From positions 4,836,001-4,900,000 of the forward strand of contig JBLDXI010000042.1 in the NCBI GenBank assembly GCA_047495785.1: DNA of 64,000 nucleotides, given 5' to 3'. Positions 1 to 64,000 of the stretch are shown piece after piece. The notes under the pieces were generated by a model. The model was not told the origin of the DNA. It ran no database searches and saw only the letters and a list, made by a program, of their open reading frames with translations. The translations under genes and the position numbers were made by a program. The DNA comes from Lepidodermella squamata (taxonomy: Eukaryota > Animalia > Gastrotricha). How positions within the stretch are numbered: position 1 is the stretch's first letter; every line of letters begins with the position of its first letter.

Positions 1-2340
1 TCTTCATTTTATCAAGCTATCTTGAATTGGCCGATACATTTGAAATTCCACTCAATATGACTAGTGCGGCAGAGCAGAATGTCTCTTTAGCCAGTCCAAT
101 GCCCCAATATATCGCAGCAGCAAATTACTCTGAAAGTGCTGCTATAAACAAGACAATAGTCACAATAGTGGGATCTGTATCATACGCTGGTGAAATGCCA
201 CTCGGTCCACTTGGTACGAAGACGATTGAACTAGCCCTCGACCGGCTGAAAACAGATAGTCAATGGAATGATCATGGGCAAGAGCTCGTGGTCGAAGCTT
301 TCGATGACGAATGCGTAGATTCAACCAACATCGAACGCATTATTTCAGAGTTTCGGAGAAGCGAGGAAGTGCCAAACCGGCTGCCTATTGTCATAAGCAT
401 GGGCTGTTCTGGGGTAGGGATGCGTACAGTCGCAGAGGTTTCGAAATTCTACAACTACGTTTCGGTAAGTTGCATCTAGATGTAACGCTTGACTGTTTCA
501 ATCATCATTTCTTTGTACAGCTGTGCTACGCTCAGACGTTTCAAGAATGGCCCGAAAATAGGCACAGATTCTCAACGCATTTCCCCTTGGCCGATCGGTT
601 TGATATGCAACATGTTGCAGTGGTTAAATTCATGGTTCAAATGCAGTGGCAGAAACTAGCAATATTGTCTGAATCTTACACTCTCTATGACCAGGTAAGA
701 TACAAGTACTGTAATTTCTAGCCTTCCAAAATATTTTTTCATTTTAGTTGGGCAGCACTCTGTTTCCACGCTTGGAAGCAGCGAACATAAGCCTGATATG
801 GCTGAGAAAGTTTTCCCATGCCGGAGTCTTCGAAGAGGAGATGGAGCCTGCCCTTGACGAGCTGAAGCCTCTGGACCCTAGAATAATTCTAATGGATGCT
901 GATCGCTCGGCTGGAAAACTCTGTTGGATGCATCGGAAGGGACTGTTCGGTCCCAACCTCGTCATTTTCGTTTGGTATTGGTCTGATGTTTATCCGATTC
1001 CGTACGTACCAGACAATATGCTGGATTGGTGTACAGCCGACATGATTTACGAGGTCTGAACTCTATATTATAATTACTCAATGATACTAATGTCACACTT
1101 TCAATCAAAGGTAATGCAGAGCGTTCTATTTTTCGGTGACTCGTCACTAGTCAACATATATGGCCCAGACATTCAAGACTCGACAGGATTTTCAAACAGG
1201 CAATGGGAGGCAGATATGCACGCGAAAATCGATCGGCCGGAAGATGGCGGCTTTTATGGCCACTATCGCTACATTTACTACGACGTCGCGTTGTTTGCTG
1301 GTATGATACTTGGCGCTACTGAATCTGTACTTAGAGCCCGTAAGCCCCAGCGTTGAAATCACCTTTTTCATCAATGATCTTTCGCAATTTCTAGGGAACG
1401 ATACATTGTCTAAACGTTAAAGCTCGTGGCATTGAGAAAGATTTTCCCCCGGTTGATTCGAAGAAATGTTATGTATGTGAGCAAGGAGGATTGCGTTATT
1501 ACATTGGGATGCGCCCTAATGCTGTGCCAAGTGTTCACTCTGCCTATTGGTTCCTTGGAAACCCCTATTGAATGCACAATTATTGCGACATTAGTAGCAA
1601 TCGGCTTATCGGTTTTAAACCTTGGGTTTCTACTGAAAATCGACACTGGAAATACAGAATTAGTGGACCGAGAACCTCTCCGTCGCTCAGTTCGAAGCGG
1701 ACGTAGCGGACAAAGTGCACAAAGCCGAAAAAGCGCCCAAAGCATCGGCCGAGTCTCGATTAGACTAAGCAGGCTGAGCTCCAGAAAAGCAGTGTATGAT
1801 CTTCACTGGCGCAGAATTAGCTGCATTCACGTTGTCATTATTCAAGTACTCATCATTGTCAGTTTGTTCCTCGTCAAAACGCCGTTTGAAGTGATCCCAA
1901 CGCCAAGCGGTGTAGAGGTTGAATCTTTGAATTCTCAGATCAATCTCCAGTTTTTCTCAAGGAATTGCGCATTTTCTCTTGATAACAACCCAGCTGCCGA
2001 GGTGGTTGCTGCACTCGTTGTAGCTTCTAACTTGATGCTCATGCTTCGAACTGCAATTCTATGCTATCGAATACAACTGGTAAGAAATTGAGCATGTAGT
2101 AACAATCGAATAGTGTCTATTGTTGTTTCCTACCAGAGAAGAAAGAAAGCTGTCATTCCTAGGGAGCTGACTATAACGTGTTGGCTATTCGGTTGCATGG
2201 TTTCGTTTGCTGCTGCTTCTGGTCTCATTTGTCTTCTGATGCCGCTGAATGCTCCTCTTGTAGTCAGTTTTACTAACATTCTGCTCGTTACTACCATTTC
2301 ACTTGTCACAATTTTCACCCACTGGTGTCGCTACAATTGA
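1..2340 (+). pseudogene. Class C GPCR (GABA-B-like VFT + 7TM) copy 1, probable pseudogene; 5' end lies upstream of the window
   Basis: Exons ~<1-464, 521-694, 748-1053, 1111-1339, 1395-~2079, ~2137-2340 with GT-AG introns matching the paralogs. Exon 5 reads NDTLSKR* then jumps to the region after TM1: about 390 bp present in copy 2 (~8145-8535) are missing and a stop is created. Confidence 0.75.
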
Positions 2341-2360
2341 TACGTCACTTCACATGCTCT

Positions 2361-5260
2361 AAATATAGAATTGTCCCCAGAAATATAGGTCGAGTAGCTT
2401 TGACAATTCGATATTTTACGGTATAACATTCGTAAAACGTTCATATCTGAACTCGCCGCACTCGATTTACTGATCGCAACTCGCCTCCGGCTCGTTCCGA
2501 CTCGTAAATCTCGGGCGGCTCCGTACAGATATAAACGTTTTACTCATGTCATACCATACAAATATAACACTGTGTCTATATTTTTAACCTTGAAACACAA
2601 ATCTATATTTTTTCATACCAAATATAGATTTGAATATGAACTATATTTCTGATCTAAGTATATCTGAAATATAGATTCAGATGTATCTATATTTTTGACC
2701 TGGAAAATCTATATTTTGAATATAGATGCCAAGCCTGTCTAACAGAAAAACACAGGGATATAGTTTTCGCAACGCAATTTATTATGAAAGAAAATGGAGA
2801 AATTCAATTTTGAGAATAATTTAGACGGGGACAGCTTGGCAGGCGGGCTGACAAAATTGGCCGTAGGAATCAGAATTTCTCAGAAAACTCCGGAAAATCG
2901 GGCAGCATTTCGTCCCCGCTGTGCATGAATTCGCAGCGATTCGTGGGTCGGATCGCGCAGAAGATCATCGAACAGGTACGGTCAGCAAGTCGCCTCCATA
3001 GATCGATAGAACGCGCCGCGAACACTGAGCAGAAAATCCAGAAAATCGGACAGCATTTTGACCCAAATTCGCAGAAATCACCACCTTGAAACTTGAACTT
3101 GGAGCACTCTGCCAGCGACAGTTCCGATTCGATCACGTTGAAAACATCGACGTACCAAACACCTTTGCGACGCGCTAGTCTGAAATTGAGCCATTTTCAA
3201 CAACCAGAGATGAAATTCCGACGGACTGCTGTCGACTTTCTTTCATCGCAACCAAACGTTTCGTTCAAATCGAACCAGTTTCTTCGGATTGCAAAGGCGC
3301 ATGGTTTTCGCGAACGTTGATTTCGAAGGAACCAGGTTTCAGGGTTGATGGTTTATCGAACCATTCGGCTTCAATTGCGGCAGCTTTGCCAATCGGAGAA
3401 GAATTCTGGGAGCATTTGTTCGTGAAATTCGAGCAGAATTTCGGCCGGACAGAAAATCGACGTTCAAAACGAGACGAAATTCGAACGAATGAGAAAAATG
3501 AGCGAGAATGCCATTTTTCGATGAAATTTTAAGTTGGATTTTTTATTATATATTATTTTGCGTTGCGAAAAATATAGACACGTGTAATATTTTACGATAC
3601 AACATTCGTAGAAACCTATATTTTCGTGAAGCACTCGTATAGATCGGGTAAAACTCATTCACCTCGTGAAATCTCGTCTCCACTCGCCTGTCGGCTCGTT
3701 CCGCCTCGATTTCACTCGTTTCATTCGTTTTACTCGATCTATATTTCGTGCTTCTCTCAAATATAGATTCCTACTCATGTTATATCATACAAATATAACA
3801 CTGTGTCTATATTTTTAACCTTGAAACACAAATCTATATTTTTTCATACCTCAAATATAGATTTGAATATGAACTATATTTCTGATCTATATCTGAAATA
3901 TAGATTCAGGTGTATCTATATTTTTTACCTGGAAAATCTATATTTTGAATATAGATGCCCATTTCCAAGCCCAATACTTCCGAGGTCTTGAAACAGCTAA
4001 TTCTAACGGAAAAACACAGGGATATAGTTTTCGCAACGCAATTTATTATGAAAGAAAATGGAGAAATTCAATTTTGAGAATAATTTAGACGGGGACAGCT
4101 TGGCAGGCGGGCTGCAAAAATTGGCCGTAGGAACCAGAATTTCTCAGAAAACTCCGGAAAATCGGGCAGCATTTCGTCCCCGCTGTGCATGAATTCGCAG
4201 CGATTCGTGGGTCGGATCGCGCAGAAGATCATCGAACAGGTACGGTCAGCAAGTCGTCTCCTTAGATCGATAGAACGCGCCGGGAACACTGAGCAGAAAA
4301 TCCAGAAAATCGGACAGCATTTTGACCCCAATTCGCAGAAATCACCACCTTGAAACTTGATTGAACTTGGAGCACTCTGCCAGCGACAGTTCCGATTCGA
4401 TCACGTTGAAAACATCGACGTACCAAACACCGTTGCGACGCGCTAGTCCGAAACTGAGCCATTTTCAACAACCAGAGATGAAATTCCGACGGACTGCTTG
4501 ACCTTCTTTCATCGTTACCAAACGTGTCGTTCAAATCGAACCAGTTTCTTCGGATTGTAAAGGCGCATGGTTTTCGCGAACGTTGAACTCGAAGGAACCA
4601 GGTTTCAGGGTTGATGGTTTATCGAACCATCCGGCAGCTTTGCCAATCGGAGCAGAATTCTGGGAGCATTTGTTCGTGAAATTCGAGCAGAATTCCGGTC
4701 GGACAGAAAATCGACTTTCAAAACGAGACGAAATTCGAACGAATGAGAAAAATGAGCGAGAATGAATAGAAAGCCATTTTTCGATGAAATTTTAAGTTGG
4801 ATTTTTTATTATTTATTATTTTGCGTTGCGAAAAATATAGACACCGTGTAATATTTTACGATACAACATTCGTAGAAACCTATATTTTCGTGAAGCACTC
4901 GTATAGATCTCGTAAAACTCATTCACCTCGTGAAATCTCGTCTCCACTCGCCTGTCGGCTCGTTCCGCCTCGATTTCACTCGTTTCATTCGTTTTACTCG
5001 ATCTATATTTCGTGCTTCTCTCAAATATAGATTCCTACTCATGTTATATCATACAAATATAGAATTGTCGCCAAAAATATAGGTCGAGTCGCTATGACAA
5101 TTCGATATTTTACGGTATAACATTCGTAAATCGTTCATATCTGAACTCGCCGCACTCGATTTACTGATCGCAACTCGCCTCCGGCTCGTTCCGACTCGTA
5201 AATCTCGGGCGGCTCCGTACAGATATAAACGTTTTGCTCATGTCATACCATACAAATATA
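2361..5260. repeat. Array of hairpin-containing modules A-C-B-C-B-A joined at AAATATA
   Basis: A = 2361-2566 and 5055-5260 (199-bp period). C+B = 2560-3797 and 3791-5061 (near-identical ~1.25-kb tandem copies). A and B are long imperfect palindromes. Confidence 0.85.
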
Positions 5261-5262
5261 TC

Positions 5263-6157
5263 CAGGGTATTATACCGACCGGTTTTTATTCTAAAAAAAC
5301 CGCCTACCAGTTTAAACCGATTTATACCGGTAATAAACACCGGTTTTTAATGAATTTCAATAATTAAAGGATCTGACCATTGGAGAGTCGAACAACTCGA
5401 ATACCTTAGCTTCCATTGAATTTTCGAGTGTACCACGTTAATGTACGCAAAAAACTGCATAGTTGGATGTGTTACACGACTATTTTCATGAAAATTCGAT
5501 TAAATGCAATAAAGCGATAAAAAATAAAAAAACAGTTAATTATCTCCAGATCTGTGATAGCTATGAAAATTCTGAAAACGGGAATGAGTTCCCCGTGCAA
5601 ACTTTACCCCTCCGGGGTTTCTAAGGGGGATTTTGCGATCAAAAGCCGCGGTTTTGCCGATTCCTTTGAAAAATTTTTTTTTACAATTTTCCTATCACCA
5701 ATTAAAAACCGGAAGTGAATTTTGATTTTGCGATGTTTTCGTTAGTTTTGCGAATTATGTAGAGATATTTGAGTACTAAGGGTAATCCGAGGCGCTGAAC
5801 ACGCTGAGCGCATTTGTTTTCACACTGGAAGCATCGGTTATCGAATATCGATTATCGATTATACGGTGAATGATTGATTTTTGTTCGAATTCTGCCGAAT
5901 CTTACTTGGCAAATGAACCTTCACGCTAAGAATCAAAGCTGATTATCATAACTAATGCAACTCCTGATCTTGTAGCTCAACTTTTTGCCAACACTTTGAA
6001 CTAGGAAGACATACTCCTGCTGATGTCTTACCATCTAACCGTCGGATTTGTGGGTTTACTTAAAACCGCGGTTTTTATTGAACTTGAAAAAAACCGGTTT
6101 ATACCGGCACCGGTGTAAACTGGTAGGAACTGGTTTGAGTTTAAACCGAATACCCTG
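5263..6157. mobile_element. hAT-type non-autonomous element (MITE)
   Basis: TIR CAGGGTATT...AATACCCTG, subterminal AAACCGG-type repeats, perfect 8-bp TSD AATATATC (5255-5262 and 6158-6165). Confidence 0.85.
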
Positions 6158-6494
6158 AATATATCTTGAAAGCATTTTTGTATTGATGAGTATTTGAATT
6201 TTATTTTTCATTCTTTATTGGAGATTCTTGAAATAAAATGCTTGTTCATGTTTTTCACTCGAATGACATTCCACATTTAAGTTCAGAGCCCTTTCAAAAG
6301 AATATTGAGGCTAGCCATAAAGTTGCCGGTCGAATTGCCGCTAATGAGAATCATTAGGCTTTACGTTGCGTAGCCAACCAATCCGTGAGAAATTGGCAGC
6401 TAATGAATTGATCAGTTTTAGTTGCCCTAAATATATTCATCTCCGCGGCTTCTTAAACTTTTCCTTTCAACCAAAACTAATGCGGAGCGAATTT

Positions 6495-9440
6495 ATGGAT
6501 AAGACTATTTTCCATTTAGCTTTGATGGCTTTTATTCCCTTTGTTGATTCTTCCTCTGAATTCAGAATTTCTGTCAATTTGACTAGTGCGGCCATGCAGA
6601 ATGTCACCTTGACTAGTCCAATGCCGAAGTACATTTTCGCGGCAAATTACTCGGAAAATTCCTCGAGTAAAAAGACGATTGCTAGCATCGTAGGCAGTGT
6701 AACATACGGGGGTGAAATGCCGCTCGGTCCGCTCGGCACAAAGGCTATGGAGCTAGCCCTGGATCGACTGCAGGCTGCAAACCTAGGAGCTAATGCTTAC
6801 GAGCTTGCAATCGAAGCGTTCGATGATGAATGCGTTGATTCCACCAACGTCTATCGAATTGTTAACGAATTGCGAAGAAGCGAAGAGGTTTCTAATCGAC
6901 TACCCCTGATTATCAGCATAGGTTGTTCTGGCGTGGGAATGCGGACTCTTGCTGAAGTTGCCAAGTTTTTCAATTACGTCTCGGTAATATGCAAAATCGG
7001 AAAATGGTTGTTTCATTCGTGCATTTCTGAATTTAGCTAACTTATATCCAGACTTTCCGCGAATTGCCAGAAAATCGTCCCCGGTTTCCAACGCATTTCC
7101 CGTTGAGCGATCGTTTCGACGTGGCTCATGTAGCCATTGTCCGACTCATGAAGGAAATGAAATGGCGGCGTCTTGCAACATTGTCTGAATCTTACGCACT
7201 TTACGATCAGGTAAGAACAAACTTTATATTTGTATGATAATAGCACGAGTAAAGAGTCTATATCTGAACGGAGCCGGCCGAGATTTACGAATCGGAACGA
7301 GTCGAAGACGAGTGGAGATGAGTAAATCGAGTACGGCGAGTTCAGATATAAACGATTTACGAGTGCTGTATCAAAAAATATTGCATGAGCACATCTACTA
7401 ACACTATATTTTTGAAACGAATGCTATATTTTATTGGAAAAATTATCATCTAATGTTGCTTGCGCTACGGCAACTTCTATAGCTTGGTAGCACCCTCTTT
7501 CCACGCCTGGAAGCTGCGAACATAAGCCTGATATGGCTGAGAAAGTTTTCCCACGCCGGAGTCTTTGAGGAGGAGATGGAGCCTGCCCTTGACGAGCTGA
7601 AGCCTCTGGACCCTAGAATAATTTTATTGGATGCTGATCGCTCGGCTGGTAAACTCTGCTGGATGCATCGGAAGGGACTATTCGGTCCCAATCTCGTCAT
7701 TTTCGTGTGGTACTGGTCTGATGTTTATCCGATTCCGTACGTACCCGACAATATGCTTGATTGGTGTACAACTGATATGATTTACGAGGTCTGTTAAGTC
7801 CCTTATAATTACTCACTCATAATATTACTCTTTCAAAGGTAATGCAAAGTGTCATATTCTTCGGCGATACGTCTTTCGTTGACATTTACGGTGCGAATAT
7901 TCGAGACTCAACAGGGATATCTTACTCGGAGTGGGAGGCAGAGATGCATCTGAAAATCGATCGACCCGAGGATGGCGGATTCTGGAGCTACTACCGATTC
8001 ACAAATTACGATGTTGCCCTCTTCGCTGGTATGGTTTTAGGGGCCGCTGAAACAGCACTCCAAGCTCGTGAGCTTCAACATTTTTCATATTACGTTTTAG
8101 CATTATTGTCCATCCCTAATGCCAGATAACGATACACTGTCTAACTGGTATACTGATACTCCCAGATTCCGCGATAATGGCTCTTATTTTGTGGGAGTAG
8201 TTAGCGATGCAGTAATCGCGGCTAAAGTTAACGGCTTCAAAGGTTATTACGACTTTGACAGCGCTTCACGATCGAACTCTAGAGGTTTCGTACCAATTTC
8301 TTTCACTCAGCTATTGAATAACGGCAGCAAGCTTGCCATAGTCTCAACATACCAGTCAAACGTTGATAACCTGACCGTTTTTCCTGGCCGATTTACATGG
8401 GCAACCCGAGATAGATTGGTTCCCCTTGACTCAAAGCGAGTCTTAATTGTGGAATCGCCAATGATTGATACTGCCAGTAATACTGCGCTTATCATTCTGG
8501 CAGCCCTCGTAATTGTGCTTACCTGTTTACCTATTGCGCTGATGGCGTTGGGGAAAATCTGTCCTTTTATGATTCGAGAAAACCTAAGCAATAGTAGCAA
8601 GGAGGATTGTATCATTTCACTAGGAAACGCTGTAATGCTGTGTCAAGTTTTAGCTCTGCCGAGTAATTCCTTGAAAACACCTGGCGAGTGCACAGCTATG
8701 GCGACACTGGTAGCTGTTGGCTTGTCAGTTTTAATTCTGGGATTCTTACTGAAAATTGCCACAGGGAATGCAGATTTGGTGGACGTGGTAGAGCCTACCC
8801 GCCGGTCTGCTCGGAGCAGGCTAAGTAATGCTAGAGTATCGGTGAGAGTAAGCCGACTGAGCGTCCTGAACACTTCAAATGACTACGCATGCCGAAAAAC
8901 AAGCTTATTCGTTCTGTGTTTGATCGTTCAAGTAGTAGTTATTATCAGTTTGATCTTCATAGAAACTCCGTTTGAAGTAATCACTCCTGTGATAGGCCTA
9001 GAGGTTGAACCACTGAATTCCCAAGTCAACCTTCAGTATTTTACAAGGGCTTGTACTTTTTCACTGGACAACAACCCGGCCGCGGTGGTAATTGCGAGCC
9101 TGGTTGTCTTGTCCAACTTGATGATTATTTTACAAACCGCAATTTTATGCTATCGAGTGCAGATGGTGAGTCTCATTAGATTTGGCAGCACGCGTTTTAT
9201 GCTCATATTGTTTTTGCCGCCGAACAGAGAAAAACCAAGGCTGTCATCCCGCGAGATCTAAATGTGACTTGCTGGCTGTTCGGCTGCTCGGTGACGCTTG
9301 TCGGTGGTACTGGGCTGGTTTGTCTTTTGATGCCAATGAAGGCTCCTCTCGTCGTCAGTGGCGCAAACATTATTCTCGTGGCTACTATCGCAATATCCGC
9401 TATGCTAAAACTGAAAATGCAGATCTCGAATAATTATTGA
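6495..9440 (+). CDS. Class C GPCR (GABA-B-like: Venus flytrap domain + 7TM, no Cys-rich domain), copy 2, apparently intact
   Basis: Exons 6495-6983, 7037-7210, 7483-7788, 7839-8067, 8126-9165, 9228-9440, all phase-compatible. Signal peptide; DDEC and GCSGVGMRTLAEVAKFFNYVS motifs resemble the GABA-B VFT 'D..C...GCS.V...VAE' region; seven hydrophobic segments with TM3 Cys and ECL2 Cys. Confidence 0.75.
7225..7431 (-). mobile_element. Solo, diverged, inverted copy of hairpin module A in intron 2 of GPCR copy 2
   Basis: Reverse-complement homology to 2361-2566; TATATTT at both ends (7225-7231, 7425-7431; 200-bp period). This intron is 272 bp versus 52-53 bp in copies 1 and 4. Confidence 0.8.
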
Positions 9441-10182
9441 CACTATATTAACATGATTGGACCGATTTTAAATACATGTTTATGAATTTAGAATTTAAGT
9501 ATTGTATTTTTTGCAAAAAATTCAGGGCTTCCCAACCAGGCGATGCGGCACCTTAAAGCTGAATTATATAATTCACTGGAATATACGCATTCTGGATAGC
9601 TCAAATAGCGGCGAGCGCGGCGTAGTTGTGTAGTGGCAAAACAAAAAGCACCGCGATAGCGCCTATTTCAGAATATTTGCGAACCATAAAAGGCGCATCT
9701 TGCCACGCTAGACCTCATTAAGCGTGAAGTATCACAAGTATCAAGTATCAACCGGTGCGTCACTTCCGCATCTGGTGTCACCAATCCGCTTGAGCAAAAG
9801 AATCGCAGCAGGTTTACCTATGAGTGCCATGAGACTTCCGGTGCATCACAAATTGTTCTACCTTCGGAAGTGATGGTAGATCAAGTCAACTACAGCACCA
9901 CGCTGCGATCTGAGAAGCTCGAAATGAATGCTTAATTTTTCGTTGAGTATCAGCCAGTGACATTTTACACGTAAAACTTAGCCGTAAGCAATGACCATAT
10001 CGAACTCAGAACCTGCAATTGAATACTTGACCAGGTAATCGACACGATGATACCTGCGTCTAATCTGTTCCCGCTTCGAGAGCTGAAGGCGAAAATCTAC
10101 CGCCCTCTGATCATATGGTCTGAAGATTTTTATATTAAATCTACTTTCCAGCAAATTGTAGGGAAAATATTATCAATCTTTC

Positions 10183-12775
10183 ATGACATTTCTAAAACGA
10201 GTTCGACTCTTTCAACTACTACTAATCGCCTTCAGCTTCACTGAGCTATCCGCATTGAGTGAAAGCCTGACGATGTTCCCGCCACCTTTAAATTCCACAA
10301 CGGCAGCAATGCAATCGGTTCAACTTTCAACGCCGCTACCACAGTATATCGCATCTGCTAATTACACGGGGGAGACAGTATCAAACAAAACTGTCATCGC
10401 TATTCTGGCCACTTCGCCCTACGCTGGAGAGATGCCGGTAGGGGCTCTCGTCTCAAAAGCAATGGAGCTGGCTTTGGACCAGCTTCACAAGTTGCAAAAT
10501 TGGCTGCCGAGCTACGAACTTGTCATAGAAGTCTACGACGACGAATGCACTGATGCGACAAACACAGAAAGAGTTGTAAATGCATTTAGAAGCACAGCAG
10601 CAGGCAGGAATAGATTGCCTTTACTCATCAGCGGAGGTTGCTCAGGTGTTGGAATGCGGACAGTCGCTGAGGTGTCGAAATTCTTCAACTACGTTTCTGT
10701 GAGTTTCTTTTTACTATCGGTCGCTCTACGATCAGGTATGTAAAGCACTCGCAAAAACTTTAACTTGCATATTACAGGTATGCGTCTACGTAATAACTAA
10801 CTCGTATTAATACTTCCCAACAGCTTGGCAGAAATTTGTTTCCACGCTTGGAAGCAGTGAACGTAAGTCTGATATGGCTGAGAAAGTTTTCCCATGCCGG
10901 AGTGTTCGAAGAGGAGATGGAGCCTGCCCTTGATGAGCTGAAGCCTCTGGACCCTAGAATAATTCTAATGGATGCTGATCTATCGGCTGGTAAACTTTGC
11001 TGGATGCACCGGAAGAGGCTATTCGGCCCAAACATCGTCATTTTCGTGTGGTATTGGTCTGATGTATATCCGCTTCCGTACGTACCCGAAAGCATGGTGG
11101 AATGGTGTACAACCGACATGATTTACGAGGTCTGTTATAGCGCATTAGTCACTAAGGCTTTGTGAGATAATTCTGTTGTTCAAGGTCATGCAAAGTGTTA
11201 TCTTTTTTGGCGACACGTCATTGGTCGATGTATACGGTACGGATATTAGAGACTCAACAGGGATATCCTACACGAAGTGGGAGGCGGAGATGCATGCGAA
11301 AATCGATCGGCCTGAGAATGGTGGATTTTGGGCTTCCTTTCGTTTCACATTTTACGAGGTAGCTATTTTCGCTGGTTATGTCTTACAAGCTGTTGAATCC
11401 CAACTTCAAAAGCGTTAGTCTTTCGCGATATCTTTCCACATTTTCAATTGAATGTTAACTGTTTAGAAAATGCGACCCTATCAGACTTGTTCACTGATTC
11501 AGCAACATTTCAGGATCGCGGGCATGAAATCGCGAGCTTATTCATTGAAGCAGTCTATTCGGCTAAAGTGGCTGGATTCAAGGGGATTTATAACTTCGAA
11601 AAGTCAACCCAGGATAATTCCAAAGTATTTGTGCCAATAGCCTTCACCCAGCTTCTGAATAATGGAGCTAACTCGTCTGTAATAGCTGTCTATGCATCAA
11701 ATACCAGAAACCTAACAGTTTTTCTAGACAGAATAACATGGACAACTCGTGACGGATTAGCTCCATTGGATTCCAAAAAGATAGTAAAGATCGAGTCCAG
11801 CTATTCATCTCTAGAAAGCTACATAGCTCTTGTGGCCATTGCTGCCATCGAAATTTTCGTTTGTGGAATACTGCTCTTTCTGCCAACAATTGGGCGCAAG
11901 ATCAGCAGTGTGGTTGCATCGACTTTCAAGCCATGCGAAAAAGAGGATTTCACAACCACCGTCGGAATCATTTTGATGCAGTGCGAAGTTATCATTCTGC
12001 CAATACCATATTTAAACTATGCTTCGCAATGCACAAGCATGATCACACTGTTAACAATAGGCTATTCCATCGCCAATCTCGGCGTTATGCTGAAAATCGA
12101 TCGCGGGAAAATGAAATTGATCCATACACTTGGCTAACACATCGCGAAGCAAGCCTAGTGTGATGATGGCAAGGCTTCGGGATAGTAAGAATTCAATTAG
12201 GCAGACCCAACCGGGTGTAACCGTTGATACCAATGTCAACTCATCTGCTAGCAAGTTCTGGCGCATGTTCAACACCATTCAATGTGCTGCTATACAAGCT
12301 GTCGTAGCCATCAGTTTAGCCGTTCTCGAGTCGCCTTTCGAAATCGAAATTTCGATCGGTGCGGAAGTTGAGCAGAGCGATTCCCAAATATTGTTACAGT
12401 ATTTTCGGAAGCAATGTACATTTGATTTTACGAGTAATGCCCCAGCTACGGCAATCGCAGTCGTTGAGGTTATCTCTATCGCCGTAGTTATTTTACGAAC
12501 CGCGCTATTATGCTATCAAGTCCAAGTGGTAAACGTTTGCTCGCTCAAATCTTTCCGCTTTTATCGTTTTGAATTCACAGAAAAAGAGAACTGTCGTTAT
12601 TCCAAAGGATCTTGTGGCTACATGTGCGCTTTTCTGCTGCCTGGTGCCGTTTGTTGCTGCGACCGGGCTCGTTTGTATTCTTATGCCGTCTTTAGCTATT
12701 CATGTTGTGAGTGTCGCAAATCTGCTGTTCTGTGCCATAATACTATTAGTCACCTTTTACACTCAACGGCAGTGA
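10183..12775 (+). pseudogene. Class C GPCR copy 3, probable pseudogene
   Basis: Close paralog of copy 4, but the intron-1 acceptor and most of exon 2 are deleted (junction ~10722) and exon 5 has a frameshift at ~12129 (ORFs 11448-12137 and 12130-12825 are in different frames). Confidence 0.75.
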
Positions 12776-12828
12776 AAATGAATCTTCCGTTAAAAATAGC
12801 AACTGCATACAGGACACAGGACTAATTA

Positions 12829-15442
12829 CTTTTCACTTTTTCATTTTGATTAAAACATCACTTTTCATGAGTTGTAACGCGTGCCAAAAACGCTGTGGAA
12901 ACGCCATTTCATGCATTATATGTAACAGCTTATTCCACAATACGTGCATGGGCCTATGTAATACCGATTTCACGACAATAACCAATGCAAATCGGAAGCT
13001 GTGTAAGTCGGAGACTTCTACTTATCAGCCAAAGATCGTCATCATCTGCTCTGAGAAATGCCGTCGACTATTGAACAGTTGGATAGGTCAACACGCAGCG
13101 GCGTCTACAATTTGTTCGAATAAGACCGACAAAGAATCATCGGTTGGCGAGGCTGTAGAGCAGCCCACAGAAGGAAATCCTGTCGCTGAGGCTGAGATGC
13201 ATGCGTGTTCTAAAACGTCTTCGGGTGGGACCGACGAGGAAGCAGTAGGTGGTGATGCCGTCCATCAGCTCGTGGGAGACAAACCTGTCGAGTCTACTAT
13301 GGATTTTGTAGTCGTAAACGAAACTGCTGAGCTGCTTCTCTGCCCCTGTGGTAATGAAGTTTTCGCATTGTGTGTTTGTGGGTGTGCTACGCCGCTTTGT
13401 CATGATCACTTTACCAACAAAAACAATTGCTCTTCCATTGATGAAATGCCGCAATACGCGCGTGCCCCCGAAAAAATAGCTTTTTCTCGTAAATTATTTA
13501 ACGCAAAAAAACGTGAAATTCCTGATATTTCTGACTCGAAAATCTCTGCCTATACTCTGAAAAACAAGCTAAATGATGCCGATGCGCGAAACAAGTTCAA
13601 AGCGGCGGAAAGTTCTTTCAAAAAAGAAATGCTAAAATTTCAGTATCAAAGGGAAAACGATCTTCTGGAAAATGGTTCAGGGAAAAAAATCTTTGAATTT
13701 GTATCAAATTTCTTGAAAGAAAACAAATCGTCTGTGCCCTCAGCGATGAAATCGAAAGAAAAAATTGTCGTTAGCGATTTAGACAAGGCTGAGCTTTTTG
13801 CCGACACTTTCTCTGCGAATTTTAGGCCTTTATCTACGAAGGGGGCCAGTTATAATAACAAGATTACAAATGACTGTCTACAACACATTCAGTTCGACGA
13901 ATATACTGTATCTCTGTATCTCTCCAACTTGAAGCCAAAATTTGGCGGTGGCCCTGACAATCTGCCTCAATTTTTACTTAAAAATCTCGCTACTTCTCTC
14001 TCTGTACCTCTTTCTATCATCTTCAACTCTTCTATGCTCTCAGGTCAGCTACCTGACGTTTGGAAGGTGGCAGATGTTATTCCTATCTACAAGAAAAGCG
14101 GATCTCGGCTGGAAGCTAAAAATTACCGGCCTATCAGTCTTACCAGTAACATCTGCAAATTGCAAGAAAAGATTATAAAAAATATTCTTACTGAGTATCT
14201 GAAAAGAAATAATGTGATACCGCCTAACCAGTTCGGCTTCCTGGAAAAGCGAAATGTTGAACTATTGCTCTTAATCTGTCTCAATAAATTCACGTTCTAC
14301 CGAGACAATAATATACCCGTAGACATAATTTACCTTGATTTGGCGAAAGCCTTCGACTCTGTTCCTATTTTCAAGCTAATAAGTGCTCTTAAGAGCTTCA
14401 ACATATGCGGAAACTTACTCGCGTGGCTAAAGTCGTACCTCTTAGACCGCAAGTTCCGAACTAAAATAGGTAACAGTATGTCAGGTTGGAGAAATGCGAA
14501 CTCAGGTGTGCCTCAGGGCTCAGTTCTTGGACCGCTTCTTTTTATTATATTTCTTATAGCTATCGATATCGACACAAAAGTCGAGTCTCCCTTATTTTTT
14601 TTCGCTGATGACAACAAAGTGTTCAGACCGATTGTGAAAAATGAAGACAAATGTGTTTTGCAAAAAGATCTCGACAACGTCATTTCTTGTTTTAATGAAA
14701 ATGGTCTCGATATAAATTGTGAAAAATGTTGTGTAATGAGAATCGGAGCAAGCGATGAAATCTCGACAGACTATACTATAAATAAGATACCTATTCGCGT
14801 TGTACAGTCTACTAAAGACCTAGGCGTTGTTGTTGATAAGGATCTAAGCTTCACGCAACATTGTGCTACACTTATGAACCGGTGCTCAAGTCTATGCTCT
14901 GCTATTTTGAAGAGTTTCAGATGCAATCGATTAAAGATAATGGCTTTTAAAACTTATGTTTTACCGATTCTGGACTACTGTTCCACTGTGTATAGCCCCT
15001 ATTTTCTCACAACGATCGACAATTTGGAAAAAATACAAGAAAGATTTCTTAAAGCTGTGTTTCCAACCTTGAGCTACGATGATGCGTGCAAACGCTCTGG
15101 TTCACTACGATTAGAACATCGTAGAATTTTACGTGATTTGTTGTTTTGTTTCAAAGCTTACCACAATTTTGTTGATGTCTCTTTTTCATCTTTGTTCGAA
15201 AATTCTACTAACACTAGAAAGGCGAAACACTGCATAGTTCCTTCTAAATGTCGCTCCGATCCCCGAAGATTTTGTATTGGCAACAGAATTAACAAAGTAT
15301 GGAATAAGGTACCAGAATGCATAATTAACTCTCGTACAATTACTGTTTTTAAAAATTATATTTTACAAAACTTGTTGCCTGAACAAAAACAAATCACTGT
15401 GTACACGCGCAACGCGAAACTGCAGTTTTAAATAAATAAATA
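12829..15442 (+). mobile_element. CR1-like non-LTR retrotransposon, compact, single ORF
   Basis: RT ORF ends directly in a (TAAA)n tail; candidate 5-bp TSD AATTA (12824-12828 and 15443-15447); the 3' flank AATTATCGATGA matches the uninterrupted downstream region of GPCR copy 4 (~20721). Confidence 0.85.
12867..15431 (+). CDS. PHD finger + Cys/His cluster + reverse transcriptase ORF (~854 aa)
   Basis: N-terminal CxxC...CxxCxxxFHxxC PHD pattern; RT motifs YRPISLTS, QFGF, YLDLAKAFDSV, GVPQGSVLGPLLF, FADD, KDLGV; C-terminus resembles CR1-type elements (AFKTYVLPILDYCSTVYSPY). Confidence 0.9.
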   Translation: MSCNACQKRCGNAISCIICNSLFHNTCMGLCNTDFTTITNANRKLCKSETSTYQPKIVIICSEKCRRLLNSWIGQHAAASTICSNKTDKESSVGEAVEQPTEGNPVAEAEMHACSKTSSGGTDEEAVGGDAVHQLVGDKPVESTMDFVVVNETAELLLCPCGNEVFALCVCGCATPLCHDHFTNKNNCSSIDEMPQYARAPEKIAFSRKLFNAKKREIPDISDSKISAYTLKNKLNDADARNKFKAAESSFKKEMLKFQYQRENDLLENGSGKKIFEFVSNFLKENKSSVPSAMKSKEKIVVSDLDKAELFADTFSANFRPLSTKGASYNNKITNDCLQHIQFDEYTVSLYLSNLKPKFGGGPDNLPQFLLKNLATSLSVPLSIIFNSSMLSGQLPDVWKVADVIPIYKKSGSRLEAKNYRPISLTSNICKLQEKIIKNILTEYLKRNNVIPPNQFGFLEKRNVELLLLICLNKFTFYRDNNIPVDIIYLDLAKAFDSVPIFKLISALKSFNICGNLLAWLKSYLLDRKFRTKIGNSMSGWRNANSGVPQGSVLGPLLFIIFLIAIDIDTKVESPLFFFADDNKVFRPIVKNEDKCVLQKDLDNVISCFNENGLDINCEKCCVMRIGASDEISTDYTINKIPIRVVQSTKDLGVVVDKDLSFTQHCATLMNRCSSLCSAILKSFRCNRLKIMAFKTYVLPILDYCSTVYSPYFLTTIDNLEKIQERFLKAVFPTLSYDDACKRSGSLRLEHRRILRDLLFCFKAYHNFVDVSFSSLFENSTNTRKAKHCIVPSKCRSDPRRFCIGNRINKVWNKVPECIINSRTITVFKNYILQNLLPEQKQITVYTRNAKLQF

Positions 15443-16409
15443 AATTATCGATGATTATTTCCAAGTTTTAAGAAGCAGATATCGTTTTAGATGCAAGTAA
15501 TAATTTGGATTGGGTCATGATGCTTATCTAGTCCTAATATTCTAGTAAACTGGCTGCAAAGTGACTGAGCTGCTTAAGTAGCGTTACTAGCTTGACACCA
15601 TTTTCTATAGAGAAGCAATAAGCATGACATATTGGGCGATTCCATATTATCAAAAGGCCTTTTGAGTGGGGGATTAACCTGAGATTGATACCCAGTTGCG
15701 AGTCCTGAGCAAGCTGAAGGCATCTGAAAAACCCAATAGACCATTTCGACGCATGCTAGCCGCCATAAAGACATGGAACGAAATCCGAAGGAGAACTTTC
15801 CCGAAACTGTAGATATAAAAATTTGCAAAGGAAAAATGAACGCTCTATGCCGTAGTTTTTAACATTAGTACTTGGCCGAAAATGTTTCGTAAGAAAAGCT
15901 AACGTGGAGGTATCACGTAAGACGAATTTATACAAAGCCGAGAATCCTTCGTTCGATGACCTTCGGTGACCGCATGTAAAATGGGAGTTGAATCATGACA
16001 CATCAGCATCATGACCATGAGGTGCCACCTGTCGGACTCACCGATACTTTTCCGGCTTTCAGCCATGAAGGACGTCAGGTAACCGCGCCAACGTACCATG
16101 TGCTCGTTATGTAACACTAATACTAATTCTAATAGGTATTCAAAAAGATGATTATTTTCGGGCTCTGGAACAGTTGGGTGATGAAATGATGAAATGAACG
16201 CTTTCATGGGGCGATTATTTTGATCTCCCTCTATTTCTTATCTCTCTGTGAGTCGAATGGGTCGAATGGCATCGTGAGGACCGTGAGCCTTCGAGAAAAC
16301 AGGTTTTATTGTAAAGGGTGTTGCAAAAAAGCATCGCGATAGCGCCTACTTTAGTTTTAGCGCCACCTCATTATCAAGCGTGAAGATATACACGTATCTG
16401 GACTCGCAG

Positions 16410-16700
16410 ATTTGTGACACGTGATGCGGAAATGGTGCACCGGTTGAACATACGCTTGAACATACACCGGTTGGAAAAAAACCAGGTTTATAAGCTGATT
16501 TATATCCGAGAGAAAAAATTGAGTTGCCGTAGTAGTCTTTATTAGTAGTTACACAGTGAAAGTTATAGCTATTATTATCTCAAATTTCGAATTTTCTTTA
16601 TCGGCTATAAATCAGCTGATAAACCTAGTTTTTTTTCCTAGTGTATGTTCAAGCGTATGTTCAACCGGTGCACCATTTCCGCATCACGTGTCGCAGACCT
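16410..16700. repeat. Long inverted repeat (~110-bp arms, ~52 bp perfect)
   Basis: GACACGTGATGCGGAAATGGTGCACCGGTTGAACATACGCTTGAACATACAC from 16416; its exact reverse complement ends at 16692. Confidence 0.85.
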
Positions 16701-17947
16701 GCAGACATCAGCAAAATAATCACCGACTTTACCTAGAGTTCCACGAGACTTCCGGGGCATCACTAATTGTTCAAGCTTCGGATGTTATGGTATATCCGAC
16801 ATCACCGACATCATTGGAGCGATCGGAGAAGCTCGCAATAGATGCATATGAGCCTCGTAAGTGAAAACTGTATCTTACTCAACCCTAATTACACCAGAGC
16901 GCAAAGAAGGCTTGTTAAGTGAATTTTGTCTACTAGGAATCTCATGTAATTTTTCACGAGAAATCTTATGATGCAATCAGATTTTCTCTATGGAGCAGTG
17001 TTCATTCGCGCTGCCAAAAATGCGAATGCGTCAATATAAGCGCAAAATCTGCGCACATTTCCGACCCTAATTGGTTGGATACTTTAACCTTGGGGGAACC
17101 TCTCACTTAGGGCCCTAATTCACAGATTTTCAACATGTATCTGAATTGACGCCCAAAATCAATGGAAAATGTGTTTCATTTGTTTCCTTCTCTTGAAACA
17201 TGGTATGATTGTATCTTATTAGGAACTTATTAGGAACGGTGCCAGATATAAAAAACAGGTTTCAGATTTGAATTCAGCGTTGAAAACTACAGCAGACCGC
17301 ATGCTTAACTTGAAATTTGAAATAACGTCATAAGATACTGTTTTCACTTGTCGCTCATATATTTTTGAGTAATCCAGTGTAATCCAGCGCCGGTGACATT
17401 TTAGTTAGCCTTAGTAAAGCTTAGACATAAGTAATGACTATACCGAACCCAAACCTGCAAATACTGTCGTTTAACAAATCAGGTAATCGAGACGATAATG
17501 CCTGTGTCCTAAGTGTTCCCTCTTTCGAGCACTGTGGGCGGAAGTCTTGCGCCCTATCATGATCTGGTCTGAAGATGTTGATTTTAATTATTATTTGATC
17601 TGATTGAACAGCTGACTGATAAATTCCCAGAATATCCAGGGAAGTAATTTTTTATCGCGATTTTATATTGGCGATAGAAAGACCTGCTTAGAATAGAAAA
17701 AATTCTCAAATCAGCATTGAAAAACTGCAGTGACCGTGTACTTAACTCAAATTTGAAAAAGGTCGTAAGGTACAGTTTTCACTAGCCGGGACCATTAAAC
17801 TTGCCATTTTAACTGATTATAATCTGTTAAATGGCAGTTGAAGGTTAGGTAATCGACAAGGAAATCAAATCTACTTTCCAGCAAATTTTAGGGGTTATAT
17901 CAACCAGCTGTTCAATCAGAGATCAGAGCACATTATATCAACATACC

Positions 17948-20682
17948 ATGAAACTTCTGGAGCGAGTTGGATTCTCACTGCTAATAATCGCCTTCAGCTT
18001 CACTGAGCTATCCGCATTGAGTGAAAGCCTGACGATATTCCCGCCACCTTTAAATTCCACAACGGCAGCAATGCAATCGGTTCAAATTTCAACGCCGCTA
18101 CCACAGTATATCGCATCTGCTAATTACACGGGGGAGACAGTATCAAACAAAACTGTCATCGCTATTCTGGCCACTTTGCCCTACGCTGGAGAGATGCCGG
18201 TAGGGGCTCTCGTCTCAAAAGCAATGGAGCTGGCCTTGGACCAGCTTCACAAGTTGGAAAATTGGCTGCCTCGCTACGAACTTGTCATAGAAGTCTACGA
18301 CGACGAATGCACTGATGCGACAAACACAGAAAGAGTTGTAAATGCATTTAGAAGCACAGCAGCAGGCAGGAATAGATTGCCTTTACTCATCAGCGGAGGT
18401 TGCTCAGGTGTTGGAATGCGGACAGTCGCTGAGGTGTCGAAATTCTTCAACTACGTTTCTGTGAGTTTCTTTTTCCCTATCGGTCACTATAATTACTGAA
18501 ATGTTTGTAGATAACCTATGCCCAAACCTTTCGAGAGCAGCAGGAAAATCGTAGAAGATTCAGTTCGCATTTTTCCCTTGGTGATCAGTTCGACATGTCC
18601 CATATAGGCCTCGTAGAGTTTTTGGTTAAAATGAGATGGCACAAGCTTGCAATACTGTCAGAATCTTTCACGCTCTACGATCAGGTAAGCGTCCATAGAT
18701 TTATTTGACTCGCAATAACATTCTACCTCTCAACAGCTTGGCAGCACCTTGTTTCCACGCTTGGAAGCAGCAAATATCAGCCTAATCTGGCTGAGAAAAT
18801 TTTCCCACGCCGGAGTCTTTGAGGAGGAGATGGAGCCTGCTCTAGATGAGCTAAAGCCTCTTGATCCCAGGATCATGCTAATGGATGCTGATCTATCGGC
18901 TGGTAAACTTTGCTGGATGCACCGGAAGGGGCTATTCGGCCCAAACATCGTCATTTTCGTATGGTATTGGTCTGATGTATATCCGCTTCCGTACGTACCC
19001 GAAAGCATGGTGGAATGGTGTACAACTGACATGATTTACGAGGTCTGTTATAGCGAATTAGTCATTCAGGCTTGTGAGATTCTTTTTTGCAAGGTCATGC
19101 AAAGCGTTATCTTTTTTGGCGACACGTCATTGGTCGATGTATACGGCACGGATATTCAGGACTCGACAGGAATATCCAAAACGGAATGGGAGGCAGAGAT
19201 GCATGCGAAAATCGATCGGCCAGAGAATGGTGGATTTTGGGCTTCTTTTCGTTTTACATTTTACGAGGTAGCTATTTTCGCTGGTTATGTCTTACAAGCT
19301 GTTGAATCCCAACTTCAAAAGCGTTAGTCTCTTTCGCGATATCTTTCCACATTTTCAACTGAATGTTTTCTGTTTAGAAAATGCGACCCTATCAGACTTG
19401 TTCACTGATTCATCAACTTTTCGGGATCGGGGGCATGAAATCGCGAGCTTATTCGTTGAAGCAGTCTATTCGGCTAAAGTGGCTGGATTCAGGGGGTATT
19501 ATGACTTTGAAATGTCAACCCAGGCTAATTCAAAAGGATTTGTGCCGATAGCCTTCACCCAACTTCTGAATAACGGCGCTAACTCGTCCGTAATAGCTGT
19601 TTATGCATCAAATACCAGAAACCTGACAGTCTTTAGAGACAGAATAACATGGGCTACTCGAGATGGATTAGCCCCGTTGGATTCCAAAAAGATTACGAAG
19701 ATTGAGTCCAGCTATTCCTCTTTAGAGAGCTACATAGCTCTTGTAAGCATTGCTGCCACCGAACTTTTCATTTGTGGAATTCTGCTCTTTCTGTCAACAA
19801 TTGGGCGCAAGATCAGTACTGTCTTTGCGTCGATTTTCAAGCCATGTGAAAAAGAGGATTTCATCACTACTGTCGGAATAATTTTGATGCTGTGCCAAGT
19901 CATCATCCTTCCAATGCCATATTTAAACTATGCTTCGCAATGCACAAGCATGATCACACTGTTAGCAATAGGCTATTCCATAACCAATCTCGGCGTCATG
20001 CTGAAAATCGCTAACCTATTACAAATGGCTAACCTCTCACGAAGCAAGTCTAGTTTAATGTCGGCCAGGCTTCGGAATAGTAAGAACTCAAGCAGGCAGA
20101 GCCAATCGGCTGTAACCGTTGATATTATTAATGTTCACTCATCTGTAACACCCGCTAGCAAGTTCTGGATCATGTTCAACACCATTCAATGTGCTGCTAT
20201 TCAAGCTGTTGTAGCCGTAAGCTTATCCATTGTTGAGTCGCCGTTCGAAATCGAAATTTCGATCGCTGCCGAAATTGAGCAGAGCGATTCCCAAATATTG
20301 TTACAGTATTTTCGGAAGCAATGTACATTCGACTTTATGGGTAAAGCCCTAGCTATGGCAATCGCAGCTGTCGAGCTTACTTCTATTGCCGTAGTTATTT
20401 TAAGAACCGCGCTTTTATGCTATCGAGTGCAAATCGTAAGTCACTTCAGTTTATTGGTACTTTCCGCTTATCATTTTGCACTTCCAGAAAAAGCGAACTG
20501 TCGTTATTCCAAAGGATCTTGTGGCTACATGTGCGCTTTTCTGCTGCCTGGTGCCTTTTGTTGCTGCGACCGGGCTCGTTTGTATTCTTATGCCGTCTTC
20601 AGCTATTCATGTTGTGAGTGTCGCAAATCTGCTGTTCTGTGCCATAATACTATTAGTCACATTTTACACTCAACGGCAGTGA
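17948..20682 (+). CDS. Class C GPCR (GABA-B-like), copy 4, apparently intact (~824 aa)
   Basis: Exons 17948-18460, 18511-18684, 18737-19042, 19094-19322, 19378-20435, 20488-20682, phase-consistent; signal peptide, VFT motifs, 7 TM segments, very short C-tail. Confidence 0.8.
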
Positions 20683-21230
20683 AAATGATTCTTCTGATAA
20701 AGGGACCTTCTTCTGGGAAAAATTATCGATGAATTCTTGTAATCATGTTAAGACCTAAATTTGTACTCATTTGATGCTTATATTTTAATTCTTATCGAGT
20801 CCGACTATTCTATTCAAGTAGCTGCATAGCGATAGCAATGCAAAATGGCAAAATGGGCCAACTTGAGCCTTGCGAAATTGGATGGTATCAAAAGGATTCC
20901 TGAATGCATATGTATAAGTGGGGTTCCGTTCGGCAGCTTGTTTCGTTTGCTACCTGATACCTGAAATTGATACCCAGTTCTCAGTTTATAAATTTATTTT
21001 AGTAGGCGATTCAAAGCTATTTTCATGACACCTGACACCTGAATTTTAGCCAGCCCAAAGCCCAAAGCCGTTACGATTCAGCCTGCCAAAAGTAGCCCAA
21101 ATAGGGTTAATTATTTTGATGCCTCGTCCCCAGGAAAGGAGAGGTGTTCTTCGGACTGAAACAGGCTTATGATGATATTTAAAAAAACAGTTTTATTCAC
21201 TCACGTACTTGGCTGAAAGATCCAACACTG

Positions 21231-22253
21231 CTACCTTGTGAGGACGAGTTCGATAGCAGAATCAAGCTCGCCATATTTTAAAAACATCTCAAGTGGCAAC
21301 GGTAAAGCAAGACGTTCTATCGCCTTGGGCCTGACGTAATAGCCAACTGGTAAGCTTTTCAAAATCACCAGCCGACAAATCGCCTGCAATTTCAGCGGGA
21401 ATACTGCAAGAAAACCCGGCAGAAAGCAGCGAAACCGCATAACACTCGGAATCTCCGCCAAGTCGCTCAAACTCCGCTTAACATCGTCCAGATTCAAAGC
21501 GGAAGATTGCCTGGCCGCGATTATCAGAGTCAGCACAAGACTCCGAATTGCCTCATTCTCCAAATAACAAAACCGCATGATAAATTGGCGAAAAGTTGCA
21601 GCGAAGTTGCGTTCCCAATATAAGTTGTTGAACGTAGCGCCTGAGTTGAGGAGCAATTCGACAATTGCAGCCTGATCGAATCGTCGCCAATCAATCTGGT
21701 CAAGTCCGACATCTAAAATGCCTTCCCAATTGAAAAAGTCAGCTTCGAACGCACGTTCCAGCGCGTTGTTTCTGGCGAAATTCGCTCCGTTTTTCAGTAG
21801 AATTTCAACAATGTTGTGCCGCAAGTTTTCAATAGCGATCAGCAGTGGCGTTTCGTTGTGGCCATTGGGCAGTTCGATATCGGCCCCACACTTCAACAGA
21901 GTGTCTACAAAGTCTAGCTTCCCAAGTTCGCACGCTCGAATTAGCGCACTTTTGCCGCGTAAATTGACAGCGTTAATAGCTGAACCTTTGCTAATTAGCC
22001 AGTTGATAATGTCCAAGTTGAGGCCGTCAATGCTTAGAATCAACGCTGTATTGCCGTACTCGTCGGTTCCGCTGATAAAATCTGAATTCGCGGTAAGAAA
22101 CAGCTGAGCTTCGGCCAAGTTTCCGTATACACAAGCTTCCAAGAACTGCTTGAAGCTGGAAAATATTCAATATTTAACAGGGAATAGACGAGTTGGAGAA
22201 CGAGTATCATACCTAAGATAGCCGGATTGTTCTATTTCATTTAGCTGATCCAT
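21231..22253 (-). CDS. Ankyrin repeat and SOCS box protein (ASB-like E3 ligase adaptor)
   Basis: Exons 22253-22213 and 22155-21231; ankyrin repeats (GNTALIL, GKSALIRAC, ETPLLIA); C-terminal SOCS box PLKLQAICRLVIL...IERLALPLPLEMFL. Confidence 0.85.
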
Positions 22254-23039
22254 TTCACGAGCAGAAAAGTTATTATGTTGATGTTTCTCTGAAAAATTGT
22301 ACCCAAAAGCAACAGCTGTAGAGATAAGATATCTCACACTTGTTTGCTTCTCGGGACTCGAGATTTAAAATCTGTAAACATAAAACATTCGGCACCAAGT
22401 TCTACCGAATATTGGCAGATGAGGGAAGCTTATTAGGAGCCCTTACAACTAGCTCTGTGGTATCAGCGAATGACCATATATTATTCTAGAGCTAGAAAAA
22501 ACTGTTTGAAGTCAGTTGGATGTACATATCGGTTTTCTTGAAGCTTGAAGATGACGTGTTAATTTGGCGGATGAGAGCTGCGGATCGAATCAAACCAACA
22601 TAATTTTCATGTCCCAAAACCGGTTTGCAAACTGTTGGCATCCAGATGAAAGACAACTCTCTGTCAAAAGAAGACACCACGGAAAAGCAAGCAAGTATTC
22701 CGGTTCAAGAAAATCAGAAACAATTAATAAAAATATTTGAAATTTCCAGGTTCCATGGCGATTGAATATATTCACCATTAACACCATATATGGAATAATG
22801 GGGTGGCGATTCCCAATGCCTGAGAAAAACTTGGTATTATTCAAATACTCTTAATTTTGAAAAAAATAGTCGGAGGTGCACATGGTCCAGTGTAGGTTTT
22901 ATTGAACCGCGCAGAAAAATAAAATAGCTCACAATTATATTACACAAATAGCGCCATGAAAATTATGCTCTTTGCCCCCCGTGCTATAACCCACTTTTTG
23001 CTGAATTCGAAAATAGTGGATTTTTGAAAGCGATGTTTA

Positions 23040-23515
23040 GGGGGTCTAAATAATTCCACAACTAAAAATGAGGTTCCAGCACTAAATTTACCGGGTCCCC
23101 CACAGAGTAGCAGGCTTCAAATAAAGCAGAGAGCAACAAATGGTGCAAACTTCAGACCAAATGGCTTCAAAGCACTCCCATAAAAAAAGTAAAATAAAGT
23201 ATTAAGCAATGATCACCATGTTTTGGAATTAATACTATTATTTTACTTTGAAGCCATTTTTTAATTTTGCTTTGAGGTCATGGTGCTTTGAAGCTTTTGC
23301 TTTGAAGCCTGTTACTAAATTTTCCCTACTTTGTAGGGGACCCAATTTACCCGTCCTGGCACTAAATTGTTCGGTTTTTGATCGATACTTTTTTATTTTA
23401 GCTACATGGTGCCCTAAACTACATAGAAAAATTATCGATGTTGCGTACCAAGACGGCTGATATCGGGAAAATCACTGATATGTAAAATCAATACTTTGAA
23501 TCGGTATCGGCTCTA
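23040..23515. repeat. Dispersed repeat (inverted homolog at ~28420-28680) hosting a nested MITE
   Basis: Reverse-complement homology, e.g. ATCGATAATTTTTCTA(C/T)GTAG(C/T)TTAGGGCACCA(G/T)GTAGCTAAAATAAAAAAG. Confidence 0.7.
23093..23343. mobile_element. 251-bp MITE with 18-bp imperfect TIRs and 8-bp TSD
   Basis: TIR GGGTCCCCCACAGAGTAG / CTACTTTGTAGGGGACCC; TSD AATTTACC (23085-23092, 23344-23351); absent from the homologous repeat at ~28620. Confidence 0.8.
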
Positions 23516-23873
23516 TGGGATAAAAAAATATTATTCGTAAACAGACCGCTCATAGCGCGAAATACGCGTTATATGAAGGTCTATCGGTTAGGCATGACAG
23601 CACACAATTTGGGATTCTAGTGAAGACTTTAAATTCGAATTTAGGGGAAATATAGTTCAAGGATGATTTATTTCAAGTTTCAAGTTTATTTAGTTTAAAA
23701 ATGACATTCGGCGGCAAAATCGACAATCAAAGGAAAACAGAAGACTAATAACTTTTTGCATTGTAAATTACATCATCTATCAATGGAGAGTAGTAGTGGA
23801 AAAATCATTATTTTGATCAAGTTCAATAGTTATAGCTCCCTTCGCTTCGCAACGTTAGCTTAAAGAGGCCACT

Positions 23874-25693
23874 CTACCTCGTAAAAAGCTTCAGTGCCCC
23901 AAGTAAAGCGGCAGTGCAGGCGCCGACAACAGTGACTAGCGACCAATTTTCAGTAAGCTTGCGACATGCCTTCTCAAGGGCTGGCTGGCATTGCGATCGG
24001 AAAAAATCAGCCATTCTACGAAAAAGGTCCCGCTTGCGCTGGGCACTAGCTGCATCCTCAGGCTTCGGATTTCCATCCTCGGATTGCCCATCGCTCGCGC
24101 TGCCGCTCAAGGTGGCTTGATATTCAGCTGCCAGAGCAGGTGGCAGCAATTCAAGAACCTTGGCTTGGTTTTCAAGGATGAATTGCTTGGTTTGAATCTC
24201 CGCTTTTCGCTTGCTTCGATTGTAAATTCGAATAAGAGATTTGCAGCAGTTTTGAAGATGCGTTGCCGTTGCATTACTAATCTTACCTGTAATAAAATAA
24301 AGCAAAATGATTGCAAAGAAGCTATATTACGTCTGTATACAGCCCAGAAAAGTTGCGCAACTAATTTCTAGTTTGGCAACTTTTTTAAGGAAATTCGACT
24401 AATTTTTTTAATAAAACGTACCGAGAGAAAATTCCACCTTTTATCCGCGATGTTTATTATTATTATTATTATATTTCGAAAAATATACTTATTCATGAAA
24501 AAAAATATGTTGGTACAAAATTCGAGGGAACAGAAGGGCACGCAGGCCACTAACTCTGAACCGTTGAATTAACCGAAGACATAAAAAATTTACCCCGGAA
24601 TACCCAGAAACCCCCGATGATAACTGGTTCGGTAATTTTCGGTATTTTACCCGGTTGGAACAAATTTCTCCGGATTATTTAATCCCATGTGACAAGTGAC
24701 ATACTTTAGTACTATTCTCGTGATATTTTGAATTTTTCAAAACAATTTCTGGCCTTGAGATGTGACTTCGTCTCTCCTTTCAGTGTTTCTCGTAATACAT
24801 AGTTTACCGCAGTTTTACGAGTCTTTCACAGCAAAACTTCGTAAAACTTCGTAAAAACACGCCAAGAAAAAATTGCGGTAAAAACACGGCAAAAATAAAA
24901 TGAGTAAAATTAAAAGAAATCTCAAGCAAAACTGCGGTAAAAATATTACGGTAAAATAATTTTGCCGTCTTTTTGCTGCAGCTTTGCTTGTATTTTTACC
25001 AATTTTTTCCGCCAGGTTTCAGTTTAGGCTACGTCTGCGGTAAATTTGGACGTGCTGAATTTTGTCATCGCCTGTCAATAAAACCGTGCATATGCTAATG
25101 AGGTAACCCTGATGTCCAATTTTACCCATGCTATCTCGAATATTTTTATAAAATCAATGTAAAATGTGAAAATTCACTAGTTTTTCCACAGGCATTGAAA
25201 ATCGCAACTGCCTTATATGCCGTAAGCCCTGGAAATTTTGCATTTACAAAATTTTACCTATCAGGAATCAGGAAATTTCTGAAATTCCTATTCCCTATGA
25301 ATTTTAAAATTAAAATTAAAATTCGAATTTTTTATCATTTTATCCTGATTTTATTGACAGTCTCCTATAGACTATAAGCGTGTTTGATGACAAAACTTTG
25401 CTACCTGAGCTTGTGGCTGCCTGAATCAGGCTGCTGACGCCGTTTATCGCGTCCTTGACCGTTTCCCAGTTGTCAAGGCTTTCGTCCCGCAGCATCTCGT
25501 CCTCGTGGCTCAGGTTTCGTAGGCGGCTCAGCAAGTTGATGTAATGGGCGGTTGTTCTCAAACACGCTGGAATAACGCTTTCAATTCGCTGACACATGGC
25601 TGTTAATTGAACAGATGGATCGCCTTCTTCCACGGGTGGTTGAAGTAGATCAGCTATTTCTGTAGACGGGAAATCGGCGTTGTTCATCGACAT
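23874..25693 (-). CDS. Unknown helical protein with C-terminal hydrophobic tail, paralog 1
   Basis: Two exons 25693-25405 and 24286-23874 (phase-1 GT-AG intron); clear homology to paralogs 2 and 3; ends WSLVTVVGACTAALLGALKLFTR. Confidence 0.75.
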
Positions 25694-25765
25694 TTGCGTC
25701 AGCCAAATTATAACCGGTGAAAATGTAGAAAAGATTGAGCGAATCTAGCTTCGATATCGGTTAGG

Positions 25766-25870
25766 TTATATATACCGAATCGGCATACTTTGAATAAAAT
25801 GACTAGTAATATGATTCAGCGAATATTCGAACGTAGCGCGTGCCCTGTTGTAATGTGTAACATGAATCAT
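25766..25870 (-). promoter_or_regulatory. Conserved promoter of paralog 1 (TATA, two TGA(A/T)TCA AP-1-like sites, CACGCG)
   Basis: Same motifs in the same order upstream of paralog 2 (27944-28068) and paralog 3 (31171-31285). Confidence 0.55.
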
Positions 25871-25912
25871 CGCATTCGGCCTAGTAAATCGATTTAATTT
25901 TATGAGGTATTA

Positions 25913-26364
25913 CCGTAATTTTCAGTATAAAGGCCGCGGCGAGAAATTTTCCTGTTTTTCGAGAAATGGGTCAAAATTGCGGCGATTAATCGGGTGCGGT
26001 CTTTAATCGAGTGCGGCCCTTATATTTATCTCAAGTTTCGATTTTAATAAGCAGCATGGTATTTCCCCTTAAAATTAGCTTGCAGGCGTATGCATTGAAC
26101 AGGGATCACATGATATTTGGTCTTTTTCCAACTAACATAAGGTGAATTTAATCTGTTATGTACCATACTTGAGAGCGTGTATGGAGTCTCTAAAGGGTGT
26201 CAGCGGGCGGCTTAAGGTCGCTGAGAGCTAATCGCTTGAACCGTGCGGTGATTAAACGAGTGCGGCCTTCATTAACATTCAAAGTTGGGTTTAAGGGTAA
26301 TTTTGCGGCGATTATTCAGGTGCGGCCTTTATTCGGGTAGCGGCCTTTATACTGAAAATTACGG
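25913..26364. mobile_element. Tc1/mariner-pogo-type MITE
   Basis: Perfect 25-bp TIR CCGTAATTTTCAGTATAAAGGCCGC, TA at both flanks, internal GCGGC..TAATCG.GTGCGGCC repeats; related end fragment at ~26580-26664. Confidence 0.85.
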
Positions 26365-27145
26365 TATTATTTGAAAATATTATATTCTATTCCCCAATGT
26401 AGCAGGATTGAGAGACTAAAATTGATATTTCCGAAAACCGCAAAGTTCGAAAATAGGGAAGCATCCTTTTCCGCTTAGAACCCTCAAGAAAGTGGAGATA
26501 AGGCGCCTATGACTCTTGAAATGCTCATTGATATGATCAGACTTATAAGGATAATGTAAAAGAGCGGGGGAGATACGATTTTAAAGACCGCACCCGAATA
26601 ATAGCCGCGTTCTCGACGAATGAGGATAAAAGTCACCGCGGCCCTTGTTCGAAAAAATACGGTAATTTGGTAAAAATCGTCAGGCGTAAAGCTTCGCGCC
26701 CATAATACGGCGACTTTTTGGGTGTTCCCTACTTTGCCAATGGCCAGTTGAATTTTTAGAAAATATTCGGCAAATACAGAAGTTCTTGGGCTATCGAATT
26801 CCGGTTTCCGAAAGTCCGGATGATTTTACCCGAATTTTTTCATTCATTTGTGCGATCATGTGCATGAAAAATCATGTACCGATTCGCTCAACATTTCTTG
26901 AGTTGCGTGCAAAAAATGTAGGAAGCGGCCGAAATTAGTGATTCCTGCTCTAAGTTGATATGAAAAAAATGGCAGTACGAACAGTTCACATTTCAAATTT
27001 ATTTAATATTTTAATAATGATATTGGGCAAAACTGATAATGAGAGACAAAGGAAGACAGCAAGAGGGTATGAGAATACCGACTATTTATTAACTGATTTT
27101 CCGCAAAATTAATAGGTCACACGCTTCGAGAGCCTTGACTCGCAT

Positions 27146-27892
27146 TTATTTTAATCGAAAAAGAAAATCAGCCATTCTGCGCCAAATATTTCGCTTGCAC
27201 TGAGCACCAGCTGCATCCTCGTCAGGTTTCGGATCCGCATCCTCGGACTGATTTGACGCGCTATCGCCCAAGGTGGCTTCAAATTCAGCTGCCAGATCAG
27301 GTGGCAGTATTGCATGAAGCATGGCATGGTTGTCTCGGAAAAATCGCTGGGTTTGTAGCTCCACTCTTTGCCTGTGTCGAACGTAAATTCTCATCAACGA
27401 ATTGAGGCTGTCCTGTTGAAGTTGTGCTGCCGTTGGTGTACTCATGTTACCTGTTATCAATTATAAAGCGAAATAAAAGCAAGAAAGTTGCGATCAGTCT
27501 ATATTCAAAATATAGTTGAGTCTTAGAACGGTTAGCGATGTGCGCTCATAACATCAATAGTGATAGTATTTCATCGGACATATATAAGTCAGATAAGAAT
27601 GCTTACCTGTAGTTTCGACCGCTTGAACCAGGCCGCTGACGCCGCGTATCGCGTCCTTGACAGTTTCCCAGTTGTCAAGGCTTTCGTCCCGCAGCATCTC
27701 GTCCTCGCGGCTCAGGCTTCGTAGGCGGCTCAGGAAGTCAATGTAATTGGTCGCTGTTCTCAAACACGCTGGAATAACGCTGTTGATTCGCTGAAACAGG
27801 GCTGTTAATTGAATAGACGGGTCGCCGTCTTGCGCCAATGGTTGAAGTTGATCCGCTATTTCAGCCGCTGGGAAATCATCACTATCGATCAT
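27146..27892 (-). CDS. Unknown helical protein, paralog 2 (C-terminally truncated, no hydrophobic tail)
   Basis: Exons 27892-27607 and 27450-27146; same intron position and phase as the paralogs; stop after RRMADFLFRLK. Confidence 0.7.
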
Positions 27893-28744
27893 CGAAATAT
27901 TCGACAGTCACTTAAAATGATGAAAATAATGCTTTGATATCGCTTATAAACCGAGTCGGCATTACTTTGAATAAAATGACCACACAATATGAATCAGCAA
28001 GAGCGCGTGTCTTTCAAGGCTTCTTTATTTTTTGTGGAGGCGGGAAAGCCTTTCAAAGAATGAATCATCGCATTCGACAGAAACAAAAGGGCGACGCATT
28101 TCGTTACAAGAAATATTATGATTTACTCGATTTTTTGGCTCAAAAAATGTCACAACTGGGTATTACATAATAATCTATTCAAAAATAAATGAATTCTGTC
28201 CGCTTAAAGTTTGCAGCTACAGCTTGAAATATATTTTAGCGGCAAAATTTGGTTGAAAATTTGCAATTTTCGAAAACCCCACAAGTTCAAAAATAGTGAG
28301 ATTTCGTTTTTCGAGTCCATCGAAGTCCAACTTTCAGGGAATTTCAATTTTTTTATCATGCCAATAGATATTCATATTACGTGTAATGCGCTATTAGCGG
28401 TCAGTTTATGAGTTTAACGTCAGCCGATATATCGTTTCCAAGTATCGATTTTACAAATCAGTGATTTTTTATTTTTTCGATATCAACCGTCGTGAAACCT
28501 AAAATCGATAATTTTTCTACGTAGCTTAGGGCACCAGGTAGCTAAAATAAAAAAGGCATCAGTAACGATAAAACAAAAGAAAACGCCGAAATCTCAAAGA
28601 ATTGAGAAATTAGTGCAAGAATACCTATAAATTTCGTACTGGAACATCATTTTTAGTGGTGCTAATATTTAGACCTTAATTTTATTGCGGTAATTATAAT
28701 CACTGTCTCAAACACGTTGAAATGAAAAAAGTCGAGCATTAGAG

Positions 28745-29258
28745 CCCATTAGAGCCCAACGGCATCTTTCCCTGCCACCCTATATTTAAAAAAATCCTGT
28801 AGGGTGACTACAACCCCAGGGTGTCTAAAAGGCATATCTCCGCGCTGGGAAATCTTATAAATTCGGGAAAAACGGATAAATGACCAGTGTTTCGTAGGCT
28901 TGGTGATGAGCTAGGAGCCGTTTTTTGGGACTGTCACCAAACTGCACTAAAGTGTCATCAAAATATATTTTGCACGAAGTATCACCTATGACCCAACTGA
29001 ATGCATTTCTAGATAGATCTCATCACGCTGATGAACTTTTTCTTTGAGAGCGGCTTCCTAGCTATCGCCGTTCTTGAGATAATCATCCAGGGGTGACAAA
29101 AGGTAAGGTCACGTGACAACTTGACACTGGAATATCTCAATAACGGTAGATGATAAAAATATGCGGTTTTTAGATTCTTAATCCCCTAATTTTCTCTATC
29201 AGATAAATACGTGTCAATAGGGAAAGAAAAATAAAAATATTTTCTGGGCTTTAATGGG
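28745..29258. mobile_element. Possible piggyBac-like non-autonomous element
   Basis: 14-bp TIR CCCATTAGAGCCCA / TGGGCTTTAATGGG; the expected TTAA TSD is not seen. Confidence 0.4.
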
Positions 29259-29442
29259 ACATGATTTCGAACTTCAATAAGTATTTATTTAAGTTAATAT
29301 TAATATTCGGAAAAATCGATGATTTGACAAAAGAAGAGAAAATCACAGAAATCAATGAACAGTTAGATATATTGGAAAAAATCGAAAACGAAAGATAGTT
29401 GTAAAGCCACTTAGCATCGCATAGCTTCAGACGAAGGCGACT

Positions 29443-31097
29443 CTATCGAAACCTGCCCAGCACAGCAAGCCCAGCACCGACGAGCGCGAGAAGACCGACT
29501 AATAACCAATGTTCAGCAAGTCGGTCACACGCGGTCGCAAGGCTTTCCTCGCCTATCGATCTCAAATAGTCAGCCACTCTGCGCAAGACGTTCCGCTTGT
29601 GCTCAGCATCTTCAGGTGTCGGATTCGCATCCCCGGGCTCGTTCGACGCGCCGCCCATGAAGCTGGCATGTAATTCAGCTGCTAAATCAGGCGGCAGTAT
29701 TGCCTCAAGGCTGGTTCGGTTTTCATCGAAGAATCGCCGCGTTTGAAGCTCCGCTTTTCGCCTATGTCGATCATGAATTCTCATAAACGATTCATAGCTG
29801 ATCCAAAGATTTGTTGCCGTTTGAGTGCTAATGTTACCTGTAATAAATGAAAGTGAAATTAGCCGGCCGAATTTACGTATTGCCGACAAAACTCGGGAAA
29901 AATGTCGTCAGAAAAATCACTCATCACCTAAAGTACTTGGGTATGGATTTTCGTTTTCCGAATTCGAATCTATCATCGACTGGTGATTTTTTTACTCAGA
30001 AGCTCCAGTAACCCGATGCCACCCCTTTTGATCTCACGCATGTGGAATCTTGACACATCTTTCACTTGAAAATGAGGGTAACGCAGAGCTAGGAATTTTA
30101 CAGGTGTAACCGCAAATTCTAAAAGGCCAAATTCCATGTATTTATACATAAGTTTATTCAAAATTAACCCTAACACTAACCCTAACCCTAACCCTAACCA
30201 GGAAAACCCAAAAAATTCGTGAAATAGCACATTTCATTTTTGAAAATTATGTACAAATAGGCACTTCGTTTTTATAATTTGCTGATTTTCTATTTTCTAG
30301 ACCGAATTGCGTGGTTTTGTCAGTTTTGCTTTTACAGCACTAATAGGCCGAATTTTAGTGGTAAATGGTGCTTTAATCGAGCTATGATTCATATTATAGC
30401 TTGTTGTTGTCGATGTTTTTTTTGCATTTTTTTTCGCGCTGCTCTTCGAGAAAATACGCTTTATGGCCGGATTTGCAATTCGACATTACTAAAGACTGAG
30501 CGTGTCTCTTTAGTCCAATGGCGATGAGAAAACTGTTTAATGGAGTTTGAATGGCGCCATCAAATTAAATTCAAAATTTAAAATTTAATTTAATTTAATT
30601 TAAATTTTGAATTTAAAAATAATAATTGTATGAATAGAAATTCTGCGCGTGACAATAATATAGTACATTATCTTATTTTTTTTATAAAATTGAATAACAA
30701 ATTCTCGTAAAACTTTAACTGACATCGGGCATAGTTTTGATCATCTTTTCCTGATTTTATTGACAGACTGAACATGTTTCATTTGCCAATCGCGTGATAA
30801 CAAAACTTAGCTACCTGTACTTTGGACCGTTTGAACCAGGCCGCCGACGCCGCGTATCGCGTCCTTAACCGTTTTCCAGTTGTCAAGGCTTTCGTCGCGC
30901 AGTATCTCGTCCTCGCCGCTCAGATTTCTCTCGCGGCTCAGCAAGTTGATGTATTGGTCGGTTTTCCTCAAACACGCTGGAATTACGCTTTCAAGTCGCT
31001 GACACATGGCTGTTAATTGAACAGATGGATCGCCTTCTTCCACGGGAGGTTGAATCAGGTCAGCAATTTCAACAGACGGGAAATCACCGTTGCTCAT
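29443..31097 (-). CDS. Unknown helical protein with C-terminal hydrophobic tail, paralog 3
   Basis: Exons 31097-30815 and 29837-29443; ends WLLVGLLALVGAGLAVLGRFR. Confidence 0.75.
30165..30199. repeat. Interstitial (TAACCC)n telomere-type tract
   Basis: About five imperfect TAACCC units inside the intron of paralog 3. Confidence 0.7.
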
Positions 31098-31489
31098 CGA
31101 GATTAGCGTCAGCCAAAATATAAATGATGTAAATGTAGAAATTAGTGAACAAATCTAGCTCCGATTTCACTTATAAACCGAGCCGGCGAACGCAACGAGT
31201 ATCAAATATGAATCAGCGAAAATTCGAACGAGGCGCGTGGTTTTCTACGCCACCTTGTTCTGCGGAAAAATATAAAATGAATCATCATGCAGGGGTGGCC
31301 TCGGCAGTTTCCATGATATCTTGCAAGGCATAATATGGTCTGCAAACACTGCGGTGTGAATGAAATAAAAGAAAAATAAAAAAGAAAAAACGATCAACAC
31401 AAAATTTCTAAGAATTGCGACATCCGGAGTGATGTCCCATAGTTATTATAGATTTTTTGGATATAGTGACCTAATTACCACATAGTTGG

Positions 31490-31646
31490 ATTCAGTCCCA
31501 AACACCATTGAATTCTGTACCAAATTATTCCAATCGGTTACAAGTCCCCAATTTGAAGACCCAGCCTCTAATTCTAACCCTAACCCTAACCAGATAAATA
31601 ACCGAAAAAAATGGTTGGGTATTGAATTAAATGAAATTTGGTACCG
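31490..31646. repeat. Dispersed repeat carrying TAACCC units (inverted homolog at ~42352-42515)
   Basis: Shared flanks such as GTACCAAATTATTCCAAT and GGTATTGAATTAAATGAAA in opposite orientation. Confidence 0.7.
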
Positions 31647-32159
31647 CGCCTAATAAGATTTTCCCTCGATTTTTCGTAAGAAACATCAAGGAGATCGGAT
31701 TCGCGTGAATGAAACTAGTCAAACATTACTGAATCGCGATTATGGAAAAAGCCTGCAAAAAATGGTCGATAATCTCGCTAGCCCACATAAAAAACCACTA
31801 TTATCAAGCTATTTTGCTCAGCTAGCAGTAGGTACTATAAACACTCAAATGAAGCTCTGTCAAGCAAACTTTTCAAAAGATTCACTTTTAGCTTCGAAAT
31901 ATTATTCAATATCCGGGTGGATATCATAGGTGGATAGCACGATGGATATTGGCCTGAAGGACGAGTATTCATCGCTGTCCACCGATGACACCCGGATGTG
32001 GTTGCTATCAGGCGTCGAAAATCATCAAATCCGAATAGCATGTTAAATTTTAATGGTCATATTCCCGTTTTTCTGTTTGAAAATTCTGAAAGTCGATTTT
32101 TCACTTCGAATAGGTCTTTTTTCCACAACCTGCTTTTTTCGTACCATTTTTATTCAACC

Positions 32160-32767
32160 ATGCCATTCGGCAAAATTGGGATTAATTCCCGTCGAAGGCG
32201 CATTGGAAGGCGCCCAAAGAGGCGTACCTGTCCGGGAGTCAGTAGCGTCAACGCTGAAATCACGGAGCAGATATTATCAAAACCAAATGCTCCACTATCG
32301 ATTACTGGCGACGCGAATAATGTTGAAGCGGCTGAGATGAGTTTAAAATTCAGTCCAAGAAATTCAGCGAGCAACAGGCCAAATTGTGAAAACGCGATCG
32401 AGGAGGACCCATCATCAAACGCCAAAATTCCTAGTTTTAAGTGAGAATTGCTTGAAATAAATTTCTGATATAGATTTCAAATGTTGACAGTCTTTTCGTT
32501 GCAACTGCCCAGCCGATATCTCTGAAGCTATCGAAACTCGGAACGAACGCCTTTACAGTGGAGAATTTGATCACAAAAAGCATCGCATTGTCATCAGGCG
32601 AATTCGATAAGCTGGAAAAGCCTCTCGACTTGTCCTGTCATCCCGAAAACTGCTCGCTGTGTCAGCCGAGAGGAACAGAATTTAGTCCTCTAGATTTGAC
32701 AACGGCCACATCCCGATTCAAGCCTCTCAACTCGCAACTGATTATTTCCTCAAACCTCAAACGATAA
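32160..32767 (+). CDS. Small predicted nuclear protein (185 aa) with basic N-terminus, eh1-like motif and two PxDLS-type motifs
   Basis: Exons 32160-32440 and 32491-32767 joined in frame by a 50-bp GT-AG intron; motifs RRRRIGRRPKRR, FTVENLI, PLDLS, PLDLT. Confidence 0.55.
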
Positions 32768-33392
32768 ACCAAAACCAGGGAACAGGATCAACATGGATGA
32801 TTGAATTGCTGTTGAATGATGAAGGAATGATATAGGGCCGATTTGTTTTGCTAACGATTATTTTTACTTGTGATTTCCTGTGGATTTACTTCTTGTGTAG
32901 AGTTTTACAAGTGAAAATGAAACCCTCTGAGGATCAGTGGACTTCGATCAAGCCAAAACAGTGAAACGCTCTGCATAAAGTGGGACATCGCAAGAAAAGG
33001 CAAGGTCCTAATTTTCCGTTCTCTATGCTGCAATGTTAAACTGTGAATTACAGGTAATAGCGAAATGCGAAATACGACTGCACACCGATCCAGGAATGAA
33101 AGGTATCCAGAGGTACCCCATATATATCATATAGGACCTTTCACTTGTCACCTACAGTTCACAGTCGCCCCTTTTGTCTGTTTGAAACCCTGGGTAAGCA
33201 TTGCAGAACTTCCTGAAGGTCTCCGGGTGAACAAGTATTTTACCCATTTTGTAAGGACTCTGTTGTAACAGGAGACCTGGCGAATGTACCCGATAACATT
33301 CAGGAAACCCACAAAAATGAATGAGATAACATCAATTTGTACAGATAATGATACCGCTGCCGCTGGCTGTGCTGAAAAAGAAAATTCCTCCC

Positions 33393-34266
33393 ATGAAGAT
33401 AAGCATTTTACAGTGTAAAATCGGAATGCTTTCACTTGGAATTGCCTTTTGTTTGGCGCTGCAAGCAGCATCTTGCAGGTAAGGTCCGATATACCAAGAT
33501 CCGATATACAATTTAAGAGAATCTGTTTTATAGACCGTTAACTTCCGCGAGTCCTTACTGGCCTCAGCCTAAATATCTTGTCGGATTTTGGCCATTTTCC
33601 CTACAAACTGCTTATTCCGACATTGCCTACAACATACCGCCTTACTACGTCGATGCAGGCCATACCCAAATGGCGATTCCAGGCCCGTTCGGCCAGCAAA
33701 ATACAAGCACAACAGTCTTCAGAGACAACCACTTCATCGCTCTGTATTACCAAAGCTTCAAATGGTCAAATGTCAGCGCTTTCACAATTTCATTCTACCA
33801 CTACTTCGACGCAAAAACTCGACCGGCTAACTCGTCAAATGCTGGTGGGATCCTTTCGCTAGACAACGATCGTTTCACGCCGCCTCAATTCGGTCTAAGC
33901 TATGAATTGCCGAACAAGTTGAATTTATGGGGCGGTTCAACTTATAAGAAACGCCTTGCTAGTTTCGACAATGTACTACAGGCGAATTCGTGGAATTTCC
34001 TGGCTGTTACCTACAACCAAAATCATGGCATGGTTTCGGTTTTCAATCAGGATGGCGTTGAGTTGCATTCTGTCAAAACGACATTGCCGTCCAAGGCTGA
34101 TCAAGATGCTGGGCTCTACGTCGGGCTGGTCGATTTTGGTGACAGTAATGTTCAAATGCTGCAGAGCGATGCTATATCTTGCGTTATGTTGTACAACACC
34201 ACATTGACTGCGACCGACATTCGCCAACTGCCGGCGAGCTGTGAAAAGGCACTTTCAAGCCATTAA
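33393..34266 (+). CDS. Secreted LamG/concanavalin A-like (pentraxin-fold) domain protein
   Basis: Signal-peptide exon 33393-33478 plus exon 33534-34266; motifs LVGFWPF, GPFG, FTISFY, WNFLAVTYN, ISCVMLYNTTLTATDIRQL. Confidence 0.75.
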
Positions 34267-35235
34267 ATGGCTGTATCAGCGGTAGAAACAAAGACATTGC
34301 ATGATTTCAAAAACATTCGGAAAATTGCCATACCAAACATGCGGCAACTTGAGCAAATGAAAATTAAAAGAAAGATACCAATGCAAAGAATATCATGGGA
34401 AAGCTGATTCAAAGTACCATTTGATGATGGCGTAATTTTTTAGTCACTAATCCAGAATCCAGGCCCGGCAGCAAACCTGAAAGTTCCAGCTTTCCCTATT
34501 AGAAAGCTTCCCCAAAAATTACTGAATACCCTAATTTCCCGGCTGCAACGCAGCCAGATCTGCCTTCTCTTCAGTACGCGAAGTATGATCATAGAACTAG
34601 GGGGTATATACGGGCCCAAATTGTATGACCAAAGGGTCCCCCTGTCGTTTTTTTTGGGAGTTTTTCCACTTTGACCTTGGACCTGGGGGTTCGATATACG
34701 ATACCCCCACCCCATCTCCCCTCCCCCCTTCCGTACTTCGCGCACTGTTTCTCTTCTACACCCCTGTTTTCAGTTGTTGGGAATAACTTTCTCTTCACTT
34801 TGAAATTTGGTCGAATCAATTACCTATTTGAAATTCGGTTCCGCTTGAAACACAGACATTTTCTCTCCACAACCGAAAAAACAAGGGACAATCATTTCTT
34901 CCGTTCTTTACTTCGAATAAAAATAATCGATTTATCAGAAAAAAAAATTAAATTTAATATTCAATATCTCTTTTGGCACGAAATAAATAATCATCACAGA
35001 GGTTATGTAAAAAATGGTTATTCGAAGCAGAGAGAAGAAAAATATCAAAGTTGATGCTCAAAACTAGGTATGCAATGTATCAAGACAGTAACAACTAGAG
35101 TTTGGCATGCCGATGAAACGGGTAATTTCTTTTCCAAATCGAAAACACATAACGCGCGAGTATTGCAAAGCGTGACGAATACGATTAATACGACGATTAC
35201 GTAGCGCAGATTACTATTAGGTAGCCAATGCATTT

Positions 35236-38200
35236 TCACTTGACTTGCGGGCGCTGTTTCTGCTTGGCAGAGGCCCGCGAGGCGGCGCCGGGCGTCGCTG
35301 CACCCGTTTTGCGGCCCGTTGCGTCCGGCGACGAGTCCTCCTCTGGACTTGCACTTGTCGCATTCACCGCAGCCGCAGCAGCCTGAGGAAATAAATTCAA
35401 TGAAAAAATGAAAAATCATCGAAAATAGTGATATCACGTGCTACAAAACGGTAAAAATCCCCCAGGGATAAAAAATTGATCAATTTTCTAAAATTAAGCC
35501 TAAAGAGAGAATCTCCAATTCTTCATTGGCGATTTTAACGAAAAAATAACAAATTTACCGGAGAAAATAGGGAAAAACCCGATGGTTAATTTTTCGGTAA
35601 TTTTCGGTATTTTACCAAAAATTTAATAAATTAATAAATTTAATCAAAATAAACATTTTTACTAGATCTACATTTGTTATCGACGATTTGAAGAAATTCA
35701 AAAATTAATGCAGAAAACCCGAAAAAACCCGATGGTAATTGGTTCGGTAATTTTCGGTTTTTTTACCCGTTTGGACCAAATTTCTCCAGATTTATTTCTA
35801 ATCCTACAGCAAGTTGCATACATTATTACTATGGCTTTTTGAATTTTTTACTGGCCCTAAAATACGATTTCGCTACTTATTTTTGAGTCTCAGATCAATA
35901 TTCCGGGTATTTTCTTTTTTTGTGTTGCTGATGGGACATGGTGTAAATTGTCTGATTTTTTTCTCGTAAAAAATGTATCAGCTTTACTCACCATAAATAC
36001 GCAGAAATTTTCGACTTCGGTGGTAGGCGCCGACATGGGCCGGCCAGCCGTGGCCACGAACAGATCGGCTGTAATTTTGTTGCGCCTTACCGCCGCCTCG
36101 TCGCCTCGACTCGTTGCACCATCGCCGGATTTCGATTTCATGGAATCAGCCGCCGATTCGGCCGCCAGCGACAGCAAATCGGCCGCTTCGACGATGGCCG
36201 ATGCGCCGAGTTTGGCCGCTCGTTGGCGCAGCAGCTGCGCTTGTCTCACCCTGCGTTCCTCGTCCTCGGTCGACGGATTCGCCGGGATGAGCGGCAGGCC
36301 GCTTCGAATTCGACTTTGAAGCACAGCCTATAAGGAATTCATAAGAAATCGGAAATTTAAAAATCAATCAAGCATGAAGTCTAAACACAACGAAACTGAA
36401 GACGAGAAACAACAAATTTGCAAGCGGAAACAAAAATAGAGAATAGAGAAATGAAACGAAATTTTTGGGTGATAAATAGACTAAATGCGTTACCTCAACG
36501 AGTTGTTCGCGGTACTGAGCTCTGGACTAAAATTCATTATAAAAATAATTAGACTGGTTGAAACACCTGAGCTTAACAACGAAAGAAATCTAAATTCAAA
36601 ACCCGTTTCAAGTTTTTCATTTCAATTTTTCTATTTTGGCGAACTTTTACTTTAATTCCTGATAATTCACCTCTCATATAGGAAGTTGTCTGATTTTTTG
36701 GAAGCCTGATTAGTTTTTCAGAAGAAGGATTTTTTCAACCGAAAGTTCATTAGGTCTAGGAAAGATTTTTCGGAAAATGATTAATGGCTGGCCTATAATT
36801 TATTTAAAGATTTATAATTTTCGCAAATAATCCGAGTTCAAATTTATTCGCAGAATATCTTTTGACGGGACTAAATTCACACTGAGCGGAACCTAATTTT
36901 CTGTTGCGGAACCTTACTCAAAACGTGCCAAATGTTGATTTTCAAATAATTCTAATTAGAATTTGGGGCAATGTATGATTTCGAAAATGAACGCAATGCT
37001 TTGCATGGAATTTTACGCTGAATTTAAAAATAATTTATTTACAATTACGATGGTCCATCTTTGGAAGTTCTGAAAAGTGACTTTAGGGCCAATTAATATT
37101 CAAAAATTTGCGTCCGCTACAGCAAATTTGCTTCCGGTAACAGGAGGACCCATATCTTCAATTTCAGGCCTCGATTTTTCAGTTAAAAAACTTCCTTCCA
37201 AAAGGCTGAAAACTACCTTGAAATTCCAGCGAGATTTTCCATTATTTTCCTCATTTATTTTTCCTATTAAAATATTAGTAGAACCTAAATTTTGGAGAAT
37301 TCATCAAATTCATTCATCAATATTTTCTGAATTAGACAAAAAATCGGATATGATGGCTCTATTTCGAGGGAAATTGACCACCAAAATAAGGTTTCGGGAT
37401 AAAATTTCGATCTCGATATTCAATTTTAGAGAATGGTAATGCAAGGTTAAAAACCTTGAAATCTAAGAAAAAATCTGTGTAAGGAGAAATGTCTCACATT
37501 TGCAAGTTGAGCAGCATTTCGCGACCGTTCGCGCATTTCAAGATCGCGCTCTAGCATATCACAGCTCTGCTTATGCACCGAAACTGCGTACAACCGTTTG
37601 ATATCCGCATTCTCTGAAATGTAACTCTCCAAGCGCCGCTGCCACATGTCCGCATTTTGCTGCAATTTCGTCGAAAAATCACGCTCCATCGACGTTAAAC
37701 GCATCGTCAACTCGGCGGCTTCTCGCGTTTTCTCCGCCAACTGCCGCGTTGTATCTTCGAGCTTCGACTCAAACTCGCGCAATCTCTCGTGAAGGCCTTC
37801 AATTAACTGCTGCTGCCGGCCAACTTTTTCGCTCAGTGAATACGCGTCCTTGTACTTTCTGAGTAACGAATTAACCTCAGATTCGTGTTCGTGCTTGACA
37901 ACTTCCATTTCTTCGGCCTGTTTACGCTTCAGTTTAGCAACTTCATCCGCGTGAGTTGCGTTGTTTCTATCGACAATCGACTGCCAACGCGCGTCAGCTT
38001 CTTCCTGAATCTTTTTACGCATTTCTTCCTCCTTTTTCTTCCACTTCAACTCCATTTCAGCTGTGAATGACACGCGAAATTCGTCGAAAGCATTTTCCAA
38101 ATGCTCGATTTGGTCTTCGAGTTTTTCTGAGAGAAAAGCGTAGATTAATCCTGAAATCAAATAAAAAAAATGTATTACTTTGAACTCTTGAGTGATTGTT

Positions 38201-39794
38201 TTTCATCTCGTTGACGAGATCCTCGTGATTTTGATTAATTTCAGCGATTTTAGCCTCGTATTTTCCGGTTAGAGATTTGATTGCAGCCTCTCTTTCAGCA
38301 TCCTTTCTAGCCCTCAGCTGGACTAGTCTTTCTTCATACTAAGAGAATAAATTGGATCTAATTAGCAATCAGATTATCGGCTGAATTTCTCACCATTTTC
38401 TTAGTGTCATTGTGGTTTAGCCGTTCTTCGCCTAATTGAAGCTGGAAATCATCGACTTGCTATGGTAAAAAAGCACAATAATTTAGAAGAATATAATCAC
38501 TCATCACCAAACTCACCTGTTGCATTTGAGCGATGACTTTGTCCCTGCGGAAGTCGCATTCAATAAATTGATGAACTTATTCAAATTTCAACTCACTTGA
38601 TCGCCAGCTCTGCTTCCTTCACTTTGATCATCCTGAAAACAAAACGGTAACACAGTGAACAAATATTCTTTACATTCGTTTAGCTAAAAAGCAAAGCAAT
38701 AACTATTTCTAGGCATATTCGGCCTAATTTGCAAATTAAAAAGATTAAAAAGCTAAAAGCTATTAAATCTAAAGCAGCAACTCACTGATCAAGCTGAACT
38801 AAAGCATCCGTTGCTATTTTCCGGGCTCTTGTAATAATTAAAAAATTGTTATCACTGCAAATCAGCTGGAAGCTTGCATGAAAGGTTAGGCATACAAAAT
38901 AAGATTCGGCATGGGTAAGCATCGATAAGCCAAGCAAAGCTTATAAGGTATGAATGATCAGACCTTTGAAGTCTAGCAATCCTCTTGAACTCATTCTCGG
39001 GGCCTGCCCCAGCGCCGTTAGCATTGCTATCGGCATCACTGAACGCATATACCAATATCATTGATACTCCCGAGGTATGGTATGTCGCGTGAATAAAATT
39101 CAACTTACAGCTCAAGATCTTCCTCCATTTCCTTACGAAGGATGGAAGATGCCGTCGGTTTAGTTTTGCTGTCTGATGTGGTCGTGCGAGAAGCATCCTC
39201 TGGCCCGTATGATACCTCAGCTACGAAAGACGATTTTGACTTCATTATTCGAACGCCAGGTTGCTCCGCCACGACCTCCAAAGGGCTCTGAGGATTAACC
39301 GAGATATAAGGGTAAGGATGAAATTCTAGCTTCGTGTTACCTGCGGGCGCTTTGGCTTCAACTTTTGCAACTTCCGATTGCCTGGCAAGCGATAAACGCC
39401 CCCTTTAGGAGGAGCAGTTTCTTGCACGCACTCGTCAAGTCTACGGCAGCTATTCGGGCGGAAAGCAACTCTTCCGTCATTCACAGCAGCCCCCATGGAA
39501 GCCGGCACGGTCCTTGAAATAAACACAAGACCAATCAAATTAAATGAGTCATTATTATTTTAAGGAAAGCATAGGAACGGAAACTGAATTCACAGACTCT
39601 AACATAACATCAAAATATGGAAATGGTAAGGTTAAAATTACCAAGGATCACTAGAAATTTCAAGCATCAATGGTTAGTATTCGTACTTTCAATGAAACGC
39701 AAAATAATTACTTCGGTCTATGTTTGCCATCCCCATCGCCAGTGACGCGAATGTTGCCAGAGTAATAAGGCTCCGGTAATAACACCTCAGACAT
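35236..39794 (-). CDS. Multi-exon coiled-coil protein, FLACC1/ALS2CR12-like
   Basis: Phase-consistent exons near 39794-39712, 39512-39341, 38632-38597, 38544-38517, 38459-38394, 38338-38180, ~38130-37498, 36327-35992, 35382-35236 (exons between 38640 and 39340 not resolved). KDKVIAQMQQQ...EERLNH...FTAEMELKWKKKE resembles FLACC1 as I remember it. Confidence 0.5.
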
Positions 39795-41323
39795 CCTTCT
39801 TCAGATAAACTCTATGAAAAATCAGCAAAATTTATCACATCTTCGCATGATTGACACTGGAAGAAAGAAGCTCAAATTACAAATGCTCGAATCTAAGGTT
39901 TAGGAAAACGTTTGTCTGCTGAACTCACAAAATGATTAAAGACAGAAACTATAGCACCGAGTCTGGCACTGCAAACACCAACACTCTGATTATCTGCATG
40001 AAACCAACATCCAAGAAAGATTTCTACTATTTTTTGGAAATTTCCGGTTATATTTTAAAATAACGGCCATGCATCTGTGATTCCTACTCACAGTCGACCG
40101 CAAAAGCCTGAGCTACGATATGGGTGCTCATCTAACATAACAACGTTGCCAAGGTTATTTGTCAAGGTCGAAATAAAAATAAATTTTCCATTAAACAGTC
40201 ATTTAATTTTTAAATTATTTTTGATCAATAAAAGCATCCTTATTATTTTTTGCAAAAGCGCGCTATTTTTAAAAATAAATACCTAACAACACGTCGAATG
40301 ATAAATCTTTTACGAACTTACTGTGTAACTGTGTAACATGATACTGACTGGGGCGTTTTGCAATAGAAGTGTCGTGTTGAATCACCAGATTTGGTGGCAG
40401 GGTTTAAGCCCCATACATCCATCATAAATCACAAGACAAGACACATGTTTCAAGTGATGCTGGTCGCGCTAACGCGGGGAACTTTCCAATGTGAAATTAT
40501 TTGAGATTTGAACGATACCTATTATTTATGATTCCTGTTTTATTCGTTTTATGGCTCTGTTTGGCTTCTGTATTCTGTATATCCGAAATTCAAACGGTGA
40601 ACTTGCAAGTTGGAAGAGTCAATATGTAACTGTTTTTGGCACTGTAGACATTGCTGTCTGACGGTACCCACGTTACGGCAGGAATGTCACACTTGAAGCA
40701 ACTTGACTAAAGAGTAAATGTCTTGCAACTTACAACTGTCAATTGCCTAAAACTCGAAGAAATTGAACTTGTTGTATATGGTGCCTTGTGCCTTAATCCA
40801 TATTTTTCCGTTCGATGTTCGATGCGAAAGTATTAGCTGAAATTTGCTCACTGAATCGACTTCAAGCTGGAGATGTCTGCCAAATCATTGGTATCGTAAA
40901 CTGACTATTTACGCATCCTATTCAGTGGGATATCTGAGAAAAGTAGAGCCATAATATTTTCGGAGAGCAAGAGTAGCTGTGTGTGAAGCTATGTGAAACA
41001 TTGTAGTCATGCATGTCCGATATTCCGATATGCCGGCACGTAATGAATAGGGGAATGCTCCAACCAAAGGCCCAACCAAAGGCTTTTTATGACCATACTC
41101 AATTAACGATCGAAACTCGGCGCAAGATTCCTGTTCTCAAAGTAGCAGCGTGGTTTATTTTTCTGCTTGGACTGAAGCCTTATCATATAGAAAGGTCGTA
41201 AATGAAAAGTTTGCAATTCGAAGCAAATAATATGGGTAATGAGCAACTGAGTAAAAGGAATGATTCGAAGTTTTGGCACATAAAAGAGTAAATTTGTATC
41301 AACAACTACGTTTAGGTCATAGG

Positions 41324-41947
41324 TCATTTATGCAGTTTTTCGCAGGCACTTTGAAACATCGTGCGCAATCCTAAATGGCTGCTTTCGAGAGAAACAGTGA
41401 ACATTTCAGGAAGTGCCATTTGACTCATAATCCGCGTCGACAAAACACCGTCGTCAAAACCTGAGCATGGCATAGCTGTGAAATGATTGGAAGGATAACT
41501 CGATGGACCAGGTAAACTGAGTTCAGGCGGTGACAGCTTTGCAGATTGCAGTATAGTTGATCTACTGGGCGAGCTGTTCGCGTCTTGCAGAGAAAAAGAC
41601 CGCGGCACTGGGAAATCCTGAGAAATAAAACATAAATCTACGGTAAATACATTGATAGTTCTTACTGTTTCAGTCGTTTTCTTAGAAGTTTCAAACACCT
41701 GATTTGACAGCGACTGATGTTTGGAGTACTGCCCCACGCATTCTTTGATTCGCCGTCGTTGATCCCTGTCCATCAGATGAATATCGCCGCTGGGAAACAC
41801 TCGGCCGTGAGAAGAATTGCGGCTTCGCGTTTGCTTTTGATTGACGCCCCGGTCGTGAGGGAACCGACGATGCTTCCTTGTTCTCTGCTCGATGCCAAAA
41901 TTAGGAGCTGTTTGCCCTTTTCCATGTTTTCTCAAGACTGAATGCAT
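41324..41947 (-). CDS. Uncharacterised protein, probably 3' exons of a multi-exon gene
   Basis: 207-aa ORF containing a probable ~45-bp in-frame intron (~41618-41665); further splice-like signals up to ~42300; no recognisable domain. Confidence 0.3.
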   Translation of the reverse strand: MHSVLRKHGKGQTAPNFGIEQRTRKHRRFPHDRGVNQKQTRSRNSSHGRVFPSGDIHLMDRDQRRRIKECVGQYSKHQSLSNQVFETSKKTTETVRTINVFTVDLCFISQDFPVPRSFSLQDANSSPSRSTILQSAKLSPPELSLPGPSSYPSNHFTAMPCSGFDDGVLSTRIMSQMALPEMFTVSLESSHLGLRTMFQSACEKLHK

Positions 41948-42528
41948 TAGCTGCTACTGAATATCGCGAAATAAATTCTGATAATTCTAAAAATACACAT
42001 TACGAAAAAGTCAGCATGCTGTAAGGTGTAACAGTTAACTCAACATGGATAAAAATGGATTGAGGTGGCGCCGAAACTTCTCGACGTTGCTATAATTTTC
42101 AATGCGGTTTCATTGCAAGAGAATTTTGCTACCTTGGCTGCACTTCCCGCTTTCTTTAGCGTGTTTCAAACAGTGGGCCCGAAGCAACAGCCTTAGGTTG
42201 AGACAAATGGTGACAATTTTTGCAAGATGAATTTTACAATAAAAGCTTCTTTCCATCCTCCAGAGGCCTCCGGAGATAGATCACCTGGAAGACTGTTCCG
42301 CCAGGCAACCACTAGAAACGCAAAAGATCTGCGGAAGGGAAAATCTTACGCCGGTACCTTTCATTTAATTCAATACCTAACCACTTTGTTGGTTTTTTAA
42401 CTGGTTGGGGTTTGGGATAGGGTTAGGGTTAGGGCTGGGGTTGGGTCTTGAAATTTGGGATTCCGAACTAATTGGAATAATTTGGTACTTAATTCAATAA
42501 TTTGGTAATGAGTTCACAATCAGCCTCC

Positions 42529-42940
42529 GCGGAACGCAGCCGAGTGGTTGCCAGGACAAAGCAACTTATTATTAGCATTATAACGAGAATTTCTGGCTAG
42601 ATGGAGATACGAAGAGATCTGGACTAGATAGGCATTTTTCTGAAAATAATCTGATAGGAGCACACAGTAGTTCTGTGGATAGCTGCCTGCTGTGCATTGA
42701 GCGTCAAGATCGATGGGCACGAGTTCGATCCCCGCCCGGGTCGGCCGTGATTCATCAATGACGCTCTACCCCGACGGTGGCCGACCACTCCATCGTGTTA
42801 CAAAAGTGAAAAGTGGTAGATTAGGAGTGTCAGCGAGACTGCACTAATCGCTACCTAGCTGTCCGACTGAAGACACCCCAACAAGCGACCCTAAGAGCGC
42901 TCATTCGGGACCCGTGGCTTCGGCCCATCCATTTAACATT
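42529..42940 (+). mobile_element. Probable tRNA-derived SINE with interrupted head
   Basis: A-box-like GCAGCCGAGTGGTT (42536-42549) and B-box GAGTTCGATCCC (42721-42732) separated by ~150 bp of apparent insert; GC-rich body ends at an AT-rich boundary. Confidence 0.45.
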
Positions 42941-44853
42941 CAACGAATGAGACATCTCAAAATTAATCTATTTTTTTTAATCTGATCGCTGTTTATTAGA
43001 TCTCGGAACTTGCGTTTGCCAGATGGGAAGTTGAGTCCAAAGCCCTGTTCTAAAAACAAGTCATCTGTGGCTTTTAGCATAAAACTAAGGAGGACATTAT
43101 CAAAACTTTATCAAAATCTCTAGCATGTTGTAGAGGTTCAGCAATGGTTTGAGGCAAGTGAGAAGTGGCATATGGCACTTTCATTTCGCAGAAAAACCCG
43201 CAGAAAGCAAAACAAAAACATAATCTAACGAAAAAAGTGGAAAAAAACTTGCACGACCCTGCTGCTGTGATAAATAGCGCGTAAATTCAAAAATTGATTT
43301 CGACGTCTAATATTGTATAGGTGCTGAGGCTGAATATTTTTTACAATTTTCATTACATACTCATATCGTGAAATTCAAATATCGAAATCCCTGGTTTTAA
43401 TGAGTGGTTACACTTTTCTCGACAAAAGGGACAAAAGGAGCCTTAAAAAAGGTAGCCTGGGTTTTCTAGCCAAAAGTCGAACTGGAGTATAGGTAGAGAA
43501 ACAGGTGTCGAGACCTCATAAGAAGTCTGGTCACGAGATTTCAAGTTTTCTAGGAGCAGATGAGGCTAGTGGCGACAACTTGTACCCACCCGCCCGGGCG
43601 AGTAGAAATAGTGATAGAAATTGTTTCAGTGTAACCACTGTCACATATCAGGTTGTTTTACTTTGGGATTTGAAGAATCTTGGAGTAGACAGAGGCCATC
43701 AATTCAATGATTTTTCAGGCTTCAAATCATCGAGAACATTTATCGTGAGAAGAATTATACTTAATCAAGCTAACAACTTGGTCGGTTCCATATTATCATC
43801 TTTCATACATTTCATGCCTGTGGGAGGTTTCAGTTCGAACTCTCATTGCTTATTGCTTGTAACTTTAGTAGTTAATAGCTCAATTCTATACGAGCTTCGT
43901 TCTTTGTCGAGTTTGACTCGGTACTTATTCATAATTTTTGTCAGCAATTTATGCTAGAATTGCAGATGACTACAGGATGGTGTCACAGTATCGATAGTCC
44001 AGGTCTTTATTCTTATCGGCCAATCCAAGATGCTCTTAGCAGACTGAGTTAAGGACAAGCAAAAGGAGGTAGATAAAATTGAGTATTTAAAGGTCAAGAG
44101 TTTGCTCTTCGGGCCACTTTCATACTTGGGCGATGGACGAAAGCTTGTTACTTCTGTGTACATTGAGCTCAGTGATCTTCCGCGCGTGAACGAAGGCTTC
44201 ATACCGCGAATTTATCTTTGGAGAGAATGTTGATTGGTGGTTTTGAGAGCATTCGCCATAGCCATTATCAAATTTAGTAAAGTGGAGTTGAAACTCGGAA
44301 CTTTTACGGAGGAAATTCTTGTTTTCAATCTTCTCAATCATTTGTTTTGCTTTACCAAGTTGAAATATCACCGCCGGAGAATCATCGACGTCAATTTTTA
44401 GCTGAGCCTTTTGACAAATTGGTGATCGATTGACTTGTCAATGATTTTTGGCGATTGATGAAGTACTAACGCATGTGATAAGTGATTCACCGGTCGGTGA
44501 TTCACTGCGCATTCATCTGGTCATATTATCCTCTCGCTGGCTAATATTCACTAGTTGATTAACGCTTCCGATTCAGTGCTGAATTTGGACATGCGTAGTT
44601 TACTAAACGTATCAAAACTGTCATATCTCCTTGAGTTATTACGCTAGTCTGATAGCGCAAAAATGTTAGTAAATCTGATAACAAAGTGGTTTTTCTCGTT
44701 CTGCTTTCATCATTCTATCTAATGTTTGCGTAGACGTATTATTTCGTGATTGAGGGCAATTTAGATTGCATGAAATCTGCATTATTACAGCTCCACAATT
44801 TATGGCTTTGCGTTTTATAGAATTTTTAATTTGAAAAACTTACCAGCTGTAAC

Positions 44854-47800
44854 ATGGCCACGAATTTACACCTGAATCTTGGCCATGATAACGGTAATAA
44901 CAATGGAAACGGCAACAAATTCAAGCTGACTAAAGAGGATAGCAACAGCTCGGAAGGCTCGGAGCCGCCTCAGCGAGAGCACAACATCGCTTCACCTTCA
45001 CCCTCCCCTACGAACGCTAGTCCAACCAAGCTGAGAAGTTAGTTTTGTTTTGTGAAATTCCAATGATTTTTAACATTTCATTTTAATCTAGAGTTGGAAC
45101 AGGGCCTCTTATCGCCAACTAAGGTGAAATATCCATCTTATCTCGGCGATGTGAATGTCGTCTCAGGCTCGGAAGCTGTCATTGGCGAGCATGATTCGTC
45201 GACATTCGACGCGTTATCTCTAGCCCACGCCGTTGATAAAAGCCTTAAAAAACCGGAAAATCAAATGACTCGAAGCTTTACGGCCGCTTTGAGTCCAAAA
45301 GGCTCGACTACCCCACTCATGATCGCGTTGGGGCCAGTTGCCTCAGATGGGCTGTCTAAAAACGGCGGCTCTTCGATTCATTCGCCGCATTCTGTGCTGA
45401 GTGCCACACCGCCTGCGAGGGAGGCTGCTCTACTTGTTGAGGAAGCGTTCGAGTTGTCCGAGTATCCGATTGAGGAACAAGAATCACGCGCTCACGGCAT
45501 TGAGCGGCAGATAACGACGTAAGTCGATCGATAATTTATCGATCTGAGATTTTTCTTATCATCTCGACTAATTGCCTTGTGATGCGCGCGTATTAGGTAT
45601 CACCTAAACCGACTACTCAGTGCAGTCTGTATTTTTTTTCTACTCTGTAAAAAATATATATGTCGCAGAAGTCGGATTTTGTTCCTGCTGTAGTTTCCAT
45701 GTCATCGACTAATGACAAAACTAGTGTTAATGGGAATAGTTCTTACGGTTGTTATACGAAGCGAGGACTCCGCGGTGACCTATCGTGGCCATCTGAGAGC
45801 GATATTTTCGAAGCCATGAACAATGCTGCTGAAACTAGCGATCTAGAAATTGCTGAGAACGAAAAATATACTGTCTTCGGTGAAGTTAACTGGTGCGCTT
45901 TCTTCTGTTTTTAAGCGCGCGATAAAATAATTCTGGGGAGATTTTCTGCTATCTTTCAACATTTATATTTAAAATGAGTAATTGCCATATTTTATGTTTC
46001 CATGGAACTAATTTTCAGAATGTTGCGAATTCCGTAAGTGGAATTAGTCTAGACAAGCACAAATTTTATCCCTATGTCTTATAATTTTACCCCCTAACCT
46101 AATCGTAGAAGATAATCGTTTCACGACTTGCTTGCCTTCACCTCGCCTCAATAATTTAAAATAGCTTTTTAAAACGTTATTTATAGGTTTTTTCCTTCAG
46201 AATAGCTCATTTTGACCCTTTTCAGAAGTAATGTAATATATTTTCTTCAGAAGAAAGCTATTAAAATGTCTCAATGGACACTATTTTTTAGTCGCAGCAT
46301 TATTGAAGCAGGATTTTTTAATTTTATCGATTGACTTATTTAATTTTTTTGCTCATTTTTAAGTTCGCAAATGTGAGCTGCAGAAGGGAGAATTAGGGAC
46401 AATCTTCAGCTTTGATTTTAACTAGAATTTTTTCGAAGAATTTTGCCCTTATCTAAATTCTTAGCTGAATATATGTTCGCTTTAAGTTATTCTAAAAAAT
46501 ATGCCGGTCGGTTTTTGCATTCAGGCTAGAATCACCGATAAAATGTAACTTTTTTATCGATATTTGAAAAAATGAAATAGTCATGAACCAACAATTATCC
46601 TAGAGATCTAATTTGGTAAGCCAAACCAATATAGATGAATCAGTTAGGATGACTCATGTTAGGATGAACATATTTTAAGAAAATCTAAAAATTATGAATA
46701 TTTCTTTTAGGAAGAGATAAACTGGGCGAATTTTTGCTAGCAAGAGGCAATTATCTCTGGGAATTTACCATTTGGACACTATGAATGGAACTTTTGAAAG
46801 GCTGACAATCAAGTCAGATATTTTGACAGATAATATCCAATATCTTGTCGCTTTTTTCAGCTTGGAGAGAGCGACTACTGAAATCGATGAAGAGGAAGAT
46901 GACGAAGAGGAAGAGGAGAAGAACGGAGCCGAGGCGGCATCAACCGCCGTCGGCGTGCGGCGATCACACAAGAAAACGGACGATGTCGTCGATAGGCTGG
47001 TTCAGGTTCAAGCCGCAACAGGCGCGCATCACGGCCACGCCCTGCACGCGTCTATCTCGGCGTTCCCGCGCATGCTCGACGCAGAAACGTGCATCGGCCA
47101 CATTGACCACCGCATCAAATACCAGCGCATCGTCATCAACGGCGCGGCTATGGGCGTGCTGCCTGAAGACCTGTTGGATGCGGCGAATCGCTTGATTGCG
47201 GCGTTGAAAATGCGCGAGTTCTACATGGCCCGGTCGTTGCAGCCGTTTTGCAAGACGACGTCGCGTTTCTTGGATACAACGTCGAAAGGCCGGTGTCTTG
47301 ATGTTGCGGCGATGATTAAAGAATCGGAACGCAAGCCGCCCGTTCAACCAGGTACGATGCATTATTTGGCATAAATTTATTCATATTTTGTAAATTTGAG
47401 TTCGGACGAATTTTCAAGGCTGCTTGCAACTCATTTCATTTTCTGTAGATTTAATCGGATTTTTTATATCGAAATATCTGATTTTCGTTTTGTTATTATT
47501 GTTAGAGTTGATCAAATCCTGGTTGATATGGTGAATAGGAGGTGTTATATTTTGCGAATCTCCCAAATTCTAAAATAGTATTTTCAAATACCAAATTTCT
47601 ATTTCAAAATATTTTTAATTTTTATGAGAAATTTCACCCATGAGAAATGTGTTATTTTTGAGAATTCCTTCAAATAATTCATGTTAAGGAGCGTCGCTTG
47701 AAAAATTGAACAATTTAGTCTAAATCAGTCAGTTTTTCAGATTCAAGAAAAATTCAGCCCCGCTCTCGGTTCTCTCGATCTTCGATTCTAATCCAAAGAC

Positions 47801-50800
47801 GTCGTTTTTCAGTGAATTTCATGATTTTTTCCCAACTTTGACAGTTTTTATATCAAAGGTTGATTTTTAGCGAATTTTGTTTCAAACAAATTTTTTCTTC
47901 AGAACGTGTATATTTTTACGAATTTTTTTCTTGAAAATTTGAGCTTGGTAGTGTATCATTTTCAATGCAAATTTATGTTAAAGCGCTTGTGAAAATTCGT
48001 CTTTCATGCTTATATGTATTTGCTATATTCTCATTAGCTAGACAGACGCACGATTCCGCCATGTCGTAGAACTTGTTAGAACTTGCGCACGCATCTTTCT
48101 TCACTACACACTGTTGAAAATATACGATTATTATATTATTAAAAATATTTTCTGAATTATTTTACTGCAATACACGTTTGATTTCGCGAATGACTTTTTG
48201 CTTGCATTTTGTGTGAACAAGGAGGAGGCCGACGGACGACGTCGTTTGCCGCCGGGCGAGTGGGGCCCGCCGGCATCGAAGCTGCGTCGCAGCCGGGTGA
48301 CGGTACACTGCGTGCTCGTTTGGCTTCTCCAATCCCCTGAACAAATCTATTTAAAATTCCCTACTAATTCGAAAAAAATTCGATAATAATTTCCCTATCC
48401 TAAGTGTGATATTTTGTGATTAACGCTGATCAACAAAATCAATGCAACCCCGATTTAATTTTCATGATTTAATTTTTTCAATAATTTCTTGCGTACTTTT
48501 CTGTGTCGATTTGCAGCTCCTGAGGAGATTATGTACTACGAAATCGGAGGTAAAAAAAGCAACCGATCAAGACGTTTTATTTCGTGTGGCCTCTTTACGA
48601 TGAGTTTTTGCACCCCCAGAGTGAATTTCCCCCATTTAATGCTAATTTATGATTAGGAAGACTAAGAAATTATACTAAGCTTTAGTTGCCTGCAACTGAC
48701 TAAATACTTCACTTGAGTTGAGATAATTTCAATGTGCTTCTACATGTTTCTCGAACGATTTTAATGTTTCGTTCATTTTTATATCACACTCTCACTCACG
48801 TGGCTCGTATAAAGTAAAGATAATGACAAAACAGTGTATGAAAATTGAGACTTGGTAGAGATGTTAGTTTAGACCTAGGTTTAGACCAGGAAAAATTAGA
48901 GGAAGTTGTATAAAAAACTTAACGCTTTACCATATATCTAGGTTAGCTAACTATTTGATAGATAATAATTTTTGGAGTTAAATTTCATGATTGTACGAGA
49001 AATACGGTATTTATCAGCGTTTTTGATTGAAGCTTCGATGATTTATAAACTAACCGCATCAATATCCTCTCACGATTTCAATTTAACGTTTTGGTGTGAT
49101 TTTTTGTCTATTTCACGCGCAATTCCCCTCTTGATAATAGTATTTTCATTTTCATCTCATTTTTCCAGAGCAACCATCAATTGTATTCGAAGAGGCGCAT
49201 CCTTTCAATGTCCCATTTCCGGACAAAGTGCCGCTCTGCCTGCGATTCAAAGAGGGCGTCATGCAAGTGTTCGCCGATAAGGAACACATGGCCCGCGACG
49301 AGCCGTTGCCATGGCCCTACATGACCATTCAATCATTCGCGTCCGATTTTCAAAAAATCGCCCGTTCCGTGGCTGATGGTCCGTTGAAGTCGTTCTGCTG
49401 GCGGCGTTTATCGGTGCTGGAGTCAAAATTCAAGCTGCACTGCTACCTGAACGAGCTAACAGAGGCGGCCGAGCAGAAACGCGTGCCCCATCGCGATTTC
49501 TACAACATCCGTAAGGTCGACACGCACATTCACGCGGCGTCTTGCATGAATCAAAAGCACCTGCTGCGGTATATCAAGAAGAAGTTCCGCGTCTGTGGCA
49601 ATGACATCGTCTGCGAGAAGTACGGCGTGAGAATGTCGCTGAAGGAGGTGTTTGGCTCGATGCATTTGACGCCGTACGACCTGAGCGTCGACTCGCTGGA
49701 CATGCACGCGGACCGCAATACGTTTCACCGGTTCGACAAGTTCAACGCTAAGTACAACCCGATCGGGTCGAACATTTTGCGCGAGGTCTTTCTCAAAACT
49801 GACAACTACATCAACGGCCGTTACTTCGCCGGCATTATTCGCGAGGTAAATTATTGCATTGAATAATTCCTAGATAGCATTTCAAAATTCGAAAGCTACT
49901 CACTGAGTTATTAAATGTTATACCTGTATTATTCTGTTACACTTGGGCGTATTTTTTCCACTTGCCTAAGAAAGATGAAAAACCTTGATGAAAACACATA
50001 ATTTTTTAAGGCTTTTCTTGTAGAGAATTAATAGTTTCCCCGATTTTTCAATCGCCTCCAGAGTTTTGACCGATAAATTGAGAAGCAGAATTAATCAAAT
50101 CTTGGGAAATATTTTAATTTGACTTATTTGTATTGAAAATGTGGTATTACTTTCAGCCATTTGATTTTGATGCTCATTTTGCTGTCTGATTTATTAAAAG
50201 CTTTCGTCTTGTTAAGCATGTTCTAATTTATAAATCCACCAAGTCTGAACCCAATAGGATAAAAAATTGAGCGACTATACAGTTTAGGTTCAGAAGTGAG
50301 GCTTTTATGCAAATTTAGGGCACCTTCGAGAAGTTTTCAATTTTTCCTTTTTTTGACTTGGAGCAGCGAAGGCTCGCTAACGGCGAGGAATTAGCTCATT
50401 AGATTTTGTGAGCTCAATCTTATGGGCTCGAACTGTTTATGGTCGAATGATGAGCCGGGATGTTTATGGTTATGGAATGACAAGTGTTTGACTTTTTATG
50501 CATATTTAGGGAACCTCACCCTTTATTTGAGCGGACATTTTCAAATTTATTTTTAATCAACCAATCAAATATAAAACTGCTACTGACACAGCCATAATTC
50601 AATTCTTCCTCACTTTTCCTCCAAAAGCGGGCATCGCAAATAACGGGAATTCAAATAACAACCGAAAATTAGTAGATAATAGATACGTATCTAATTGGCA
50701 AGTGAAACACGGGGCTTGGCGTATTATCTGTATCTTGCAGCAAATCGGAAAGGTGTGTTGACTTGAAGAAAGACGATTTTTGGATTCCTCAGTTTTTGTA

Positions 50801-52660
50801 CTTGATTGTCTTTGATTTTAAAATTCCAATTTTCAGACCTCTAGGATGCTCCCATTTAAGACCAAACCCCATTTTGTACTTTTAACGGTCAAATTGAACC
50901 AGGGCCGTCTTCGGGTAAACCCACGCCGAAAAACTATTCTTTGTAGCAAATTTGATGTAAGAATTCGAGGCTAGAAGCTTGCGTTTACTTGAAAGTTACC
51001 TTAAACACCACTGGTTTCTTACTGGCTTTTTTTCTAATGACCGAAACTCAATTCATAGCTGCCGTGTAATGGTTTTTATAAAATGTCAGCATCAATTGTA
51101 GCAAAAACATAGCTGGCATTAGTATTTCGAGTCAAAGGGAAATTTTTGGCATTTCGCCTGAGCTTTTTTCATCTGGCGAGATTATCGCCTCAATATGTTA
51201 AATTGGGCTTCAAGAATATAGTTAACGGGTTTTTAGTGTATTTTCTCAGGTAAAGCATGTAGTTTTACGGGAGTGGAAAAAAATAACCACGCCGAGCTTA
51301 TAAATACTAGACGACCGTGGTTAATTTCGTAAATTTTGTCCGCTGTATATAATCAGTTCTTCACTTGACTACGGCATAGTAGCGTGACGAATGTAATCCT
51401 TTGAAGCTTGCTATGGCACACGTCTAATGCATGCGTTGGAGTTGTTTACAACGCGCTTAGACAGCGGAGTTTTTCAACGTTACACTTGTTCATGTCCACA
51501 TGAGCTAGTTGTTTTATTGAAGAGTATGAAGTATGCAAACACGTGTGCTGATAGCATATCATGTAGATGGAAAAAGTCTTGAATTAGGAACCAAAAAGAA
51601 AATGCCGGGCGTAAATTTGAAATTTGCTTGATTTCAGGTGATGGAAGATCTCGAAGACTCGAAGTACCAACACGCCGAGCTGCGTCTGTCCATCTACGGC
51701 CGCACGAACCGCGAGTGGGACCAGCTGGCGAAGTGGGCCGTCGAAAACAACATGTACTCGCCCAACGTTCGCTGGATGATTCAAATCCCGCGACTCTACG
51801 ACGTGTACTACGCTAATCGCAACGTCGTCAACTTTCAGCAATTTCTCGACAACGTCTTCCTGCCGCTCTTCGAGGCGACAATCGACCCAACCTCCCACCC
51901 TGACCTGTTCAAATTCATGCACCACATATCAGGGTTCGACTCGGTTGACGACGAGTCGAAGCCCGAAGACCGCCCGTTCGACGGCTCGGCCTGCGTCCCA
52001 CCCGAGTTGTGGAACGTGGCCGAGAACCCGCCGTACGCTTACTACCTGTTTTACATGTACGCCAATATAGCTGTGCTTAACCACTTGAGACAAGCGAGAG
52101 GCTTGAACGTGTACATGTTCCGCCCACATTGCGGCGAGGCTGGCTACCCGAGCCATCTGATCGCCGGGTTCCTGCTGGGCGATAACATCTCCCACGGGCT
52201 GCTGCTCCGCAAAGCCCCGGTGCTGCAATACTTGTTCTACCTAGCACAGATCGGCATAGCCATGTCACCTCTTTCAAACAACTCACTGTTTTTGAACTAC
52301 AACAGAAACCCATTGCCTGAGTATCTAGCCCACGGGTTGAATGTATCACTATCAACAGATGACCCGTTGCAATTCCACTTCACCAAGGAGCCGTTGATGG
52401 AGGAGTACTCCATGGCGGCTCAGGTGTGGAAGCTGACGTCGTGTGACATGTGTGAGCTAGCTCGTAATTCAGTCATGATGTCTGGCTTCGCCCATGAAGT
52501 GAAATCGCAGTGGTTGGGCTCGTTGTACACGCGAGAAGGCTGCGCAGGTAACGACATAGCCCGTACGAATGTTCCGGATATTCGCATTGCATACCGCTAC
52601 GAGACGCTGCTGGAAGAACTGCACCGTCTGTCTCACGCCATCGTCCATCACACTTCGTAG
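44854..52660 (+). CDS. AMPD: AMP deaminase (AMPD2-like)
   Basis: Exons 44854-45037, 45092-45518, 46861-47351, 49169-49845, 51638-52660, phase-consistent; motifs [35 protein letters not shown], and signature [11 protein letters not shown]. Confidence 0.95.
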
Positions 52661-53742
52661 TTGAACAAAAAAATATATAAAAATAGGCGAAATTTTAACA
52701 AAACCAGCATGAAAACCTCCTTAAGCGCTCAAGCGTGTTTGCGATCTTGAAACGTCCTTCGTTTTTCTTCCGTCGAACCGCCGCAACTCAGTAGAATCAA
52801 ACTCGGTGACGTGATGCAAACAATGGAAGGAACAAAATGAATGAAGATTATTTTCAGCTAATTATTATTATTATCAATCCGACCATCGAATTGCGATACA
52901 GTAGCAAAGTATTATAGTGTTGTGCAAAATTATTAGATATACTTAATAATTAGCTATTGTTCAAACTTAACCTATTGTTGTTCGTTTGATTTGTTTTTCT
53001 GTGTTGGGCTTCAAAAAATTATCCAATTTATCTCCGACCTTCTGCTCCTTCATAAATATATATTTGACCGTTGCTGCTCTGGATGTAATGATAATAGTAA
53101 TAATAAAGAAGCATTAAAATTGTTATCTGGAATTATTTATGTAATATCATCATATGACGATTTCTTGTTGCATTTATTACTCACCTTAACAGCTTGAATC
53201 CTTTAAGAAGCTGTGGAATTTTAATAACAATAAAAAATGAGTCATTCTGTGATGTTCACACCGTTTTTTAAGGAACGGGAACGGGAAAGGGAAAAGGATG
53301 AAGCTGAAATATACTTGTCGCTCAATGCCCTGCCGTAATGCTGCGGTTGGCGAAATACGTGCGCAGTGTTTGAGTCTTATTAGTGTAGCTATTTGTAGGG
53401 AGCCGACGGCTGGATACGGCTCTAAAGCATAGCCGTTAAGGAGCGTGTGCTATTGAACAAGGTGCCATCTAGCCGTTAGCTACGAAAAAACACAACATAC
53501 CTAACACGCTTTGAGCGTATAATATATGACCAACAGCGGGACCAAAAATACTACATGTTGTACGGCGAAACATCTTAAGTACTACCGATTTTTGTCATGC
53601 TCAGTAGTGGATAAGTTGGCGGCTCGGCTATTTTAAGAAAAATTGTCAGCATGGCATGGCGTATAAAAACGCGTGTGTCAGGTGAGCGGGCAGCCAAAAC
53701 CTGAATTTCATTTTTCAAGCGCAGTAATAAAAACCGCGCGAA

Positions 53743-55137
53743 ATGACCAGCCAAATAAATCAAGCTTTCTTCTATCAAAGGCCAATGTTTTCTACCAACG
53801 CGTGCTTCATCCAGCGTGGACCGCCTGATACGCTTCCACCGATCGGAATGGTCCTACCAACGCAACAGCCCCAATGGATTTGCAGCCAGATGCCACAACA
53901 TCACTGCCACTGCCAACATCCTGGGTCTTATTGGCCTGCCAGCAACCAACAGCCACACAGTTCCTACCAACATTATCAGCCACAGCAGTTTTGCAGCCCT
54001 CCATGGATTGAATACGATCAGAAACCTCATCAGCCTCCGACGATCTGGGACAATGGAAGAGTCGAGGTTGCCTACGAACCTAGTGTGCTGGTAACACCGC
54101 CTCCTTCATATTACTCGTCAACAGGCAAAAGCGAAGAGATGACCAGCCCTGATCGAATGGAAGAAGATATCGATGATTTCTTCGACCAGCTCAGCCCGGC
54201 TAATTTATTCCTGGAAGAAACACCAGAACCCCACACTGTCGAACAATCCTCTCAGTCAAATACCACGATTCCAAAGGTTGAAGCTGTACCGATCGAAGCT
54301 GATTCGGAGTTGACTGAGCAACTAATTGACCTGTCGAGAACAAAGGCAGATCAGCCAACCGAGAAACAAAGAACTCGCAGAAATACGCCAAAGGTAGTTT
54401 ATCGAGAGGCGTGCAGCGACACTGAATCTGAAATTAGCGAAGATGAGGAGGAATTCGACCAAACCTTGCCCGATATCGCATCAAGAAAGAGAAATTGCCT
54501 GACGCTCTGGCGATTCCTACTGCAGCTTCTTCTCGAAGGGTGAGTTGAATGATGATGTTTGATTAGCTCATTTACAGTGTTATATTATTTCAGCCGTTTC
54601 CCTGAATATCTGAGCTGGAAGAACGAAAAGCTGTTCACGTTCAAAATCTTGAACACCGCGGCCGTGGCAGTTCTCTGGGGTCTGTACAAGAATTGTCCGG
54701 CGATGGATTACTCGAAACTGTCCCGGGGTCTTCGCTACTATTACCCGAAAGGCATTATCTCGAAGCAGAAGGAACGCTACGTCTACCAGTTGACGAAAAC
54801 GCGCTCTTTAATGCGAGCGGTTGAGAAGCATGAAAAGCGATGTGAAGTCAAAATCGAAGCTGCTACTGAAGATGTTTCTAAAATCGACGGAACAGTATCT
54901 GAGGCCCTCATGAATTCTGAAGCCTACTCTGAAGCTATCTCTCGAGTGGCCATGCAAACGAGAAGATGCAAACCTGCCAGGACGCCAGCAGCGAAACGCA
55001 GATTATCAGCCCCCGCGCCACCACCTCGTCGGAAATTCGCCCGCAAGACTCGGCGAGCCAACTCATTGGTCTCCCCTCCCTCAACTGATGATGAATCGAA
55101 TCACTGTCCATCACTTTGTTCGTCCATCGAAATGTGA
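53743..55137 (+). CDS. ETS-domain transcription factor 1 (divergent)
   Basis: Exons 53743-54539 and 54594-55137; LWRFLLQLL...SW...FKI...LWG..KNCPAMDYSKLSRGLRYYY; TATAAAA at ~53662. Confidence 0.9.
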
Positions 55138-56856
55138 CATCTCACTCTTACCAGTACCATATTAGAACTTTAATTTCACTCATGATTACCATTATAACTT
55201 TGAGCACCAAATCCTGCCGGTGAATTTTATACTATTGCGTTATTTATTTCATCCGGTACTTTTTTCTTCGACATAGCATAGACTGAAATAAAAGTCTTTT
55301 GATGATTTTTAACTTGAAAGGAGTCAGTTGAGTGTTAGCAATATTAGACAAATGTTTAAGCTGTCGATGAAGTACACCATCCTGCAGAATACAATCTCGG
55401 TAGCGTTGCAGCTTAACTCTCCATTCGACGGTAATTATTTTACCCGAAAGCGTACAATGTTCTTCTCATAAGAGTGCGTATACTGTTGCGGTAAAACATG
55501 GCGTTAATTTTACCGTAAACCACTATCTTCTCGTTAACTGATTGAAGACACAGCGAGCAAAATAATTGCATTGTTCCTTTTGTCATCAAGAAAGCTTAAG
55601 ACATACGTAATGCTCCCGTGATATTCCTTAACACTGCTCCTATTACCCACATACGAGTCGTTGTTTACCTGAGCGTTGCTATGAATTGCCGCCAGCGGTA
55701 GAATAATACATACCACAACTGAGAACAAAATGTATCGTCAAAAAGGCACACCGAAACGGTAGCGATCTGGAGAGATGGGGCAAATCATCGAAAAATTTAG
55801 TACACAAGCCACATTTTATGAATTGCTGGCTTTGGGGGCAAAAAATTGACCACTGTACTGTAATCATGACACAAGTCCGACGGACAATCAGGCCAACTTG
55901 ACCCTTCTCAAATATTTTAAAAGAAAGTTGGCTATGAAGATCAGCTTTGTTCATTTGGTAATTGGCATATTATTTGAGGAGTTTATTTCGCGGCCGTCAG
56001 TCCCTACAATACGATCATATCAATGATGAATCACCAGTCACACCGTCAGCTTTACCTTATATCCCAATAACTCTTATAGTATTTAGTATTGCACTTTCAT
56101 TTCTGTTGAAGACATTTCACGAGTATAATACGCATGAACACCATTACAAATGTGAAGGAGTAGAAAGAACACACTACAACGACAGAGCCTCTGCTGCGAT
56201 GGGCGTTGAATAAGAAATGTCGTGACGGGCGTATAACAAAAAAAACACGCCATTACGATACAACGTTAAGCTTCACAAGCAGTTTTCCTTGTTGTATAGA
56301 ACAAACGTGTATAAGTGAAATATAAAGGAAATTAAAGTTTCGTAGCTTTCCTTTTTCCGTCCTTACTCACCTCATGAGATATACCTACAGAAACCTTCCG
56401 TTATTAAAATAGCGCATTTTTCATTTCCGCCCGTTAGACAACAGGAAGCTTAAGATGACGAATGATAGCAGTGGCCAATCACCGAACGAGGCAGTACCAA
56501 GCCATGCCATCAGCCAACCGGACGTTTTAGACAGCGACATTATGCCCTCTTCGCCAACACTAGCTGACATTTCATTATACCCTATACCATCTGCTGTAAC
56601 CAGATTTGGTAAGCAGTCCGTTTAGCAATATGAGTTCCAGGAAAGACTACAAATTTGAAATCCGATTAGAGTCGAACCCTCCTATAATCGACATGCATCT
56701 GCTTGAGCCTTTTCTAAGGCGTTCGATCCTAAAGCAGGTATTAATTAGTTAACAACATTTTGAAACCTTTTATACTTATCATCACGCCAGACCCTGGAAT
56801 CGATCGCAGATAGCCCGGCAAATGGTTCGTCTCAACCTCAATTTGTTGAAAGGTCG

Positions 56857-58308
56857 ATGAGCAATATGGCTGAAGAAATTATGGAAGCCCTTGTGCGAAT
56901 AGTCAGCAACGACTCAGTTCGACGAACCAACAGCACAGCTCTTGTTCCAGCAACCTCGACTACCCAGCCTGTGATAGAGACTGTTAAAGAAGAGGCGTTG
57001 AGTGCCTCGAGAGCTGTTAGCACCGTTGAGCCAGCAAAATCGTCAAATCAACCTGGAACCTCGAATTCAAACGTTACTAGAACAATTAGCGCGCAGCAAA
57101 TTTTTCCTCACATGGTCGCTCGCTATCTATCCTCATTTGGGTCGTCAATATCTGGAATGTCCAGCCTTCCGGCCGTTGAGGCTACTCTTACTCTTTCCGC
57201 TCAGTCTCTTGTGAACACGATGTCTAATTGGAATTTACTTGACGCGAGAGCGGACGTAGCAGTTTCAGCTGCCACACTTTTTAACGCGCAGCTACAGCAA
57301 CATAGGCAGCAGCAGCCTGTTATTTACTACCAGCAATATCAACCAGGATTTTTTCAAAATTTATCGCCTTCATTCAACTTATACCAAATGCCAATGGCAG
57401 CCCATAATCAGTCTTTCTCTCTTCAAGCTTCGTTGAGCAACACGCCACTGAACCTTTCTACTGAATCTTTGAGTCGAAAAGTCGAAGACCTGCCTGCTAT
57501 CACTCCTTCTGCTGGATTGTCTTCAACTCTCGTTGCTCGACTGGCGGCTAGAATTAACGGGCCATCGATTTCACCTCGTCGATCGATCCCTGAGCCTGAT
57601 CTTACGGACGAAGAAGATGCGGAGATTAATGTTGAAATCACCTCGCCAACAGCAGAAAATCCGCCTTCTGCGAGAAAACGCTCTATAGGTTCCGAGGATA
57701 AGGATGCTACGGACCTGAAACGAAAACGGAAAACTTCGTTAGATGGCAATGCTTCGCCCAAGTCAGCAGCTGAAGCTTCGATAAATCGAGTTGTGACCAA
57801 CTTACTTGACGAAATTGAATGCGAAGCTCGAGGGCTTGATGCACTTCAAACTATTGGACCTAAGCAGCAATTCGTGTTATGGCAATACTTGTTACACCTC
57901 CTTTTGAACAAGGAAAACGAGGCCATAATTCACTGGACGTCAAGCGAACGCTGGGAATTCAAAATTGTGGATGTTAAGACTGTGGCGAAGCTATGGGGGG
58001 CTCACAAGGACTGCCCAGCGATGAATTACGAGAAAATGGCCCGCGGTTTACGTTACTACTACCCGAAAGGAATGCTTAACAAAACGAAACGGCGTTACTT
58101 CTACCACTTCAGTGATGAGACGATGCGAATGGCTCTGGCTGAGGATTACCTACCGCCAGCTCAGCTTTTCGCTAAAATCGGAGTAATACCTCGCCTTGTT
58201 TCAAATACGAAAGCGCGTCCCGCACCTGTGGAAGACAGTGATCCCGGTTCGGAGGATGAGTCAACAAGGGCTCTTCATGAGGGAATTACAAGGAACTCGG
58301 TGAAATAA
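56857..58308 (+). CDS. ETS-domain transcription factor 2 (divergent, intronless ORF)
   Basis: LWQYLLHLL...IHW...FKI...VAKLWG..KDCPAMNYEKMARGLRYYY; Q/S-rich N-terminus with PLNLS. Confidence 0.9.
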   Translation: MSNMAEEIMEALVRIVSNDSVRRTNSTALVPATSTTQPVIETVKEEALSASRAVSTVEPAKSSNQPGTSNSNVTRTISAQQIFPHMVARYLSSFGSSISGMSSLPAVEATLTLSAQSLVNTMSNWNLLDARADVAVSAATLFNAQLQQHRQQQPVIYYQQYQPGFFQNLSPSFNLYQMPMAAHNQSFSLQASLSNTPLNLSTESLSRKVEDLPAITPSAGLSSTLVARLAARINGPSISPRRSIPEPDLTDEEDAEINVEITSPTAENPPSARKRSIGSEDKDATDLKRKRKTSLDGNASPKSAAEASINRVVTNLLDEIECEARGLDALQTIGPKQQFVLWQYLLHLLLNKENEAIIHWTSSERWEFKIVDVKTVAKLWGAHKDCPAMNYEKMARGLRYYYPKGMLNKTKRRYFYHFSDETMRMALAEDYLPPAQLFAKIGVIPRLVSNTKARPAPVEDSDPGSEDESTRALHEGITRNSVK

Positions 58309-58543
58309 CAGATATTCCTGCATAGATTTTGATTCATTCCTGTGAAATTCTGTACAAAAAGGTGAACTTGTATTTTCTAACTTATGCTTCAATAAAACGA
58401 TATCGCTTTTCATGCTGGCTTCATAGTTTTAGTTTTTAGTGAATTTTTGCTACTAAATTGAACGGACTTTCAAGTTGGAAATAGTTCCTTCTTTCAAGTA
58501 CAGCCAAGACAGCCAAAGACAGCTTAATTACAGATGATGGAAC

Positions 58544-58945
58544 CAGGGCTGGTTTAACATTCGGGTTTTGGGTGGCATCTGGGCACTTCCTGGGCATCTG
58601 GCATCTGGGCCCTATTCTTCCTATCTTTCCGCAAAAACTAGGTTTTTTCATACTTAAAACCATGATCTAAGTCAATTTCCTCAATTTCCTGATTCTTCTT
58701 GCTTATTCAAAATAAATCGAGTAGGATTAGTAATGATGCAATAAATTAGTAGATGACAACCTAGCGAGCATTTTTACATTTAAATCGAAGTAGGATACGC
58801 TTATCCGACTGATTGGACAGGTTCTTAAATGCGAAGCTTAACGACCCAATGAAGGCCCTAACTTGTTTGTAAAAGCGAACTTTTCACCATTTACTGGTGG
58901 CCCCTGGGCACGTGCCCGCTGTGCCCGTGCGTTAATCCGGCCCTG
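58544..58945. mobile_element. hAT-type MITE
   Basis: TIR CAGGGCTGGTTTAAC / GTTAATCCGGCCCTG; perfect 8-bp TSD GATGGAAC (58536-58543, 58946-58953). Confidence 0.9.
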
Positions 58946-60079
58946 GATGGAACGCTAAGATAGTATGAGGCCGTTATTGCAAATGAAAGCGGTTGTTTGG
59001 GTGCAATCAGTAAATTCATATGAAACATGCATAGTCGAGCCACGATAAAGTTGAACTTAATAAGTGCGCACGCTGATTGGTCAACCCGTCTATGACTCAT
59101 GAAAACATTTTGGTCGTGCAGTCCACTGACAAATTAATAAAAAAATAATCTTGCCACGCCAGTTGCATAGTTTCCAATGACCTCGGCTGTAAATCCCACG
59201 TAAATCGTGGTCAACTACTAAGCATCAAGAGAGCCAAGAGCATTCAGATTTTCCCAATGTGTATATTTCACGTGAACGGGCCCACTGAATCCACGTGATC
59301 CTGTATCGCAGGAGTCAACTGCCCGCTCCTCAAGAACTTATATTTGGATATATACTTGAGCCAACTACACATCGCTTCACTATCCCTGTATGACAGAAAT
59401 TCTATTTTCAGCTCAATAACGAAATAATTCTTGGCTGTCACGAGTTGTGTGTTTTCACGCGAAAAGCCATTGTTAAGCCATTGTTAAGCCAGCATGAATA
59501 ATGCAATAATTTGAATCAGCCACAGAAAAAATCACTGCGGCTTCTATTAGCACAAATATTTTTTCGTACGTTACACCCACGCAGTTTGCTCGACTTTGCA
59601 TTGTTTTGTATCATCGTGTCTGTGTGCCTGCGGTGCCGTTTATGGCTACAGTAGAAAACTGTACGAATTGACTGTACAAATTGACACGCCTGAAATTATT
59701 CTTTAAAATTTGAAATCTTTAAAATTTGCATTGTTTTTTTATCATAACTCGCCTCAACCCGCTACCACTATATTTTTTATGAATGAACGCTCGCTTGAAA
59801 TTGTGAATGAAGTTGTTTTTTCCATTGTAAGAACGAGACACGAAACAATTCTGATTACAATTAAAGCTATAACTGCCACTGTACGGCGACATTGACGCCG
59901 TAAAAATGCATCATTCCATTCATAAAATCTCGGGCGGCGCTTACTCGAGTCACGCCATTGCAGTAGGTGCGCGCGAGTATTTAAGTCATCTCAAACCGCT
60001 CACTTCCCATCATTGTGAACCTTAAGCGAAAGCTGGAAAAAAAACCGCTGAGTAATTTTCACTACTATAATAAACGGCG

Positions 60080-62303
60080 ATGGAAGTTGACAACGACCCA
60101 ATTAAGCTATTATCTCTTTCAATAAGCAGTTACGAAGAATCGATCCGCGACGACATCGGGCTTTGCATTGGAAGCGGCAGTCCGTTGGATTTCGATCCTG
60201 AAGATGACGATTGCTTCGAAGACAATCCTTTTCCGATTTCTGGCATGGGCAGCGTCATGGCAGTTGGTGGTATAAATCACTGGCCGCAAAAGATGATATG
60301 CAATTCGGCAACAGACGGCGGATTTGGTATGCGTAATATCTCGATAGGCGATAATTTAGGATGCTTAGCGCTGCTACCATCTACCTTGGAAACTAATATT
60401 TCGCGTATCCAATTTCGCAATTACGAGATTACACAGGAATTATGAATTAATAGGAAGTATCGGCTTCAAGATCCCTTAGTCCTTCGATTTCCAGGGTCCA
60501 TTGAGCGGATCTTCGCCAAAGGCTGTGTTGTATAGCGTATTTGACTCTAACTTGGCTCAAAACGCACAGCCCAGCAGTTCAGGTTAAAGTTAAGGAAAGT
60601 TCATGAAAATTACCTAATTGATTGAGAAGACTCCATCTCAATCTGATAATTCTAATCCATCGATCGTCGGCTTAGAAAATAACCCTCAGTTTGAATAGGT
60701 GGAGATCACAATCTGATTTTCAACGCATGAAAAATAACTTGGGTCATAGAGCAAAGTATAACAACAGAACTGGTTAGGATAAGGATAAGGATACGTAAGC
60801 CCCCCCCCCCCCACCCCTTTGGTCTTTGACTGAGTTCACTTTGCGGACCTGGTAGCGATGATCCCTAACATCACTAGCGGTACTTCACTCTCTGACTTGA
60901 AAATCTGGGATCAGTGTGCGAAGTAGGATCCGGTTGCTGTGGTGTTTTCTACTTGTTTTCTAGGACCCAGCCGAAGAAACCAAAGGGTCCCCCCTGTGGT
61001 TTTTTCAGCCTTCCTCTGGTTGGAGTCCCGGAGCTGGGTTGTCGCGACACCCCAGCACCCCTGTACTTCGCACCCTGTCTGGGATTGTTAGTATTTTCTC
61101 AAATACAGTGGAACCCCGATTTCCCGTCTTCTGCGGTTCCACGAAAATCCTGACGGGAAATCTAGGTAGTTTTGCGTGTAATTGCCCTCTGCGGGTCCAA
61201 GTCGCTCCTAAATATTTACATGTCGCGATTTCCCGTCAGACGGGAAATCGGTGTTCCACTGTACATAGCTTCTGCACATTTATCCCCATTAAGTGTTCCT
61301 TCTCGTTACAAAATCTGAAATGTCAAACAATCGTTGTTGAAGCAGTCAATCTGAATTTACTCTGCTTGCATTAATAAAGAGGCATTTTGTTCTGTGTTAT
61401 AAGAGAAACCAGTCTGTCAAGATCCTGCAATGCATCAAACTCGACTTGGTCCAACACAATCCTGCGATTCTGCGATGACTTCCATGAACGCGGTCAGTGA
61501 CCAACAACCTGTTGATTGGCAAGCGCGTCAATCTTGGCCGATGGCGGCACCTGTCTACCATCAAGTATCGGTGATCGACGGTGCCTATGTCGTCGTTGTG
61601 CCGGAACAAAGCGCCTATCGGATGGAGTTCGAAAACGAGCTAGAACGCGAGGGCTTCATCATCAACCCTTTCTTCATGATGGTATGATGGAGATTACACA
61701 TAGGTAGTAAGATTCTTATTTTCATTTTCTGTAGCCGAATGAAGCCGTGCAAGAAACAACCCCACCGCCAGCTGCTGAGCCCGTTCCGGTCCCTGTGAAG
61801 CGCCGAATCCAAATTCAAAAGCCGCCCGGTCAAAACTTATGGCTGTGGTAAGCTTTCCAGGCTGGAATATTGATTTGCCCAGAAGCTTCAATGCTAAATT
61901 CTAGGCAATTTTTGCTTCAACTGCTGATCGACCCGGAACAATACGAGTCGCTTATCCACTGGACTGGCGACGAACCATGGCAGTTCAATATTGCCGAGCC
62001 GGAAGCCGTGGCTCGTTTATGGGGTATGTGTTGGTGATATTCAAGTAATAGCCAGAACTTGTTAATTACGGGATTTTAGGTGAGTACAAGGCGAAACCAA
62101 AGATGAATTATGAAAAAATGGCTCGGTCGATTCGAACGTACTACAGGCGCGAAGTAGTGAGGAAAAATAACAGCAAATCCGCGGCGCCTACAATCTATTT
62201 CTTCGGTCCAGGATCTGAAGGGCCGATTGCCGAACTATTGGGCAGTGAAATGACATTCGATCGACTAATTAGCATTACGGGCGCCAATCCACATCGTGGC
62301 TAG
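60080..62303 (+). CDS. ETS-domain transcription factor 3 (divergent, multi-exon)
   Basis: 3' exons ~61404-61681, 61735-61847, 61905-62023, 62080-62303 give LWQFLLQLLIDP...IHW...VARLWGEYKAKPKMNYEKMARSIRTYY; 5' exon structure (60080-60582) uncertain. Confidence 0.8.
61106..61261. mobile_element. 156-bp Tc1/pogo(Tigger)-type MITE in an intron of ETS gene 3
   Basis: TIR CAGTGGAACCCCGATTTCCCGTC / GACGGGAAATCGGTGTTCCACTG flanked by TA. Confidence 0.85.
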
Positions 62304-64000
62304 CTAGCATCATGCGCCAATTGCACCACAATAACAAACCAGACGCAATAATTTACCCTTGTTGCAGTATTAACTGACACACACATTAGCGACTTCCAAT
62401 CCCCATGGTCATGTAATGCCTATGGTCCTTTTTTATTCTTACAAGTTTCAAAAACTGAAGTTCATCTTATTCGGTAGTCTTTAGCTAAATTGTACAATAG
62501 CTTTGGTTGGCTTAGTAAGATCAAATCCTACTATGTATCGTTAGCGGCGCGCCAAAACAACCACTTTACTATTTATAGATTTTATATGGATAGTACGATC
62601 GAGAGTAGAAAAAAATCAGTGCTCAAATGGCCTATCGTACTTTATCATTACGTTCGGCGACTTCAAGTACGATCGAATGAATCATCTAAGTGGTTGTTTT
62701 GGCGCGCCGCTAACGGTATTAACTTTTCCTTTAGTTGAGCAGGAACAGTCTTAGGAACAATTTTATTGTTAGGAAATGTTATTTTCGAGCATTTTAATTA
62801 TTTGGACGTCTGCTGAAATATGCATTTACTTATTGAAATGGGTGCTGTGAACAAAGTTCAATCGTTAATGCTCAACTAAATTGTCGCTTATTCATTGCGA
62901 ATATAAAATAAAGCATTAAAATACAATTCCACCTAAATTTGGAGAACTATGCTAGTTGTGAATAGCTGGCAAGTTGGTCTCGCTACAATACTCATTGTAA
63001 GTTTTAATTGCCACGATATACAGGCGTCTTATTTCCTAATATATTTTCGCAGGATCCAACGAATCCGACGATTGGTTGGCTGCACGAAATCAGGGAAATG
63101 TCCTTACACAACAGCAATCTGAATGGCAGATAAATTTGGTAAAAAATATAACAGGCCTGATGACTTCGTTCAGTGGCGTTTCTTCTAAGAGCGTTTCTAA
63201 AAGTTCTAACAGCAAGAGTCAAGCAAATACTTGGTTTTTTTTGAATAGCCCGACTCCCTTGGAACCAATATGACAAATTATCGCTGAGAAAGAATTGTAC
63301 AGGTATTTGACTTTTTATTTACCATTTCCTCAGTTGATTCTCCAAAAATATGCAAGCTGCAAGCAATGTGATCCACCAAACACCCCCTGTGGCTATGTCC
63401 AAAACTTTTCATAGTCCCAAGGTGAAAAGTCAATCCAGTTCTTCTCGCGGAGCAAGAACTTTCTTTTTATTAATATCGTGAAAGAACGGGCTAAAACTTA
63501 TATTGAAAATGACGCCTATGAGTGATCGAAGCGAGCGTTGTGGGTTCTTCCTTTTGGGTCTGAGAAAATAGGGGCCTTGGGACATAAGGGCCCCCTGGGG
63601 ATTATTTTGGGAGGCCCACAAATCGAGGAGCCCCAAGGCATTTGCCTTGTTTGCCTAATGAAAAATCCAGAACTTGCTTGCTATTTATTGTTATGATTAA
63701 GCTGTTATTTAGTTTCGAAAATAGCCGAACTATAGCTCTATATTGTATTGTATTATAAGTGTCACACGTTAGACTAACGTTGCACTGCATTAGCCTAAGG
63801 AGGTCACAACATTCATAAATTTTTCTCCAGTTATCACGGTTGGCAGCCACTTCTCTGGCCAGGTTGTTTGGGCATACGATAGTTTCAGGCAGACCCGGTC
63901 TTTCGATTGCCGGGATAAGACTGCCGGGATAGCAGCTATATAGCTCTCGAAACTTGGAATTGCCGCGGTGAAATCAAGACCTGATCGGAATCTAAAATAC

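Follow-up and report, generated by a model that had tools for sequence, protein, structure and literature searches.

Positions 2361-5260 of the analysed DNA from Lepidodermella squamata consist of mobile elements that are stacked end to end in the order A / C-B / C-B / A, with the heptamer AAATATA at all seven module boundaries. The analysed stretch, here called the window, has a length of 64,000 nt and is part of contig C42 (positions 4836001-4900000). A and C-B are young, gene-less, non-autonomous mobile elements, and they most resemble helper-dependent rolling-circle transposons of the Helitron type, an established kind, here with unusual details. We assign a probability of about 0.5 to the interpretation that A and C-B, together with a third related family, D, belong to the non-autonomous rolling-circle transposons of Helitron2/Helentron type (HLE2, "HINE-like"), with the minus strand as their sense strand.

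Layout of the array

The AAATATA heptamers at the module boundaries start at positions 2361, 2560, 3570, 3791, 4833, 5055, and 5254. Counting both strands, the 2.9 kb of the array contain 29 occurrences of AAATATA compared to 0.64 per kb in the remaining window, and the 9-mer AAATATAGA occurs 20 times within the array and is absent from the remainder of the window. All four elements are assigned to the minus strand.

The first copy of A (2361-2566) belongs to a subfamily with the leader ...GTCCCCAG.... It is composed of the core or tail (2361-2367), a leader stem (2368-2375 with 2402-2409), the loop of which holds a second AAATATAG, and a hairpin (2411-2565). The second copy (5055-5260), which is 97% alike, belongs to another subfamily with the leader ...GTCGCCAA... 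and has its core at 5055-5061, its hairpin at 5105-5259, and the last core at 5254-5260. An extra core in inverted orientation is found inside A (ATATTT, 2411-2416) and inside B (ATATTT, 3587-3592); A thus consists of a 50-bp leader stem-loop and a hairpin.

The first copy of C-B (2560-3797) comprises C (2560-3576, with its body at 2567-3569) and B (3570-3797). It carries the AAATATAGA cluster at 2570-2730, an internal AAATATA at 3570-3576 which is followed by the short palindrome ACACGTGT, and the hairpin of B at 3587-3796. The second copy (3791-5061) belongs to the majority subfamily and comprises C (3791-4839) and B (4833-5061), with the motif cluster at 3801-3960, the internal AAATATA at 4833-4839, and the hairpin of B at about 4851-5060. 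The two copies repeat with a period of about 1264 bp and show 91-94% identity over C and 99% over B; about 40 extra bp follow C position 171 in the second copy.

The outermost heptamers carry no strand assignment. The left one (2361-2367), which reads TATATTT on the minus strand, represents the tail of the first A copy or else a surviving copy of the host target. The right one (5254-5260) is probably host sequence, because its seventh base varies among genomic copies.

The preliminary description had resolved this region as A-C-B-C-B-A with AAATATA at every boundary and had reported a motif cluster at the start of C. The repeat structure, the seven positions, and the cluster are confirmed. It had also treated C and B as separate modules, which has to be revised: C always has B after it and was never found without B. 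C-B is thus one element, and positions 3570 and 4833 lie within it and do not mark independent joints.

Genomic copies, insertion site, and stacking

Element A (about 200 bp) is represented in the genome by 54 scored matches and at least 253 candidate copies, which are 95-100% alike and all full length. The 1.25-kb unit C-B has about 40-60 copies, also 95-100% alike. For both A and C-B, the flanks of solitary copies are unrelated to one another. C contains short ORFs only, with no credible Pfam match. A search of positions 2200-5500 on both strands against Rfam gave zero matches at E values up to 1, and the region thus holds neither a ribozyme nor another known RNA. Relatives were sought in metagenome contigs by a pattern scan, which returned one unrelated chance match.

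The insertion site and its orientation can be read directly from the copies. In two pairs of filled and empty sites inside C, the empty site has just one AAATATA and the filled site has two. Once the core is removed, the elements lack terminal inverted repeats (TIRs), and their orientation relative to AAATATA, a non-palindromic target, is one and the same in about 59 copies. The seventh position of the core varies in 10 of 59 copies at the end corresponding to 5254-5260 and in 1 of 59 at the other end. A literature search for AAATATA as a transposon target retrieved nothing relevant.

At least 17 independent end-to-end junctions overlap by exactly 7 bp, corresponding to a single shared AAATATA, and arrays are present at many loci without a common platform. 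Insertions into stacks are independent events. In composites, the histories of the A part and the C-B part are uncorrelated (r = 0.2; A 100% vs. C-B 96%), and young A copies have thus inserted later at the ends of old C-B copies. We found 10 such insertions at one end and 5-6 at the other, compared to a single one among about 300 internal AAATATAGA sites; the genome contains about 77,000 AAATATA sites in total. Stacked copies fall into different subfamilies, as do both the C-B pair and the A pair of the window, and must therefore have arrived one at a time. The proposal that non-autonomous modules integrate successively at one core is supported by the uniform orientation, the independent subfamilies, and the shared-core junctions. 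An invariant module order and ordinary target-site duplications had been named beforehand as observations that would speak against it; module order differs among loci, and ordinary target-site duplications are absent from the copies.

A C-B subfamily without the outer left hairpin arm has seemingly spread to at least eight places, and flipped leaders and hairpins occur at times (loci L004, L044, L055, and L058). Part of the interior of C has one 74%-identical copy (C10:999773), devoid of AAATATA ends and with no gene nearby, which shows only that this portion of C also exists outside the family.

Hairpins, strand bias, and similarity to HLE2-derived elements

A and B had been described as imperfect palindromes with common outer arms and a common centre. 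This is borne out, as both fold far better than shuffled sequences on either strand (z values of -6 to -7.7). Each hairpin is bounded by ATATTT ... AAATAT. The CTC/CTC mismatches, which had been noted together with a non-equivalence of the strands, are real and strongly one-sided. Over 41 distinct hairpins, the plus strand has 592 T·C vs. 33 G·A mismatches and 177 A·C vs. 43 G·T; nearly all mismatches are T·C on the plus strand and turn into tandem G·A and G·T pairs when the minus strand is read. Folding of the minus strand is more favourable by 6-7 kcal/mol than that of the plus strand, and the T-rich tail is on the same strand as the better-folding hairpin. At four pairs, families A and D differ by compensatory changes, and D has a leader stem equivalent to that of A, including a G·A pair.

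In HINEs, the distance of the subterminal inverted repeats from the 5' end is 2-4 nt and that from the 3' end 38-60 bp; a palindrome lies 8-35 bp before the 3' end, and insertion is T-rich/TT (PMC4067079). Canonical HLE2 elements have TIRs and a 3' stem-loop beyond the right repeat (PMC11417382). The geometry of A on the minus strand is observed to be HINE-like: the 5' arm begins at the terminus (2565), the partner arm ends at 2411, which is 50 nt from the end at 2361, and the 8-bp leader stem, which takes the place of the HINE palindrome, stops 7 nt from the 3' terminus. C-B deviates from the repeat spacing, its partner arm being about 1 kb from the end; in B, ACACGTGT is 8 nt from the internal tail. 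On the sense strand, the elements end in the tail TCTATATTT. Both the tail of A (TATATTT) and the target are T-rich, and insertion occurs in one orientation without target duplication, the sense-strand target (T)ATATTT being longer and more specific than TT.

The elements thus resemble HINE and DINE-1 elements in being gene-less, in their high copy number, in the absence of a target duplication, and in having tandem or stacked copies (PMC4067079, PMC11417382). Further common features are a subterminal repeat at the 5' terminus whose partner is located about 50 nt before the 3' end, the short palindrome near the 3' end, and the T-rich boundaries and target. Unlike in HINE and DINE-1 elements, the repeats are stretched to 75-105-nt arms which fill the whole element and bear regular tandem G·A defects on one strand, target and tail are a fixed 6-7-mer instead of TT, the 1-kb body of C-B lies after the right repeat and not between the repeats, and no partner transposase was found next to the arm matches listed. 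The Helitron2-type FoHeli elements from Fusarium are similar in their asymmetric terminal inverted repeats, their hairpins at the termini, self-insertion, multiple termini, and a proposed circular intermediate; their 3' terminus, ATATTTT, is similar to the T-rich sequence that FoHeli elements insert behind (PMC5148889). Unlike the present elements, they come from fungi, are autonomous, and measure 5-11 kb with short repeats, and no strong preference for their own ends is reported.

We infer an enzyme, a single-stranded intermediate, and an end-bypass origin of C. On the sense strand, an element would begin just past a host (T)ATATTT and terminate in its own tail. An HUH Rep(-helicase) acting in trans would nick the DNA behind one short sequence that is common to the 5' boundary of the donor, the tail, and the target, and new copies would thus land in one orientation directly behind a tail-like site without duplicating the target. 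Resident copies would offer this site at both ends beside hairpin and stem-loop structures recognised by the enzyme, so that their ends would be targeted about 100-fold more often than an ordinary AAATATA site, and this bias would lead to head-to-tail stacks with one shared core. The long hairpin may represent the subterminal inverted repeats in extended form. Its design would allow folding on the displaced sense strand only, since the defects are stable there as tandem G·A and G·T pairs. C-B probably goes back to a bypass of the B tail, in which about 1 kb of DNA lying downstream was taken along as far as a second tail. Tandem and self-targeted insertions as well as end-bypass capture have been documented for Helitrons (PMC5148889).

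Several points count against the rolling-circle interpretation. No Rep-helicase gene with these ends was found among the arm matches listed, the inverted repeats have 25-75 nt while 12-16 nt are typical for HLE2, the 6-7-nt target exceeds the usual TT, and the C-B subfamily without the outer left arm seems to have spread nevertheless. In addition, the flipped leaders and hairpins are more directly explained by a recombinase acting on inverted cores, and core-sharing site-specific recombination predicts every observed junction pattern equally well.

If the rolling-circle interpretation is correct, this family shows unusually clearly how such a transposon picks its target, with the same 6-7-nt sequence serving as tail, 5' boundary, and insertion site, and with resident ends strongly preferred over equivalent sites. 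This target choice would explain Helitron-like head-to-tail arrays and satellite-like blocks. With their one-sided G·A and G·T pairs, the hairpins of 150-210 nt provide direct evidence at the sequence level that folding of one specific strand is required, which makes the single-stranded intermediate testable. For annotation, the family shows that the "cassette arrays at a fixed core" of this genome are stacked non-autonomous transposons, not host gene cassettes.

Candidate enzymes and alternative explanations

No matches to a recombinase, Rep, PIF1, or DUF6570 were found within C42:4836001-4900000, which agrees with the earlier statement that the window encodes no recombinase. The genome has 41 matches to Helitron Rep, 73 to PIF1, and 6 to DUF6570 (an HLE2 marker), and some of the Rep and DUF6570 matches have long open frames. 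Loci with such matches include C23:307092-311461, C29:1969047-1973116, C54:3273238-3288672, C9:368136-372772, and C16:632000-645000. A young tyrosine recombinase family (Phage_integrase) of 246 aa has 13 genomic copies, two of them at C15:4046653 and C25:2271866; DUF3504 was also used in this search. Among the first 100 arm matches listed, out of about 210-220 for each arm, no Rep, PIF1, or DUF6570 was found within about 9-18 kb of an arm, the closest Rep being a decayed Rep-helicase on contig C16 at 9 kb from an inverted D-type arm pair. Members of the tyrosine recombinase family were likewise absent beside the arm matches listed, save one at 3.5 kb from an A-type arm on contig C25. Both proximities are compatible with chance. 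Two Helitron-like loci on contig C42 show no similarity to A, B, or C. One of these two loci is flanked by 180-bp tandem arrays.

The preliminary description had pointed to tyrosine recombinase systems, namely Cryptons and integron attC cassettes. Such a recombinase would be either Crypton-like or act on a folded single strand as integron integrases do on attC sites. A circle with one AAATATA beside its hairpin would recombine with a genomic AAATATA, preferring the half-sites at resident ends. This would account for the single core common to all joints, the fixed orientation, the lack of TIRs, and the fact that both resident ends are hot and internal motifs cold, and inversions between inverted cores could yield the flipped leaders and hairpins. 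A young recombinase family does exist in the genome. Cryptons, which are present in animals, lack TIRs and carry the same short sequence, presumably the site of crossover, at either end. The present elements have both features, and the empty target carries the short sequence as well; this is common to HUH models and does not discriminate. Cryptons encode their recombinase, and long strand-biased hairpins or abundant 200-bp derivatives have not been described for them; to our knowledge, no described Crypton has such hairpins. The comparison with attC seems structurally apt, as unit arrays with joints inside the core are formed and an imperfect hairpin with defects on one strand lies between an inverse core and a core of 7 bp, but the resemblance is one of form only. 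Integrons are bacterial, require the tyrosine recombinase IntI and an attI platform with a promoter, and have gene-bearing cassettes; here, the window encodes no recombinase, the arrays at many loci have no platform in common, and the units are gene-less. We know of no integron-like system in eukaryotes. The assignment to this enzyme class found no direct support: no copy of the family is near the arms listed apart from the one at 3.5 kb, the joints are devoid of inverted binding sites of the sort that flank a typical recombinase core, and the HINE-like spacing of repeat, stem-loop, and tail would be left unexplained. We consider a tyrosine recombinase unlikely, if still to be taken seriously. 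Somewhat more doubtful is a broader proposal, according to which the elements are not Helitron derivatives at all. They would be either animal cassettes that recombine as a folded single strand at a 7-nt core by means of an attC-like hairpin, or an undescribed animal HUH class, and the G·A-studded hairpin would be the signal for strand choice.

Quite improbable is an origin from another known HUH class, be it a Replitron-like single-tyrosine Rep or the logic of IS200/IS605 or IS91. Replitrons have short direct terminal repeats, a terminal hairpin, and orientation-specific insertion behind a short target (10.1101/2022.12.15.520654), and AAATATA is a direct terminal repeat here, the hairpins being biased to one strand. 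These HUH enzymes generally share oriented insertion behind a short site resembling their own end and one-strand terminal hairpins (10.1101/2022.12.15.520654). On the other hand, Replitrons are reported from Archaeplastida, TSAR, and Cryptista only, and not from animals (10.1101/2022.12.15.520654), IS200/IS605 and IS91 are bacterial, and their end geometry is unlike that of the present elements, which closely fits HLE2-derived elements.

A cut-and-paste DDE transposon (MITE) that duplicates a specific target sequence of 7 bp is largely refuted and has very little probability left. The AAATATA on both sides of each copy looks like a duplication, and the 9-bp motif, which is clustered and present in both orientations, is reminiscent of subterminal binding sites for a transposase. 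Such elements would have TIRs and insert in either orientation, whereas the ends are not inverted repeats after removal of the core, the non-palindromic target is used in one orientation, and the seventh base of the supposed duplicates is unequal in 10 of 59 copies. C was also considered as a Transib-type MITE, since its ends carry CAC(T/G)GTG; this was rejected, as a 5-bp duplication is missing and the inverted repeat continues into the core. Parvovirus-like concatemers formed by a rolling hairpin were rejected as well, the units being direct and not alternately inverted. Finally, the regular period of the C-B unit might suggest that one element was simply duplicated in tandem or that the assembly is at fault, objections that had been named beforehand. 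Both are refuted by the divergence and the indel between the C-B copies, the splitting of both pairs between subfamilies, and the recurrence of the same joints at at least 17 other loci with different flanks.

Repeat units of the array and their copies in the genome

The region 2361-5260 of the window consists of four repeat units, two copies of element A (2361-2566 and 5055-5260, 97% alike) and two of the 1.25-kb element C-B, a body C followed by a hairpin B (2560-3797 and 3791-5061). As claimed in the preliminary description, all listed boundaries are AAATATA (the core), which is 16 times denser in the array than in the remaining window. The 9-mer AAATATAGA occurs 20 times within the array, on both strands, and not once elsewhere in the window. 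The long imperfect palindromes described for A and B were confirmed, with either strand folding far better than shuffled controls. Element A is composed of a 50-bp leader (the core and the stretch up to the hairpin) and a 155-bp hairpin. In the leader, the core is followed by an 8-bp stem (2368-2375 with 2402-2409), the loop of which carries a second AAATATAG; the hairpin itself runs from the inverted core ATATTT at 2411 to AAATAT at 2565. B follows the same plan with a leader of 10 nt containing the palindrome ACACGTGT. The two ends of C form a 26-bp inverted repeat which includes the cores.

Element A yielded 54 scored matches among 253 candidates, nearly all of full length and with 95-100% sequence identity. 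There are 73 candidates for B and 60 for C genome-wide; B follows C in every case, and C-B is thus a single element. The C body has only short ORFs, for which a Pfam search gave no credible match. A and C-B are mobile and carry no genes. The build of A recurs in a third family, D, which was found adjoining A or C-B elements. Among the 60 loci that were read, A is solitary at ca. 18 places and C-B at ca. 8, A/C-B composites occur at 10 independent places and C-B/A at 5, and further arrangements are A/A, A/A/D, and copies nested inside C. Module order varies between loci, which is the opposite of the invariant order that the preliminary description had set against its own interpretation.

A C-B subfamily in which hairpin B is devoid of ca. 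55 nt in its outer left arm (junction read in locus L010) seems to have spread; at least eight copies share the break (G000:C42:189895, C15:511577, C23:939209, C25:1545507, C42:1042422, C42:462812, C3:2119211, and C30:1059876). The full hairpin may thus be unnecessary for spread. A copy 74% identical to the C interior (positions 483-918) lies at L061:4774-5191 (G000:C10:999773-1000190), lacks AAATATA ends, and has no gene nearby. This section of C therefore exists outside the C-B family as well, and this copy is possibly its captured source. An element of roughly 850 bp with inverted ends CAGGGTGTTCAAG..., inserted at a TA in a D-copy leader (L036:1729-2600, G000:C15:4065427 onward), is an ordinary Tc1/mariner-type MITE.

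The host is an animal genome of 121 Mb, in which the window corresponds to G000:C42:4836001-4900000. The same window carries Ets, AMP deaminase, and ankyrin/SOCS exons as well as a reverse transcriptase. The latter, an 861-aa open frame with an RVT_1 domain (12846-15431, plus strand; E 2e-31), indicates a retroelement ca. 7.6 kb downstream of the array end (5260). Directly to the right of the array (5261-5350), recurring ATACCG/CCGGTTTTTA motifs look like another small repeat. A short interstitial TAACCC run (5.8 copies, complement of the TTAGGG telomere unit) is found at 30165-30199.

Strand polarity, insertion site, and targeting

Plus-strand mismatches in 41 distinct hairpins (families A, B, and D) number 592 T·C versus 33 G·A and 177 A·C versus 43 G·T. 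The defects consist of CTCG opposite CTCG, spaced by roughly 10 nt; their minus-strand counterparts are 5'-CGAG/3'-GAGC tandem G·A pairs and G·T wobbles. Since such pairs are tolerated in a helix, the minus strand folds better than the plus strand, by 6-7 kcal/mol. The defect positions are conserved between families, and four pairs are changed on both sides when A is compared to D. This polarity is not expected of a neutrally decaying palindrome, and evidently one particular strand is meant to fold as a single strand.

Solitary copies have flanks which are unrelated to one another. With the core removed, the element ends are not inverted repeats of each other, and the orientation relative to the non-palindromic core is identical in all of the ca. 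59 full copies. One A copy and one C-B copy are nested in other C copies: the uninterrupted C has one AAATATA(GA), the interrupted one has one on each side of the insert, and the orientation of the insert tracks that of the target site. At least 17 independent joints, all end-to-end, share an overlap of exactly seven bases. At the plus-strand 3' end, the seventh core base varies in 10 of 59 copies, compared to 1 of 59 at the 5' end. Thus, one core copy appears to be encoded by the element, and the other resembles a host site of six bases at which a certain seventh base is preferred.

The stack was built up by separate insertions. In the window, the two A copies fall in different subfamilies, and the two C-B copies are 91-94% alike with a ca. 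40-bp indel between them. Across the ten A/C-B composites, identity of the A part is uncorrelated with that of the C-B part (r = 0.2); in one pair, the A copies are identical while the C-B copies are just 96% alike. This indicates that the C-B elements are the older component and that young A copies were added to their ends later. Ten A copies were found at one C-B end and five or six at the other, compared to a single one in roughly 300 internal AAATATAGA sites; ca. 77,000 AAATATA sites are expected genome-wide. Element ends are thus preferred ca. 100-fold, so that recognition involves more than the 7-mer.

Affiliation of the elements

We consider it about an even chance (ca. 0.5) that A, C-B, and D are Helitron-type elements derived from the HLE2 (Helitron2/Helentron) group, with the minus strand as sense strand. 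On this strand, A has a repeat arm at its very 5' end and the partner arm ends 50 nt from the 3' end, followed by an 8-bp stem-loop, which stops 7 nt short of the end, and by the T-rich tail TCTATATTT; host (T)ATATTT immediately precedes the element. This layout matches the published plan of Helentron-derived non-autonomous elements. Their subterminal inverted repeats lie 2-4 nt (5' side) and 38-60 bp (3' side) from the respective ends, a palindrome precedes the 3' terminus by 8-35 bp, and insertion is into a T-rich/TT target, with the boundaries marked by Ts (PMC4067079). HLE2 elements generally have terminal inverted repeats and a 3' stem-loop beyond the right repeat (PMC11417382). The tail and target of A resemble those of Fusarium Helitron2-type elements, which have ATATTTT as their terminus and use a similar T-rich site, inserting behind it. 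The same paper also reviews Helitrons inserted in tandem, self-insertion, and an end-bypass model (PMC5148889). By end-bypass, C-B would consist of B and ca. 1 kb captured past its tail, with a similar second tail as the new end. Tail and better-folding hairpin are both found on the minus strand, as would be predicted for a strand that is nicked and displaced. Rep and helicase genes of Helitrons are numerous in the genome, and six matches to DUF6570, an HLE2 marker, are among them.

Several points keep the probability at this level. Among the matches listed (the first 100 of ca. 210-220 per arm), no Rep, PIF1, DUF6570, or recombinase match lies beside an arm, and two Helitron-like loci on contig C42 have no sequence relation to A, B, or C. 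The apparent spread of C-B copies with an incomplete arm fits poorly with an essential role of this arm as a repeat. A tyrosine recombinase exchanging strands within the core, though doubtful, predicts every junction pattern equally well. It has a close parallel in integron attC sites, which share with the A and B hairpins the order inverse core, marked hairpin, core, and leaders and hairpins are occasionally flipped, which fits recombination between inverted cores. The sequential integration at one core proposed in the preliminary description is supported, and it occurs in a single orientation; its attribution to a tyrosine-recombinase system is improbable, with no recombinase beside the listed arms. 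Another HUH class (the enzyme class of Rep), such as Replitrons (10.1101/2022.12.15.520654), is less probable still, and a DDE transposon with a 7-bp duplication is very unlikely. The fixed 6-7-nt tail/target, the ca. 100-fold targeting of own ends, and the G·A-studded one-strand hairpins exceed the descriptions in the cited papers, and there is a minority chance of something more unusual.

Helitron-type and recombinase genes elsewhere in the genome

A Helitron-like gene cluster is bordered on either side by tandem arrays of a 180-bp repeat, with 17 and 11 copies that are 96-100% alike (L062:1242-4421 and L063:7204-9302, G000:C42:1241242-1259302); the repeat has no sequence relation to A, B, or C. 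An HLE2-type set of DUF6570, Rep, and PIF1 genes occurs in two copies of the same orientation, 10.8 kb apart (G000:C54:3273238-3277874 and 3284036-3288672), possibly another head-to-tail pair. Two left arms of type D, separated by 305 bp, stand in facing orientation at G000:C16:632308-632636, with no matching right arm among the matches listed. Their distance to a decayed Rep-helicase gene on the minus strand (C16:641423-643902) is 9 kb, and they are oriented as expected of a 3' end. A further family, young and multi-copy, has a 246-aa open frame with matches to Phage_integrase as well as DUF3504, and thus represents a Crypton- or DIRS-type tyrosine recombinase. It has at least 13 copies with near-identical scores (G000:C15:4046653-4047117, C74:138650-139114, C7:4123620-4124084, and at least 10 more).
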